This document shows positions 1 through 52,118 of a stretch of DNA of 52,118 bases, one piece after another (within the stretch, counting starts at the first letter, position 1; the number at the start of each line of letters is the position of its first letter). The position numbers and the translations under genes were made by a program. The notes beneath the pieces are model-generated. The model ran no database searches and was not told where the DNA came from. It saw only the letters and a list, made by a program, of their open reading frames with translations. Source of the stretch: a bacterium. Its GTDB lineage: Bacteria; Patescibacteriota; Minisyncoccia; Minisyncoccales; CG1-02-41-26. The DNA lies in NCBI GenBank assembly GCA_030619905.1, contig JAUXAO010000003.1, forward strand, positions 1 through 52,118, read 5' to 3'.

Positions 1-644
1 ATACAGTACATCAATATACACTTTCTACTGCCTGGGATGTTTCAACAGCAACTTATGCTGATAAATCTAAAGATGTAAGTTCTCAAGAAACAGGGCCTCG
101 TGGTGTAACCTTCAGCTCTGACGGAAGCAAGATGTATATTATGGGAACTGCCAGTGATACAGTACATCAATATACACTTTCTACTGCCTGGGATGTTTCA
201 ACAGCAACTTATGCTGATAAATCTAAATATGTGGGTTCTCAAGATACAGGGCCTCGTGGTGTAACCTTTAGTTCTGACGGAAGCAAGATGTATATTATGG
301 GAATTACCAGCGATACAGTATATCAATATACACTTTCTACTGCCTGGGATGTTTCAACAGCAACTTATGCTGATAAATCTAAAGATGTAAGTTCTCAAGA
401 AACATTGCCTCATGGTGTAACCTTTAGTTCTGACGGAAGCAAGATGTATATTGTGGGAACTGCCAGCGATACAGTACATCAATATACACTTTCTACTGCC
501 TGGGATGTTTCAACAGCAACTTATGCTGATAAATCTAAAGATGTAAGTTCTCAAGAAACAGGGCCTCGTGGTGTAACCTTCAGCTCTGACGGAAGCAAGA
601 TGTATATTGTGGGAACTGCCAGTGATACAGTACATCAATATACA
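1..644 (+). repeat. Intragenic tandem repeat, 156-bp period (about 4.1 copies visible)
   Basis: Unit starts (ATGTATATT) at 132, 288, 444 and 600; partial unit at 1-131; a core of about 60 bp is identical in all full copies. Confidence 0.97.
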
Positions 645-2762
645 CTGCCTATTGTTCCAGACCAAGTTACTGGAGTATCAGCAACTGATGGAGATTATAC
701 AGATAAAGTTCGTGTTACTTGGGATGCGGCAAGTGGAGCAGATAAATACTATGTATGGCAGGGTTCAAATTGGGTTGATGTCGGTAATGTATTAACTTGG
801 GACCATACAGGAGCACCTGCACCAACTATTACTGTAGGAACTGCATCAGCATCAGACGGAACAAGTTTAAGTTACGTAACTTTAAGTATTTCAGGAGAAT
901 CTGTAAATAATGGGTCATCTGTTTTATATAAAGTAAAAGCCTGGAATACTACTGGATACGGCCCTGAAAGTGCAAGTAATTCAGGATATAGAGGAGTGGG
1001 AACTTTAACTTATCAATGGCAAAGAAGTGCTGGAGATAGTGATGCAGACTATTCAAATATAGATGGAGCTAATACTGACCTTTATAATGATACAGAAGCA
1101 CCTGAAAACGGAGATGGAAGGTATTACAAATGTGTTCTAAATGCAACAGGAGCAACCCAACAAACTACAAATAGTGATAGGGGCTACAGGATTGATACTG
1201 TTGCTCCTACTTTAACCTATGTTCATATTCAATCTAATAATACCAGTACCACCTTGGCCAAGGTTGGTGATGCCATCACTTTAACCTTTACTGCCAATGA
1301 AACAATTGCTACTCCGACTGTAACCATTGCTGGAACTTCAACTGGAGTTACCATTACCAATCCTACAGGAGACAATTGGGAGGCAACTCGTGATATGGTC
1401 TCAGCTGATTCTGAAGGAACAGTGAGTTTCACTGTTAACTTTGAAGATTCAGCAGATAATCCTGGGACTGAGGTTAGTACTGTTACTGATGACACCAGCG
1501 TCACCTTTGACAAGACTGCTCCAACTAATATTGGAGTCTCAACAATTACAGCTGATTCCAGTTCTCAACTGACGATTACAGCTCAAACTGCTACTGATGC
1601 TGGTTCGGGTTTACACTCTACTCCTTATTGGTTTAGAGAGACTACTAGTAATAGCGGTGGTTCCGACTCTACTGCCTGGCAAACTTCAACTAGTTTTGTA
1701 GATGATGGCCTTTCAGCTAGTGCTGAGTATACTTATCAAGTTAAAGCCAGGGACTCTGCGAATAATGAATCTAATTATTCTGCTACTTCCCCTAAGTATA
1801 CCTTAGCCAATGTTCCTAGTGATTTATCCGGTTCTGCTGACTCTGGTTCTCAAATTACTGTTTCTTGGTCAGCTAATTCTAATTCTGCTAATACCCAGTA
1901 TTATATAGAAAACACTACAGCTAGCACTAATTCTGGTTGGACCACTGAGACTTCCTGGAGATCAACTGGGCTTTCTTGTGGTACAAGTTATACTTTCAAA
2001 GTAAAAGCCAGGAATGGAGATAAGACAGAAACCAGCACTATCTCTTTGACAAAATCCACTCTTTCTTGTCCTGGTGGCGGTATGCCAGTCGCTTGGTTTA
2101 TGTTACCTAAACCTCCAACCGGAGGCTTTCAAATTTTAATAAATAATGGGGCAAAATATACCAATAACCAAAAGGTAACTCTTAATCTTAATGGCGGCTC
2201 TGATACCGAAAGAGTGGCTGTTTCTAATTTTCCCGATTTCCGAGATGCAGGCCAGGAAACATATACCCAAGTCAAAGAATGGGATTTATGCAGAGGTCGG
2301 ACTTCTTGCCTTGAGGGTGAATATATTGTTTATGCTAAATTTTATGCCCCCTGGGGAACGGCTTCAGAAGTTGTTTCAGATACGATTATTCTAATTAAAG
2401 AAATGACCATTGGAGAACTTAAAGCAAAGATTGCTGAACTTAGAGCTACTATCCAGCAATTGCAATTTCTTCTAGCTCAAATAATTAAGGTTCCAGAAAT
2501 TCCAGCTGGCTATCAATTTACTAAATATCTTTGGTATGGCCAAAAAGATGAAGAAGTTAGATATTTACAAATATTTCTTAAAGCCCAGGGAAAAGAGATT
2601 TATCCTGAAGGTTTAGTGACTGGTTACTTTAAATCTTTAACCGAGGCTGCAGTGAAGAGATTTCAGATAAAATATGGAATAGTTTCTTCTGAAGATGACC
2701 ATGGAGCAGGTTATATTGGACCAAAGACTAGAGCCAAGATCAATGAAATTTTAGGACCTTGA
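3..2762 (+). CDS. Large surface/secreted protein, 5'-truncated: beta-propeller-like 52-aa repeats, FN3/Ig-like domains, C-terminal peptidoglycan-binding domain
   Basis: The frame is open from position 3 (TVHQYTLSTAWDV...), so the real start is upstream of the window; the ORF track starts at internal Met 132. Repeats contain PRGVTFSSDGSKMYIVG; FN3-like segments (YTYQVKARD, YTFKVKARNG); C-terminal LWYGQKDEEVRYLQIFL...TGYFKSLTEAAVKRFQ is PG_binding_1-like. Confidence 0.8.
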   Translation, partial: TVHQYTLSTAWDVSTATYADKSKDVSSQETGPRGVTFSSDGSKMYIMGTASDTVHQYTLSTAWDVSTATYADKSKYVGSQDTGPRGVTFSSDGSKMYIMGITSDTVYQYTLSTAWDVSTATYADKSKDVSSQETLPHGVTFSSDGSKMYIVGTASDTVHQYTLSTAWDVSTATYADKSKDVSSQETGPRGVTFSSDGSKMYIVGTASDTVHQYTLPIVPDQVTGVSATDGDYTDKVRVTWDAASGADKYYVWQGSNWVDVGNVLTWDHTGAPAPTITVGTASASDGTSLSYVTLSISGESVNNGSSVLYKVKAWNTTGYGPESASNSGYRGVGTLTYQWQRSAGDSDADYSNIDGANTDLYNDTEAPENGDGRYYKCVLNATGATQQTTNSDRGYRIDTVAPTLTYVHIQSNNTSTTLAKVGDAITLTFTANETIATPTVTIAGTSTGVTITNPTGDNWEATRDMVSADSEGTVSFTVNFEDSADNPGTEVSTVTDDTSVTFDKTAPTNIGVSTITADSSSQLTITAQTATDAGSGLHSTPYWFRETTSNSGGSDSTAWQTSTSFVDDGLSASAEYTYQVKARDSANNESNYSATSPKYTLANVPSDLSGSADSGSQITVSWSANSNSANTQYYIENTTASTNSGWTTETSWRSTGLSCGTSYTFKVKARNGDKTETSTISLTKSTLSCPGGGMPVAWFMLPKPPTGGFQILINNGAKYTNNQKVTLNLNGGSDTERVAVSNFPDFRDAGQETYTQVKEWDLCRGRTSCLEGEYIVYAKFYAPWGTASEVVSDTIILIKEMTIGELKAKIAELRATIQQLQFLLAQIIKVPEIPAGYQFTKYLWYGQKDEEVRYLQIFLKAQGKEIYPEGLVTGYFKSLTEAAVKRFQIKYGIVSSEDDHGAGYIGPKTRAKINEILGP

Positions 2763-2775
2763 GATATTTATTCAG

Positions 2776-2795
2776 TTGTGCTTAGCTAAGCACAA
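2776..2795. repeat. Perfect 20-bp palindrome TTGTGCTTAGCTAAGCACAA
   Basis: Read directly; it equals its own reverse complement. Confidence 0.9.
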
Positions 2796-2814
2796 GCTCC
2801 TACTTACTAAAAGG

Positions 2815-2843
2815 AAACTATCCTAAGAGATAGTTTTTATTTT
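2815..2843 (+). terminator. Intrinsic terminator candidate
   Basis: AAACTATC-ctaaga-GATAGTTT followed by a T-rich run, downstream of the surface protein gene. Confidence 0.55.
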
Positions 2844-2874
2844 AAGAAATCTATAGTATTATTTAATTAAACAG

Positions 2875-4140
2875 ATGTATAAAAAAACTACCTTAAAAAA
2901 TGGCTTACGGTTTATTGCCGTTCCAATGAAAAATACAAAGGCGGTGACTGTTTTAGTCATGGTTGGAACTGGTTCCAAATATGAAACAAAAGAGCTGAAC
3001 GGTATCTCCCATTTTCTGGAGCATATGTTTTTTAAAGGGACCAAGAATCGGCCTACAACCTTAAAAATCGCAGAGACTTTAGACAGGGTAGGGGGAGTTT
3101 ACAACGCCTTTACTTCAGAAGAGTTTACTGGATATTGGGCCAAGGTTGACTGGAAGCATCTGGATCTGGCTTTAGACTGGGTCTCTGATATCTTTTTAAA
3201 CTCAAAACTTGAAGAAAAAGAAATAAAAAGAGAAAAAGGGGTAATAGTCGAAGAAATAAATATGTATCTGGATACTCCGATAAGTTATATTGGAGATCTC
3301 TGGGAAAAATTACTCTATGGCAATCAACCAGCTGGTTGGCTGACAATCGGGGAAAAGAAGAATATTTTAAAATTTAAAAGAAAACACCTCTTAGATTATC
3401 TCGGAAATCATTATTCTGCTTTAAACACGATAGTTTGTATTGCTGGGAATTTCAATCAAAAAGGAGTAAAAAACAAAGTTGAAAAATACTTTAAAGGTCT
3501 GAAGAAAAAATCTGCTAAAAAGAAGCTGAGAGTAATCGAAAAACAGAAACATCCCCAAAGTTTAATACACTACAAAAAAACTGACCAAACTTATCTTTGT
3601 CTGGGGGTCAGGGGATATAGTTTATTTCAGCCGGAGAAATATAGTCAAGAGATTTTGACTAGCATTCTTGGAGCCAATATGAGTTCCCGTTTGTTTATTT
3701 CAATAAGAGAAAGAAAAGGGCTTTGTTATTATATTCGGACTTCTTCGGATTACTCGACTGACACTGGCTATCTCGTTACTCAGGCCGGCATTCCTCACAA
3801 GAATATAGGAGAGGTCATAAAGTTAATTCTGAAAGAATATAAAGATGTTAAAACAAAGAAGGTTTCAGATCAGGAACTTAAAAAAGCCAAAGATTATCTA
3901 AAGGGAATTTCTACTTTAAGTTTAGAATCTTCAGATGCTCAAGCATCATTTTATTCATTACAAGAATTACTTTCTCGTAAAATTTTGACACCGAGAGAAA
4001 AATTTGCCAAACTTGATAAAGTTACTCTGGATGATGTCCAAAAAGTAGCTCAAAATATCTTTAGACCGGAAAAATTAAATTTAGCTCTTATTGGACCACA
4101 TAAAGATAAATCAAAGTTTCAAAAATTATTGAAACTATAA
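2875..4140 (+). CDS. M16 family (pitrilysin-like) zinc peptidase
   Basis: Inverted zinc motif HFLEH (HxxEH); YNAFTS; LFISIRERKGLCY. Confidence 0.93.
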   Translation: MYKKTTLKNGLRFIAVPMKNTKAVTVLVMVGTGSKYETKELNGISHFLEHMFFKGTKNRPTTLKIAETLDRVGGVYNAFTSEEFTGYWAKVDWKHLDLALDWVSDIFLNSKLEEKEIKREKGVIVEEINMYLDTPISYIGDLWEKLLYGNQPAGWLTIGEKKNILKFKRKHLLDYLGNHYSALNTIVCIAGNFNQKGVKNKVEKYFKGLKKKSAKKKLRVIEKQKHPQSLIHYKKTDQTYLCLGVRGYSLFQPEKYSQEILTSILGANMSSRLFISIRERKGLCYYIRTSSDYSTDTGYLVTQAGIPHKNIGEVIKLILKEYKDVKTKKVSDQELKKAKDYLKGISTLSLESSDAQASFYSLQELLSRKILTPREKFAKLDKVTLDDVQKVAQNIFRPEKLNLALIGPHKDKSKFQKLLKL

Positions 4141-4148
4141 ACTGTCAT

Positions 4149-5192
4149 ATGGACCAACAATCTATTCTCAATATTAGTTGGGGAACAATTTTCAAAATTT
4201 GTCTGGCTGTAATTTGTCTTTATATTCTTTATTTAATCAGAGATATTGTTGTTTGGTTTATTTTTGCTTTGGTAATTTCAGTCCTATTTAATTTTTTAAT
4301 TGATCCTTTGGAAAAAAAGAAAATTCCTCGAGTAATAGGAGCAAGTGTTTGTTATCTTAGCATATTTGCCCTTTTGAGTTTTTTCATTTACAAGACTGCT
4401 CCGATATTCATTTACGAAATTAAAGAATTTACTCAAAATATTCCTCAGTACCTTGAACAAATTTCGCCATTTCTTCAAAAATTTGGAATTTTAGCTTCTC
4501 AGAATACTCAATCACTTGCCGAAACCTTAGAGGTTAATTTAGAAAAGGCGGGGGGAAGTATTTTTAATGCTTTATTCAGTATTTTTGGCGGAGCTTTTTC
4601 TACTATATTTATTATTTCCTTGTCATTTTTTATATCTTTAGAAAAAGGTTTAGTCGAGAGGATATTAGTTACTTTTTCTTCTTCCGGATATCATAAATAT
4701 CTACATCACCTTTTGGAAAAATCAAAAAGAAAAGTTGGAGGCTGGTTTATTTCAAGGGTAATCGGAGTTCTTTTTGTAGGGATAAGCACTTATATCGTTT
4801 TAACAATTTTTAATGTTGAATATGCCCTTATTTTAAGTTTATTCGCTGGTATCTTTGATTTTGTTCCTATTGTCGGCCCTATTTTAGCCGGATTAGTCAT
4901 AACTTTTATTGTTGCTCTAACTTCTGTTTTTCAAGCGCTGTTTGTTTTATCAGCTTTTGTTATTATTCAGATACTTGAAGGTAATCTTCTTCTGCCGCTT
5001 CTTTTTAAAAAATTTGTTGGTATGCCTCCTGCTTTAGTTTTAATAGCTTTGGCTATTGGAGGAAAACTCTGGGGGATTTTAGGGGCAATTTTGGTTATTC
5101 CGTTAGCTGGAATTATTTTTGAAATTTTAAGAGATTATTTAGAAAAACAGAGGCAGGCAGAAGAGAAAGAAAAAGAAGTGACTATACTTTAA
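4149..5192 (+). CDS. AI-2E family (PerM-like) membrane transporter
   Basis: Multi-TM protein; FDFVPIVGP and QILEGNLLLP...GGKLWGILGAILVIP motifs. Confidence 0.88.
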   Translation: MDQQSILNISWGTIFKICLAVICLYILYLIRDIVVWFIFALVISVLFNFLIDPLEKKKIPRVIGASVCYLSIFALLSFFIYKTAPIFIYEIKEFTQNIPQYLEQISPFLQKFGILASQNTQSLAETLEVNLEKAGGSIFNALFSIFGGAFSTIFIISLSFFISLEKGLVERILVTFSSSGYHKYLHHLLEKSKRKVGGWFISRVIGVLFVGISTYIVLTIFNVEYALILSLFAGIFDFVPIVGPILAGLVITFIVALTSVFQALFVLSAFVIIQILEGNLLLPLLFKKFVGMPPALVLIALAIGGKLWGILGAILVIPLAGIIFEILRDYLEKQRQAEEKEKEVTIL

Positions 5193-5193
5193 T

Positions 5194-5871
5194 ATGGCTA
5201 TTCTTTATATTGTAGGTACTCCTATTGGGCATCTTAAAGATGTCACTATTCGGGCCCTTGAAATTCTTGAGGGCGTTGATTTAATTTTATGTGAAGATAC
5301 CAGGGTTACCCAGAAACTTTTAAACCATTTTAATATAAAAACTAGAACTTTATCCTATCATCAGCATTCAAAACTTAAGAAAATAAGATATATATTAGAG
5401 CTTTTAAGAAAAGGAAAGAATTTGGCTTTAGTTTCTGATGCTGGGACACCTGGAATTTCAGATCCGGGAAATAAATTAGTTGAAGAAGTAGCCAAGTTGT
5501 TAGGTGATGAAGTAAGAATTGTTCCTGTGCCTGGGGTATCAGCTTTAACAGCGGCAGCTAGTATTTCTGGATTCCCAACAGATAGATTCTTATTTTTAGG
5601 ATTTCCTCCTCAAAAGAGAAAAAGAAAAAAGTTTTTTGAAGAAGTTATAAATTCAAAATACCCAGTAATTCTTTATGAGTCTCGTTATCGAATTCTAAAA
5701 ACCTTAGATGAATTAGAAATAATAAATGATAAATTATCAGTGGTGGTCTGTCGGGAATTGACTAAAAAATTTGAGACAGTTTACCGGGGGACAGTTGATA
5801 AAGTAATTAAGGAACTGAAATTAAAGGGTCAAATCAAAGGAGAGTTTGTTGTTATAATAAATAAAGGATAA
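5194..5871 (+). CDS. rsmI: 16S rRNA C1402 2'-O-methyltransferase
   Basis: LYIVGTPIGHL, CEDTR, VSDAGTPGISDPG, CRELTKKFE. Confidence 0.95.
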   Translation: MAILYIVGTPIGHLKDVTIRALEILEGVDLILCEDTRVTQKLLNHFNIKTRTLSYHQHSKLKKIRYILELLRKGKNLALVSDAGTPGISDPGNKLVEEVAKLLGDEVRIVPVPGVSALTAAASISGFPTDRFLFLGFPPQKRKRKKFFEEVINSKYPVILYESRYRILKTLDELEIINDKLSVVVCRELTKKFETVYRGTVDKVIKELKLKGQIKGEFVVIINKG

Positions 5872-5874
5872 TCT

Positions 5875-7344
5875 ATGCCAGAAAAAAAGAAAAAATTTTA
5901 TATCACGACCACTCTTCCTTATGTCAATGCTGACCCTCATCTCGGTTTTGCCTTAGAGATTGTTCAGACAGATGTTATTGCTCGTTATCATCGTCAGGCA
6001 GGGGATGAGGTTTTTTTTAACACTGGTACAGATGAACATGGTCTTAAGATTTATCGCAAAGCCAAAGAGCAAAATTTACCTACTCGGGCTTTTTGCGATA
6101 TTTACGCCAAAGAGTTTGGTGATTTAAAACAGGCTCTGGATTTAAGTTATAACAGTTTCATTCGAACCAGTGATGAATGTCATATTAAAGCAGCCCAGGA
6201 GTTTTGGCGTCGTTGTAAGGAGAATGGCGATATTTACAAAAAGAATTATAAGGCTAAATATTGTATAGGATGTGAGCTGGAAAAAACCGACTCAGAGCTG
6301 GTTAACGGCAAATGCCCTATTCATCCAGACCAAATCTTGGAGATTATTGAAGAAGAAAATTATTTTTTCCGTTATTCAAAATATCAGGATAAACTTTTAT
6401 CTTTATATCAAAAAAATCCTCAGTTTGTTTTACCTAAGGCTCGCTTAAATGAAATTAAACAGTTTACCAAAAAAGGATTGCAAGATTTTAGTATTTCCCG
6501 TTTAAAGGAAAAATTACCATGGGGGGTATCAGTACCTGGAGATGAAAAACATACCATGTATGTTTGGTTTGAGGCATTAGTTAGCTATATATCATGCTTG
6601 GGATGGCCTGATGATCAAGAGAAATTTGGAGACTTTTGGCCTGGTATTCAAGTAGCTGGTAAAGATAATCTGCGTCAGCAAAGTTCAATGTGGCAAGCAA
6701 TGCTTATGTCAGCTGGTCTTAATCTATCAAAGCAAATTTTAATCCATGGTTTTGTAACATCTGATGGCCAAAAAATGTCAAAAAGTTTGGGAAATGTTAT
6801 TAGTCCTTTTGAATTAGTTAAGAAATATGGAACAGATGCAGTAAGGTATTTTCTTTTAAGAGAAATTACTCCGACTGAAGATGGAGATTTTACTTATGAC
6901 AAATTTGAGGCAAGATATAATAGTGATTTGGCTTCAGGTTTAGGAAATTTAGTAGCAAGAGTCACTACGCTTGGGCAAGGAAAGAATTTTGAATCAGGGG
7001 TAATAAATAAAGAATTTAAAACCGAGATTAGTAAAACATGGGAGAATTATAAAAATTCTTTAGACAATTTTAAATTTAATGAAGCTTTGATCTCAATTTG
7101 GGAGTTAATGAGTTTTTGCGACAGATATATTGAAAAAGAAAAACCTTGGGAAGAAAGTGATAACAAATTATCAATTATTAATAATCTCTTATTTGTCTTA
7201 ACTAATATTGCCCAGATGCTTCAGCCATTTTTACCCGGGACTTCGGAAAAAATATTTAAGCAATTAGGAATAAAATCCTCTGATAAAGAATGGCATTTCA
7301 AAGTGAAAAAAGAAAAATCACTTTTTCCTCGTCTAATCCCTTGA
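5875..7344 (+). CDS. metG: Methionine--tRNA ligase (short form)
   Basis: TTTLPYVNADPHLG, GTDEHG, KMSKS; no C-terminal tRNA-binding domain. Confidence 0.95.
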   Translation: MPEKKKKFYITTTLPYVNADPHLGFALEIVQTDVIARYHRQAGDEVFFNTGTDEHGLKIYRKAKEQNLPTRAFCDIYAKEFGDLKQALDLSYNSFIRTSDECHIKAAQEFWRRCKENGDIYKKNYKAKYCIGCELEKTDSELVNGKCPIHPDQILEIIEEENYFFRYSKYQDKLLSLYQKNPQFVLPKARLNEIKQFTKKGLQDFSISRLKEKLPWGVSVPGDEKHTMYVWFEALVSYISCLGWPDDQEKFGDFWPGIQVAGKDNLRQQSSMWQAMLMSAGLNLSKQILIHGFVTSDGQKMSKSLGNVISPFELVKKYGTDAVRYFLLREITPTEDGDFTYDKFEARYNSDLASGLGNLVARVTTLGQGKNFESGVINKEFKTEISKTWENYKNSLDNFKFNEALISIWELMSFCDRYIEKEKPWEESDNKLSIINNLLFVLTNIAQMLQPFLPGTSEKIFKQLGIKSSDKEWHFKVKKEKSLFPRLIP

Positions 7345-7369
7345 CAGATTTTTGAGGATAATATAAAAT
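7341..7369 (+). promoter_or_regulatory. sigma70-type promoter
   Basis: TTGACA (7341-7346), 17-bp spacer, TAAAAT (7364-7369); overlaps the metG stop codon. Confidence 0.6.
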
Positions 7370-7543
7370 ACATCTATAACATTTATTAGATTACATGTCG
7401 CTAAAAATAGAGAAAAAAATTGATTCACTAAATCTCTCAACTAAGATCTTTAAAGGGATTCTTTACATTACCCTTTTTAATCTGTTGGGAGATTTTAGTA
7501 GATAAAAAATAATAAAAATATAAAAAACAATAAAACTACTAAG

Positions 7544-7570
7544 AATCTCCCGAAAAACAGGGAGGTTTTT
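7544..7570 (+). terminator. Hairpin/terminator candidate inside an AT-rich intergenic region
   Basis: CTCCC-gaaaaaca-GGGAG then GTTTTT. Confidence 0.45.
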
Positions 7571-7716
7571 CATTTATAGGACCTTAAAAAATAAATAAAA
7601 GAAAGTGAGGTGATAAAGATGAAATCTCTACAAGGAAAAGAATAAAAGGAATCTAAATAGATAGCGGAGAAAAAAAGAAAGAAAAAAAGAAAAAAAGAAA
7701 GGAGGAGAAAAAGAGA

Positions 7717-7908
7717 ATGAAAGTTTTTTCCAGAGGGGATAATGATTTTACGTTATTTTCTAATTTATGTGAAAAAGAGGGAAAGATCAGAAAAAAACTA
7801 AAGGATCCCAGTCTCGATAAAAAGGAAAAAGAAAAATTGCATCACCAACTTAAAGGATTAGGAAGGTCAATACTAGGAACAATGGCTAAGCTTAAGAAAA
7901 GAATATAA
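7717..7908 (+). CDS. Small basic hypothetical protein (63 aa)
   Basis: Preceded by GGAGGAG Shine-Dalgarno and followed by a terminator; no recognised motif. Confidence 0.6.
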   Translation: MKVFSRGDNDFTLFSNLCEKEGKIRKKLKDPSLDKKEKEKLHHQLKGLGRSILGTMAKLKKRI

Positions 7909-7918
7909 TATGATTTAT

Positions 7919-7949
7919 AGGGTGGTTCAAAAAACCACCCTCTTTTCTT
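7919..7949 (+). terminator. Intrinsic terminator
   Basis: AGGGTGGTT-caaaa-AACCACCCT followed by CTTTTCTT. Confidence 0.7.
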
Positions 7950-7986
7950 GGTTGAGATTTAGAATTAAATTTGTTAACATTGTTTT

Positions 7987-8739
7987 ATGTTGATTGATAC
8001 TCATGCTCACTTAAGTTTTAAAGATTTTAATAAAGATCGTGATCAGGTAATCAAGCGGGCTTTTGAAATTGGAGTAGAGAAGATTATTAATGTAGGAACT
8101 AACCTTGAAGACTCAAAAAATTCTATTGCACTGGCAGAAAAATATAAAAATATTTATGCAACCGTAAGTCTCCATCCGATTGATGTTGAAAATGAAAAAT
8201 TTGATGAAGAATTATGGTTGAAATTAGCTAAGGATCAAAAGATAGTAGCGATTGGTGAGACCGGCCTTGATTTTTTTCATTCATCTGATAAAGAAAAGCA
8301 AAAGGAAGTTTTTAAAGCGTTAATTAAAATAGCTTGTCAAGTGGGAAAACCTTTAATTCTCCATAGTCGAGAATCTGACAAAGAAGTTTTGGATATTCTT
8401 AGCCATAGTAAGTTACCTCCTAAAAGAGGAGTAATCCATTGTTTTAGCAGGGATTATACTATAGCCAAAAAATTTTTAAACCTGGGATTTCTAATTTCTT
8501 ATACTGGCAATATTACCTATAATAAAGAAAGCAGCTCTTCTATTCTGAGAGTTCCTTTAAATAAAATAATGATTGAAACAGATTGCCCATTTATGGCTCC
8601 CGTACCTTTTCGGGGTAAAAGGAATGAACCGAGTTATGTAAAATATATAGCAGAGAAAATTGCTGAGATTAAAAATATAACTTTTGAAGCAGCAGCAGAA
8701 AGAACTACTCAAAACGCCAAAAGCTTATTTAATTTGTAA
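7987..8739 (+). CDS. tatD: TatD family metal-dependent hydrolase
   Basis: IDTHAHL, AIGETGLD, ILHSR, VIHCF, MIETDCPF. Confidence 0.93.
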   Translation: MLIDTHAHLSFKDFNKDRDQVIKRAFEIGVEKIINVGTNLEDSKNSIALAEKYKNIYATVSLHPIDVENEKFDEELWLKLAKDQKIVAIGETGLDFFHSSDKEKQKEVFKALIKIACQVGKPLILHSRESDKEVLDILSHSKLPPKRGVIHCFSRDYTIAKKFLNLGFLISYTGNITYNKESSSSILRVPLNKIMIETDCPFMAPVPFRGKRNEPSYVKYIAEKIAEIKNITFEAAAERTTQNAKSLFNL

Positions 8740-8791
8740 TCCTCATTGTCTTTTGAGGTTGAACCTTGGAGGATTTTTCTTTTTTTAATGC

Positions 8792-8820
8792 TTGTTAAAA
8801 AATAGTCCGGATGCTAAAAT
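8792..8820 (+). promoter_or_regulatory. sigma70-type promoter of leuS
   Basis: TTGTTA, 17 bp, TAAAAT with a TG extended -10. Confidence 0.5.
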
Positions 8821-8835
8821 AAAAATATTAATAGC

Positions 8836-11367
8836 ATGTACAATCCTAAGAAAATAGAAAAAAAGTGGCAGAGATACTGGGAGGAACAAGATCTTCACCA
8901 AGCTAAAGATTTTTCTAGAAAGCCAAAAAAATATATTTTAATTGAATTTCCTTACCCTTCTGGTAAGGGTCTCCATGTTGGGCATTGCCGACCCTATGTT
9001 GCTTTGGATATAGTTGCTCGTAAAGCCAGAATGGAGAAGTTTAATGTTTTATTTCCTATGGGCTGGGATGCTTTTGGTTTGCCAACAGAAAACTATGCCA
9101 TTAAAACAGGCATCCATCCTATTACAGTGACTAAAAAGAACACAGCTTTCTTTAAGCGCCAGCAAAAAAGTTTGGGGCTTTCTTTTGATTGGAATCGGGA
9201 AATTAATACTACTGATCCAAATTATTATAAATGGACTCAATGGATATTTTTACAGTTTTTTAAAAAGGGGCTTGCTTATAAAAAAAAGATACCTATTAAT
9301 TGGTGTCCTTCTTGTAAAATTGGTTTAGCAAATGAGGAAGTAATTGACGGTTGCTGTGAACGCTGTGATGCCAAAGTAACAAAAAAAGAAAAAGAACAAT
9401 GGATACTAAAAATTACTAAATATGCCGAACGTTTAATTAATGGGTTAGATAAGGTTGATTATCCCGAGAGAGTCAAAATATTAGAAAAAGACTGGATAGG
9501 ACGAGGTGAGGGATATGAAGTAGTTTTTAAATTCAAATCTCAAACCTCAGAATCTATCAATATATTTACTAGCAGATTAGATACTATTTTTGGTGCTACT
9601 TATCTGGTAATTGCACCTGAACATCCTGTTTTGGAAAAACTCAGGCCCCAAATTAAGAACTTTAAATCTGTTGAAAAATATATTGAAAAAACAAAAGGAA
9701 AATTAGAGAGAGAAAGAATTGCCAAGACAAAAGAGAAAGTCGGAATAAGATTGGAAGGAATCTCAGCCATAAATCCAGCTACTGGTAAAGAAATACCTGT
9801 TTTTATCGCTGATTATGTTTTAATGCATTATGGAACAGGAGCTATTATGGGAGTACCAGCTCATGACCAGAGAGATTTTGATTTCGCTCGAGCATATAAT
9901 TTACCGGTGATTGAGGTTATTAAACCATATTCTCAAAAAGGAAAATTACCTAAAAAAGCATACTTAATTGTTTCTAATGGAAGATTTAAAAAAGCTTATG
10001 AAGGAGAAGGCATACTGATTAATTCAGGACGCTTTAATGGGATGGAATCAGGAAAAGCTTGTCAACGAATTGGCGATTTTCTGGTTCAAAAAGAAATAGC
10101 TAAAGAAGCAGTTCATTATAAATTGAGAGATTGGATTTTTTCTCGTCAACGCTATTGGGGAGAACCAATACCTCTTATTTTTTGCGAAAATTGTGCGGCT
10201 GAGATGAGAAAAAGAGTATCAAAAATTAAAGGCAGAAAGCCTAATAAAGGAGAATCATTAAACCCGGGTTGGATCACAGTACCTGAAAAAGATTTACCAG
10301 TAAAACTACCTAGAGTAAAGAAATATAAACCAACAGAAACAGGGGAATCCCCTCTAGCTGAAATTAAGCATTGGGTAAATACCAAATGTCCTAAATGTGG
10401 AGGTTCAGCAAAAAGAGAAACAGATACCATGCCGAATTGGGCAGGTTCAAACTGGTATTATTTGCGTTATTGTGATTCTAAGAATGATAAAAAGTTAGCC
10501 AGTTCAAAATTACTTCGGAAATGGATGCCAGTGGATTGGTATAATGGTGGGATGGAACATACTACCTTACATCTTCTTTATTCTCGTTTTGTTTATAAAT
10601 TCTTATGGGATATTGGAATAGTGCCTAAGTCTGTTGGGCCTGAACCATATAAGAAACGAACCTCTCACGGGATGATTTTAGGAGAAGGGTGTGTTAAAAT
10701 GTCAAAATCTAAAGGAAATATCATCAATCCTGATGATGTGATAAAAGAATACGGAGCCGATACCCTGAGAGTTTATGAAATGTTCATGGGCCCTTTTGAG
10801 GAAGCAATTGCTTGGAATAGCAAAGGAGTGAAAGGAGCAAGGCGTTTTCTAGATAAGGTTTGGAAATTGAAAGATAATGTAAACCAAAAATCAAGAATCA
10901 AAAATCAGGGATTTAAAAAACTGGTTCATAAAACGATAAAGAAAGTAAGCGACGATATTGAACACTTAAAATTTAATACAGCGATTTCTTGTTTAATGAT
11001 TTTGGTAAACGAGATAGAAAAACAAGAAAATATTCCTTTGAAATATTATTCTTTGTTTTTAACTCTTTTAAGCCCCTTTGCCCCTCATCTGAGTGAAGAG
11101 ATTTGGTCTGAATTAGGGCATAAAAAGAGTATTTTTCTGCATAAGTGGCCCAAATATGACCCAGAATTAATAGAAGAGGAAACTTTCACTTTAGTAATCC
11201 AAATCAATGGAAAGGTTCGTGATAAAATAGAAACAAATATTAATATTTCTGAGAAAAAAGCGAAAAAACTCGCCTTGTCTCAACAAAAAATCAAAAATTG
11301 GATTGGCCGAAATAAAATTAAAAAGACAATCTTTGTTCCGAAAAAATTAATTAATTTTGTTATATAA
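8836..11367 (+). CDS. leuS: Leucine--tRNA ligase
   Basis: FPYPSGKGLHVGH, GTGAIMGVPAHDQRD editing domain, KMSKSKGN. Confidence 0.97.
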   Translation: MYNPKKIEKKWQRYWEEQDLHQAKDFSRKPKKYILIEFPYPSGKGLHVGHCRPYVALDIVARKARMEKFNVLFPMGWDAFGLPTENYAIKTGIHPITVTKKNTAFFKRQQKSLGLSFDWNREINTTDPNYYKWTQWIFLQFFKKGLAYKKKIPINWCPSCKIGLANEEVIDGCCERCDAKVTKKEKEQWILKITKYAERLINGLDKVDYPERVKILEKDWIGRGEGYEVVFKFKSQTSESINIFTSRLDTIFGATYLVIAPEHPVLEKLRPQIKNFKSVEKYIEKTKGKLERERIAKTKEKVGIRLEGISAINPATGKEIPVFIADYVLMHYGTGAIMGVPAHDQRDFDFARAYNLPVIEVIKPYSQKGKLPKKAYLIVSNGRFKKAYEGEGILINSGRFNGMESGKACQRIGDFLVQKEIAKEAVHYKLRDWIFSRQRYWGEPIPLIFCENCAAEMRKRVSKIKGRKPNKGESLNPGWITVPEKDLPVKLPRVKKYKPTETGESPLAEIKHWVNTKCPKCGGSAKRETDTMPNWAGSNWYYLRYCDSKNDKKLASSKLLRKWMPVDWYNGGMEHTTLHLLYSRFVYKFLWDIGIVPKSVGPEPYKKRTSHGMILGEGCVKMSKSKGNIINPDDVIKEYGADTLRVYEMFMGPFEEAIAWNSKGVKGARRFLDKVWKLKDNVNQKSRIKNQGFKKLVHKTIKKVSDDIEHLKFNTAISCLMILVNEIEKQENIPLKYYSLFLTLLSPFAPHLSEEIWSELGHKKSIFLHKWPKYDPELIEEETFTLVIQINGKVRDKIETNINISEKKAKKLALSQQKIKNWIGRNKIKKTIFVPKKLINFVI

Positions 11368-11381
11368 ACTAATTTAATCTT

Positions 11382-13031
11382 ATGGAGGAAATTCTTTCAG
11401 ATAAAATTGGTAAAAAGATAATTTTACTTGGCAATGATGCCATACTAAGGGGAGCTTTGGAGTCAGGGGTTCAATTTGTTTCAACCTATCCTGGTACTCC
11501 GGCTTCAGAAATTGGGAATACTCTTTATAGAATTCAAAGTTCAAAATTTAAAATTAAGAATTTCTATTTTGAATTTTCAACTAATGAAAAAGTTGCTATG
11601 GAGGCAGGAGCAGGAGCTTCTTTTTCTGGTCTAAGGACTTTAGTGGTCATGAAACATTTTGGTCTTAATGTAGCTTCAGATTTTCTAATGCCCCTTGTCT
11701 ATTCCGGAATTAAAGGTGGAATGGTAATTGTTGTTGCTGATGATCCGAATTGCTGGAGTTCTGCCCAATCAGAACAGGATATAAGAGCGTTTGCCCAGTT
11801 AGCCCATATTCCAATACTAGAGCCATCTGATTCTCAAGAATGTAAGGATTTTACAAAATTAGCTTTTGAAATTTCTGAAAAGTTTAAAATTCCAGTAATG
11901 ATTAGAGAAACAACAAGAGTAGCTTTGCAAAGCGGGATTGTTAAACTAGGCAAGATTATCCTAGGGAAAAGAAAGGGGAAGTTTGTTAAAGATCCTCATC
12001 AGTTTGTAACAATGCCGCCAAGGGTTTTGGAAATGAAGAAAGAACTTCTTAAAAAAATCAGGAGGATAAAAAAGGAAATTTCTGAAAAATCTCCTTTAAA
12101 TAAAACCTATGGAAAAAACTCTAAAATTGGAATTATTACTTTTGGTGTTTCTTTTTTATACGCGATGGAGGCATTAAAAGATCTTAATTTAAATTTACCA
12201 GTTTTAAAACTGGGATTTTTTTATCCTTTGCCAAAAGAAAAGATTAAAAAATTCATTAAAAATTTTAAAAAAGTTTTAATAGTTGAAGAACTTGAACCTT
12301 ATTTGGAGAAAGAAGTGAAAGAGTTAGCTAAAGAAGTCAATACTAAACTTCAAATTTTTGGCAAAGACTTGTTACCAGAAGTTGGTGAATTCCGGCCGGA
12401 ATATGTTATGAAAGCGGTAGCAAAATTAACAGGAAAAAGATGGAAAATTTCTGAGTCAAAACTTCCGGATTTTCCAAAACGGCGCCCTCAACTTTGTCCT
12501 GGTTGTCCTTATTGGCTGGTGTTTCAAGGAGTGAAGAAAGCCGCAAACCCAAAGGAAGTCATTTTTGGAGGAGAGATTGGATGTTATATGTTAGCTGGTT
12601 TAGCTCCCCACTATATTCAAGATTATCTTTTTTGCATGGGGTCTTCGGTAGGGATAGCTCATGGAATTAAAAAATCTAGTAAACAAAAATTAATTGCTTT
12701 TGTTGGTGATTCATCATTTTTTCACAGCGGGATTCCTGCTTTGATAAATGCTGTCCATAATAAATCAAACCCCTTGGTTGTTATCATGGATAACCGAACT
12801 ACAGCAATGACAGGTCATCAGCCTCATCCTGGCACAGAGAAGACAGGTATGGGAGAGAAAACAGAAGCAACAAAAATCGAAGACATTGTCAAAGCCTGCG
12901 GGGTTAAAAATTTAAAAATCATTGATCCAATAAATCAAAAAGAGTTTATAAAAACAGTGCAGAAGTTTTTAAAAAACAAAGAAGTTTCAGTAATTATTGC
13001 TAGAAGGTCTTGTTTATTTATTAAAATATGA
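11382..13031 (+). CDS. iorA: Indolepyruvate:ferredoxin oxidoreductase alpha-like subunit lacking the C-terminal ferredoxin domain
   Basis: YPGTP, STNEKVAME, MKHFGLNVASD, RPQLCPGCP, TPP motif GDSSFFHSG...DNRTTAMTGHQ. Confidence 0.88.
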   Translation: MEEILSDKIGKKIILLGNDAILRGALESGVQFVSTYPGTPASEIGNTLYRIQSSKFKIKNFYFEFSTNEKVAMEAGAGASFSGLRTLVVMKHFGLNVASDFLMPLVYSGIKGGMVIVVADDPNCWSSAQSEQDIRAFAQLAHIPILEPSDSQECKDFTKLAFEISEKFKIPVMIRETTRVALQSGIVKLGKIILGKRKGKFVKDPHQFVTMPPRVLEMKKELLKKIRRIKKEISEKSPLNKTYGKNSKIGIITFGVSFLYAMEALKDLNLNLPVLKLGFFYPLPKEKIKKFIKNFKKVLIVEELEPYLEKEVKELAKEVNTKLQIFGKDLLPEVGEFRPEYVMKAVAKLTGKRWKISESKLPDFPKRRPQLCPGCPYWLVFQGVKKAANPKEVIFGGEIGCYMLAGLAPHYIQDYLFCMGSSVGIAHGIKKSSKQKLIAFVGDSSFFHSGIPALINAVHNKSNPLVVIMDNRTTAMTGHQPHPGTEKTGMGEKTEATKIEDIVKACGVKNLKIIDPINQKEFIKTVQKFLKNKEVSVIIARRSCLFIKI

Positions 13032-13606
13032 AAAAAGAATTTAATATAATTATATCTGGAGTTGGAGGACAGGGAATAATAACATTAACCAGAATTTTAA
13101 CAGAAGCAGCCTTAATTGAGAGATATGACCTTAAGAGTTCAGAGCTCCACGGACTTTCTCAAAGAGGCGGTTCAGTGGAAAGTCATATTAGATTTGGTCA
13201 AAAAATTTATTCTCCTTTAGTAAAAATAGGTGGAAGTGATTTGATAATTTCTCTTGAATCTCAAGAAGCACTAAAGGTTTGCTACTATGCCTCTAAAACA
13301 AACACCATATTTTTAGTGAATGATTTTATCAAGCCAATCTTAAATGCAAAAGTTTTTTCTTCTAAAAATATTTCTAAAGAACTCAAAAGATTTTCAAAAA
13401 GATTATTTTTTGTTCCTGCTTCGAAAATTACTAAGGAGAAATTAGACAAAGAAGTTTTGGCTGGGGTGTATCTTTTAGGATATGCAGTATTCAAAAAATT
13501 AATTCCTTTAAAACCAAATTCAGTTTTAAAAGCAATTGAGAAAATTGTTCCTAAAAAATATTTTTTGCTAAATAAAAAAGCTTTTTACTTGACAAGATAT
13601 GATTAA
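13028..13606 (+). CDS. iorB: Indolepyruvate oxidoreductase beta subunit
   Basis: SGVGGQG, ELHGLSQRGGSVESHIRFG; 4-bp overlap with iorA. Confidence 0.88.
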   Translation: MKKEFNIIISGVGGQGIITLTRILTEAALIERYDLKSSELHGLSQRGGSVESHIRFGQKIYSPLVKIGGSDLIISLESQEALKVCYYASKTNTIFLVNDFIKPILNAKVFSSKNISKELKRFSKRLFFVPASKITKEKLDKEVLAGVYLLGYAVFKKLIPLKPNSVLKAIEKIVPKKYFLLNKKAFYLTRYD

Positions 13607-14330
13607 AAAAGTAGTTATTGCAGCGGCGGGAAAAGGGACTCGCATGCTCCATCTTACTAAAAATAAATCTAAACATCTTATCAAGGTTCAGAAAAGACCT
13701 TTTTTGTCTTATCTTTTAGACAATCTTATAAAAGCAGGATATAAAGATTTGATCTTGGTAGTTGGTTATAAAGAAGAGGTCACGAGAGATTTTCTAAAAA
13801 AGTATAGATATAACATTCAAGTTATCAGTCAATTTAAAATTCTTAAAAAAGAAGAATACGGAACCTTGTGTCCCTTAAAATGTGTAAAAGATATTATTAA
13901 AGAGAATTTTTTAATGGTTTATGGTGACAATCTTTACTCAATAAAAGATCTTAAAGCACTTAATATTGATGATAATTATAACTATGTAGCTGGATTTTCC
14001 CATAAGCAGCCCGAAAGGTATGGAGTTCTTATTTCTAATAACGGTTTTTTAAAAGAAATTATTGAAAAACCTAAAAAGCATGTTGGTAATTTAATTAATA
14101 CCGGTCTCTATAAATTCACTCCTGAGATATTTGATAAAATTCCTGAGATTTGTCAGTCTCCTCGTGGAGAATATGAATTAACTGATGCGATCACTCTTTT
14201 AGCTAAAGAGAAAAAAGTAAAAATTAAGAGAATCAAAGATTATTGGCTTGATTTTGGAAACCCAGCTGATATCTTAAAGGTCTCCCGATTTTTAAAAAAT
14301 GAATCATCTCATCTTTCAACAAATAAATAA
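13599..14330 (+). CDS. Sugar-phosphate nucleotidyltransferase (NTP_transferase family)
   Basis: AAAGKGTRM, VYGDNL, EKPK, SPRGEYELTDA. Confidence 0.88.
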   Translation: MIKKVVIAAAGKGTRMLHLTKNKSKHLIKVQKRPFLSYLLDNLIKAGYKDLILVVGYKEEVTRDFLKKYRYNIQVISQFKILKKEEYGTLCPLKCVKDIIKENFLMVYGDNLYSIKDLKALNIDDNYNYVAGFSHKQPERYGVLISNNGFLKEIIEKPKKHVGNLINTGLYKFTPEIFDKIPEICQSPRGEYELTDAITLLAKEKKVKIKRIKDYWLDFGNPADILKVSRFLKNESSHLSTNK

Positions 14331-14814
14331 TCTTGCCTTAAAGAATCTTTATCTAGACGAAGTGGCTATTTTTTGCGCTCAGTATCTGGGTTATATTCTC
14401 GTTGCGGTTTTATTTGTTTTTTTACTTAAAAAATTTAAAAACTATTACAGAATAGCAGTTGAAGTTTTAGCCTCAGTAATATTGTCTAGATTAGTTATTG
14501 TAGAGATTATTCGTTGGTTTTGGCCTCAATCAAGACCATTTGTTGTAAACCAGGTAAATCTTCTTTTACATCATGCTCCTTCGGCATCTTTTCCTTCCGG
14601 TCATACTGCTTTCTTTTTTGCTTTATCTGCTTTAATTTATTTTTACAATAAAAAAACAGGCATTCTACTTTTATCAGCCAGTTTCTTAATTGGTATTAGT
14701 CGAGTTTTCTGCGGTCTTCATTGGCCCGCTGATATTTTGGGTGGTGCATTAGTTGGTATTTTTTCAGCATTTGTTATTAAAAAAATCTCTAGATATCAAA
14801 TATCGAGAGATTAA
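14299..14814 (+). CDS. PAP2 family phosphatase (undecaprenyl-diphosphatase-like)
   Basis: RP, SFPSGH and SRVFCGLHWPAD motifs. Confidence 0.9.
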   Translation: MNHLIFQQINNLALKNLYLDEVAIFCAQYLGYILVAVLFVFLLKKFKNYYRIAVEVLASVILSRLVIVEIIRWFWPQSRPFVVNQVNLLLHHAPSASFPSGHTAFFFALSALIYFYNKKTGILLLSASFLIGISRVFCGLHWPADILGGALVGIFSAFVIKKISRYQISRD

Positions 14815-14817
14815 AAG

Positions 14818-14900
14818 TGCCGCGGGTGGGAGTCGAACCCACATGGGTAAAACCCACACGATTTTGAATCGTGCGCGTAAACCAATTCCGCCACCGCGGC
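14818..14900 (-). tRNA. tRNA-Leu(CAA)
   Basis: Reverse complement GCCGCGG...CACGA-TTCAAAA-TCGTG (anticodon CAA), long variable arm, GGTTCGACTCC T-loop, CCGCGGC-A acceptor; CCA not encoded. Confidence 0.95.
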
Positions 14901-14936
14901 TTACTTATTTTACATTATCACTAATTTTATTCTATT

Positions 14937-16697
14937 TCAATTCTTAGGAATTCCCCAACTGGCATCAATGATTTTTTGAGGCCATTTTTTTTCGAGTTTT
15001 TTTAAATTCTCACAATTAACTTTATGTATCGAAGCTCCTTTTTCTTTTGAAATAAAAGCTTTGATTTTATCACTTGGCTTAGGAGAACAGCATTTAGCTA
15101 AGTTTATTGAAAATCCTGTTTCTTTTCCCAGATAGACTTTTTGAATTTTTGGTTTTTCAGGTTTTTTCCTAAGATGAATTAATTTTTTAAAGATTGAAAG
15201 TTTTCTTTTGATTGCTGATATCGGCCTTAAAGAAAGCTTTTCCCATTTTTTATTTCTCTCCAAGCATTTTCTTATTCTTTCTTTAGCAACTTTAGTTTTA
15301 ACGAATCTAAGCCAATCTTGGGAAGGGGTTTCTTCTTTACTTGTAATAATTTCCACTAAATCTCCATTTTTTAGAGGACGTGACAATTTACTCATCTTTC
15401 TGTTTATTTTGACTTCTCTACAGTAGTCGCCAACTTCGCTATGGATAGCATAAGCAAAATCAATAGGGCATGAACCCTTTGGCAAATTAATCACATCTCC
15501 TTTGGGAGTAAAAACAAAAATTCTATCTTTAAAAAGATTGAAGTCTAAATATCCCGAAAGATCTTCAAGGTTTTTAATTTTCTCGCTCAAAATTCTCAGT
15601 TCTTCTGTCCAAGAAAATTTATCTTTGTAGATTTTTTCTGGTATTTTTTCTTTATAAGATAAATGAGCAGCAATTCCATATTCGGCTTCGTGATGCATCC
15701 AAGGAGTTTTAATTTGGAATTCTGTTATTTTATCATCTAAACAGGAAACAGTAGTGTGTAAAGATCTATAACGATTTGGTTTTGGGGAAGCAATATAATC
15801 TTTAATTCTTCCTTCCAATGGATCCCAGGTTTTATGAATTATTCCCAGAACCTTGTAGCAATTTTCAATATCAGAAACAATTATTCTAAGAGCAACCAAA
15901 TCGTAAATTTCCCCAAAATTCATGTCATGTCTTAAAAGTTTTTCGTAAAGACTGAAGTAATGTTTTGTTCGAGCATGGATATCAATAAAAGGTATTTTTT
16001 CATTATTTAAAATTTTTATTGAGGTTTCCTTAACTCTTTTAAGATATTTTTCTTTTTTTACATATTTTTCTCTCACATTCTCCATTAACCAGTTAAACTC
16101 TTTTGGATAAAGATATGGGAAGGCCAAATCTTCAAGTTGCCCCTTTATTTCTCCCATACCAATTCCATAAGCTAGGGGAGCAAATATTTCCAAACTTTCC
16201 AGAGCCATTCTTTTTTGTTCTTCTTTTGGAAATTTGTTAATATTCCTCATTTCGTCAAGCCGGTCTGCCAATTTTATAAAAATTGTCCTTATGTCTCTTG
16301 TAATAACAAAAAACATTTTTCTTAAATTTTCTGGTTGCGGATTTAAAGAGAATTTTTGTCTTTTACGAATAGGAAGAACTTTAATCTTTCTTATTGGATA
16401 GCGAAGATTACTCAGCCGCTTGGCTTTTTTAACCAAAAAAGAAACATCTTTTCGAAACTCATTTTTAAGTTCTCTCTGACTTTTTTCTCCAATTTGATGT
16501 AAAATTCCTGCAGCTATTGTTTCTTCTTTACTTCCCATTTCTTTCAAAATCAAGCCGACTCTTAAAGAATGAGCAAAAGCAAATTCCTCTTCTTTAAAAT
16601 TCTTTTTGAGAACTTCTAAAGCTTTATCAATTATCTCTGGTTGACTTAGTCCTTGTTTAATTTTATCGCTAGTTTTTTCCATTTTTTGTGAAATCAC
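14937..16697 (-). CDS. RelA/SpoT homolog: (p)ppGpp synthetase, TGS and CC/ZFD domains, degenerate hydrolase, no ACT domain
   Basis: RTKHYFSLYEK, YDLVALRII, RIKDYI, YRSLHTTV, EFQIKT; TGS VFTPKGD...PIDFAYAIHSEVG; LHQIGEK in place of LHDxxED. Start may be Met 16682. Confidence 0.9.
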   Translation of the reverse strand: MISQKMEKTSDKIKQGLSQPEIIDKALEVLKKNFKEEEFAFAHSLRVGLILKEMGSKEETIAAGILHQIGEKSQRELKNEFRKDVSFLVKKAKRLSNLRYPIRKIKVLPIRKRQKFSLNPQPENLRKMFFVITRDIRTIFIKLADRLDEMRNINKFPKEEQKRMALESLEIFAPLAYGIGMGEIKGQLEDLAFPYLYPKEFNWLMENVREKYVKKEKYLKRVKETSIKILNNEKIPFIDIHARTKHYFSLYEKLLRHDMNFGEIYDLVALRIIVSDIENCYKVLGIIHKTWDPLEGRIKDYIASPKPNRYRSLHTTVSCLDDKITEFQIKTPWMHHEAEYGIAAHLSYKEKIPEKIYKDKFSWTEELRILSEKIKNLEDLSGYLDFNLFKDRIFVFTPKGDVINLPKGSCPIDFAYAIHSEVGDYCREVKINRKMSKLSRPLKNGDLVEIITSKEETPSQDWLRFVKTKVAKERIRKCLERNKKWEKLSLRPISAIKRKLSIFKKLIHLRKKPEKPKIQKVYLGKETGFSINLAKCCSPKPSDKIKAFISKEKGASIHKVNCENLKKLEKKWPQKIIDASWGIPKN

Positions 16698-18717
16698 ATT
16701 CCTTATTTGAACAACTTATTCTTCCTTTTTTATCAATAACCAGAAGAGAGCCACATTCTGAGCATATCTCTCCATTAGGTTTATCCCATAAAGCAAAATC
16801 GCATTTTGGCCACTTATTGCATCCATAAAATATTTTGCCTTTTTTTGTTTTCTTTTCCACTATTTCTCCTTTTTTACATTGGGGGCATTTGATTCCTAAG
16901 CTAGATCTGGGGAGGGATTCTTTGTATTTGCATTTTGGAAATTGGCTGCAACTATAAAATTTTCCGTAACGACTCCATCTTAGCACCAGAGGACTGTTGC
17001 ACTGAGGGCAAATTTTATCAGTTTTTTCTACCATATCTTTCTTCGGAATTTCTTTATACTTTTGTTTTAGATTTTCCTGGAATGGCTCGTAAAAATTATG
17101 TAAAGTTTTTACCCAATCTTCTTTTCCAGCAGCAATCTTATCTAAATTTTCTTCCATTTGAGCTGTAAATTTAATGTCGACTATTTTAGGAAAATGCTTA
17201 ACTAAAATATCATTTACTAAAATTCCAATTTGAGTCGGCTGAAATCTTTTCTCTTCATTTTTTTTAACATAATTTCTTCTCTGAATAGTATCTAAGGTTG
17301 GAGCATAAGTTGAAGGTCTGCCAATTCCTTCTTTTTCTAAAATTTTAATTAAGCTTGCCTCAGTATATCTAGCAGGAGGTTGAGTAAAATGCTGAGAAGG
17401 AATAAGTTTTTTAAGATTTAATATTTGGTTTTTCTTGAGTAAAGGAAGATCAACTTCTTCTCTCTTTATTGGATAAACCTTTAAAAATCCGTCAAATTTT
17501 AATATTTGTCCAGTAGCCCGGAAAATATAATTTTTAGCCGAAATATTAATTTGGCTGGAATCGAACTTAGCTTCACTCATTTGACAGGCGATAAATTTTC
17601 GCCAAATTAAATCATATAATCGATATTGTTGATCATCTAATTTTATTTTTAACTTCAATTCTTCCGGAGTTTTATCGAGAAAAGTTGGTCTTATCGCTTC
17701 ATGGGCTTCCTGGGCAGTTTTTGACTTTGTTTTGTATTTTCTGGAGAATCCCGGCCAATATTCTTTTCCGTATTTTTCAGTAATAAATTTTTTAGCTCCA
17801 GATAATGATTGATCAGAAAGATTTAGAGAATCTGTTCGATGATAAGAAATGAGTCCTCTCTCGTAAAGATTTTGGGCAAGATACATAGTTTTCTTAGCTG
17901 AAAAGTATAACTTAGCCCAAGCTTGCTGCTGCAGACTACTAGTAGTAAAAGGAGGAAAAGGGTTTTTTTTGACTTCTTTTTTCTCAATGTTAATTACTTT
18001 GTATTCAGCACCTTCTAATTTTTTAGTAATCTTATCTGCTTCTTTTTTTGTTTTAATTCCTAGTTTTAAGATAGCTTTTCCATCTTCTTTAATCAGCATT
18101 GCTTTAAATTCTTTTTTTGTATGTGCTTGAAGTAGAGCTTCAATACTCCAATATTCTTCTGGTTTAAAGTTTTCGATTTCTTTTTCTCTTTCTACTACCA
18201 ATTTTACAGCTACTGATTGAACTCTTCCGGCAGATAATCCTCTCATTATCTTTTTCCAGAGAAGAGGGGAAAGTTTATAACCAACTAATCTATCTAAAAT
18301 TCTTCTTGCCTGCTGAGCATTAACCAGATTTATATCAATTTTTCTTGGATTTTTAAGAGCTTTTTCAATGGCACTTTTTGTGATTTCATGGAAAACAATC
18401 CTTTGATAAGATTTTTCGTCTTTTAAATTTAAAGCCTTGGTTAAATGATAAGCAATTGCTTCTCCTTCTCTATCTTTGTCAGTGGCAATTATGACAATTC
18501 CAGATTTTGGTAAGTGTTTTTTTAACTCTTTGACTTTTTCTTTTGCCTTATAGGGGATAACATATTTTGGTTTGAAATCATGTTCAATATCCACTCCTAA
18601 TTCTTTTTTCGGTAGGTCTCTGATATGACCGTAGGAAGACAAGACCTTGTATTTCGGGCCTAAAAATTGGCTGACAGTTTTACTTTTTATAGGACTCTCT
18701 ACTATAACTAAATTCAT
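16669..18717 (-). CDS. topA: DNA topoisomerase I (type IA) with zinc ribbons
   Basis: LVIVESP, ATDKDREGE, SAGRVQS, GIGRPSTYA, C-terminal C4 zinc fingers. Confidence 0.96.
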   Translation of the reverse strand: MNLVIVESPIKSKTVSQFLGPKYKVLSSYGHIRDLPKKELGVDIEHDFKPKYVIPYKAKEKVKELKKHLPKSGIVIIATDKDREGEAIAYHLTKALNLKDEKSYQRIVFHEITKSAIEKALKNPRKIDINLVNAQQARRILDRLVGYKLSPLLWKKIMRGLSAGRVQSVAVKLVVEREKEIENFKPEEYWSIEALLQAHTKKEFKAMLIKEDGKAILKLGIKTKKEADKITKKLEGAEYKVINIEKKEVKKNPFPPFTTSSLQQQAWAKLYFSAKKTMYLAQNLYERGLISYHRTDSLNLSDQSLSGAKKFITEKYGKEYWPGFSRKYKTKSKTAQEAHEAIRPTFLDKTPEELKLKIKLDDQQYRLYDLIWRKFIACQMSEAKFDSSQINISAKNYIFRATGQILKFDGFLKVYPIKREEVDLPLLKKNQILNLKKLIPSQHFTQPPARYTEASLIKILEKEGIGRPSTYAPTLDTIQRRNYVKKNEEKRFQPTQIGILVNDILVKHFPKIVDIKFTAQMEENLDKIAAGKEDWVKTLHNFYEPFQENLKQKYKEIPKKDMVEKTDKICPQCNSPLVLRWSRYGKFYSCSQFPKCKYKESLPRSSLGIKCPQCKKGEIVEKKTKKGKIFYGCNKWPKCDFALWDKPNGEICSECGSLLVIDKKGRISCSNKECDFTKNGKN

Positions 18718-18720
18718 ATT

Positions 18721-18861
18721 TTAGAGTGTTAATGCAAAGATATTACCTTCTAAGTTTTTTACTTTACTTTCAGTTTTCATTAAAGTCAAGATCAAGAAAG
18801 CTATTTAAATGGAAAGGTTTATTCTTTTAATAATTTTATCTATATGTATTGATTCCTTCCT
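18721..18861 (-). pseudogene. Decayed 3' end of dprA (winged-helix domain remnant)
   Basis: In frame after the dprA TGA: RKESIHIDKIIKRINLSI*IAFLILTLMKTESKVKNLEGNIFALTL*; ends 3 bp before the topA start. Confidence 0.7.
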
Positions 18862-19548
18862 TCATCTTTTAGAATAAATTTTTCTAAAAGGCAAGCTCAA
18901 TTTCTTTAAAATATCATCAGAGTTTTCCACTAATTTAACTCCTTGTTTAATTAAAAAATGACAACCTTTAGAATTCGGAGAATTAATTGAACCCGGCACA
19001 GCAAAGATTTTTCTTCTGTATTTTTCAGCCCATTTAGCTGTAATTAAAGCGCCAGACCCGAAGTTAGCTTCAACTATTAAAACTCCTAGGGATAATCCAG
19101 CAATTATCCGATTCCTTTGAGGAAAACTGGACCGAGTACCTTTGGTACCTGGAGGATATTCAGAAATTAAACACCCTTTATTCTCTAGAATTTTTTTCGC
19201 TATTGCTATATTTTCTCTAGGGTAAATACTTTTTTCATCAATTCCTGTTCCTAAGACAGCAATTGTTCTTCTTTTTTCTTCGAGTACTCCTTTATGAGCA
19301 AATGTATCGATCCCTATTGCCATTCCGCTGACAATTATAAATCCTGCTTTGGATAAATCTTTGGCAATTGAAAGGGCAATCTTTTTTCCGTAGTCAGAAC
19401 AGTGTCTGGTTCCGACAACAGCAAAGTATTTCTCATTTTTTAAAAATTCTCCTTTAATATAAAGAATTTTTGGAGGATTGGGAATCTTCTTTAATAAAAG
19501 AGGATATTCTTTATCCTCTAATTTTATGGTTTTTATTTTTTCCTCCAT
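18862..19548 (-). CDS. dprA: DNA-processing protein DprA (Rossmann core only)
   Basis: AVVGTR, IVSGMAIGIDTFAH, AVLGTG, FPQRNRIIAGL, SGALITA. Confidence 0.93.
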   Translation of the reverse strand: MEEKIKTIKLEDKEYPLLLKKIPNPPKILYIKGEFLKNEKYFAVVGTRHCSDYGKKIALSIAKDLSKAGFIIVSGMAIGIDTFAHKGVLEEKRRTIAVLGTGIDEKSIYPRENIAIAKKILENKGCLISEYPPGTKGTRSSFPQRNRIIAGLSLGVLIVEANFGSGALITAKWAEKYRRKIFAVPGSINSPNSKGCHFLIKQGVKLVENSDDILKKLSLPFRKIYSKR

Positions 19549-19590
19549 TAACTAAGTTTAATCTTTTCTCCAATTTTTTCAAACTAGGGG

Positions 19591-19618
19591 TTGACTTTTT
19601 TAAAAGAAATGGTAAAAT
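19591..19618 (+). promoter_or_regulatory. sigma70-type promoter
   Basis: TTGACT, 16 bp, TAAAAT with TGn extension. Confidence 0.55.
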
Positions 19619-19700
19619 CAAGATAGTAAGATTTCTAGAGTATTATTAGAAATTTGTTAAAAATATTAAATATAGAAAAAATAAAAAAAAGGAGAAAAAA

Positions 19701-20069
19701 ATGTTTACTGTAAAACAGAAAAGAATTTTCAGTAAGTTAGAGAACAGAAAGGTTAGGGTTTATAATCTTAAAGGAGGTTTAAAAGTAGCCCTTAAAAAGC
19801 CATACTCTCTAAAGAGAGACGAGAAAAAGAGGATTATACGACTTTTTTGTGGCGAAGAAGAGATATTTTTCTTTGATGAAGGGGTATCTCCAGGAGCTAT
19901 TAAAAGACATGTCTTAAGACATAAGCTTGATCAGAATAAAAAAAAGAAAGGAAGATTCCTAAAAGCTATTGAAGAGAGAAATGCCTTATTAAAGAAAGCA
20001 GCTCTTGAAAATAAGGAAAATAAAATAATATTTTTTGATAGAAGGTCTAAGCGTGGTGGAAGATGGTAG
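19701..20069 (+). CDS. Basic hypothetical protein (122 aa)
   Basis: Own promoter, AAGGAG ribosome-binding site and downstream hairpin; no recognised motif. Confidence 0.65.
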   Translation: MFTVKQKRIFSKLENRKVRVYNLKGGLKVALKKPYSLKRDEKKRIIRLFCGEEEIFFFDEGVSPGAIKRHVLRHKLDQNKKKKGRFLKAIEERNALLKKAALENKENKIIFFDRRSKRGGRW

Positions 20070-20092
20070 TAATATAAAGCAATAATTAATAT

Positions 20093-20133
20093 ATAGCCGG
20101 GTGAGAATATTTTATATTCTCCTCTCCGGCTAT
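20093..20133. terminator. Bidirectional hairpin between convergent genes
   Basis: ATAGCCGG...GAGAATAT-ttt-ATATTCTC...CCGGCTAT. Confidence 0.65.
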
Positions 20134-20134
20134 T

Positions 20135-21145
20135 TTATTTGGAAATAAATAAATTCTGGGCCTCGTTCCATATTTGAGAATCATTTTGTTTTTCCTTCAT
20201 CCAATACCACCACTCAGTGCCCCAGAGATAGAAAGTGTCAATTCCTGTATTTTTGGCAAATTCTATATTCTTTTTGAATTGTTCTATATCCATTGTTTTT
20301 TTCTGCTCTTCTAAGGATGAGTCATATAACAATGTAGGGCTCCAAGGCTCGGCCTGAAGTTCAATACAGATTACTTTTTTATCAAACAACTTATTAATAA
20401 GCCAGGCCTTTCGACCATAAAAAACAGGTGGAAAAGGAAAACTAAAATATATTTTTAATTCTTGTACCCAAACTATTCTGTATAAAGTATGTCCTACAAT
20501 GTCTCCAAACTTGGCTGCACTAAACCATAAAGGAAATTCTCCGCTTTCGCTTATTATTATTGATCTCTGATTATCCAAGGATTTGACTAAATCAATTTCC
20601 CTTTTTAAAAACTTTTTATCCAGAGGAGGACATTCACCAAAGGGAAAAAAGGGTTCATTTTCTACCTGCCAGAACTCTATTGTTGAATTGTCTTTATATC
20701 TTAAAACTATCTGCTCTATTAAATTTAAAACTTTTTGCTGTTGAGTATTTTCAGCCAAATTCTCTGCCCAGTTTGGAACATGACATTCCGGCCAGCGAGG
20801 AACTCTTCTTCCTATAACCAGGAGCACTTTTGCATTTCTTTTTTCAGCTTCATTTATCTGCCAATCCAAATCCTCAAAATCATAAATTCCTTCTTCTTTT
20901 TCAATTAAATCCCAGTAAGCAGCAAGTTTTAAATGCCTGGCTTTTAGGTCATCAAGAATTGCCAAATAGTTTTCTTTCCAATCCAAGCCTAAAAGCTCTG
21001 AATGTTTTTGAGAAAAAACAATTCCCCAGTTTATTTTTTCTGCTGGTTTTGATTTGCCCACAAAAAAGAAACATCCTAAAAGTAGGATAAACAGTAAAAC
21101 GATCAATGAAATTTTCTTTAAAAATTTTCTCAGCCGTAAAGTCAT
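20135..21145 (-). CDS. Membrane-anchored clan GH-A glycoside hydrolase (GH5/GH42-like)
   Basis: N-terminal TM; WQVENEPF acid/base and ELQAEPW nucleophile-like motifs. Confidence 0.7.
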   Translation of the reverse strand: MTLRLRKFLKKISLIVLLFILLLGCFFFVGKSKPAEKINWGIVFSQKHSELLGLDWKENYLAILDDLKARHLKLAAYWDLIEKEEGIYDFEDLDWQINEAEKRNAKVLLVIGRRVPRWPECHVPNWAENLAENTQQQKVLNLIEQIVLRYKDNSTIEFWQVENEPFFPFGECPPLDKKFLKREIDLVKSLDNQRSIIISESGEFPLWFSAAKFGDIVGHTLYRIVWVQELKIYFSFPFPPVFYGRKAWLINKLFDKKVICIELQAEPWSPTLLYDSSLEEQKKTMDIEQFKKNIEFAKNTGIDTFYLWGTEWWYWMKEKQNDSQIWNEAQNLFISK

Positions 21146-21200
21146 GAAAATAAAATTATTGACGTTTAATTAAAATAATAAGTCCGAGAAAATTAGCCTA

Positions 21201-22352
21201 TTATATAATACCATTATTTTGGCAAATTCTTCCGTATACTTTTGCGCTAGAACGCGGTTTTCGCTGAAGATTATCGTAATCAACTTCTATTAGACCAAAA
21301 CGCGGTTTGAATCCTTCTGCCCATTCAAAATTATCAATTAAAGACCAATGGAAGTATCCTCGGACATCCACTCCTTCTTGCATGGCTTTGTGAACCCATT
21401 TTAAGTGGTCAATAATGAATTGAGAGCAGTATTTATCTTCAGCATCAGCTATGCCATTTTCCATAATATAAATTGGTTTTTTGTATCTTTGTAGTTCTTT
21501 CAAAGCATAATAAATTCCTTTAGGGTAAATTTCCCAGCCCAGATCGGACTTTATATTATCGCCATTTTTCATCCTGAATGGAAATTGGATTCTACTGTGG
21601 ACATAATAATTTAAACCAATAAAGTCCAGATAATTTTTTACCTTATTTAAAAAATATCTATTCCAAAAATAACTGCTTAAAGAGACAGAAAACTTATCTA
21701 AAAAAGATTTTTCTTTATATGGTTCAAAAAATATATTATGTGTAGCAATGCTAATTTTTGCGGTAGGGTCAACTTGCTGAATAATTTTATGAGCTACCCT
21801 ATGAGCTTTAATCATATTAGAGAGGACTCGGAGTGCTTTAAAAACATTCTTTTTTCCTGGCGGCCATTTACAATCTAAATAACCCTGCCCGATATAAACC
21901 AAAGGTTCGTTAATTGTCATCCAAAAATCAACGTATGGGCCTAAGTTTCTAACAATAAACTCTGCGTAGCGGGCAAAATAATCAATAACTTTTTTGTTTT
22001 CCCATCCTCCTTCATCAATTAACCATAGGGGATTGGTAAAATGGTGCAGGGTGACAAAGGGTTTAAGATTGCGTTTATTCAAAGCTAAAAGAACCTTTTT
22101 ATAATGCTCAATCTCTTTTAAATCCCATTTCCCTTTCTCCGGCTCAATTCGAGACCATTCAATTGAAAAGCGGTGGGCGTTATTATGTAGAATATTTTTA
22201 GCCAAGTCAAAGTCTTCTTCGTATCTGTGATAATGGTCGCAAGCCAGACCAGCGTCTTTCCATTTTGTCCAGTCACAATTTTTAATTCCACCTTCAACTT
22301 GATAAGCAGAGGTAGCAGTACCCCAGAGAAAGTTTTTAGGGAATTTTTTCAT
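21201..22352 (-). CDS. GH1 beta-glucosidase
   Basis: FLWGTATSAYQVEG, TINEP, YIMENG, DNFEWAEG. Confidence 0.93.
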   Translation of the reverse strand: MKKFPKNFLWGTATSAYQVEGGIKNCDWTKWKDAGLACDHYHRYEEDFDLAKNILHNNAHRFSIEWSRIEPEKGKWDLKEIEHYKKVLLALNKRNLKPFVTLHHFTNPLWLIDEGGWENKKVIDYFARYAEFIVRNLGPYVDFWMTINEPLVYIGQGYLDCKWPPGKKNVFKALRVLSNMIKAHRVAHKIIQQVDPTAKISIATHNIFFEPYKEKSFLDKFSVSLSSYFWNRYFLNKVKNYLDFIGLNYYVHSRIQFPFRMKNGDNIKSDLGWEIYPKGIYYALKELQRYKKPIYIMENGIADAEDKYCSQFIIDHLKWVHKAMQEGVDVRGYFHWSLIDNFEWAEGFKPRFGLIEVDYDNLQRKPRSSAKVYGRICQNNGII

Positions 22353-23257
22353 AAAGTTAACAAAACCAACCCTGCTCCAATTAATAAGATAGCAGTGATT
22401 TTTTGAAAAATTATTTCTTTAGAAATTTCTTCTTTTAATATCTTAGGAAATTTAACAGAAAACAAAACAGCAAAGGCAAGTAAAAAGACATATTGAACTC
22501 CAATTAATGAATTAATGATAGGTATATAAGCCAGAGGAGCTAAGAAAATTGCCCAATTTTGTAAGATATTTGCTCCAGCTCCAGCTGCCTGATTTGAAAG
22601 GAAAATGACAGTTGTCTTTTTTGAAAAATATTCTCTTTTTTGAAAAATTTCTTTTTTGACTTCTGGGATAAAAATAAAAAAACTAAGAGCCATTATAAAA
22701 CCACCAATTCTTAACCAGATAAAAGCATTCCAAAATGGCTGGCCTAGATAGACATATTTAGTTAAAACAAATGCCAATGAAAGTAAAAAAGCAGTTAGAA
22801 CAGAAAATTGCAGACTTTTAAGAGTAATTAATTTTTTTCTTTGCATGGTAATTAAAACACTACCAGAAATTAAGAGGACAAAAGCTATAATTTCTGAGAG
22901 AGATAGAATTTCTTTACCAAAAGAAAAAATGTAGATTAATCCAAAACTGAACAGAGGGGTTATTCCGCCGATTGCCGGTACTATTCTTGAGGTTTCAAAA
23001 AGATGTAAACTTTTAAAAAACCAAAAAAGAGCATAAATATAAATAGCTCCAGTTAGAAGACTCAAGATGATTTGGGGTATTTCTGGAATATAAAAACCAA
23101 CAAAAGGAGCGATAAGTAGAACTAAAATTCCTAAAGTCCCAACATAAAAAGTATAAACCTTAGGGTTGGGGATAGAACTTGTTAGAAGGTATTTATCTAT
23201 TAAAAAAACAATAGCTAGAATTAGATAAGATGAAATAGCGATTAAAAGCCAATTCAT
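22349..23257 (-). CDS. EamA/DMT superfamily membrane protein
   Basis: About 10 hydrophobic segments in two repeats. Confidence 0.7.
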   Translation of the reverse strand: MNWLLIAISSYLILAIVFLIDKYLLTSSIPNPKVYTFYVGTLGILVLLIAPFVGFYIPEIPQIILSLLTGAIYIYALFWFFKSLHLFETSRIVPAIGGITPLFSFGLIYIFSFGKEILSLSEIIAFVLLISGSVLITMQRKKLITLKSLQFSVLTAFLLSLAFVLTKYVYLGQPFWNAFIWLRIGGFIMALSFFIFIPEVKKEIFQKREYFSKKTTVIFLSNQAAGAGANILQNWAIFLAPLAYIPIINSLIGVQYVFLLAFAVLFSVKFPKILKEEISKEIIFQKITAILLIGAGLVLLTL

Positions 23258-24576
23258 ATTTTAGAGATTATTTTTTTAATATTTGATGTTCCTAATTTTT
23301 CTGCTTCGATAAAACCCTGCATTGCCGCCTCGGCAAACCAACCTGATTCTAAAAAGTCAAAAAGCCATTGGACGGTATAATCAGGGTTTTCTTGAGGGAT
23401 TGCTGAACCTAATCTGAGTAGCCATTGTTTATTAAAATCTTCCTGGGAACCGATTGTTGGAGCAATAATAATAGGCAGTCCTAAGGCAGTATAAAAGGAA
23501 AGTTCGCTTGGTTTGGTCCAGAGAATGTCAGTTTTTCTCAAAGCTTGATTGAATTTTTTAAAGTAATCTTCAATATTTTTTTCCCAGATTATTTCAATAT
23601 TCTCGTTTAAGTTTCTTTTAAGTCCCAAATATTCGATTTGTTCAAGAAAATAATTTTTAACTTCCTTTCTAATGCCAGCCACTAAAATTATTTTAATTTC
23701 TTTTGTTTTAATCTTTGGAGATAAACTTCTTAATGTTCTAATGCCAATTTCCTTTTGAGCACCTGCTCCTCCAACCGCAAAAGTTATTGTTAATGGATGG
23801 TTTGCTTTTCTTGGTAAGTTTCCCATGATTCCCTTAATCAGGGGTTTATATTGTTCTCGGTATCTTTTTTTAGGATCAAGATTTAATAAGCGATAAGATA
23901 AATCATGTTTTAAAATTTTAAATTCATTATCTGATGGACGAATATTAATATTTTCTTTAGGTAAAGGATAGCCAGTTAAGGAAATATTCTTTTTCTTTAC
24001 TCCGTAAAGTATTAATCTTTCTAGAACTCGGGAGTTGGGAACAAGATACTTTATTTTACTTTGAGAAGGATTTAAAGGAACCCATGATCTGGCAATATCG
24101 GCATCACAAATAACGCAGAAAATATCTCCAGGATAATTAAAAACCTCAGCCATAAAAGCAGGCACAAAAAATGTTGTTATTAAAGGCAAAGGTTTTTTAG
24201 ATAGATTTCTAATTAAGTGTTTTCCCCAGCCTTTGTTAATTAAAGAATATGTTTGTTTTAAATATAGATTAGGCTTGGATAAGTCTCTTTTTGGATAAAA
24301 AGTAAGAATTTCCTGAAATTTATCAAAAAGTGAGAAAGCAAATTTACCAATTAGCGGAGTCCTTCTAAAATTTGAGATGAATTCATAAAATTTTCTTGAG
24401 TTTTCCCAAATTTGCCGATCTTTTTTAGGAATTTCTTTGTAATCGTTGGCGCTAATAAGCTCGCCATATGGAGTGAGATCCTTTAAAGGGTAAGCTGTTC
24501 TTTGATGTCCATAGCCCATATTAACGTCAACCACCCATGCCTTTTGTTTAAGAGTTTTTAGTTTATCTTTAATCAT
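23254..24576 (-). CDS. GT-B fold glycosyltransferase-like protein (MGDG synthase/MurG-like)
   Basis: MGYGHQR at the N-terminus; KPSELSFY...IGSQEDFN in the C-terminal domain. Confidence 0.55.
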   Translation of the reverse strand: MIKDKLKTLKQKAWVVDVNMGYGHQRTAYPLKDLTPYGELISANDYKEIPKKDRQIWENSRKFYEFISNFRRTPLIGKFAFSLFDKFQEILTFYPKRDLSKPNLYLKQTYSLINKGWGKHLIRNLSKKPLPLITTFFVPAFMAEVFNYPGDIFCVICDADIARSWVPLNPSQSKIKYLVPNSRVLERLILYGVKKKNISLTGYPLPKENINIRPSDNEFKILKHDLSYRLLNLDPKKRYREQYKPLIKGIMGNLPRKANHPLTITFAVGGAGAQKEIGIRTLRSLSPKIKTKEIKIILVAGIRKEVKNYFLEQIEYLGLKRNLNENIEIIWEKNIEDYFKKFNQALRKTDILWTKPSELSFYTALGLPIIIAPTIGSQEDFNKQWLLRLGSAIPQENPDYTVQWLFDFLESGWFAEAAMQGFIEAEKLGTSNIKKIISKI

Positions 24577-25144
24577 TTTTATTAAATTCGTTCATTGCTT
24601 TTTCTAATCCTTTGGAAAGAATCATTTTTAAAGCAGAACAACTTTCTTTGATAATTTTTTCAACTATTTTTTCTTCTTTCTTGGTAAAGTTTTTTAGAAC
24701 AAACTTTTCACTGTTTTTGACTTTTGATTTCTGATTTCTGATTCCAATTCTTAATCTTGCAAAATTTTTGCTTCCTAATTCTTTGATTATTGATTCTACT
24801 CCTTTATGACCAGCTGATCCTCTATTCTTTGAGATGCGCATTTTATCTAATAGTAAATCAATATCATCGTGAACAATTATCAAGTTTATAAATGGTATTG
24901 AATAATAGGTGGTTAATTTTTTCACAGTTTGGCCTGAACTATTCATAAAGGTTTCAGATTTGGATAAAATAATTCTCTCTTTTCCTATATTCTTTTTGGA
25001 AGTTAAAGCGCTGAATTTTTTTGAAGATTTAAAATCAGGAAAATCATTTTCCTTTTGAAATTTATCTAGAACTCGAAAACCAATATTATGACGAGTTCTT
25101 TTATATTTAATTCCTGGATTGCCTAATCCAACGATCAAAATCAT
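24569..25144 (-). CDS. pth: Peptidyl-tRNA hydrolase
   Basis: LIVGLGNPG, TRHNIGF, FMNSSG, VHDDID, GHKG. Confidence 0.95.
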   Translation of the reverse strand: MILIVGLGNPGIKYKRTRHNIGFRVLDKFQKENDFPDFKSSKKFSALTSKKNIGKERIILSKSETFMNSSGQTVKKLTTYYSIPFINLIIVHDDIDLLLDKMRISKNRGSAGHKGVESIIKELGSKNFARLRIGIRNQKSKVKNSEKFVLKNFTKKEEKIVEKIIKESCSALKMILSKGLEKAMNEFNKND

Positions 25145-25185
25145 TTCTTTATTATAACCTTTCTTAGAGAAAAAAAAATGTTTTC

Positions 25186-25214
25186 TTGCGAAAACAGAAA
25201 AAATTTGCTACAAT
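25186..25214 (+). promoter_or_regulatory. sigma70-type promoter of the lepB-ftsZ run
   Basis: TTGCGA, 17 bp, TACAAT with TG extension. Confidence 0.55.
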
Positions 25215-25242
25215 AATAATGTTTTGAATATAATCAACTACC

Positions 25243-25785
25243 ATGAAAGGAGTATTTTTATTTATTTTTGAGGTCATTAAAATAGTTGTTTTGGCTTTGC
25301 TGATAGTAATTCCTATCCGCTATTTTATTTTTCAACCTTTTATTGTTAAGGGGAATTCAATGGAGCCGAATTTTCACCAAGGTGACTATCTAATTGTTGA
25401 TGAAATCAGTTATAGATTCAAAGAACCTCAGAGAGGAGACGTTATAGTTTTTAATTATCCTCAAGATACTTCCCAGAGATTTATCAAAAGAATTATTGGT
25501 TTACCTGGAGAGACCGTTACCATGGATGGAGGAAAAATCACAATTAGCAAGGGGATAGAGGAAAAGATTTTAGATGAGTCAACTTATCTACCGAAACAAA
25601 ATTCTTTTGACAATATTTCATTGTCTCTTAATGCAGACGAGTATTTTGTTTTAGGAGATAACAGATTTGCCTCTTTTGATTCAAGGAAGTGGGGATCTTT
25701 GTCAAGAGATTATATTGTCGGAAGAGTTATTCTGAGGACTTGGTTTCCAGCTGCTATGGCTTATATTTCCACTCCTAGTTATTAA
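25243..25785 (+). CDS. lepB: Signal peptidase I
   Basis: GNSMEPNF (Ser), FIKRIIGLPG (Lys), GDNRFASFDSR. Confidence 0.95.
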   Translation: MKGVFLFIFEVIKIVVLALLIVIPIRYFIFQPFIVKGNSMEPNFHQGDYLIVDEISYRFKEPQRGDVIVFNYPQDTSQRFIKRIIGLPGETVTMDGGKITISKGIEEKILDESTYLPKQNSFDNISLSLNADEYFVLGDNRFASFDSRKWGSLSRDYIVGRVILRTWFPAAMAYISTPSY

Positions 25786-25799
25786 AAACATTAATAATC

Positions 25800-27098
25800 A
25801 TGGCAAAGTTTCAATCACCAACTGGGATGCACGATCTTCTCGGGGAGGATTTAGAATATTTCCAGAAGATTGAAAAAGCCTGCAAAGACATTGCTGGTTT
25901 TTATGGATTTCAAAGGATTGAAACCCCTATATTAGAAGAGACAGGACTATTTGAAAAAGGAACTGGTTTTACTACAGATATTGTTCAAAAGCAAATGTTC
26001 AGTCTGAGAACTAGGGGAGGAGATTTTTTGACTTTGCGGCCGGAAGGAACACCAGGTATTGTTAGGTCTTATATTCAACATGGAATGCAAAATTTGCCCA
26101 AACCAGTCAAGATCTGGTATTTTGGACCATTTTTCCGTTATGAGCGGCCTCAGGCTGGACGGTTTCGTCAATTCTACCAATTTGGTTTCGAATCTTTAGG
26201 AGCAGAAGATCCAGTGGTTGATGCCCAGATTATTCAAATTTTTTATAATATATTAGAAGAACTTGGTTTTAAAGATTTAACAATTGAGATAAATAGTATT
26301 GGTGACTCCGAGTGCAGACCTGAATATAAAAGAGTTCTGACAAAGTATTTAAAATCTAATCAATCATCTTTATGTCCTGACTGCCGACGACGATTAAAAG
26401 AAAACCCTTTGCGGATATTAGATTGCAAACGGGAAAAATGTCAGATAATTGCTGGGGCAGCACCACAAATGATTGACCGTCTTTGTAAAGGATGCCATAA
26501 TCATTTCAAGAGTGTTTTAGAATTTTTAGAGGAGCTCGAACTACCATACCAGTTAAATCCGTATTTAGTAAGAGGCCTTGATTATTATACAAGAACAGTT
26601 TTTGAAATCTTTTCTGGTTCTTTAGAAGACGACAAAGAGTCATCCCAAGAAATAAAGAAAACAGCTTTAGTAGGCGGGGGAAGATATGATGATCTAGTAA
26701 GACTTTTGAAAGGTAAAGATACGCCGGCCTGTGGAGCAGCAGCTGGCATAGAAAGAATAGTTCATTTAATGAAATTAAAAGGAAGAAAAATTCAGAGCTC
26801 CAAACTACCTCAGATTTTTTTGGCTCAGGTAGGTGAATTACCAAAAAGAAAAAGCTTGAAGATTTTTGAGGAATTTAAAAAAAATAAGATAAAACTTGCC
26901 GAGACATTTCATAAAGATTCTTTAACTTACCAATTAAGAATAGCTGATAGGTTAGCTGTTAAATTTGTTTTAATTTTAGGGCAAAAAGAAGCTCTTGAAG
27001 AAAAAATAATTATTCGAGAAATGAAAAGCGGGAAGCAGAAAATTATTCCTATAAAAAACGTGATTAGAGAAATGAAACGACGGCTTAAAAAAGATTAA
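25800..27098 (+). CDS. hisS: Histidine--tRNA ligase
   Basis: LRPEGT, FRYERPQAGRFRQF, VRGLDYY, GGGRYD. Confidence 0.97.
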   Translation: MAKFQSPTGMHDLLGEDLEYFQKIEKACKDIAGFYGFQRIETPILEETGLFEKGTGFTTDIVQKQMFSLRTRGGDFLTLRPEGTPGIVRSYIQHGMQNLPKPVKIWYFGPFFRYERPQAGRFRQFYQFGFESLGAEDPVVDAQIIQIFYNILEELGFKDLTIEINSIGDSECRPEYKRVLTKYLKSNQSSLCPDCRRRLKENPLRILDCKREKCQIIAGAAPQMIDRLCKGCHNHFKSVLEFLEELELPYQLNPYLVRGLDYYTRTVFEIFSGSLEDDKESSQEIKKTALVGGGRYDDLVRLLKGKDTPACGAAAGIERIVHLMKLKGRKIQSSKLPQIFLAQVGELPKRKSLKIFEEFKKNKIKLAETFHKDSLTYQLRIADRLAVKFVLILGQKEALEEKIIIREMKSGKQKIIPIKNVIREMKRRLKKD

Positions 27099-27099
27099 T

Positions 27100-27315
27100 A
27101 TGCCATTAAAAGTTAAAAAACAGAATAGAGAATCAACTCAAAGCTTAGTTCGTCGTTTTTCTCAAAAAATGCGAAAAAGCGGAATTTTACTTGAAGCCAG
27201 AAAAAAGCAATTTAAGAGAAGAAAGAAAAGTCCTCAATTAAAAAAAAGAACTGCTTTAAGACGAGAAAAATTGCGGGAGAGGTATGAAAAACTCAAAAAA
27301 TTAGGTAAACTATGA
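27100..27315 (+). CDS. rpsU: 30S ribosomal protein bS21
   Basis: ESTQSLVRRFSQKMRKSGIL; basic 71-aa protein. Confidence 0.8.
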   Translation: MPLKVKKQNRESTQSLVRRFSQKMRKSGILLEARKKQFKRRKKSPQLKKRTALRREKLRERYEKLKKLGKL

Positions 27316-27773
27316 TTAAGGTTCATAATCTGACAGATAGTCAGATTAATGAAGATTTTTTTAGAAAGATAGCAAGAAATATTTTAAAGAAAGAGAAAAA
27401 TGAACGAAAAATGGGATTGTCAATTATTTTAGTTAGGCCTTGGCGAATTAAAGAATTAAACAAAAGATACAGGAAAGAGAATAGAATTACCGATGTTCTA
27501 TCTTTTGGTCAAGGATTAAATTCCAAAAGATTGAAATTCCCAAGTTTACCAAATGAATATTTTGAGTTAGGAGATGTTGTTATATGTCTGAGTCAAGTAA
27601 AGAAGAATGCTCGAAAATTTGGCTTAAGTTTTAAAAAAGAATTAGTTTTAGTTTTAATCCACGGAATCTTACATCTTTTAGGATATGATCATGAAAAATC
27701 AAACAAAGAAGCAAGGAAAATGAGAGAAAGAGAAAAACAGTATCTTAAACAATCTTTAAATTTTAAGTTCTAG
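27312..27773 (+). CDS. ybeY: rRNA maturation endoribonuclease YbeY
   Basis: TDVLSF, LGDVVIC, HGILHLLGYDH. Confidence 0.95.
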   Translation: MIKVHNLTDSQINEDFFRKIARNILKKEKNERKMGLSIILVRPWRIKELNKRYRKENRITDVLSFGQGLNSKRLKFPSLPNEYFELGDVVICLSQVKKNARKFGLSFKKELVLVLIHGILHLLGYDHEKSNKEARKMREREKQYLKQSLNFKF

Positions 27774-27781
27774 TATTTTTT

Positions 27782-29011
27782 ATGAAATCTACTATTTTAA
27801 CTGCTCTAGATATTGGTACAAATTCGATTAAAGCTTTAATCGGAAGAAGTAATCCTAAAAAAGAGAATTTTGAGATTTTAGCCATGGCTCAAGTTTCTTC
27901 TTCTGGAGTTAAAAAAGGGGAAGTAATAAAAGTCAAAAAGGTTATCCCGGTTATTCAATCATCAATTGCAGAAATTCAAAAAAAGTCAGGTTTAAGAGTT
28001 AAAAAAACTATTTTTAATATTAACGGGAATCATCTATCTGCTGTGTCTTCCCAGGGATTAGTTTCTGTTTCTCGAGCTGACCAGAAAATTTCTGAAGAGG
28101 ATATTGATAGAGTTCTTCACCAAGCTGAAGCCATGAATTTACCATCGAATAAAGAAATTTTGGATATTTTTCCAAAAGAGTTTATTGTTGATGGTGAAGA
28201 AGGGATAAAAGAACCGCTGGGCTTACATGGATTGCGGCTTGAGGTAAGAGCTCTTTTGATTCATGTTTTTTCTCCTGTTTTAGAAAATTTAATTCAAGCT
28301 ATTGATTCAATTGGACTTCAATTTGATAGTAATAATATAGTTCCTTCACCCTTGGCTTCGGCTAAGGCTTGTTTAAATTTTGAGCAAAAAGAACTAGGGG
28401 TAGCTTTGGTTGATATAGGAGCGGAAACCACAGGATTGGCTGTTTTTGAAGAAGGTGATTTAATCCACTGCCATATTATTCCATTAGGTTCCGCTAATAT
28501 TACAAATGATATTGCTATAGGTCTTCGAACCGAAATTGAAACAGCCGAACGTATAAAAAGGGAATTTGGTTCCCTTTCTTTTTCAAAAAGGAAGGAAGGA
28601 AGGCATAAAAAAGCAAAGGAAAAAATAGAAATTCCTGAAAAATCTTTGGTTTGCTCTAGAAAAATATTGGAGAATATTATTGAATCCAGGGTCTCAGAAA
28701 TATTCAGTCAAATCCAAAAAGAGTTGAAAAAAATATCAAAACAGGAGCTTTTACCGGCAGGAATAGTTTTAACTGGAGGTGGTTCTTTACTGCCAGGAAT
28801 TGAAGAATATGCTAAGAGAGTATTAAAACTTCCCTGCCGTCTTGCTGCTCCAAAAAATATTCCAGGACTGCCTGAAGATCCATCTTTTTCCACAGCAGCT
28901 GGTCTTTTAATGGAAGGTTGGGATATGGAAAAAGAGGGAATAAAGTTAAGGTCTGCTTCTGGGGGTTTTGGAGAAATGATTCGAAGATTTTTTAAAATTT
29001 TTTTACCATAA
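27782..29011 (+). CDS. ftsA: Cell division protein FtsA
   Basis: ALDIGT, VDIGAETT, AERIK, VLTGGGS. Confidence 0.93.
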   Translation: MKSTILTALDIGTNSIKALIGRSNPKKENFEILAMAQVSSSGVKKGEVIKVKKVIPVIQSSIAEIQKKSGLRVKKTIFNINGNHLSAVSSQGLVSVSRADQKISEEDIDRVLHQAEAMNLPSNKEILDIFPKEFIVDGEEGIKEPLGLHGLRLEVRALLIHVFSPVLENLIQAIDSIGLQFDSNNIVPSPLASAKACLNFEQKELGVALVDIGAETTGLAVFEEGDLIHCHIIPLGSANITNDIAIGLRTEIETAERIKREFGSLSFSKRKEGRHKKAKEKIEIPEKSLVCSRKILENIIESRVSEIFSQIQKELKKISKQELLPAGIVLTGGGSLLPGIEEYAKRVLKLPCRLAAPKNIPGLPEDPSFSTAAGLLMEGWDMEKEGIKLRSASGGFGEMIRRFFKIFLP

Positions 29012-29021
29012 GTCTTAAGAT

Positions 29022-29954
29022 ATGCATCGTATCCCAAAAATTAAAGTAATTGGAATAGGTGGTGCTGGAGTAAACGCCTTATCCAGAATGGCAAAATGCG
29101 GTTTTAACTATATAGAATTAATTGCTGTTAATACTGATGCTCAATCTCTTCAATTTTCTAAAGTTCCTCATAAACTTTTAATTGGGGAAAATGTCACCTT
29201 AGGATTAGGAACTGGGATGGATGTTAGATTAGGGGAAAAAGCAGGCAAAGAAAGTGAAGGGAAGATAAAAGAGATTCTGAAAGGAGCTGAAATGATATTT
29301 TTAGCTTCAGGCTTTGGTGGGGGAACTGGTTCTTCTTGTCTGCCTATTATAGGAGAGATGGCAAAAAACCTAGGAATCTTAACCATAGCCGTAATAACAA
29401 AACCATTTTCTTTTGAGGGTATTCAACGTCAAAGAATCGCTAATCATGGTATTCGAAATTTGAAAGGAAAAGTTGATAGCTTGATTTGTATTTCCAATGA
29501 CAAATTACTAAAGATAATTGGTAAGAATACTTCGGTTGAAGACGCTTTTTGGGAATGTGACAGGATTTTAAGGGAAGCAATTCATGGAATTTCTGATTTA
29601 ATATTTTCCCCTGGCATTATAAATGTTGATTTAGCTGACATCCGCGGGATTTTGAAAAATTCCGGAGAAGCTCTTTTTGGCCAGGCTAAAGCTAAAGGAG
29701 AGAATCGAGCAATAACAGCGGCAAATGAAGCTATTCATTCGCCTTTGGTTGATTTTCCAATTAGTAAAGCCAAAGGGATTTTATTAAATATTGCTGGAGG
29801 AGATGATCTTAGTTTATTTGAAATTCAAGAAGCAGCTGATTTTATTAAAAAAACAGTTTCTCCTTGGGCTAAAATAAGTTTCGGTGCTTCAGAAGATAAA
29901 ACATTAAAAAAAGGAGAGATAAAAATTACGCTTATTGCCACAGGAATTAAATAA
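29022..29954 (+). CDS. ftsZ: FtsZ, divergent, without C-terminal linker/peptide
   Basis: GIGGAG, AVNTDAQ, GGGTGSS, KPFSFEG, INVDLAD; ends at IATGIK. Confidence 0.9.
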   Translation: MHRIPKIKVIGIGGAGVNALSRMAKCGFNYIELIAVNTDAQSLQFSKVPHKLLIGENVTLGLGTGMDVRLGEKAGKESEGKIKEILKGAEMIFLASGFGGGTGSSCLPIIGEMAKNLGILTIAVITKPFSFEGIQRQRIANHGIRNLKGKVDSLICISNDKLLKIIGKNTSVEDAFWECDRILREAIHGISDLIFSPGIINVDLADIRGILKNSGEALFGQAKAKGENRAITAANEAIHSPLVDFPISKAKGILLNIAGGDDLSLFEIQEAADFIKKTVSPWAKISFGASEDKTLKKGEIKITLIATGIK

Positions 29955-29983
29955 AATTACTTTATAGTTTGTAATTTCCAAGA

Positions 29984-30005
29984 CCGAGATTGAGTCTCGG
30001 ATTTT
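29984..30005 (+). terminator. Intrinsic terminator candidate after ftsZ
   Basis: CCGAGA-ttgag-TCTCGG then ATTTT. Confidence 0.55.
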
Positions 30006-30049
30006 AAATTAATTTTGCGTTAAATAAAAAATTAAACTAAAATAAGTAT

Positions 30050-32155
30050 ATGAAGAATAGAATCGAAAAGGTTAAAAAAAGAGATGGAAGAATCGTTGAT
30101 TTTGAACAAGAAAAAATTACTAAAGTTGTTTTTAAGGCTTTGACGGCGACTGAGCAGGGAGATGGAAAAAAATCAAAGAAAATCTCTGACAAGATAGTTA
30201 AATTATTAAATCGAAGATTTAAAAAAGGAGAAGTTCCTGATGTTGAAGAAATCCAAGATACAGTTGAAGAAGTTTTGATTTTAGAGGATTTAGTTAAGAC
30301 AGCCAAGGCCTATATTTTATACAGAGAGAAAAGAAGAGAGATAAGGGAAGCAGTACAGGTAAGAGAAGAGGCAGTAGATAGAGTTGACCAGTATCTCGAA
30401 AAATTGGATTGGGAAGTTAAAGAAAATGCCAATATGGCTTTTTCTCTCCAAGGATTGAATCGCTACGGAGTAAGTTATATTGTCAAAAAATATTGGCTTA
30501 ATAAAATCTATCCCAGAGAAATCAGAGAAGCGGTTAAATCTGGCGATTTTCATATTCATAACTTGGACACTCTTGGACCATACTGTGCAGGGTGGGATTT
30601 ATACGATTTTTTGTTAAAAGGTTTTAGTGGAGTCTCTGGAAAGTTGGAGTCAAGACCACCAAAGCATTTTAGATCAGCCTTAATCCAAGTGGTGAACTTT
30701 ATATTTACAATAACTGGAGAAGTGGCTGGAGCAGTTGCTTTTTCAAATTTTGATACTCTTTTGGCTCCTTTTATCCGCTATGACGGCTTAGATTATAAAG
30801 AGGTAAAGCAATCTCTTCAAGAATTTCTGTTTAATATGGCTATTCCCACTCGGGTCGGATTTCAATGCCCTTTTTCTAATATTACTTTAGACCTTAAGCC
30901 TTCATCAGTTTTTGCCAAACAGCCGGTAATTATTGGAGGTAAGCCTCAAAAAGAAACTTATGGAGAATTTGAAGAAGAAATGAAAATACTTGATAAGGCT
31001 TTTTATGAAGTAATGATGGAAGGCGATAAAAATGGGCGGCCATTTTCATTCCCAATTCCAACTATAAATATCACCAAAGATTTTTCTTGGAATGACCCTG
31101 CTTTCAATGGAATCTTTGAGGCCTCAGCGAAATATGGCACGAATTATTTTGCCAATTATATAAATTCAGAAATGAAACCGACCGATTGCAGAAGTATGTG
31201 TTGTAGATTAAGGCTTGATTTACGGGAACTTCATAATCGAGGTGGGGGAGGATTGTTTGGCAGTGGAAGTAACACCGGAAGTATCGGCGTGGTAACAATT
31301 GATATGCCTCGAATTGGCTATTTAGCAAAAACTAAAAGAGATTTTTTTGAAAGATTAACTAAACTAATGGATTTAGCCAAGGAATCTTTGGAAATCAAAA
31401 GAAAAACAATAGAAAACTTTATTGAAAAAGGTTTGTATCCTTACTCAAAGTTTTATTTGGCTGGAATTAAAAAAGCCAGAGGTGCTTATTATAATAATCA
31501 TTTCTCAACTATTGGTCTTGTTGGATTGAATGAATGTTTGTTGAATTTCATGGGCGAAAACATTGGTTCGGAGAAAGGAAGAAAATTCACTTTGGAAGTT
31601 TTAGATTTTATGAGAGAAAGATTAGTCAAATATCAAAAAGAAACGGGTAATATTTACAATTTAGAACAAACTCCAGCCGAAAGCACTTCTTATCGTTTGG
31701 CCATAAAAGATAAAGCAAAATATCCTGATATTATTACAGCTGGAACAAAGGAGGTTCCTTATTTTACAAATTCAAGTCAACTTCCGGTTAACTACACTGA
31801 TGATATTTTTGAGGCCTTAAAACTCCAAGATAAAATCCAGTGCGGATATACAGGAGGTAGTGTTTTGCACCTCTTCTTAGGAGAAAAAGTTTCTGATATA
31901 GAAACAGTTAAAAAATTGATTAAAAAAATCTTTGAAAATTTTCACTTGCCCTATATTACTTTAACCCCGACTTTTTCAATTTGTCCTGTTCACGGATATT
32001 TATCTGGTGAACATTGGACCTGTCCAAAATGCACGATTAAACAACCATGTGAAGTTTACTCCCGTGTTATCGGCTATCTCCGGCCCCTGAGCCAATGGAA
32101 TGCTGGAAAGCAGACCGAGTACAAGGAAAGAAAAGAATTTAAAATTAAAATATGA
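30050..32155 (+). CDS. nrdD: Class III (anaerobic) ribonucleotide reductase with ATP cone
   Basis: N-terminal VKKRDGR ATP cone, RSMCCRL, EQTPAES, glycyl-radical loop YSRVIGYLRP. Confidence 0.95.
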   Translation: MKNRIEKVKKRDGRIVDFEQEKITKVVFKALTATEQGDGKKSKKISDKIVKLLNRRFKKGEVPDVEEIQDTVEEVLILEDLVKTAKAYILYREKRREIREAVQVREEAVDRVDQYLEKLDWEVKENANMAFSLQGLNRYGVSYIVKKYWLNKIYPREIREAVKSGDFHIHNLDTLGPYCAGWDLYDFLLKGFSGVSGKLESRPPKHFRSALIQVVNFIFTITGEVAGAVAFSNFDTLLAPFIRYDGLDYKEVKQSLQEFLFNMAIPTRVGFQCPFSNITLDLKPSSVFAKQPVIIGGKPQKETYGEFEEEMKILDKAFYEVMMEGDKNGRPFSFPIPTINITKDFSWNDPAFNGIFEASAKYGTNYFANYINSEMKPTDCRSMCCRLRLDLRELHNRGGGGLFGSGSNTGSIGVVTIDMPRIGYLAKTKRDFFERLTKLMDLAKESLEIKRKTIENFIEKGLYPYSKFYLAGIKKARGAYYNNHFSTIGLVGLNECLLNFMGENIGSEKGRKFTLEVLDFMRERLVKYQKETGNIYNLEQTPAESTSYRLAIKDKAKYPDIITAGTKEVPYFTNSSQLPVNYTDDIFEALKLQDKIQCGYTGGSVLHLFLGEKVSDIETVKKLIKKIFENFHLPYITLTPTFSICPVHGYLSGEHWTCPKCTIKQPCEVYSRVIGYLRPLSQWNAGKQTEYKERKEFKIKI

Positions 32156-32865
32156 AAATTGGCGGTCTCCAAAAATTAACCCTAATTGATTATCCTGGCA
32201 AAATAGCCTGTACTGTCTTTTTGTCTGGATGTGATTATCGTTGTCCCTGGTGTTATAATCCGGAGCTTGTTTTGCCAGAAAAAATAAAAGAAATTAAGCA
32301 AATTCCAGAAAGAGAATTTTTTAAATTTTTAAAAGAAAGAAAAGAACTTTTAGAAGGAATTTGTATTGGAGGCGGAGAGCCGACTTTAAATAAGGATTTG
32401 CCTGAATTTTGTCAGAAAATAAAGAAATTGGGCTATTTGATAAAGATTGATACTAATGGTTCCAATCCTGAAATGCTTAAAAGTTTAATTAATAAGAAAT
32501 TAATTGATTATGTAGCTATGGATATAAAAGCACCTAAGGAAAAATACAAAGAAGCTGTTGGATTTAAAAAACGTTCTTCTCGTTATCTCTTAGATCGTAT
32601 TAACAAGAGTATAGATATTTTAAAACAAGGGAAAATTGATTATGAGTTTAGAACAACAATGATACCGAGATTATTAGGAAAGGAAGATATTATAAAAATT
32701 GTTCAATGGATTGGACCAGCTAAAAAATATTATTTACAAAATTTCAAGACTGGAAAAGATACCATTGACCCCGATTTTAAGAAAACGAATCCTTGTCTTG
32801 AAGAATATCTTTTAGAAATTCAAAAAGTAGCTGCTCCCTTTTTCGAAATTTGTCAGGTTAGATAA
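32152..32865 (+). CDS. nrdG: Anaerobic RNR activating radical SAM protein
   Basis: CDYRCPWC (CxxxCxxC), GGGEP; overlaps nrdD. Confidence 0.92.
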   Translation: MKIGGLQKLTLIDYPGKIACTVFLSGCDYRCPWCYNPELVLPEKIKEIKQIPEREFFKFLKERKELLEGICIGGGEPTLNKDLPEFCQKIKKLGYLIKIDTNGSNPEMLKSLINKKLIDYVAMDIKAPKEKYKEAVGFKKRSSRYLLDRINKSIDILKQGKIDYEFRTTMIPRLLGKEDIIKIVQWIGPAKKYYLQNFKTGKDTIDPDFKKTNPCLEEYLLEIQKVAAPFFEICQVR

Positions 32866-32891
32866 AATATAGTATGACCGGCTCTCGGCAG

Positions 32892-32917
32892 GCGAAATCT
32901 CATCGGTTTCGCTTTTT
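32892..32917 (+). terminator. Terminator after nrdG; left edge of the accessory island
   Basis: GCGAAA-tctcatcgg-TTTCGC then TTTTT. Confidence 0.6.
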
Positions 32918-32926
32918 GATTTCGGC

Positions 32927-32955
32927 GTGATAAAATATGACATTTGGTATATACT
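32927..32955 (+). promoter_or_regulatory. Promoter for the HTH-RM operon, probably leaderless
   Basis: GTGATA, 17 bp, TATACT (32950-32955); ATG 6 nt later at 32962. Confidence 0.5.
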
Positions 32956-32961
32956 GAAAAT

Positions 32962-33144
32962 ATGGATAAGCTATTAACCCTAAAAGAAACTGCTCAAGTA
33001 TTGCGTGTTAGTGAACGTACAATAATGCGTTATCTTAAATCTGGGAAACTAAAAGCTTCTAAGGTAGGTCAATGGAGGATATCTCAAAAAGACTTGGAAG
33101 AGTTTTTAAATAAATATAGCAACAAAAAACATGCCAAGATATAG
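32962..33144 (+). CDS. Excisionase-like (HTH_17/MerR-type) DNA-binding protein
   Basis: LLTLKETAQVLRVSERTIMRYLKSGKLKASKVGQWRI; start moved from 32944 to 32962 based on promoter position. Confidence 0.85.
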   Translation: MDKLLTLKETAQVLRVSERTIMRYLKSGKLKASKVGQWRISQKDLEEFLNKYSNKKHAKI

Positions 33145-35995
33145 AGAAGAAGTTATAAATATAAGAGTTGGCGATATCCTAAAAGAAATGGGGTTTAAGG
33201 CTTCAGCTGAGATTATTAGCGGAGGCAAATTGCCTGATATAATGGTGAATGTTGATGGGGTAAAGATAAATATTGAGGGACGATTTGAAAAGTCTCTACA
33301 AGCTAAGGGATTGGAAAAGAGATGCAGAGAAAGGGTCGAGACAGGAATATGTGATATAGCTGTCGGGATAGTATATCCAGAACAGATCAGAGAGGCAGAA
33401 GACAATGAACTACTCATCCAGAAAATCAAAGAGAGTGATCTATACTGTTTTACTGTTTCTGTAACACCAAGAGGAATAGAGAGGATTGATCTAGGGACGA
33501 TTAAAATGAAAGATATGGCCGAAAAGCTTAACTATCTTTATTCTGAAATTGTCAGCGCAGATTTACTCCAAGAACAAATCAAAAAAGTAGACAAAGCTAT
33601 AAATAAAGCTACTGAGGTTGCGACAACTTCAGGGCTTTTTTTTAGAGGTAAGGAGGTAATTGAAAGGTTAGAAGATGTTTTAGGTGTAAAGCCAAAGAAA
33701 GAAGACAAAGAAAAAGTAGTCGTAGAGGATTTGTTAAAAATAGGACTATTTGTGATTTTTGATGGACTAATATTTCATGAAGTATTCTCTGCCACTTCGT
33801 TAGCAAGGAGAAAAAAAGTGCAATCTTTGAGACTGTCTCCTAAGGTGAATATAACTAGATTTCTGAAAGAAGAATGGGAGAAGATTAAAAAAGTGAATTA
33901 TCTTCCAATCTTTGATATTGCTTCAGATGTCTCTCTATGCCTTCCTACTGCCCCAGAAACAGATACTATTCTTGAGATACTTATAAGGGCAACACTTGAT
34001 GTCGTAAGTTCAGGGGTCCTACTTAAGCACGATTTAATGGGAAGAGTTTATCATAAGCTTTTACTTAAAACTACTAGCAAGCATTATGCTGCTTATTATA
34101 CCGGTATCCCTTCAGCATGGATTTTATGTAATTTGGTAATTAAGACACCCAATCCTGATTTGGATTGGAATTTTAAGGACTTATCAAAGATAGAGAATTT
34201 AAAGGTAGTTGACCCTGCTTGTGGTTCGGGTACGCTTCTCTCGGGAACTTATATGGCCCTGAAAGATAAATATATTTTTGATAGATACAGAGATAGCGAC
34301 CCTAAAGATTTAGACCTTAAGGAATTTCATAGATTAATGATGGAGGAGATTTTAAATGGGTGGGATATTCTTGATTATGCCGGTCATTTGACTTTAACCA
34401 ATCTTGCTCTCCATAACCCTAATATTACCTTTATTGGTTCTAATATTTATGTTTTACCAATTGGGAAAACAACTAAAGAAAAAATTTATTTAGGAAGTCT
34501 TAGTTACCTTAACGAAAAAGGACAACAACAGCTACCAATTAAAGATTATTTTGTGACACTACCTAAAAAGAAAGGCTTAGCTTCAGAAGAAGAAAAGAGG
34601 ATTAGAGTGAGGAAACAGAGTATGGATGTGGTTATAATGAATCCACCATTTTCTAGAAGTGCAAAACCTAATGTAAAATTTGGTTTTACAGAAAAGGAAG
34701 TTATGAAAGAAATGAACAAAAAGTTAAGAGATATTGGAAGAATACTAGGGTATAAAAATATAGGGCAAGCTGGATTAGGAGCGTATTTTATCGTTCTAGC
34801 AGACCAACTATTAAAGCTGGGAGGGAGACTAGGACTAGTTATTCCAAGAGCTATTCTTAGCGGAGTTTCTTGGAAGGAGATAAGGGAACGTATTTTGCTA
34901 CAGGGATATGAGATTGAGTATATTGTTTCTAACTATGATCCTGGGGATAGAGTTTTAAAAATAGAACCCTGGAATTGGAGTGAGAATACAAATTTGGGTG
35001 AAGTGTTAATAATCGCACGAAAAACAGAAAAGCCTTTGGGAGATAGATATACGACTTTCATAAACTTATGGAATAAACCGAGAAATGAAATAGAAAGTTT
35101 AATTATCGATGAACAATGCGAAAAAGTGAGGCACGGGAAACATTTATTTTCTTTTGAGGATGGAAAGTATGAGATTTTAAAATTAAATAAAGATGTAGGT
35201 ATAACTTATAATGTAAAACAAAAAAATCTTGAATATAATTTTTTGTATCCCGCTCTCTTTGCTAATCCGCATTTAAATAAACTTGTATTTGACCTATTAA
35301 AGAAATACTCTCTTCCGTTAGTAGAATTAGGTAAGATGACACAAAATCTAGGAGTAGATATTAAGCAAATCAAAGACACCTTTAAAGAGACTGACACTAT
35401 CACTCCTTACAAAATTCTTTGGGGTCATAATTCTTCAATGAATACTCTTGAGATAAATGCTAGTCAGATAAAATATGGACAACCGCAAAACAAAAAAACA
35501 TCACTTTATAAACAAACCGCTAATTTATTATTAGCAAGTAGACCACATCTAAAAACCGAAAATCTGGTTGCAATGTATAGTAGAGATAAAAGCCTTGCAA
35601 CAGCTTTTTGGGAGGTTCAAATGGAAGAAGAAGATGCAGAAATACTTGCCTTGTGGCTTAATTCAATTTTTGGCTTTCTGATCTATATTTCCAATTCCGT
35701 AAATAGTATGGGAGAGATATTTAAGGTTAAGAAAGCACAGATAGAAAAATTGTCCGTGATTAATATAAATATTCTAAACGCTTCTTGTAGGGAAAAGTTA
35801 TTGCATCTTTATAAAAAGCTCAAAAATGAGCAATTCTATCCTTTTCCCAAAGAATTCGAATTAGCCTCTATAGGAAAGGGAACAAGAAAAGTAATAGACG
35901 ATGAGTTTATGAAAATTTTGAAATTAAAAATAGATCTTAAACCTTATTACAAAATGTTATCTAAAGAACCGGCACTCACCTTAAAAAGGTTATAA
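33131..35995 (+). CDS. Type IIG-like restriction-modification fusion (nuclease, N6-adenine MTase, TRD)
   Basis: N-terminal PD-x13-EGR nuclease-like segment; motif I VVDPACGSGTLL; motif IV NPPF. Confidence 0.82.
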   Translation: MPRYREEVINIRVGDILKEMGFKASAEIISGGKLPDIMVNVDGVKINIEGRFEKSLQAKGLEKRCRERVETGICDIAVGIVYPEQIREAEDNELLIQKIKESDLYCFTVSVTPRGIERIDLGTIKMKDMAEKLNYLYSEIVSADLLQEQIKKVDKAINKATEVATTSGLFFRGKEVIERLEDVLGVKPKKEDKEKVVVEDLLKIGLFVIFDGLIFHEVFSATSLARRKKVQSLRLSPKVNITRFLKEEWEKIKKVNYLPIFDIASDVSLCLPTAPETDTILEILIRATLDVVSSGVLLKHDLMGRVYHKLLLKTTSKHYAAYYTGIPSAWILCNLVIKTPNPDLDWNFKDLSKIENLKVVDPACGSGTLLSGTYMALKDKYIFDRYRDSDPKDLDLKEFHRLMMEEILNGWDILDYAGHLTLTNLALHNPNITFIGSNIYVLPIGKTTKEKIYLGSLSYLNEKGQQQLPIKDYFVTLPKKKGLASEEEKRIRVRKQSMDVVIMNPPFSRSAKPNVKFGFTEKEVMKEMNKKLRDIGRILGYKNIGQAGLGAYFIVLADQLLKLGGRLGLVIPRAILSGVSWKEIRERILLQGYEIEYIVSNYDPGDRVLKIEPWNWSENTNLGEVLIIARKTEKPLGDRYTTFINLWNKPRNEIESLIIDEQCEKVRHGKHLFSFEDGKYEILKLNKDVGITYNVKQKNLEYNFLYPALFANPHLNKLVFDLLKKYSLPLVELGKMTQNLGVDIKQIKDTFKETDTITPYKILWGHNSSMNTLEINASQIKYGQPQNKKTSLYKQTANLLLASRPHLKTENLVAMYSRDKSLATAFWEVQMEEEDAEILALWLNSIFGFLIYISNSVNSMGEIFKVKKAQIEKLSVININILNASCREKLLHLYKKLKNEQFYPFPKEFELASIGKGTRKVIDDEFMKILKLKIDLKPYYKMLSKEPALTLKRL

Positions 35996-36004
35996 AATAG
36001 AAGC

Positions 36005-36082
36005 ATGCCGTTATCAAAAGAAGCCATAGAAGAATATAAAGAAATCCATAAAAAAGTCTTCGGAGAGGAGATTTCCGAATAA
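36005..36082 (+). pseudogene. 25-aa remnant MPLSKEAIEEYKEIHKKVFGEEISE
   Basis: Clean ATG-TAA mini-ORF; resembles from memory small acidic proteins of CPR mobile elements (not searched). Confidence 0.35.
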
Positions 36083-36138
36083 TAAGTAACAAAAAATCGC
36101 CTCCAAAAAGCAAAAAGTATGTAAGGTTTCGAAAGTTT

Positions 36139-37044
36139 ATGGCAAATTTTCCTATTACATTATCAAGACGAGGATATGCATATCAAGATAAATATGCATT
36201 ATTAAAATTACTTAAGTTTTTATGTAATGGCAGGGTTAAAGAATTTCATGTTGATTTTCCATTTGGCAATAAAGGGAATTCACTAGACATTCTAATAGTT
36301 TTACAAAAACCAGAAGAGAAGTATGTATATGAGATTAAAACTGGCGAGAAATTTAAAAGAGATAAGTATAAAGAAGTAAGTGAAGCATTAATATCGCTAT
36401 ATTATTATCAGACCCAGAAAAAATGTAAAGTATATCTTATTATAAGTCCCGAACTTCGTAGTGGTATAGCAATGAATTGGGGAGATCTCCAATTCATTCG
36501 TGATGAAGGAGAACGTGCTAAGAATAATCGAGGTGATACCATGTTAGAAGTTGCGAAACGCTGTAGGAAATTATTTGGATTTGAGAAGAAAGCCATAAGT
36601 TTAGAGAATTTTATTAGATTCGTTAAATCCCTAAAATTAGAAGAAGGCCCTTCTTGTGAAAAAGACGGTGAAATTGATAGCTATCCCGACCTAGAAGACT
36701 TAATCGATTCAGAGATCAGAAATTTGGGTAAAAAATTAGACATACTTAGTTCAGAGTTAGAAATGCCCAATTTGTATATTGTTTTAGGGTTACTAGAGAT
36801 CGTCCGGCAGGGCGCCGAAGGAAAACTAAGGATTGTTCCTTCCTCTATAGAGGCTCTAACTAATTTTTTTGCTTGCAGGGTTCTTATAGCCAAACACATA
36901 TCGTATGGGAGAGGTATAACCAGTGATGAATTGTTAACACGGGAGAAGGAAAAGATTATAAAAAGGTTATCCGAAATTACAAAAGTATCCCAGAGAATAA
37001 TTGAACCTACATATAAAATTATTGAAGGGAAACCAATTAGATAA
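36139..37044 (+). CDS. PD-(D/E)xK (Cap4/Mrr-like) nuclease effector with helical C-terminal region
   Basis: RRGYAYQD (GxxYQ), then VDF...SLDIL...YEIKTG (D...D...ExK). Confidence 0.7.
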   Translation: MANFPITLSRRGYAYQDKYALLKLLKFLCNGRVKEFHVDFPFGNKGNSLDILIVLQKPEEKYVYEIKTGEKFKRDKYKEVSEALISLYYYQTQKKCKVYLIISPELRSGIAMNWGDLQFIRDEGERAKNNRGDTMLEVAKRCRKLFGFEKKAISLENFIRFVKSLKLEEGPSCEKDGEIDSYPDLEDLIDSEIRNLGKKLDILSSELEMPNLYIVLGLLEIVRQGAEGKLRIVPSSIEALTNFFACRVLIAKHISYGRGITSDELLTREKEKIIKRLSEITKVSQRIIEPTYKIIEGKPIR

Positions 37045-37055
37045 TTAATATTCCT

Positions 37056-40040
37056 ATGAATAAGAAAAAAATCCAGCGGATAAATCAAATAATAAAGTCT
37101 GAAAAATATTTTAAAAACAAAGATATAATCTTAGGTTTCCTAAAAGATAGAAACTTAAGATATTATTTCTTAAATAAATTACCTAAGAAGTTTGGCGACT
37201 TACAAGAGATTGAGTTTTTGTTAAAAGGATTAATGAAAGATGAGCGTCCATTTGAATTATTTAAAATTTTAGAAGGAAGCATAAACAAGAAAAATAACAG
37301 GTTTATAATCTCCTTTATTCAGAAGCATTATCAAAAATTAGAAGGACGATTTGGCGATAATATGTTTCAAGAAAAATCTTTAAGAGTTGTTCAAAAGATT
37401 ATTGAACAATATCCTGATATAACTGATGATGTATTCAATTTAGTAAAAAAAGTTTTAAGATTGCGTGGAAATGAATATAAAGAGTTCGAAACTAAAAGAG
37501 CGCATACTGAAGAGAAAAGACTAATATCAGAGTTATTAGGAAAAGTATTTTCTATTTGTAAAAAACAAAAAGAGAACAAAAGAATTGTAGAGATTATTAA
37601 GTTGATAGATAAATATTTTAATTTAGTTGGAGATGATGGACGGTTTGTATTCTATACTCCTAATAATATTTTCAAGATTTTGAAGGATTATATTAATATA
37701 GATTTTGAAAATCATTTTAGAGAAATCATTAATTTTCTCATTACGCAGTATTCTCAAGAATGGAAGAGATACAATAAAAAGATTACCTATAAGGGTTGGG
37801 AATTAATGGGTGGAGGAATATCTCAATCTGGGGATCAATTCTCAATTAGCGAAAGACACTTTATCTCTTATATCTTACAACCAGCATTAGAGAGTTATCA
37901 CGAAAAGAACAAGGAAAAAGCTTGGAGATTTATTATTGACAATTGTATTAGCAGAACAAAAGAAGAAGTTAGCAGAGAGAGGCCAGATTTTTTGAACAGA
38001 TCTACTCTCAGTATCTTATTGAAAGAATACGAAAGTGGGATCCATAGAAAAGAAGCATTTGGGATTCTTTCAGATTTCATAAAAATGCGGAAAGGAATCC
38101 CCTTTAAAGCCGATTTAATTTTCCGAGTGCTAAGGGGATTAAAAATTGACGATGAGGATAAATGGGCACTAATTGAGGTAAGTTTAGATACTTATGACCG
38201 ATTACCAATTAATGTTTTTGTGGAACAGGTTACCACCAACCTTGCAATAAAGGGATATCAAAAAGCCACTGATATTCTACAAGAATGGGCCAAAAATCCT
38301 GAGTATCTTAAACAACAAGGTGGTCTTGGGAAATTTAATATTATTGGTAATATTTCTAAACTTTTAGGCAAAGAATCAACCATTAATGATGGCATTAAAC
38401 TCTTAAGGGACCATCTTTTCTCGGATGCTTTTAAGAATGATTTAGATAGATTTGACACTTTTCAAGTAGGGGAACTAATTGCGTGTGCTATTCAAAATAA
38501 ACCAAATGAGGGATTAAGTATTTTATCTGATATCTATGAAGACCCTGTTTTTACTATTAACCAACAAATTGCGCTTACTAGTAGTATTCGGAATATTGAG
38601 GATAGTAAGATAGAGCTGTTAGTAAAAATTTATAGGGAATTTTTATTACCAGCTTTTGAAGATTTAGGCAGAAATATTGTAAAGATTGAGAAAAAATTCA
38701 ACCATAAATACGCTAGAGAAAATATTGTTGAGTTTGCAAATAAGTTATCCAAGGCAAAGGAGGTTGATAAAGCTTTAGAAATTATCAGAATCTTTATTAA
38801 CGATTCTGATCCTTGCACTCCTGACAAGATTGATCCTGAGGACATTAAAGGTGAATTCGATTATCACAAAAAAATTATCAATGGCGAGGATACTAATATT
38901 ATAACCACCGTTAGGGGTTCATGTGCTTGGGCTTTGATGAACTGTGCGGCTTTAGAAGGTAGAGAATATCTTGAAGAAATTATAAACTTAACGGAAAAAT
39001 TAACACAAGATAAAAACTATTATATTCAATTAATGTCTTATTATCCTTTATCTCAGTTAGCAAGCAATCGGCTCACTGTGATGCCGGAAGACAAAGAAGA
39101 ATTATTCTTTGATAAAGATAAAGAAAAAGCGATGAAAATGGCTAAAAGGGTAGAGAAAATCGCTTTTGATTTATTAGAGAAATTATCTAAGTTAGGTCCG
39201 AAACCAAAAGATGTATTAATGGATGCTCTATTAAGAGTATTTGATCGTATGAAAAGTTTAAATCAAAAAGATACATTAAAATTTATACAAGCTGTTGCTG
39301 AATGCGGAGAAGAAGTTATTGCTGAAGCAGCCCCTCTGTTTATTTACTTTGCTGAATTTAGAGAAAAAGATTTTAAAAATTGGAAATGGAAAATGCCGGG
39401 ATTATATGATGATTTAGAGGACTTTGACGGTAAAGAATTTAAGCGGATATTAAGGGGGGCAATGTTAAAAACTCCTAAAACTAAATCAGCATTCGCTTGG
39501 CATTTCTGGAAGCTTGTCAAAGAGTCCGTGCCAGATAAAGCAAATATAAAAAATGTAGTTAAATACAGCGAAGCATTTAGAATTTCTAACCGACATTTGA
39601 ATATTCTTACGGATAACTATGATCATCAAACATTTAAAAATATTTATTATTTCATTCAGGAGAATATTAATGAGCGATTTGAAGAATGTTATAAACTTTG
39701 GCAGAAGTGTTTAAATAAAGAAAGGCCTATTATGAAGAAATTGGTAAAAGAAAAAAAAGCATATGAAGCATCTTGGTGGCCATTTCATTATAACGGAGAA
39801 ATATTAATGATTGTTAGAGAAAAAGGTGGCGATGGAGAATTCTTAAATTCATTTGAATTTTTACTAGGTTATCCCAAAGAGGCAAATATAGGAGATATAG
39901 ATAAAGTAGTAGAGATTTTACCAACTCTACCGAGTAAATATAATCAACAGGTGGAAAGAATCTTTGATAAACTAATAGATAGAAATCCAGCTTTTTATGA
40001 CACGAAAGAAACCTGGAAGAAAAAGATAAATAGTGAGTAG
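37056..40040 (+). CDS. 994-aa predicted all-helical (HEAT/TPR-like) hypothetical protein
   Basis: Long ORF 11 bp after the nuclease; amphipathic helical pattern; no Walker A found by eye. Confidence 0.6.
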   Translation: MNKKKIQRINQIIKSEKYFKNKDIILGFLKDRNLRYYFLNKLPKKFGDLQEIEFLLKGLMKDERPFELFKILEGSINKKNNRFIISFIQKHYQKLEGRFGDNMFQEKSLRVVQKIIEQYPDITDDVFNLVKKVLRLRGNEYKEFETKRAHTEEKRLISELLGKVFSICKKQKENKRIVEIIKLIDKYFNLVGDDGRFVFYTPNNIFKILKDYINIDFENHFREIINFLITQYSQEWKRYNKKITYKGWELMGGGISQSGDQFSISERHFISYILQPALESYHEKNKEKAWRFIIDNCISRTKEEVSRERPDFLNRSTLSILLKEYESGIHRKEAFGILSDFIKMRKGIPFKADLIFRVLRGLKIDDEDKWALIEVSLDTYDRLPINVFVEQVTTNLAIKGYQKATDILQEWAKNPEYLKQQGGLGKFNIIGNISKLLGKESTINDGIKLLRDHLFSDAFKNDLDRFDTFQVGELIACAIQNKPNEGLSILSDIYEDPVFTINQQIALTSSIRNIEDSKIELLVKIYREFLLPAFEDLGRNIVKIEKKFNHKYARENIVEFANKLSKAKEVDKALEIIRIFINDSDPCTPDKIDPEDIKGEFDYHKKIINGEDTNIITTVRGSCAWALMNCAALEGREYLEEIINLTEKLTQDKNYYIQLMSYYPLSQLASNRLTVMPEDKEELFFDKDKEKAMKMAKRVEKIAFDLLEKLSKLGPKPKDVLMDALLRVFDRMKSLNQKDTLKFIQAVAECGEEVIAEAAPLFIYFAEFREKDFKNWKWKMPGLYDDLEDFDGKEFKRILRGAMLKTPKTKSAFAWHFWKLVKESVPDKANIKNVVKYSEAFRISNRHLNILTDNYDHQTFKNIYYFIQENINERFEECYKLWQKCLNKERPIMKKLVKEKKAYEASWWPFHYNGEILMIVREKGGDGEFLNSFEFLLGYPKEANIGDIDKVVEILPTLPSKYNQQVERIFDKLIDRNPAFYDTKETWKKKINSE

Positions 40041-40093
40041 CAGGGTGAGGTAGATAAAACTAATTTTAAGCTGAAGATAGAATAGAGATAAAT

Positions 40094-40606
40094 ATGACAA
40101 AAGAATCTAAGAAAAATGAGAAAAGAAATTGTCCAGGATGGTTTAGATATAGAGCCTGTGTAATAATATATGATTACAGAAAAAAAATTTTATTAGTAAA
40201 AAGACCTAAAAATAAAAAAGAAGGAGGAGGGAAATGGGCTATTCCTGGAGGTGATGGAGCTTTTGGAAAATCTAAAAATCCTCCAGATTTTGCTAGAAGA
40301 GAAATAGAATTTGACTTAGGAGTTAAAAATAAAAAACTAATTAACACCAAAGAACTGAAAGAATTTAAAACAATTATTGATAAAAACAAATTGTCTTGGA
40401 AAATAACTATGTTTTTTTACTGTAACGGAGATAAATATAAAGATGAAATAGAGGAGAGCAAAAAGAATAACTTAATAAAAGTTGCAGATTGTGATTGGTT
40501 CACAATTAAAGAAATAAAAGAAAAAGAAGAAAAAGAAGAAATAGCTTTTGATAATGCCAAAGTACTTTGTAGATTTTGGGAAGAGATTCTTTCTAATCTT
40601 TGCTAA
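40094..40606 (+). CDS. Nudix-fold protein with a degenerate Nudix box
   Basis: ILLVKR...KWAIPGG...ARREIEFDLGV. Confidence 0.72.
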   Translation: MTKESKKNEKRNCPGWFRYRACVIIYDYRKKILLVKRPKNKKEGGGKWAIPGGDGAFGKSKNPPDFARREIEFDLGVKNKKLINTKELKEFKTIIDKNKLSWKITMFFYCNGDKYKDEIEESKKNNLIKVADCDWFTIKEIKEKEEKEEIAFDNAKVLCRFWEEILSNLC

Positions 40607-40644
40607 GATTGTCGTTCTAGGCATGGGAACACTGGCTCTAAATC

Positions 40645-40672
40645 AAAAAAGCCCATTCGCTGGGCGGTTTTT
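40645..40672 (+). terminator. Intrinsic terminator after the Nudix gene
   Basis: AAAAAA-GCCCA-ttcgc-TGGGC-GGTTTTT. Confidence 0.6.
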
Positions 40673-40697
40673 ATTTAAAACAATGATATAATTAAAG

Positions 40698-41276
40698 ATG
40701 ATGATAGATTTTATAGACGAAGAAATAGAATTTCACAAATCAATATATGGATTATTGGATAGTTTTAGAGTTACCATCGCTGCTCTTAATTATCTACAAA
40801 TTTCACCCTTGGGAGCTAAAAAACAATTTGAGTCATTCCCGTATTTGATAAACTTGCCTTGTTCAGTAACAGATAAGGTTGTAAAAATAGACAAAACTAT
40901 TTTAGATTTAGTTGAAATGGAAGGATTTCAAGGAAAAGTTCCTCTATATTCAAAAACGCTTATAGATTTTTATCGTATTTTTACTATTGCAGTAAAAGAT
41001 ATTCTTTGGGGAGAGCAAGATTTCCAGAAGTTATTAGATAGTCCAGAATTGGAATTTTTACGACACATACGGAATGCTAGTGCACATAATAATTCTTTTT
41101 TTTGGGGGGTTGGCAAAAAACGCATAATTCCTAGTTCTGTTAAATGGAGGACGAAAACAATCGAAGAGTCATTAGAGGGTAAGCCTTTGTATATGGATTT
41201 TATGAAACTAGGAGATTTGTTTGTACTTTTAGCAGATATTTCCAAATTGGCTAATATGAAATTAAACAGGTCCTAA
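40698..41276 (+). CDS. HEPN-domain protein (putative RNase)
   Basis: LRHIRNASAHNN contains Rx4H; extended -10 TGATATAAT 5 nt before the ATG. Confidence 0.6.
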   Translation: MMIDFIDEEIEFHKSIYGLLDSFRVTIAALNYLQISPLGAKKQFESFPYLINLPCSVTDKVVKIDKTILDLVEMEGFQGKVPLYSKTLIDFYRIFTIAVKDILWGEQDFQKLLDSPELEFLRHIRNASAHNNSFFWGVGKKRIIPSSVKWRTKTIEESLEGKPLYMDFMKLGDLFVLLADISKLANMKLNRS

Positions 41277-41297
41277 CATCATTTGTCTCTGAATCTT

Positions 41298-41326
41298 AAA
41301 AAATCCTCCGGATAAGAGGATTTTTT
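41298..41326. terminator. Bidirectional terminator
   Basis: AAAAAATCCTC-cggataa-GAGGATTTTTT. Confidence 0.75.
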
Positions 41327-41340
41327 ATTTCTATTATATC

Positions 41341-41369
41341 TTCACTTCTAGCTCAAACTTTAGATAATT
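41341..41369 (-). repeat. attC-like half-site copy A
   Basis: Minus strand AATTATCTAAAGTTTGAGCTAGAAGTGAA; 24/29 identical to copy B. Confidence 0.6.
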
Positions 41370-41412
41370 TGCGGGATTTCGTCATTCCGCCAGTTTTTGA
41401 GAAGAAATTGTT

Positions 41413-41622
41413 TTATTTTTTATAATCTTCTTTTCTAACTTTGTCTTGCAAAATAACTGAAATTTTTAGATCTGGCACATCCTCTGTTTTTAAGCTATTA
41501 AATTCATTTAGTAATTCTTCATTGCTTAATATAGTTTCTATCTCCTTATCATTTAGAATTCCTACTGCTTTAAAATACCAGTATATTTCATCAATATTTA
41601 TTTTTTGATTCCCTTTTTTCAT
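41413..41622 (-). CDS. Small hypothetical protein (69 aa)
   Basis: ORF between repeat copies B and A. Confidence 0.55.
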   Translation of the reverse strand: MKKGNQKINIDEIYWYFKAVGILNDKEIETILSNEELLNEFNSLKTEDVPDLKISVILQDKVRKEDYKK

Positions 41623-41639
41623 TTTATTTTTATTAGACT

Positions 41640-41668
41640 TTCACTTCTAACTAAAACCTCAGATAGTT
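41640..41668 (-). repeat. attC-like half-site copy B
   Basis: Minus strand AACTATCTGAGGTTTTAGTTAGAAGTGAA; ends 17 nt before the ATG at 41622. Confidence 0.6.
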
Positions 41669-41707
41669 ATTGGAGCATTGTCCGTGGTCTTTCAAAACTT
41701 AAACACG

Positions 41708-42046
41708 CTAGAGAAATAGAAAGATTAGCAAACCAATTAAAGAAGAAATGAAAACAATCCACAAGATTCCACCTAATTCGTAGAGCCAATTACCTATTTC
41801 TCTAATCGTTCCTTTTGCTTTTATCTTATTGTCGGTTTCAGAGAAGTAACTAATTAAAAAGCCGATTAAAATTAAGACCCCAGTAACCACACAGATGTAT
41901 ATTAAATACCTCTGAATTGTTTCTTCTGTTATTCCAGTCAAGAAATGAATGGCCAATCCACCAATTATAATTGGGATTAGGATAATTGAGGCTCCGAATA
42001 GGGAATCTCCGAATCCTTCTAAAAAGCTTTTAATTACACCTTTCAT
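41708..42046 (-). CDS. Small membrane protein (about 3 TM)
   Basis: Three hydrophobic segments; lies between repeat copies C and B. Confidence 0.65.
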   Translation of the reverse strand: MKGVIKSFLEGFGDSLFGASIILIPIIIGGLAIHFLTGITEETIQRYLIYICVVTGVLILIGFLISYFSETDNKIKAKGTIREIGNWLYELGGILWIVFISSLIGLLIFLFL

Positions 42047-42063
42047 AAGTTTGTTATGTTATT

Positions 42064-42090
42064 TTAACCTCTAACTCGAACTTAAATGTT
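42064..42090 (-). repeat. attC-like half-site copy C
   Basis: Minus strand AACATTTAAGTTCGAGTTAGAGGTTAA; last 18 nt 14/18 identical to both A and B; ends 17 nt before the ATG at 42046. Confidence 0.5.
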
Positions 42091-42369
42091 GTATTGCACT
42101 CTAAACTATAAAATGTTGTAGCTTCTTCAGTTCTCCATTGTGACTATTTTATTCTTTTTTTATCTTGTTTTCAAGCTTTTTTGTTTTGTCATCGAACATA
42201 AGACTGCCATTATGTAATAGGAATGCATATCATTATACTCACTTCTATTTTAATGACTTTTTTTATTTGATTCTGGGTTATTTTGTCTGGAGATTAAAAG
42301 AAAAAGAAAGATGGAAATTTTTGGACTTCTGGCCTATAATAGTAAGCAATTAATGATTATCAATAGACA

Positions 42370-43080
42370 ATGCTTTCAATTATTATTCCTGCCTTAAATG
42401 AGGAAAATTATTTGCCTCGGCTTCTTGATTGTTTAAAAAAACAAAACTTCAAAAATTACGAGATAATTGTTGCCGATGCTGATTCAAAAGACAAGACGAG
42501 AGAAATCGCTCAAACTTTCGGTTGCAAGACTGTAAAAGGAGGATTACCAGCTAAAGGAAGAAATGAAGGAGTAAAGATAGCCAAAGGAGATCTATTTTTG
42601 TTTTTAGATGGTGATGCTCTTTTGCCGGAAGATTTTTTAGAAAAAACTTTAAAAGAATTTAAAGAAAGGAATTTAGATGTTGCTAGTTTTGTTTTAACTC
42701 CGATATCTGAAAGAAAGTATCCTAAGATTCTATTTAATATTTTTTACAATTATCCATTGCGATTTTTTGAAAAAAGATGGGCTCATGCAATGATAGCGAT
42801 ATTGGTGAAAAATGATCTACATGAATCTTTAAAGGGTTTTGATGAAGAAATAAAGGTGGGCGAGGACCATTATTATGTTCAGCAGGGTTCTAAACTTGGA
42901 AAATTCGGAGTGATAAAAACAACAGAGATTTTTACGTCATTAAGAAGGTTTCAGAGAGAAGGATGGATCAGACTTGGACTCAAATATGGTCTGGGCGAAC
43001 TCTATATGAAGATTTGTGGGCCGATTAAAAAAGAGATTTTCAAATATGAATTTGATTATCCTAAAGATGAAAAATCTTAA
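42370..43080 (+). CDS. Glycosyltransferase family 2
   Basis: LSIIIPALNEE, IIVADADSKD, LFLDGD, GFDE...EDH. Confidence 0.92.
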   Translation: MLSIIIPALNEENYLPRLLDCLKKQNFKNYEIIVADADSKDKTREIAQTFGCKTVKGGLPAKGRNEGVKIAKGDLFLFLDGDALLPEDFLEKTLKEFKERNLDVASFVLTPISERKYPKILFNIFYNYPLRFFEKRWAHAMIAILVKNDLHESLKGFDEEIKVGEDHYYVQQGSKLGKFGVIKTTEIFTSLRRFQREGWIRLGLKYGLGELYMKICGPIKKEIFKYEFDYPKDEKS

Positions 43081-43099
43081 CTAGTTACCAGGTAATCAT

Positions 43100-44419
43100 A
43101 TGAATAAAGAAAAACTGAAACGATTCTTTTCTCAAGAAGTTAAATTTCCAAAATTTCATTTTCCTTTTAAGTCTTTAATTTTTTTGTTTGTTATTATTCT
43201 GATTTCTTCTTTTTTCGGCTTCTTGGCCGGAACTTTTTCTCTGATTTATTATTCTGAGATAAGAGATTATCTTTCAGAACCAGAAGACGAACAAATTTTA
43301 CCTCAAGACTCTGATTATATTCCACAGACCTCTCAAGAAAAGGCAATAATTGATGTGGTTGAAAAAGTTTCTCCATCGGTAGTCAGTATTATTATTACCA
43401 AAGACTTACCAGTTTTTGAGGAATATTATGGTAATCCTTTTGAAAGATTTGAACAATTTTTTGATGAGCCTTTCTCCGAGTTTAATATTCCTCAATATCG
43501 TGAGAAAGGTACCCAAAAACAAGAGATCGGGGGAGGAACCGGATTTATCATTTCTGAAGATGGAATGATTTTAACTAATAGGCATGTTGTTCAAGATGAG
43601 GAGGCTGATTATACGATTTTAACCAATGACGGAGAAAGATTTCCAGCTTTGGTTCTGGCTCGCGATCCAATCCAAGATTTAGCTGTTCTTGAAATCGACA
43701 TGGATAAAATAATTTCTGAACAAGATGATTTTCTTCAAGAACATTTTCCTATAGTTAGACTTGGCGATTCTTCAAATTTACAAATCGGCCAGACAGTTAT
43801 TGCTATTGGCAATGCTTTAGGAGAATTTCGAAATACTATTTCAGTTGGAGTTATTTCTGGATTAGGGCGAACGATTACAGCTTCCGGAGAAGGAATAATT
43901 GAAACATTAGAAGATGTTATCCAGACAGACGCAGCTATAAACAGAGGAAACTCCGGAGGTCCTCTTTTAAATCTTAAAGGAGAAGTGATTGGTGTTAATG
44001 TAGCCATGGCCCAGGAAGCCCAGAATATTGGTTTTAGCATACCTATTAATAAAGCAAAGAAAGACATTGAGCAGGTTAAGACGCTTGGTAAAATCGTCTA
44101 TCCTTTTTTAGGGGTGAGATATGTTCTAGTAACTTCGGAGATCCAGGAAGAAAAAAACCTTTCAGTTGATTATGGCGCTTTAATTGTTAAGGGAGATAAT
44201 CTTGGTGAAACTGCCATCACTTCTGGTTCAGCTGCTGAAAAAGCCGGTCTTCAGGAATCTGATATAATTTTAGAACTTAATGGAGAAAGAATTACTCTTC
44301 AGAATTCTTTGGCTAAAATTATTCAAAAATACAACCCCGAAGACAAAGTAGTTTTGAAAATTTTAAGAGGAGAAGAAGAAAAAATAATAGAAGTAACTTT
44401 AGGAGAACGCACTTGGTAA
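43100..44419 (+). CDS. htrA: HtrA/DegP-like serine protease with PDZ domain and N-terminal TM
   Basis: Catalytic triad TNRHVV, DLAVL, GNSGGPL; C-terminal PDZ. Confidence 0.92.
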   Translation: MNKEKLKRFFSQEVKFPKFHFPFKSLIFLFVIILISSFFGFLAGTFSLIYYSEIRDYLSEPEDEQILPQDSDYIPQTSQEKAIIDVVEKVSPSVVSIIITKDLPVFEEYYGNPFERFEQFFDEPFSEFNIPQYREKGTQKQEIGGGTGFIISEDGMILTNRHVVQDEEADYTILTNDGERFPALVLARDPIQDLAVLEIDMDKIISEQDDFLQEHFPIVRLGDSSNLQIGQTVIAIGNALGEFRNTISVGVISGLGRTITASGEGIIETLEDVIQTDAAINRGNSGGPLLNLKGEVIGVNVAMAQEAQNIGFSIPINKAKKDIEQVKTLGKIVYPFLGVRYVLVTSEIQEEKNLSVDYGALIVKGDNLGETAITSGSAAEKAGLQESDIILELNGERITLQNSLAKIIQKYNPEDKVVLKILRGEEEKIIEVTLGERTW

Positions 44420-44422
44420 TAT

Positions 44423-44451
44423 TTGACTTTTTTATATTTCTTATTCATAAT
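44423..44451 (+). promoter_or_regulatory. sigma70-type promoter of clpB
   Basis: TTGACT, 17 bp, CATAAT; ATG 8 nt downstream. Confidence 0.6.
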
Positions 44452-44459
44452 CAATTTGT

Positions 44460-47132
44460 ATGCCCTATATGCAAGGGGGTGATTTCACCCATAAAGCACA
44501 AGAAGTAATAATTCAGGCCCAGTCAATTGTCCGAGAGAAGAATCAACAGCAAATAGATGCTTTGCATTTGCTTTTGGCTTTACTCTCTCAGGAAGAAAAT
44601 ATTGTTATCACTCTTTTACAAAGAATTCAAGTTGACATAGAACCGCTTAAGAAAAAAACCGAGAAAGAGATTGGTAAAATTCCTTCGATAAGCGGGGGTC
44701 AGACTCTTGGCCAGTTTTATCTTACTCAGGATTTGGCTCAGGTTTTGGAAAGAGCAAGGCAGGAAGCCATGAAAATGGGCGATGAATTTGTTTCTATCGA
44801 GCATTTGTTTTTAACTTTGCTTGTTTGTGAAACTCGAGCCAAAGGTGTTCTAGAAAGTGCTCAATTAAACTTAGAAGTATTTTTAAAGAATCTTATTGAT
44901 ATTCGGGGAGATGAAAAAATTACTGATCCTGACCCAGAATCAAAATACGAGGTAGTTAAAAAATATACTCGGAATTTAACAACTGAAGCCAAGGATGGAA
45001 ACTTGGATCCGGTTATCGGGAGAGAAAATGAGATTAGAAGATTAATGCAGGTTCTTTCCCGTCGAACCAAAAATAATCCTGTTCTTATTGGTGAAGCAGG
45101 TGTGGGAAAAACCGCTATTATTGAAGGTTTGGCTAAAAAAATTATTTCTAAAGAAGTGCCTGAAAGTTTAAACACGAGAGAAATCATTGCTTTGGATTTA
45201 GGAGCCTTAATTGCAGGAACAAAGTACAGGGGTGAATTTGAGAGCAGGATAAAAGCTCTTTTAAAAGAAGTTAAAAAAGCCAAAGGCCATTATATATTAT
45301 TTATTGACGAACTCCATACTTTAGTTGGAGCAGGGGGAGCAGAAGGAGCAATCGATGCTTCAAATCTTTTGAAGCCAGCTTTATCCCGGGGAGAGCTTAA
45401 GGCAATTGGCGCTACAACTTTAAGGGAATATCAAAAATATATTGAAAAAGACCCAGCTCTGGAAAGAAGATTCCAGCCTGTTTATGTCCAGGAACCGAGC
45501 GTGGAAGATACAATTGCCATTTTAAGAGGATTGAAGGAAAAATATGAACTTCATCACGGGGTGAAAATTAAAGATTCCGGTATAAAAGCAGCGGCTGAAT
45601 TAAGTAATCGTTACATTTCGGACAGATTTCTTCCAGATAAAGCTGTTGATTTGATGGATGAAGCGGCTTCTGCCCTGAGATTAGAAATCGAATCAGAACC
45701 GATCGAACTTGATGAATTACAACAAGAGATTACAAAACTTGAAGTTGAAAAAGAGTCATTGAAAAAGGAAAAAGGAAGCAAAGTCCGGTCAAAGGCGTTA
45801 AAAAGATCATTGGCCGATCTGAAAGATAAATCAAAGGCATTGCAGGCAAAATGGTCTTCAGAAAAAGAATTGATATACAAAATCAAGGATTTAAAAAGAG
45901 ATATTGATGAAAAGTCTTGGCAAATGGAAACTGCTCAAAGAAAAGCCGATCTTCAGAAAGTAGCCGAGCTGAAATATGGAGGAATTCCTGATCTTAGAAA
46001 ACAACTAAATTTAACTGAGAAGAAATTAAAAACTCTTCAAAAAAACAAACATCTTTTGAAAGAAGAAGTTGTTGAGGAAGATGTAGCTCAAGTTGTATCT
46101 CGCTGGACAGGAATTCCAGTGACTAGGTTAATAGAAGGAGAGGTAAAAAAACTTGAGAAAATAGAGGATATTTTAGAAAAAAGAGTGATTGGACAGAAAG
46201 AGGCTATTTTAGCAGTTGCTTTAGCTATCAGAAGAAGCCGGGCCGGTATTCAGGAAGAAAATAGACCCTTAGGAGTTTTTCTCTTTTTAGGCCCGACTGG
46301 TGTTGGAAAAACTGAAACCGCCAGAGCCTTGGCTGAGTTTTTATTCAACGATGAAAAAGCAATGGTCAGATTAGATATGTCGGAATATATGGAACGCCAC
46401 AGTGTTTCCAAAATTACTGGTGCCCCTCCTGGTTATGTTGGTTTTGAAGAAGGAGGCCAAATAACAGAAAAGATTCGCAGGAGACCTTATTCAGTGATTT
46501 TATTGGATGAAGTTGAAAAAGCTCATCCAGATGTCTTTAATATTCTGCTTCAGATTTTTGAGGACGGACGTTTAACTGATGCCAAGGGAAGAGTTGTCTC
46601 TTTTAAAAATACGATTATAATCATGACCTCAAATATCGGCTCGGAATATATCAGTCAATTGAAGCCCATAGGATTTGAAATGAAAGGCGAGAATCTTTCC
46701 AAGAAAGGAAATTTAAAGAACAAGATTATGGATTCCTTGAAAGAGAAATTCAGACCAGAGTTTTTAAATCGAATCGATGAAACTATTATCTTTAATTATC
46801 TTGGTAAAAAGGAAATCAAGAAAATTGTTAATTTAGAGCTGGTAAAAGTGAGCCAGAGATTACAAAAAACCAAACAAGTTAAAATTAGGTTTAGCGAAGA
46901 ATTAAAAGAAGTTTTAGTTAAAAAAGGGTTTGACACGGATTTAGGCGCCAGACCTTTAAAAAGGATTATTCAGAAGTTAATTCTGGACCCATTATCTTCC
47001 AAAATAGTATGTTCTGAAATAAAAGAAGGGGACAGAATTTTTGCTGATTTTCAGAAAAAGGAAGTTATTTTCCAAATTCATCAGCTTTTTGGCAAATCTA
47101 TTAGAAAGAGAGAGAAAATTCTTACCAAATAA
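44460..47132 (+). CDS. clpB: Chaperone ClpB
   Basis: Two AAA+ modules ([16 protein letters not shown]), coiled-coil middle domain, GARPL. Confidence 0.93.
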
Positions 47133-47138
47133 TAAATA

Positions 47139-47831
47139 ATGAAAAATATTTTTAAAATTGTTGCTGTTTTAATTTTAGGAGCCATTGGCGGCGCACTTTT
47201 TCAGGCATTTGTTTTGCCCTATTTGATTAATCATCCTTATTTTAGCAATTTATCATTTATAAAGAATCTTAAAAGAGAAGTAATTGTGAATCCAGTGGAG
47301 GAAATAATTATTCAGGAAAATACTGCCTTGGTAGATGTTTTTGAAAAAGTTGAGAAAGCAGTAGTAGGTATTAATAATGGTTCTGGTCTTATTATCACTT
47401 CTGACGGTTTGATAGTTACTTTAGTCGACTTACTCCCCAAAACAGAAAATTATCTTTTTTTAGAAAAAGAAAAGGTTGAGTTTGAGGTTTTAAGAAAGGA
47501 TTTGGAGCAAAATTTGGCTTTGATAAAAATTAACCGAAATGATCTCACTGTTTGCAGATTTGCTGATTTAGCAGAGCTTAAAATGGGACAAAGAGTTTTT
47601 TTGGCAGGAATAATTATAGAGAACAAAATTCCAAAGAAAATAATAAATGAAGGTATTATTAAAATTCTTGACGAGGATGCTATTCGAACTAATATTTTTG
47701 AAAAAAGCACTCTTAAAGGGAGTTCTTTATTTAATATTAAAGGCGAGGTGCTAGGATTAAATAGAATTGACAGTGAGGGGAAAGTCACGGCTATTCCTAT
47801 TACTGAAATCCGTAAGTTTGCTGGTTTTTGA
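47139..47831 (+). CDS. Trypsin-like (S1C) pseudo-protease with N-terminal TM
   Basis: GSGLIITSDGLIVT and GEVLGLN scaffold kept, but His/Asp/Ser positions read LVD, NLALIKI and LKGSSLF. Confidence 0.72.
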   Translation: MKNIFKIVAVLILGAIGGALFQAFVLPYLINHPYFSNLSFIKNLKREVIVNPVEEIIIQENTALVDVFEKVEKAVVGINNGSGLIITSDGLIVTLVDLLPKTENYLFLEKEKVEFEVLRKDLEQNLALIKINRNDLTVCRFADLAELKMGQRVFLAGIIIENKIPKKIINEGIIKILDEDAIRTNIFEKSTLKGSSLFNIKGEVLGLNRIDSEGKVTAIPITEIRKFAGF

Positions 47832-47915
47832 CATTCTTTCGTTATTCTTAGAAAGAAGCTGGATTGATAAAAAATCACCATTGAAAAAACCTGCTTGATT
47901 TTTCAAGCTACTAAA

Positions 47916-48158
47916 ATGGCAATGGAAAAATGGAAAACTATTGATTGGGAGGGTATTGCTTGTTGGTCTTTTGGCCTCTTGTTTATTGTTTTATCAGGAT
48001 ATATCCCCAGAGGGACTTTTAACTTTTTTATAATTGGTTTAATTCTTCTAGCTTTCGGTTGTTATTATTTCTACCAACGAGGACAAAATAAAGGGATTTC
48101 AGTTAATCTTTTCGTAATTATGTGGTTAATCGTGGCAATTCTATTCTGGTTTGCCTAA
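47916..48158 (+). CDS. Small membrane protein
   Basis: Three hydrophobic segments; ATG 47916 preferred over TTG 47895. Confidence 0.6.
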   Translation: MAMEKWKTIDWEGIACWSFGLLFIVLSGYIPRGTFNFFIIGLILLAFGCYYFYQRGQNKGISVNLFVIMWLIVAILFWFA

Positions 48159-48164
48159 AAACCT

Positions 48165-48482
48165 ATGGATAAAGAAACTATTAAATATAAAAATATTGCC
48201 TCAGGGATTTCAGTTATTATGCTTCTCCTGGCTATTCCTACTTTTTGGCCTTATGGATATTATGTTTTATTAAGATGGGTAGTAACTATCAGTGCAGTGT
48301 TTTTATTATCGTTAGCCTATGAGTCAAAAAAAACATTTTGGCTTTTTTTGATGGGAATGGTAGTAATATTATTTAATCCGATTATTCCAGTTCACCTTGA
48401 TAAAGAGATTTGGATAGTAATTGATTTTGTTGTTGCAGTTTTGTTCTTAGTATCAATATTTAAAATAAAAGCTAGAGACTGA
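48165..48482 (+). CDS. Small membrane protein (DUF6804-like)
   Basis: WPYGYYVLLRWVV and ILFNPIIPVHL motifs, recognised from memory. Confidence 0.6.
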   Translation: MDKETIKYKNIASGISVIMLLLAIPTFWPYGYYVLLRWVVTISAVFLLSLAYESKKTFWLFLMGMVVILFNPIIPVHLDKEIWIVIDFVVAVLFLVSIFKIKARD

Positions 48483-48498
48483 TAAACACTAATAATCT

Positions 48499-49179
48499 AT
48501 GAAGAAAATATTACTGTCATTATTCCTAATCATATTATTGAGCCTCTTTCTGTTGCCTATAGATGATATTGAGGCAAGGAGTGGTTGTTGCTCCTGGCAC
48601 GGCGGAGTCTGTACTTATAAATGTCCTGATGGTGTTAATGTTGGATATATGTGTTGTGACGGGACCTCCCTCTCAGCAAAGTGTGCTCCCTATTATTCAA
48701 GTTGTCCTGCTAAAACAACACCGAAGTGCCCTAGTTATTCTACCTACAATTCTTCATCTGATTCTTGTGAGTGTAACTATGGATATATAGTTTCGGGAGA
48801 CAAATGTATTGACGCTGACACTTTCTGTCAGGACAAACATAGTCTTCATTCAAGTTATAATAGTTCATCGAAAAGCTGCGAGTGTGATTATGGATACAAG
48901 CTAATTGATAGTAAATGTGTGAAGCCAGAACCAATTAAAGAGCAACCCTTAGTTGAAGAACAATCAGATGAGGAGATAGTCGTAGAAGAAGAGGAATCAG
49001 ACGATGAACAGCTTAGTGAGCAACCACCGGCACAGCAAGATGGTTTATCAGCACCAGAAAAATTTACTGCTGATATTTCTAAAGAAGATGGTGGCGGAGG
49101 GTTTATTTGGTGGATAATAGGAATAGGAGCTGCGGCTTATATTTTCTATACACTTGGAAAAAGAAAAAGAGAAAAGTAG
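48499..49179 (+). CDS. Cysteine-rich surface protein with two EGF-like repeats and a C-terminal TM anchor
   Basis: Signal peptide, ARSGCCSWHGGVC, 16 Cys, repeat YNSSSxSCECxYGY...KC twice, acidic linker, TM, basic tail. Confidence 0.7.
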   Translation: MKKILLSLFLIILLSLFLLPIDDIEARSGCCSWHGGVCTYKCPDGVNVGYMCCDGTSLSAKCAPYYSSCPAKTTPKCPSYSTYNSSSDSCECNYGYIVSGDKCIDADTFCQDKHSLHSSYNSSSKSCECDYGYKLIDSKCVKPEPIKEQPLVEEQSDEEIVVEEEESDDEQLSEQPPAQQDGLSAPEKFTADISKEDGGGGFIWWIIGIGAAAYIFYTLGKRKREK

Positions 49180-49215
49180 TTAATAATAATCTATGAAAGA
49201 AAAAATTAAAAAATA

Positions 49216-49279
49216 GGGGATTGACCCCCGTTTTTTATTGGTCTAAAATAAAAAGACAGCCTAAATTAGGCTGATTTTT
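49216..49279 (+). terminator. Two short hairpins, terminator candidates
   Basis: GGGG-attga-CCCC then a T-run; CAGCCT-aaatt-AGGCTG then ATTTTT. Confidence 0.45.
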
Positions 49280-49340
49280 AATAAATTTTCAGTGATTTAC
49301 TTTTGCCAAAACTAATGAGTAAGAAGATATAAGTAAAAAT

Positions 49341-49604
49341 ATGAGCTATTGGATCAAAGAAACAATTCATCAAGCCGCTCGTGAACGAAAAGTTCTACGA
49401 ATTGTTTATATTGAAAAAGATGGTAGTAACGAAGGGTGGCGATATGTCGAGCCCTACAGTTTTAGTAATGATGAAGGTGAAGATGCTTTATTCGCTTGGG
49501 ATAGAGGAAAGAGTGGAATTAGAAGATTTGTATTAAGTCGTATTCAACAAATAGAGGTTACTGATGAATCGTATTATTCTCGATATTCAATAGAAATTTT
49601 CTAA
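49341..49604 (+). CDS. Stand-alone WYL domain protein
   Basis: LRIVY...WRYVEPYSF...LFAWD...IRRFVLSRIQQIEVT; no HTH. Confidence 0.82.
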   Translation: MSYWIKETIHQAARERKVLRIVYIEKDGSNEGWRYVEPYSFSNDEGEDALFAWDRGKSGIRRFVLSRIQQIEVTDESYYSRYSIEIF

Positions 49605-49606
49605 AT

Positions 49607-50482
49607 ATGTCAAATCAAAAATTTAAATTTAAATTCAGAGGGAAAGTAATGGTGATTATTGATTGGACAAATGTGTACAATTGGTTTCCGGATCTTGGTT
49701 GGAAAATCCCCCCGCCGAAACTCTTTGATTATTTACGTTCATATCCAGAAATTCAAGATATAAACTTCTATTTTGGAATTGAACCAAACAAACGAAAATC
49801 GGTTGATTTTCATAGAGAGATTGAATTAATCGGCTACTCTCTTAAAAATAAAGAAGTAAAATGGGTTCCGGCAGCGCTAGAGACAACTTCGCATTTCAAA
49901 GAAGTTATTCAAAATCTATTTGAAGTTTTAGAAAATGTTAAAAATACCAATTCAAATATTTCAAATCAACTTTACGAACTTTCTAAAAAATTAAATGGAT
50001 TACTTAAGATATCTTTTGGTAATAAAAAAATAATCTCTGATTTTACTGATAAAAAGCACTTGAATGAGATTTATAATTTAATTGAAGAGTTGGATCAAGA
50101 GTTAAAAAAACTCAATATTGATATCGGTGAACTCCAAATAAAATTAAAAGAACCAGTAAAACGAAGAAAATGTGATTTTGACGTGGAAATTACAAAGGAT
50201 GCGCTGAATAACCTAGATAAATTTGAAACCATCTTAATCTTTAGCGGTGATGGAGATTTTGCAACATTAGCTGAGGATTTAATAATTAATAAAAATAAAA
50301 AGGTTATTGTTGTTTTTGCGCAAGGCCATATTGGGAAAGAATACGAATCTCTAAGGCTAAAATTAGAAGAATTGAGAAAATTACGTCATCAAGGGTTAGG
50401 GGGATTATTTATATGCAATGTTAAAAAATTACAAGAGTTTATTGGAAATAAATATCCCCAGAGGTTAATCTCTGGGGCGTGA
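49607..50482 (+). CDS. NYN (LabA/DUF88, PIN-like) nuclease with a coiled-coil insertion
   Basis: IIDWTNV, KCDFDVEI, IFSGDGDF acidic motifs; about 95-aa heptad-rich insert. Confidence 0.85.
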   Translation: MSNQKFKFKFRGKVMVIIDWTNVYNWFPDLGWKIPPPKLFDYLRSYPEIQDINFYFGIEPNKRKSVDFHREIELIGYSLKNKEVKWVPAALETTSHFKEVIQNLFEVLENVKNTNSNISNQLYELSKKLNGLLKISFGNKKIISDFTDKKHLNEIYNLIEELDQELKKLNIDIGELQIKLKEPVKRRKCDFDVEITKDALNNLDKFETILIFSGDGDFATLAEDLIINKNKKVIVVFAQGHIGKEYESLRLKLEELRKLRHQGLGGLFICNVKKLQEFIGNKYPQRLISGA

Positions 50483-50484
50483 TT
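50446..50484 (-). ncRNA. Candidate short hairpin RNA antisense to the NYN 3' end
   Basis: Lies just downstream of the minus-strand promoter at 50490-50517; CCCCAGAG-6 nt-CTCTGGGG hairpin (50456-50477) followed by an A/U-rich run on the minus strand. Ends are inferred. Confidence 0.45.
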
Positions 50485-50489
50485 ATTCA

Positions 50490-50517
50490 ATAATATCACC
50501 CCATAAATTTTTGTCAA
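50490..50517 (-). promoter_or_regulatory. Strong sigma70-type promoter convergent with NYN
   Basis: Minus strand TTGACA, 16 bp, TATTAT with TGn extension. Confidence 0.65.
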
Positions 50518-50524
50518 GAGGGAT

Positions 50525-50533
50525 TTATCCACA
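50525..50533 (+). promoter_or_regulatory. DnaA box
   Basis: Perfect TTATCCACA. Confidence 0.7.
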
Positions 50534-50585
50534 TTAGATTATGTCTCAAAACCTTAACGAAAATTGTGGAAACCCTCTTTAAGGT

Positions 50586-50828
50586 TTAAAACAGCCCCGA
50601 CAGAGAGGCATTATGAGATACCTCTAAAAGCTCCCGAATTTGTTCCTGAAAACTAGGTTCTAGACCGAGTAAGGAAGGTATACGGTTAACTTCTACAGTA
50701 AATTTCTTATCACGACTGATAAAATGAACATAATGAGACCCACTTCCATGTTCAGACAAATAAAAATCGTGGTCTTTGAGAAAATCCACGACATCCTTAA
50801 ATGTCCAATTTCTTAATCTTCTAGCCAT
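50586..50828 (-). CDS. hicA: HicA-like mRNA interferase toxin
   Basis: WTFKDVVDFLKDHDF...GSGSHY (GSH motif); atypical C-terminus. Confidence 0.65.
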   Translation of the reverse strand: MARRLRNWTFKDVVDFLKDHDFYLSEHGSGSHYVHFISRDKKFTVEVNRIPSLLGLEPSFQEQIRELLEVSHNASLSGLF

Positions 50829-50830
50829 AT

Positions 50831-51175
50831 TTAAGTATAAACTAACTCTTGTTTTACTGGGAAAGGTGCTAGAGAAGACGTCCTTTTTTGAAGAAGTTTC
50901 TCAACCTCTCTCAGAAGTTTAGCTGTATAATATTTGTCCCAATACTTTTTAAGAGCAGGGCGATTAAGCAGTTTGTTGCTCAAATTTTCTTTTCTTACCA
51001 CTTCAAGATGACCAAAAGCAGCCTCTTCTAGGTTTTCCAAAAGTTCTTTAGGGCTTTCTCCTTCTTCAATGATATTTAATGTTAAACAAACCCCAACAAA
51101 TCGTTTTTCGTCAGGATAAACAAGAAATTCAAATACTCCTCTTTTTTTTGTATTCCAGATTTTTACGTTCTTCAT
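50831..51175 (-). CDS. hicB: HicB-like antitoxin
   Basis: FLVYPDEKRFVGVCLTLNIIEEGESPKELLENLEEA; start moved from 51217 to 51175 because the promoter lies at 51189-51217. Confidence 0.6.
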   Translation of the reverse strand: MKNVKIWNTKKRGVFEFLVYPDEKRFVGVCLTLNIIEEGESPKELLENLEEAAFGHLEVVRKENLSNKLLNRPALKKYWDKYYTAKLLREVEKLLQKRTSSLAPFPVKQELVYT

Positions 51176-51188
51176 ACTTCTATAATGT

Positions 51189-51217
51189 ATTATAACTCTT
51201 AAGTGATTTAAATACAA
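51189..51217 (-). promoter_or_regulatory. sigma70-type promoter of hicBA
   Basis: Minus strand TTGTAT, 17 bp, TATAAT. Confidence 0.65.
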
Positions 51218-51218
51218 C

Positions 51219-51227
51219 TGTGGATAA
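51219..51227 (-). promoter_or_regulatory. DnaA box
   Basis: TGTGGATAA (perfect TTATCCACA on the minus strand), 1 nt upstream of the hicB -35. Confidence 0.7.
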
Positions 51228-51301
51228 CTTTTAAAAATTAAGTAAGCAAAAGCATTACCTCTATCTGGTTTTGTTTAGCTTATAAGCAAAAGCAAAATTG
51301 C

Positions 51302-51901
51302 TCAGCAAGTTTGTTCAGACAAAAACTGTTCAAGTTGAAGTGTGATGGTTTCAATCTTCTCTGAAATTTCATTGATTTTTTCAGCCACTTCGTCTAAGGC
51401 GGGCTGTGTTTCTTCCGAATCCTTTCCTTGTTCAGTTATTTGAGCTAAAGTTGCTTTTAATTCTTTTAATGATAATTGTTGAACCTGAATTGAAATTATT
51501 GTAACTTTCTTGGAAATTTCATTGACTTGCTGGGCTATTTCTTCCAATGTGAGTTTCCTTTTTTCTGGAAGTGTGGTTGTTTCTTGTCCTAGGACATCTT
51601 TGGTTTTTTCAAGTGATAGGGCTTCCTCGGTTAATCCTTCAGTTATGTCCTGAGTTTCTGCCTCAAAAGACATCTGGTCTGATACAGAAGCAAGCTGAGA
51701 TTCTTTAAGCCCTTCTTCTCCGAGATCTATCCTTAATGTAAAATTAGAAAAGTAATCTTTAATTTTATTTATTGCTCTTATTCTTTCATCTTGATGTAAG
51801 TAAAAATATCCTCCAACCATTACTAAAACAAGAAAGATGGCTAAGAGAATTAAATTTCTTCTATTTATTTTTCTGTTATTAGTAAAAAGATTTCTATACA
51901 T
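51302..51901 (-). CDS. Membrane-anchored coiled-coil hypothetical protein
   Basis: N-terminal TM; two similar heptad segments. Confidence 0.7.
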   Translation of the reverse strand: MYRNLFTNNRKINRRNLILLAIFLVLVMVGGYFYLHQDERIRAINKIKDYFSNFTLRIDLGEEGLKESQLASVSDQMSFEAETQDITEGLTEEALSLEKTKDVLGQETTTLPEKRKLTLEEIAQQVNEISKKVTIISIQVQQLSLKELKATLAQITEQGKDSEETQPALDEVAEKINEISEKIETITLQLEQFLSEQTC

Positions 51902-52040
51902 AAAAATTAAATTTATATTTTATGACCTTTGTCTTAATATTTAATTATAAATGAGCTAGAGCATATGGGCATTTTTTATGTCCGCCCTGTATATATTTAC
52001 TAATCTTATGTCCAAAGCCTTTTTTAATCAAGTCCTACCA

Positions 52041-52049
52041 TGTGGATAA
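52041..52049 (-). promoter_or_regulatory. DnaA box
   Basis: TGTGGATAA, perfect. Confidence 0.7.
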
Positions 52050-52056
52050 CTTACTC

Positions 52057-52085
52057 TTGAGAAGTATATTAATTAGATATATATT
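52057..52085 (+). promoter_or_regulatory. sigma70-type promoter pointing out of the window
   Basis: TTGAGA, 17 bp, TATATT. Confidence 0.5.
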
Positions 52086-52118
52086 GAAGATGTGTTTGTG
52101 GGACGTCAGTCCTATTCG

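Follow-up and report, generated by a model that had tools for sequence, protein, structure and literature searches.

The locus analyzed here raises the question of whether a bacterial NYN nuclease gene is accompanied by a small RNA gene of its own and, if so, what that RNA does to the nuclease. In the window (the whole 52,118-nt stretch of DNA that was analyzed, from an ultra-small bacterium of the Patescibacteria), a gene for a stand-alone WYL-domain protein lies 2 nt upstream of the NYN gene, an opposite-strand promoter of the form TTGACA-16-TGnTATTAT (50517-50490) is located just past the NYN stop, and this promoter faces a perfect 8-bp hairpin embedded in the last NYN codons (Table 1). A sequence-only reading of the locus had pointed to these three features, all of which were found to be present, and had combined them into a three-part system in which the nuclease is held back by a short RNA and triggered via WYL sensing. 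We placed the predicted start of this RNA at 50483.

Table 1. Features of the WYL-NYN locus and of the convergent small-RNA gene (window coordinates)
Feature	Position	Strand	Description
WYL ORF	49341-49604	+	Stand-alone WYL-domain protein of 87 aa, encoded by the leading gene of the operon
NYN ORF	49607-50482	+	LabA-like NYN (PIN-like) nuclease, 291 aa
-35 hexamer of small-RNA promoter	50512-50517	-	TTGACA
Extended -10 of small-RNA promoter	50490-50498	-	TGn-TATTAT (TATTAT at 50495-50490); 16-nt spacer to the -35
Predicted small RNA	50446-50483	-	About 38 nt; start at 50483
Hairpin of the small RNA	50456-50477	-	CCCCAGAG/CTCTGGGG; perfect 8 bp, 6-nt loop; also the predicted intrinsic terminator of the RNA
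Perfect DnaA box	50525-50533	+	TTATCCACA; 8 nt upstream of the small-RNA -35
Candidate operon promoter	49221-49249	+	TTGACC-17-TAAAAT; 10/12 match
Hairpin and U-run directly after the candidate operon promoter	49257-49273	+	Terminator-like on both strands

The small-RNA promoter scored 11/12 with an extended -10 and ranked first among the promoter-like sites in the 2.5-kb region scanned. Since this AT-rich DNA contained 10 such sites compared with 9.2 ± 3.1 expected, a promoter-like match alone is not unusual, and the case against chance rests on conservation; terminator-like sites numbered 8 compared with 1.5 ± 1.4 expected. The predicted RNA would begin with pppAUCACG (50483-50478), continue through the hairpin (50477-50456), and end in AUAUUUAUUU (50455-50446). 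Of its 38 nt, 37 are antisense to the NYN ORF. The RNA element encodes the final nine codons of NYN and the TGA stop (50480-50482), which falls inside the conserved leader. The minus-strand hairpin RNA has a folding energy of -16 kcal/mol (z = -5.6), and none of 200 shuffles was equally stable. The hairpin is also terminator-like on the plus strand, where its tail is CGTGATTATT, although the minus-strand version is clearly better. The hairpin may thus work in both directions, and the assertion of the sequence-only reading that it cannot be the NYN terminator was too strong. An alternative hairpin, GGGGTGAT/ATCACGCCCC, can be seen by eye in the window sequence between the promoter spacer and the leader; visual inspection revealed no counterpart in the other loci. 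Searches against Rfam 15 gave no relevant match at E ≤ 1 in positions 48900-52118 of the window, nor at E ≤ 0.05 in seven related loci.

Conservation of the RNA element was assessed over 81 NYN loci drawn from genome contigs. An RNA unit convergent to NYN is present in 70 of them, from many Patescibacteria lineages, with a canonical leader in 66 loci and a variant leader in 4. The unit is missing from the other 11 loci, two of which stop at a contig edge exactly at the end of NYN, while a third retains only 90 nt downstream. Across the 66 canonical loci, the consensus -35 nucleotides were found in 64 (T), 66 (T), 63 (G), 61 (A), 60 (C), and 37 (A) cases, and those at -10 positions 1, 2, and 6 in 66 (T), 59 (A), and 65 (T) cases. 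TGn was found in 58 loci, a -35/-10 spacer of 16-18 nt in 62, and a leading A located 6-7 nt past the -10, the canonical +1, in 60. The promoter positions are therefore conserved although the spacers vary. The leader AUC(A/G)CG at +1 is almost invariant across very divergent lineages, whereas the stem sequence drifts freely, with 54 distinct hairpins among the 66 loci.

In 26 homologous sequences, stem pairing was observed in 98.3% of cells compared with 74.8% after shuffling, 7 of the 9 stem pairs showed double changes, and the covariation score was 0.721 versus 0.222. The stems contain 55 G·U pairs, and the minus-strand fold is the more stable one in 55 loci compared with 5 for the opposite case, which identifies the minus-strand RNA as the one under selection. 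In a subclass of 13 loci, hairpin 1 lacks a U-run and termination of the RNA falls to a second GC hairpin; the leader and hairpin 1 are therefore more than a terminator. The offset of the RNA element from the NYN stop ranges from -94 to +189. The anticipated retention of promoter and hairpin at the 3' ends of NYN homologs, with covarying stems, was thus borne out, and these sequence comparisons strongly support a real and selected RNA gene that is short, separately promoted, and tied to NYN.

The association with NYN is also specific. A covariance model built from 26 relatives scored the window RNA at 53.9 bits (E 2.8e-9), and this single copy was the only strong match in the 617-kb genome. 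The element was absent from all other convergent gene pairs of the host genome, and in 401 sampled genomes of the phylum true RNA elements were located solely beside NYN. The convergent side of the locus is occupied by a minus-strand operon (50586-51217) that had been labeled hicBA. What stands of this label is a sub-threshold match to HicA_toxin (13.2 bits, cut-off 27, E 0.099); the second protein had no HicB profile match, and neither protein had a sequence match in the PDB. The genes of this operon were found in this window only, while the RNA element follows NYN everywhere, so the hairpin is not merely the terminator of the neighboring operon, a role that had been considered for it earlier.

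The NYN protein matched the Pfam NYN family (PF01936) at 52.4 bits (cut-off 24.2, E 1.1e-13). In its AF2 model (pLDDT 84.6), the protein adopts a PIN-like alpha/beta fold, and the acidic active site is conserved. The best PDB match of the model was the LabA-like NYN structure 2qip (TMt 0.71), and the NYN domain of Marf1 matched as well (TMt 0.68). The acidic residues D19, D190, D192, D215, and D217 are invariant across 85 NYN homologs. Judged by these invariant active-site acids and by the LabA/Marf1-like fold of the model, the nuclease looks active. LabA-like NYN proteins are widespread; to our knowledge, NYN domains have not been established as toxins of toxin-antitoxin systems. The protein of the window carries a helical insert of ~90 residues at about residues 95-181. 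A C-terminal peptide motif of NYN ('YPQRLISGA'/'IPxDFSxGRD') was considered and rejected: it is the RNA element read in frame in some homologs, and most NYN homologs end before this stretch.

The WYL protein was assigned to the Pfam WYL family (PF13280) by a profile search (50.9 bits, cut-off 21.8, E 1.6e-13), and its AF2 model (pLDDT 94) consists of one helix and a barrel. The model superposes at TM ~0.8 on the WYL domains of BrxR, PafBC, CapW, and DriD, and the WYL1 structure 6oaw was among its fold matches. According to this model, the WYL protein shares the fold of the known ssDNA- and ssRNA-sensing WYL domains. The N-terminal winged helix-turn-helix that BrxR- and CapW-type regulators have fused to WYL/WCX is absent, and the alignment with BrxR is confined to its WYL part (76 of 289 residues). 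WYL proteins are known to accompany RNA-guided effectors, such as Cas13d. The homologs of the window protein (n = 75) are 85-94 aa long and 49-77% identical, and in loci with a long NYN the WYL gene lies directly upstream of it. The WYL gene and the helical insert of NYN are both present in 25 loci and both missing from 49 (Fisher p 9e-15), a correlation that comes from essentially one clade and, like the co-inheritance of RNA and NYN, is phylogenetically non-independent. In other lineages, short NYN homologs retain the RNA but lack a WYL gene. The core of the module is therefore NYN plus RNA, with WYL as an add-on of one clade, and the three-part arrangement proposed by the sequence-only reading holds within the WYL clade but not in general.

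The WYL-linked NYN and its RNA were detected in about 0.5-0.75% of the 401 sampled genomes of the phylum, and none of the 20 relatives compared has either the long WYL-linked NYN or the RNA. The position of the cassette corresponds to a variable island between conserved anchors. Its flanks are unrelated between loci (101 singletons among 138 neighbors), with no conserved synteny. The gene directly upstream of WYL-NYN encodes a restriction-modification methyltransferase in 8 of the 17 loci examined, and other upstream neighbors among these loci include an HNH nuclease, DUF2130 (twice), and a RecB-like nuclease. As a functional pointer, the restriction-modification neighborhood amounts to guilt by association.

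A different NYN paralog of ~170 aa is encoded beside pnp in 19 of 21 relatives, and in the host genome itself pnp directly follows this paralog on the same strand. The R1 model detected no RNA of the NYN-linked type anywhere in genomes with the pnp-adjacent paralog, and a decayed NYN copy in one relative has no recognizable RNA. Carriage of the cassette by phages was not supported, as the protein scan of viral contigs yielded one weak partial match and none of the 34 DNA-pattern matches on these contigs had a hairpin, a U-run, or NYN. A known defense system was likewise not indicated: PADLOC gave a weak generic NYN match, and neither PADLOC nor NCBIfam returned anything specific. A full-text literature search found no description of a NYN-small RNA pair.

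In 22 of the 66 loci, about a third, a DnaA box with at most one mismatch occupies the corresponding place, 39-52 nt away from the start of the RNA. The enrichment of such boxes at the RNA promoter is 12.5-fold relative to the rest of those loci and reaches 56-fold for perfect boxes; three perfect boxes lie within 1.5 kb. A replication origin or primer RNA was considered and rejected, because the cumulative GC skew rises monotonically over the window's contig, without a turning point, and dnaA is encoded on another contig (at 141 kb), where the skew minimum lies near 114 kb. At the other end of the locus, the candidate promoter and hairpin at 49221-49273 may serve WYL-NYN as a leader or attenuator, or may act on the upstream gene as a second terminator. 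This element is not conserved in relatives, where the WYL gene often abuts or overlaps the preceding gene.

We propose that the locus is a mobile cassette akin to toxin-antitoxin or abortive-defense systems, in which the NYN RNase would be restrained by the convergent ~38-nt RNA and joined by WYL in one clade; we give this proposal slightly better than an even chance. The recurrence of the enzyme and RNA pair across related Patescibacteria loci makes it probable that NYN represents a previously undescribed nuclease controlled by a dedicated RNA. The small RNA would be made abundantly as a dedicated partner of NYN and would most likely restrain it by binding as a flap-on-hairpin pseudo-substrate, possibly also base-pairing with the NYN mRNA at its complementary 3' end. 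Activation of NYN would follow when replenishment of the short-lived RNA stops. In the clade of the window, NYN appears to have gained the helical insert together with a co-translated stand-alone WYL protein, which probably docks on the insert and modulates NYN upon encountering single-stranded nucleic acid. Through the DnaA box beside the -35, synthesis of the RNA may be linked to DnaA status. A defense module of this kind fits the patchy distribution, the variable island, the restriction-modification neighbors, and the sensor-like WYL fold without a DNA-binding domain. The invariant leader could serve a purpose other than NYN binding, and GNRA or UUCG loops and a U-run are traits of any good terminator.

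The geometry of the locus bears on a different explanation. In every locus, the RNA is convergent to NYN and overlaps its stop or lies just past it, and in the window nearly the whole RNA is complementary to the NYN ORF. Because the hairpin is terminator-like on the plus strand, the NYN mRNA probably ends within the complementary stretch. All of this is in line with a pure cis-antisense, type I-like RNA that pairs with the 3' end of the NYN mRNA or acts by transcription interference, altering mRNA stability or 3' processing and never touching the protein. We nevertheless consider such a mode of action unlikely. Antisense pairing needs no particular sequence, yet the leader is almost invariant while the stems drift; GNRA and UUCG tetraloops make poor kissing loops; and the selection of the minus-strand fold for stability opposes the hairpin opening required for duplex formation.

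The strict one-to-one pairing with a nuclease, the invariant single-stranded 5' leader, and the strong promoter would also suit an RNA that serves NYN as an activating cofactor or targeting guide within a ribonucleoprotein nuclease, rather than as an inhibitor, as would the link of WYL proteins to Cas13d-type effectors and the fold match to WYL1. However, an invariant leader of 6-7 nt leaves no room for adaptable targeting. The host genome shows no avoidance of the leader's complement GCGTGAT, of which 10 copies were observed compared with 9-13 expected under Markov models (an apparent depletion relative to base composition, with 35 expected, vanishes under these models), and none of the 10 copies lies near a gene start. 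The operon mRNA contains no better-than-chance site either. On balance, a cofactor or guide seems rather improbable. Two related candidates were rejected, namely a seed-pairing sRNA with trans targets, as none of the genomic GCGTGAT copies is near a gene start or an rRNA-like stretch, and a second site for the RNA in the operon mRNA (-21.4 versus -21.1 ± 2.8 kcal/mol for shuffled sequences).

All criteria mark the hairpin with its U-run as a terminator, one that in the window scores on either strand, and promoter-like hexamers are as common in this AT-rich DNA as expected. It could thus be argued that no functional RNA is made and that the element is a bidirectional terminator with a promoter-like insulator against read-through for NYN and its neighbors. 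We regard this as very improbable given the conservation of the -35, TGn, and -10 with fixed spacing and of the A at +1, the invariant leader, the subclass in which a non-terminating first hairpin is followed by a separate terminator, and the absence of the element from the other convergent gene pairs of the genome. We attach equally little credence to the view that NYN is a housekeeping enzyme of RNA processing, equipped with a structured 3' regulatory element and unrelated to conflict systems. LabA-like NYN proteins are indeed widespread, and the paralog beside pnp, present in this genome and in most of its relatives, occupies a clearly housekeeping context, but the WYL-linked NYN and its RNA are rare in the phylum, missing from all relatives compared, devoid of conserved synteny, and adjoined by restriction-modification genes.

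Known RNA-antitoxin systems offer partial parallels to the cassette-like module that we favor. The type III systems (ToxIN, CptIN, TenpIN, and AbiQ-antiQ) resemble it in the one-to-one association of an endoribonuclease with a short, structured, dedicated RNA, which is predicted here; in RNA units of ~36 nt made in excess from a strong promoter, the excess being presumed here; and in mobile, patchy cassettes found in defense neighborhoods. They differ in the toxin fold, which is ToxN/Kid-like there and NYN/PIN-like here, and the NYN protein had no match to the ToxN/AbiQ family in Pfam or PADLOC. Type III RNAs are tandem direct repeats that share the strand of the toxin gene, lie upstream of it, and are separated from it by a terminator; the toxin processes them. 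In contrast, the present locus has no repeat array but a single RNA unit, which lies downstream of the nuclease gene, on the opposite strand, and has a promoter of its own. In addition, no pseudoknot is predicted here, and the locus further includes the WYL protein and the DnaA box.

The type I systems txpA/RatA and bsrG/SR4 of B. subtilis and par Fst/RNA II of pAD1 share the tail-to-tail arrangement, in which a strongly promoted small RNA and the toxin mRNA overlap at the 3' end of the latter and share a bidirectional terminator. A convergent, 3'-overlapping antisense RNA is likewise present here, with a 37-nt overlap in the window and the same geometry in 70 loci. However, type I toxins are small hydrophobic membrane peptides (< ~60 aa), whereas NYN is a soluble protein of 291 aa; moreover, the overlap spans only ~38 nt, and antisense pairing does not require an invariant leader. 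The module thus belongs to neither type I nor type III.

Several small structured RNAs that end in a terminator, including DUF3800-I to -XI, drum, and skipping-rope, have an unknown function and associate with one nearby protein family on either strand (Weinberg et al., 2017; PMC5737381). The RNA described here similarly ends in a terminator and is tied to one nearby protein family, but its partner is a different one (NYN is not in PMC5737381) and its structure is far simpler. The WYL protein, in turn, has the same beta-barrel as the WYL regulators BrxR, CapW, DriD, and PafBC and as WYL1 of Cas13d, which bind single-stranded nucleic acid as a signal. Those proteins are transcription factors of wHTH-WYL-WCX architecture, except for WYL1, which is a larger accessory protein, whereas the present one is stand-alone and translationally coupled to a nuclease with a co-occurring helical insert.

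A bolder extension of our proposal, which we consider possible but doubtful, is that these loci constitute an undescribed Patescibacteria class, neither type I nor type III, that has an RNA antidote to NYN and, in one clade, WYL docking on the helical insert and DnaA-box-linked release. An abundantly made RNA of ~35-70 nt, with a 5'-AUCACG flap on a stable hairpin, would then occupy the LabA-like NYN RNase as a pseudo-substrate, and in that clade loss of DnaA activity or of transcription, as in phage attack or replication arrest, would release the nuclease.

The co-occurrence of WYL with the helical insert of NYN and the DnaA box abutting the RNA promoter are new here. The module suggests that WYL domains can act via protein contact with an effector, beyond transcription, and the DnaA box points to a possible tie of replication status to nuclease release. 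Direct reconstitution is feasible, as the parts are small (87 aa, 291 aa, and 38 nt). If the RNA restrains NYN, the module would extend the known range of RNA-antitoxin systems by a toxin fold and a minimal RNA architecture, both of them new. Genomes are the source of nearly everything that is held about the biology of the Candidate Phyla Radiation, and the module, if our reading is true, would be the first conflict or defense module described as characteristic of this radiation. It would also provide a concrete, testable role for some bacterial LabA-like NYN proteins, a large family of unknown function.

Downstream of the stand-alone WYL gene and the NYN nuclease gene, a predicted small-RNA gene faces the operon in convergent orientation (table). 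Its promoter scored 11/12, the top site of the scanned region, and the predicted RNA of ~38 nt, antisense to the final nine NYN codons, comprises an AUCACG leader, an 8-bp hairpin, and AUAUUUAUUU, in that order. The sequence-only reading had described the same two genes, promoter, and hairpin, and its positions were borne out by ORF calling, Pfam searches, promoter scanning, and folding. Its statement that the hairpin cannot be the NYN terminator was too strong: on the plus strand, too, the hairpin has a terminator-like score, and so it may end the NYN transcript as well.

Features of the WYL-NYN cassette and its convergent small-RNA gene
Feature	Position	Strand	Remarks
WYL protein	49341-49604	+	87 aa, stand-alone; above Pfam cut-off
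NYN-domain protein	49607-50482	+	291 aa; above Pfam cut-off; two bases past WYL
Hairpin, perfect, 8 bp	50477-50456	minus	-16 kcal/mol, z = -5.6
Predicted start A	50483	minus	7 bases downstream of -10 hexamer
-10 TATTAT	50495-50490	minus	promoter scan; preceded by TGn at end of 16-nt spacer
-35 TTGACA	50517-50512	minus	promoter scan; just beyond NYN stop
DnaA box TTATCCACA	50525-50533		8 nt upstream of small-RNA -35

Conservation of the unit was assessed in 80 NYN loci from one-genome-per-species contigs together with the window's own locus. In 66 of the 81 loci, the window's included, NYN is faced by a convergent copy of the unit, and among the organism labels of these carriers are Parcubacteria, Microgenomates, Peregrinibacteria, Doudnabacteria, WWE3, and Berkelbacteria. 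Four further loci have variant leaders (GUCACGC, AUCUAGC, AUCUCGC, and AUCAUGC), and 11 lack the unit; in two of the latter the contig breaks off precisely where NYN ends, and in a third just 90 nt remain downstream. Across the 66 loci, the -35 element (T64, T66, G63, A61, C60) and the -10 element (T66, A59 ... T65) are strongly conserved, with TGn present in 58 and a spacer of 16-18 nt in 62, while the spacer and discriminator sequences show no conservation. The AUC(A/G)CG leader is invariant, and its A lies 6-7 nt past the -10 element, the canonical start position, in 60 loci.

The hairpins of these loci fall into 54 distinct sequences, usually closed by a GNRA or UUCG tetraloop. When 26 sequences were aligned without gaps, 98.3% of cells were paired versus 74.8% in shuffles, which ignore phylogeny; both-sided changes occurred in 7 of 9 stem pairs, and the covariation score of 0.721 (versus 0.222) was lost on sliding the partners by one to three columns. 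The sequence-only reading had proposed a search for promoter and hairpin, with covarying stems, at the 3' ends of NYN homologs, and both were recovered there. The 55 G.U pairs would be A.C mismatches on the opposite strand, and the minus strand gives the more stable fold in 55 loci versus 5. A chance origin of the covariation is implausible in view of the slide control, the diversity of hairpins, and the asymmetry of G.U pairs. The G.U pairs and fold stability indicate that it is the RNA made from the conserved promoter, rather than the NYN 3' UTR, that is under selection.

The element is closely tied to NYN. The window's genome, a 617-kb Patescibacteria (CPR) genome, holds one copy both by the strict pattern and by R1, the covariance model of the small RNA. 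A phylum-wide sample of 401 genomes yielded 25 matches to the strict pattern; just three of these had a hairpin and U-run, each adjoining a NYN gene, and R1 recovered two of the three. Relative to the NYN stop, the element is placed anywhere between -94 and +189 nt. The TGA in the leader's complement is the NYN stop in ten loci, the window's among them, and in others the ORF runs through the element. We thus rejected 'YPQRLISGA' and 'IPxDFSxGRD' as NYN C-terminal motifs, since they represent the element translated in read-through ORFs. As judged from these comparisons, the element is shown to be a conserved, separately promoted, and terminated micro-gene strictly tied to an accessory NYN nuclease.

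The NYN protein has more than 200 homologs (E <= 0.001), and the source names given are all Patescibacteria lineages. As modelled (pLDDT 84.6), its NYN core is of the LabA/Marf1-like kind, with 2qip as the top PDB match, and a helical hairpin of ~90 residues is inserted at positions 95-181. Five acidic residues (D19, D190, D192, D215, and D217) are invariant across 85 homologs, and an active nuclease is therefore expected. The model of WYL (pLDDT 94) overlays the corresponding domains of BrxR, PafBC, CapW, and DriD; structures of DriD and CapW among these matches are ssDNA-bound, and PafBC is also ssDNA-responsive. The predicted structure and fold comparison revealed no HTH in the 87-aa protein; as modelled, it cannot by itself be a classical transcription factor. 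WYL and the NYN insert occur together in 25 loci and are both missing from 49, with six discordant loci, three of them truncated or frameshifted. Short NYN homologs (170-230 aa) in other lineages have neither WYL nor the insert and keep the RNA. We infer that NYN and the RNA form the core, and that WYL would be a clade-specific regulator docking on the NYN insert; the correlation between WYL and insert comes from essentially one clade. In one locus labelled Berkelbacteria (L031:1046-1048), an in-frame TGA occupies the invariant first Gly of the NYN SGDGD motif and the frame goes on DGDY, which suggests TGA read as glycine (code 25-like) or a mislabelled bin.

We lean towards the RNA acting like an RNA antitoxin that restrains NYN. 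An invariant single-stranded leader on a hairpin of free sequence favours recognition by a protein over pure antisense pairing, and a flap on a hairpin is plausible as a pseudo-substrate of a PIN-like nuclease. Control solely in cis by antisense is possible but unlikely. A role of the RNA as guide or cofactor of NYN is less likely still, given that the leader has no room for variation, the genome shows no avoidance of the leader's complement, and none of the trans sites stood out. One subclass combines an AU-rich first hairpin without U-run with a second, GC hairpin as terminator, which argues that leader and first hairpin are kept for more than termination; a mere terminator or insulator fits poorly and is very improbable. 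A housekeeping role fits just as poorly and deserves equally little credence.

In 22 of the 66 loci, mostly of the WYL-linked class, the equivalent place holds a DnaA box, in either orientation, with no more than one mismatch; this is a 12.5-fold enrichment over the remainder of those loci (56-fold for perfect boxes). The small-RNA promoter is likely to be DnaA-responsive. Of 11 perfect boxes in the genome, three fall inside a 1.5-kb stretch (the tabulated one, 51219-51227, and 52041-52049), each beside a promoter-like site; regulation from close to promoters may be a general function of DnaA boxes in the lineage. A replication origin here was rejected, as skew and dnaA place it on contig C7. 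Upstream of WYL, at 49216-49273, two terminator-like hairpins enclose a promoter-like TTGACC-17-TAAAAT; a transcript from ~49256 would open with a hairpin and U-run, and the region could be an attenuator/leader or tandem terminators.

Among 21 related genomes, only the window's has the WYL-linked NYN and RNA. The anchor on the clpB side is retained in the relatives, as are the genes occupying C4:52964-54035 here, but unrelated genes stand in between, of similar total length in the two loci (L149 and L150) with which the 47.9-52.9 kb segment was compared; on this basis the cassette is within a variable island between the clpB-side genes and the gene at C4:52964. Over 80 loci, flanking genes are mostly unrelated (101/138 singletons). 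Between WYL and the gene directly ahead of it there is often an overlap or next to no gap. Among 17 loci examined, that preceding gene is a restriction-modification methyltransferase (three classes) in eight; other loci have an HNH endonuclease, DUF2130 (twice), or a RecB-like nuclease there. In L003, L005, L009, L010-L013, and L019, WYL-NYN is appended to DNA methyltransferase genes of these three classes, often with overlapping stop and start codons, and may be co-transcribed with them. A tRNA gene ~700 nt upstream of WYL-NYN in another locus (L007:1926-2011) is a possible integration hotspot. The 'hicBA' label given to neighbouring genes in the sequence-only reading found no support past one sub-threshold HicA match.

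A distinct ~170-aa NYN paralog (C7, about 112.4-113.0 kb), with pnp directly downstream on the same strand, has homologs in 19 of the 21 relatives; R1 detected no RNA of this type anywhere in the relatives' genomes, and the paralog is probably a housekeeping RNase without such a partner. In a same-family relative (G404:C27, about 15.9-16.9 kb), a long-type NYN decayed over three frames lies beside an intact short NYN, with no recognisable partner RNA. Viral contigs yielded no real copy of the cassette. On four IMG/VR contigs (L119, L120, L126, and L130), two distinct sequences begin ATCACGCCC after a promoter-like site, and at least one ends ...ATAGTGAT and a T-run, which would allow base pairing between 5' AUCAC and 3' GUGAU. 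The surroundings of these elements contain no NYN, and they may be a related orphan RNA or chance.

Type III toxin-antitoxin systems, a nuclease with a dedicated structured RNA, would be the closest in working, but their ToxN-family toxin and upstream tandem repeats are absent here. Type I convergent loci share the geometry, whereas their toxin is a small peptide, which NYN is not; the cassette thus lacks defining features of both. The small RNA is similar to the orphan RNAs that Weinberg et al. (2017; PMC5737381) described, which end in terminators and are associated with proteins; that paper makes no mention of NYN, and in the 2014 WYL survey (PMC4012209) NYN appears only in the reference list. 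No Rfam 15 family matches the RNA, and a full-text literature search found no description of a NYN-small RNA pair. To this pairing the window contributes the RNA in its shortest form, with one hairpin, a WYL protein whose presence goes with that of the NYN insert, a DnaA box, and a restriction-modification neighbourhood.

Follow-up and report, generated by a model that had tools for sequence, protein, structure and literature searches.

The window, a stretch of 52,118 nucleotides (C4:1-52118), is part of a 119.6-kb contig that runs 67 kb beyond the window end, in a 617-kb genome of the Patescibacteria. Patescibacteria are uncultured, have genomes of 0.5–1 Mb and encode very few transcription factors; to our knowledge, hardly anything is known of how genes are regulated in this group (CPR). 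The window contains three perfect copies (9/9 match) of the high-affinity DnaA-box 9-mer TTATCCACA, at 50525-50533 (+), 51219-51227 (-) and 52041-52049 (-). An exact scan of the window recovered all three boxes, which had been described earlier from inspection of the letters (the sequence-only reading), and no fourth copy. The boxes are separated by 694 and 822 bp with genes in between, and no cluster of weaker boxes around them was seen in the window scan. A further box-like 9-mer, TGTGGAAAC at 50565-50573 (+), had been counted as a 1-mismatch box; measured against the strict consensus it carries 2 mismatches, and the figure of 1 applies only to the relaxed form TTWTNCACA. It has no adjoining promoter and was not kept in the relative G015.

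Box 1 (50525-50533) lies next to a gene pair at 49341-50482 on the plus strand, consisting of a WYL gene (49341-49604; Pfam WYL, 1.6e-13; PADLOC WYL match) and an NYN nuclease gene (49607-50482; Pfam NYN, 1.1e-13; PADLOC NYN match). On the minus strand the box reads TGTGGATAA and is located 7 nt upstream of the -35 hexamer of promoter P1 (50490-50517), in the arrangement TGTGGATAA-atccctc-TTGACA-16-TGaTATTAT, with TTGACA at 50517-50512, a 16-nt spacer and the -10 at 50495-50490. P1 has an extended -10, scored 11/12 in the promoter scan and is directed into the NYN gene from its 3' end. Because P1 is near-consensus and has an extended -10, an activator should not be needed there. A minus-strand hairpin at 50456-50477, with an 8-bp GC stem (CCCCAGAG-N6-CTCTGGGG) followed by AUAUUUAUUU, is probably both the body of a short antisense RNA and its terminator, as well as a bidirectional NYN terminator. 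From the box 1 promoter a short hairpin RNA is probably transcribed in antisense to the 3'-terminal part of the WYL-NYN operon, the predicted target of this transcript. More than 200 homologues were found, mostly in Patescibacteria; the NYN loci were gathered with an alignment query, the single NYN protein query having given no match. The box was perfect at 7 of 26 NYN loci across Patescibacteria and had at most one mismatch at 15 of the 26, and the P1 promoter and the ATCACGCCCC start region were kept at NYN loci of other genera. In G015 the same box lies downstream of the NYN homologues, and the nucleotide sequence of the hairpin was kept there even though the NYN stop codon precedes it. At some homologous NYN promoters the box is located inside the -35/-10 spacer.

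Box 2 (51219-51227), a perfect TTATCCACA when read on the minus strand, lies upstream of promoter P2 (51189-51217, minus strand), with 1 nt between it and the weak -35; this promoter was read from the sequence. The arrangement is TTATCCACA-g-TTGTAT-17-TATAAT, with TTGTAT at 51217-51212, a 17-nt spacer and TATAAT at 51194-51189, and it ends 13 nt before the ATG (51175) of a hicB-like gene. TTGTAT matches TTGACA at only 3 of 6 positions and fell below the promoter-scan threshold, which corrects the hicB -35 of the sequence-only reading. Since the -35 is weak, the P2 call is based on the perfect -10 and the abutting box. The hicB-like gene (50831-51175, minus strand; 114 aa) is followed by a hicA-like gene (50586-50828, minus strand; 80 aa), the protein of which matched PF07927 at E = 0.099, below the cut-off; the gene downstream of homologues likewise gave a weak PF07927 match. 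The hicB-like protein had no Pfam match, and the HicB name comes solely from the JGI annotation, in which two homologues are called 'RNase H-like HicB family'. A counterpart of box 2, perfect or with 1 mismatch, was kept at the same place in the close homologues L096, L097 and L098-100, that is, in 3 of the 4 distinct close-homologue sequences (L098-L100 are identical to each other). Among these close homologues the box was retained even when the DNA preceding it shows no relationship. The hicB-like promoter box was also found in four more distant genera (G096, G120, G156 and G105).

Box 3 (52041-52049) reads TGTGGATAA on the plus strand, and 7 nt separate it from the downstream -35 of promoter P3 (52057-52085), which scored 10/12 in the scan. 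In the arrangement TGTGGATAA-cttactc-TTGAGA-17-TATATT, TTGAGA occupies 52057-52062 and TATATT 52080-52085, with a 17-nt spacer. No duplicated promoter cassette was recognized in P1 and P3, which share only the box, 'ctc' and the -35. The box 3 promoter is predicted to drive a conserved structured small RNA gene that the sequence-only reading had missed. Its 5' part lies at 52088-52118 on the plus strand, the core extends past the window to C4:52150, and terminator hairpins follow beyond the window at approximately C4:52240-52276 and 52281-52318. Blast matches to the small RNA were obtained in G020 and G017; against its own covariance model (R1) it scored 86.8 bits, R1 matches resting mainly on sequence. 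With RNAalifold the structure comprised 20 pairs, including 2 compensatory ones. Neither an Rfam search of the 15-kb region nor one restricted to the small-RNA stretch yielded a credible family, and ARAGORN detected no tRNA or tmRNA. The box 3 transcript is probably a three-way-junction small RNA, conserved elsewhere and present here as an orphan copy. Of 7 genomes, 5 have box-like elements next to the promoter of this small RNA, and at some homologous promoters the box is within the -35/-10 spacer. In five other genomes a gene for a 155–159-aa protein, for which no family was found in Pfam or PADLOC, is convergent with the small RNA; this gene is absent from the present genome.

Box-to-promoter spacing was scanned in 151 genomes of the order, representing 121 genera. 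The pattern TGTGGATAA-N(0-25)-TTGAC occurred in 97 of the 151 genomes, versus 15 for the reversed control pattern, and TTATCCACA-N-TTGAC occurred in 90, versus 12 for the control, so that each orientation of the pairing was present in about 60% of the sampled genomes. Among the 147 TGTGGATAA matches listed, N was 5–8 in 81, with a mode of 6 and a second rise at 15–19; among the 148 TTATCCACA matches listed, N was 1–2 in 36 and 8–10 in 61. A phylum sample gave a broader peak (N = 3–8 in 38 of 69). The pairing of box and -35 is strongly enriched, with sharply peaked spacing across the 151 genomes. The box-to-(-35) distances given in the sequence-only reading (N7, N7 and 1 nt) were exact on re-reading, and all three sit within the order-wide spacing classes, as do other promoter boxes of this genome, at rpmH/dnaA (N16) and at two HTH-membrane genes (N9 and N10). 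The proposal that the boxes regulate the adjacent promoters is supported on comparative grounds: the three box-promoter pairs recur in other genera, and the spacings are preferred throughout the sample. Because a fixed promoter distance recurs across related species, the boxes are best understood as gene-control sites.

DnaA is the most likely reader of these sites. The DnaA of this genome contains the Pfam domains DnaA_N, Bac_DnaA and Bac_DnaA_C (N-terminal, AAA+ and C-terminal HTH). By our numbering, the motifs RPRQ, SxP and DHTT correspond to R399, P423 and D433-T435, residues that contact bases in E. coli, and the VLHAC histidine of E. coli is presumably H439. Domain IV of the present protein aligns with 1J1V, the structure of the E. 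coli domain bound to a DnaA box, and with 8BTG; it keeps all three motifs. A Tyr at the position aligned with the VLHAC histidine is a point against DnaA as the reader. In 28 relatives, the region 90–200 nt upstream of dnaA contained a perfect box in 9 and a box with at most 1 mismatch in 19, and the dnaA-dnaN spacer contained one to three more boxes in most of them. In the present genome one perfect box lies between dnaA and rpmH. DnaA is favoured because its domain IV is intact, the motif is an exact 9/9 match to the consensus, and relatives carry this box beside dnaA. DnaA is established as an activator or repressor acting through promoter boxes (reviewed in PMC8203912).

Other readings of the cluster were weighed against this one. 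A chance cluster of 9-mers without function is scarcely credible. About 5 boxes are indeed expected by chance in this AT-rich genome, and the estimate of about 0.02 boxes per 1.5 kb in the sequence-only reading was about right, as was its view that the boxes exceed chance: there are 11 perfect copies of TTATCCACA genome-wide, compared with 4.6 ± 2.4 in order-3 Markov simulations of the 617-kb genome, and 8 of the 11 lie outside ORFs of at least 70 aa, although only about 8% of the genome is intergenic. Three boxes within 1,525 bp have a probability of 0.003 under uniform placement, and of 0.01 when 8 of the 11 boxes are confined to intergenic DNA. Furthermore, all three boxes are kept in other genera and the spacing classes are order-wide. 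The clustering of perfect boxes in AT-rich DNA close to the window end also recalls a replication origin, and oriC had been suspected just beyond that end. That the boxes mark or adjoin the chromosomal origin is refuted, since dnaA and dnaN are on contig C7 at 139–142 kb, together with the cumulative GC-skew minimum (C7, ~116–150 kb), and not on C4. The skew maximum (terminus) is on C3 at ~52 kb, and the skew of C4 is positive from 24 kb to the contig end at 119 kb, that is, for 67 kb more past the window. Neither an AT-rich unwinding element nor a box array was found at or beyond the window end, and the gene-separated boxes form no dense array. In this genome oriC probably lies on C7 in the dnaA-dnaN spacer, where no perfect box was found, which counts against DnaA as the reader of the window sites. 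It is very unlikely that the cluster is a DnaA-titration or recycling locus for initiation control (like datA, DARS or the Bacillus DBC) with only incidental promoters. Such loci resemble the window in having several high-affinity boxes outside oriC within 1–2 kb; here 3 of the 11 genomic perfect boxes (27%) fall inside 1.5 kb, and any high-affinity box titrates DnaA passively. However, distances of 0.7–0.8 kb (694 and 822 bp) are too large for cooperative oligomers, no weaker boxes cluster around the three, and each box is tied to a separate mobile module and that module's promoter. Both the NYN module and the hicBA-like pair keep their own box in unrelated genomic contexts, and the three modules are not adjacent in relatives. 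Where datA and DBC have at least 4 closely spaced, jointly acting boxes at a conserved locus, the window has three non-syntenic ones.

The sites could also be real operators with another reader, either MraZ or a monomeric factor with DnaA-box-like specificity, which we consider unlikely. An array of the form ATGGA-N5-ATGGA-N5-GTGGATAAAT-GTGGGGATAAC-N10-CTGTGGATAAC lies upstream of mraZ in ~27 of 30 relatives, with TGG(A/G) at a 10-nt period, between the promoter and the start codon, which is the classical position of an MraZ operator; a distal pair, TGTGGATAAnCTGTGGAAAA, is also present at mraZ. The 9-mer is thus the repeat unit of the mraZ leader in this lineage and has the GTGG core in common with MraZ operators, and since MraZ is expected to act at those repeats, a second protein may read the same word. 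The small number of transcription factors in Patescibacteria also favours this reading. Mollicutes MraZ sites are direct repeats of AAAGTG[T/G] (PMC8475190). The window sites, however, are isolated single 9-mers far from mraZ, and no phased TGG partner occurs 10–11 nt away. MraZ oligomers need several repeats in E. coli and B. subtilis; an arrangement of at least 3 direct repeats with a 10–11-nt period is absent from the window, the phased array being found solely at mraZ, on C3. Moreover, conservation covers the whole 9/9 DnaA consensus, beyond the GTGG core, and the same box occurs at dnaA promoters and in dnaA-dnaN spacers. In B. subtilis, DnaA binds near the dcw/ftsL promoter (PMC8203912), a precedent by which the mraZ boxes may themselves be DnaA sites.

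On this evidence, we judge it probable that the three boxes are operator-type sites of three promoters belonging to a lineage-wide class, most likely read by DnaA. A promoter of this class would carry one high-affinity DnaA-box 9-mer, its distance to the -35 hexamer being fixed for each orientation. A single DnaA monomer, bound to the 9-mer by its domain IV, would make stereospecific contact with RNA polymerase, as the narrow spacing classes suggest, and transcription would be tuned by the amount or nucleotide state of free DnaA. Upstream box positions fit activation and the in-spacer boxes of some homologues fit repression, so the sign of control may differ between promoters. The controlled units would be three accessory toxin-antitoxin-like modules lying side by side in a variable island: the antisense hairpin RNA to the WYL-NYN end, the hicBA-like pair and the copy of the three-way-junction small RNA. 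The three-box cluster would then exist because three box-carrying modules adjoin, and would be neither an origin nor a dedicated DnaA sink. Reading by DnaA would tie the controlled genes to the replication state. In a wider version of this proposal, DnaA would also be a main transcription factor of Patescibacteria, using one R1-type box at one of four fixed -35 offsets. Mobile toxin-antitoxin and defence-like modules (the WYL-NYN antisense RNA, hicBA-like pairs and the three-way-junction small RNA) would have adopted this code, so that free DnaA would be needed to make their antitoxin-type RNAs and proteins. We regard this wider version as distinctly unlikely; if it is true, the modules would be turned on when replication is arrested or when a phage or plasmid hijacks DnaA.

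The layout would represent a new variant of DnaA-type promoter control. The known DnaA regulons have variable box numbers and positions, and we know of no description of a stereotyped promoter class among them. A literature search returned no paper on DnaA regulons of Patescibacteria and none on such box-promoter control. As in dnaA autoregulation, at mioC and in the B. subtilis and Caulobacter regulons, boxes outside oriC would act as transcription-factor sites, and the same box occurs between dnaA and rpmH here and in relatives. In E. coli nrdAB, DnaA boxes lie directly upstream of the -35, and the DnaA level and nucleotide state determine activation or repression (PMC8203912). The likeness consists in high-affinity 9-mers just upstream of a sigma-70-type -35, with polymerase proposed to be stabilised or excluded (PMC8203912). 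Unlike nrdAB, a single box is present per promoter here, at fixed orientation-specific distances across more than 100 genera, and binding is predicted; the targets are toxin-antitoxin-like and small-RNA modules, whereas nrdAB serves nucleotide synthesis.

A DnaA-box word at fixed distances from the -35 amounts to a readable regulatory code in one order, and it raises the hypothesis that the replication initiator is also a promoter-specific regulator in Patescibacteria. The window adds that mobile modules of the toxin-antitoxin-like and small-RNA kinds carry this code, which would couple module activity to the state of the replication machinery. A cluster of DnaA boxes is not equivalent to an origin in these genomes, a point that matters for automatic oriC prediction.

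The geometry also resembles class II activator promoters, in which CRP or FNR is centred at -41.5, and lambda cI at OR2. In both cases the site abuts or nearly abuts the -35, with a tolerance of ±1 bp and further classes about one helical turn away, and the hicB-like promoter has a poor -35 beside its box. The box differs in being asymmetric and monomeric, and its offset varies with orientation, with centres at about -41.5 and -49.5, or at -46 and -57. A further difference concerns RpoA, the alpha subunit, which has no C-terminal domain in this genome. A strict link between box promoters and the loss of this domain was considered and rejected, as G015 and G017 have the domain together with box promoters.

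The source genome comprises 617 kb in 10 contigs (33% G+C); contig C4 is 119,645 bp long, and the window covers its first 52,118 bases. Only three perfect matches to TTATCCACA were present in the window, at 50525 (plus strand, Box 1), 51219 (minus strand, Box 2) and 52041 (minus strand, Box 3). Each was paired with a predicted promoter (P1, P2 and P3, respectively), and the geometries described in the sequence-only reading were exact to the base. Box 1 and P1 read TGTGGATAA-N7-TTGACA-16-TGaTATTAT on the minus strand, where N7 denotes 7 nt between the box and the -35 hexamer, and Box 3 and P3 read TGTGGATAA-N7-TTGAGA-17-TATATT on the plus strand. Box 2 and P2 precede the hicB-like ATG at 51175 as TTATCCACA-g-TTGTAT-17-TATAAT; the 1-nt distance claimed for this hicB promoter was confirmed, although only 3 of the 6 bases of its -35 agree with the consensus. 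The additional box reported at 50565 with one mismatch, TGTGGAAAC, carries two.

Perfect boxes occurred 11 times in the genome, compared with 4.6 ± 2.4 expected under an order-3 Markov model, and eight of them were located outside ORFs of at least 70 aa, whereas the intergenic share of the genome is only about 8%. The probability of finding three boxes within 1,525 bp was 0.003 with uniform placement and 0.01 with eight boxes confined to intergenic DNA; the three-box cluster is therefore moderately unusual, and the intergenic bias of the box word is a stronger signal than the clustering. Elsewhere in the genome, boxes are densely grouped only upstream of mraZ.

We searched 151 genomes of the order, representing 121 genera, for a perfect box at most 25 nt upstream of TTGAC, with the reversed pattern as a control. 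TGTGGATAA preceded TTGAC in 97 genomes versus 15 for the control; the spacing was 5–8 nt in 81 of the 147 matches listed (mode 6), and the counts rose again at 15–19 nt. TTATCCACA preceded TTGAC in 90 genomes versus 12, and among the 148 matches listed the spacing was 1–2 nt in 36 and 8–10 nt in 61. In a phylum-wide sample of 101 genomes, 42 matched versus about 21 for the control, with a broader peak at 3–8 nt (38 of 69). The spacings of Box 1, Box 3 and Box 2 (N7, N7 and N1) all fall within the preferred classes, as does that of the rpmH/dnaA promoter box of the same genome (N16). The identical geometry noted for two of the window boxes is thus a general rule rather than a local coincidence. 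Approximately half of all promoters of this type in the genome lie in the window. Two paralogous HTH-membrane protein genes (C7:180965 and C7:181683) have boxes (TTTTCCACA and TTATCCACA) 9–10 nt upstream of the -35 (N9 and N10), a distance in the second class favoured for that orientation.

The spacing classes are about 3–4 bp wide (mode ± 1–2 bp) and shift with box orientation, and in one orientation they lie approximately one helical turn apart. Because the classes are narrow, helically spaced and orientation-dependent, the protein that reads the box would have to face RNA polymerase, as class II activators must, and the pattern appears to be the signature of such contact rather than of simple occlusion. 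The weak -35 of P2 beside Box 2 would fit activation, whereas the near-consensus P1 with its extended -10, together with boxes inside the spacer of some homologous promoters, would fit repression. The sign of control may therefore differ from promoter to promoter, as at E. coli nrdAB. The RNA polymerase alpha subunit, RpoA (C2:70152-70973, 273 aa), has only the N-terminal domains and ends in a lysine-rich tail of about 48 residues that replaces the alpha C-terminal domain; this domain (PF03118) was undetected in 89 of the 151 genomes. A dependence of the box architecture on loss of this domain was rejected, since two relatives (G015 and G017) have both the domain and box promoters.

The reader of the box is probably DnaA. 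The box word is the exact high-affinity DnaA consensus, and the genome encodes a complete DnaA; domain IV of this protein aligns with its E. coli counterpart of known DNA-bound structure. The RPRQ, SxP and DHTT motifs, which we take to correspond to E. coli R399, P423 and D433-T435, are kept, and Tyr stands in place of the VLHAC histidine (H439) in the alignment. Among 28 relatives, a box 90–200 nt upstream of dnaA was perfect in 9 and had at most one mismatch in 19, and more boxes were found in their dnaA-dnaN spacers. A reader other than DnaA is unlikely; the main candidate is MraZ, whose sites elsewhere are short direct repeats (PMC8475190). The mraZ leader in about 27 of 30 relatives reads ATGGA/ATGGA/GTGGATAAAT/GTGGGGATAAC with an exact 10-nt TGG(A/G) period, followed by CTGTGGATAAC, and also has a distal pair with an 11-nt period. 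In contrast, the window sites are isolated single 9-mers with no phased partners, which suit a monomeric domain IV better than a MraZ ring. In the genome's own mraZ leader (C3:98968-99245; L004:3968-4245), four TGG(A/G) repeats with the exact 10-nt period overlap perfect and near-perfect DnaA boxes, and a distal TGTGGATAAccTGTGGAAAA pair accompanies them. Control of promoters by DnaA, as activator or repressor, is established (PMC8203912); the arrangement in the window would be such control with a stereotyped geometry, carried by toxin-antitoxin-like and small-RNA modules. Full-text searches of the literature found nothing published about DnaA boxes at promoters of Patescibacteria.

The proposal that oriC lies just past the window end was not upheld. 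The dnaA gene (C7:140602-141969), dnaN and the cumulative GC skew minimum are all on contig C7, the skew maximum is on C3, and the skew of C4 is still positive over 67 kb past the window, which rules out an origin at the window boxes. The likely oriC is the dnaA-dnaN spacer (C7:140384-140601), a very AT-rich segment that carries one TTTTTCACA and three copies of (A/G)GGATAA but no perfect box.

The grouping of the three boxes is most plausibly explained by three accessory modules, each with its own box, gathered in one variable island. Other members of this island are an ECF-type sigma factor, a DeoR-like HTH protein and an HNH nuclease just outside the window. A purpose-built DnaA sink was rejected: elsewhere, the box-promoters of the hicBA-like pair and of the WYL-NYN module occur in unrelated contexts, and in relatives the three modules do not lie next to one another.

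P1 is directed towards the 3' end of two paired genes that Pfam assigns to WYL and NYN. As a GC hairpin with an 8-bp stem and then a U-rich tract directly follow it, P1 is predicted to produce a short antisense RNA covering the final codons of NYN. G015 belongs to the same family but to a different genus, and its NYN is 59% identical; it keeps the hairpin, the promoter, the ATCACGCCCC start region and, at N3, a perfect box, and there the NYN stop codon precedes the hairpin. Of 26 NYN loci taken from named lineages of Patescibacteria, most retain the promoter. A box with at most one mismatch lay within 200 nt past the NYN stop in 15 of the 26 (chance about 0.06 per locus) and was perfect in 7; it was mostly 2–9 nt upstream of the -35, and inside the spacer in L109 alone. 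With its convergent promoter, conserved GCGTGAT start region and GC hairpin just after the NYN stop, the WYL-NYN pair (window 49341-50517 and loci L103-L128) is a widespread Patescibacteria module, and it resembles a nuclease paired with an antisense RNA.

P2 drives the predicted hicB-like/hicA-like pair, whose family assignment is weak (PF07927, E = 0.099; weak PF07927 matches on the neighbours of homologues; a JGI name). The box abuts the -35 in three of four distinct homologue sequences from metagenomic contigs (proteins 61–92% identical; the identical L098-L100 counted as one). In L096, conservation starts exactly at the box and the DNA upstream is unrelated. Distant homologues in G096, G120, G156 and G105 have promoter boxes with at most one mismatch. 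An 11-mer direct repeat, GCTTTTGCTTA (51244-51281, minus strand, 26 nt apart), sits between the stop of the gene for a 199-aa coiled-coil membrane protein and the hicB-like promoter.

Downstream of P3 there is no ORF but a conserved small RNA, with a core at C4:52088-52150 (L002:5088-5150; window part 52088-52118). A 9-bp closing helix and two hairpins form a three-way junction, with two compensatory pairs and several G-U changes; no Rfam family matched. It was found in only 6 of the 151 genomes, plus G020. Five other genomes have an unannotated gene for a 155–159-aa protein convergent with the RNA; this gene is absent from the source genome, and the RNA is an orphan there and in G020. The orphan form has a 3' extension of about 130 nt followed by two terminators. 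A box-like element adjoins the promoter in five of the seven genomes: TGTGGATAA-N7 in the source genome, TGTGGATAA-N18 in G020, TTATTCACA abutting TTGACA in G017, and, within the spacer, TGGGGATAA in G115 and TGGGGATAG in G156. In G020 (L006, contig C70, approximately 1596-1660), a single perfect box separates two divergent promoters; it reads TTATCCACA-N9-TTGACT-17-TATAAT on the side of a lexA gene (Peptidase_S24 plus LexA DNA-binding domain) and on the other strand lies upstream of the small RNA. Past the window, at C4:52360-52381 (L002:5360-5381), a perfect palindrome with 8-bp arms, AGCTGATA-N6-TATCAGCT, directly follows a TTGACT-17-TATTAT promoter and precedes a gene for a 102-aa membrane protein, an operator-like arrangement.
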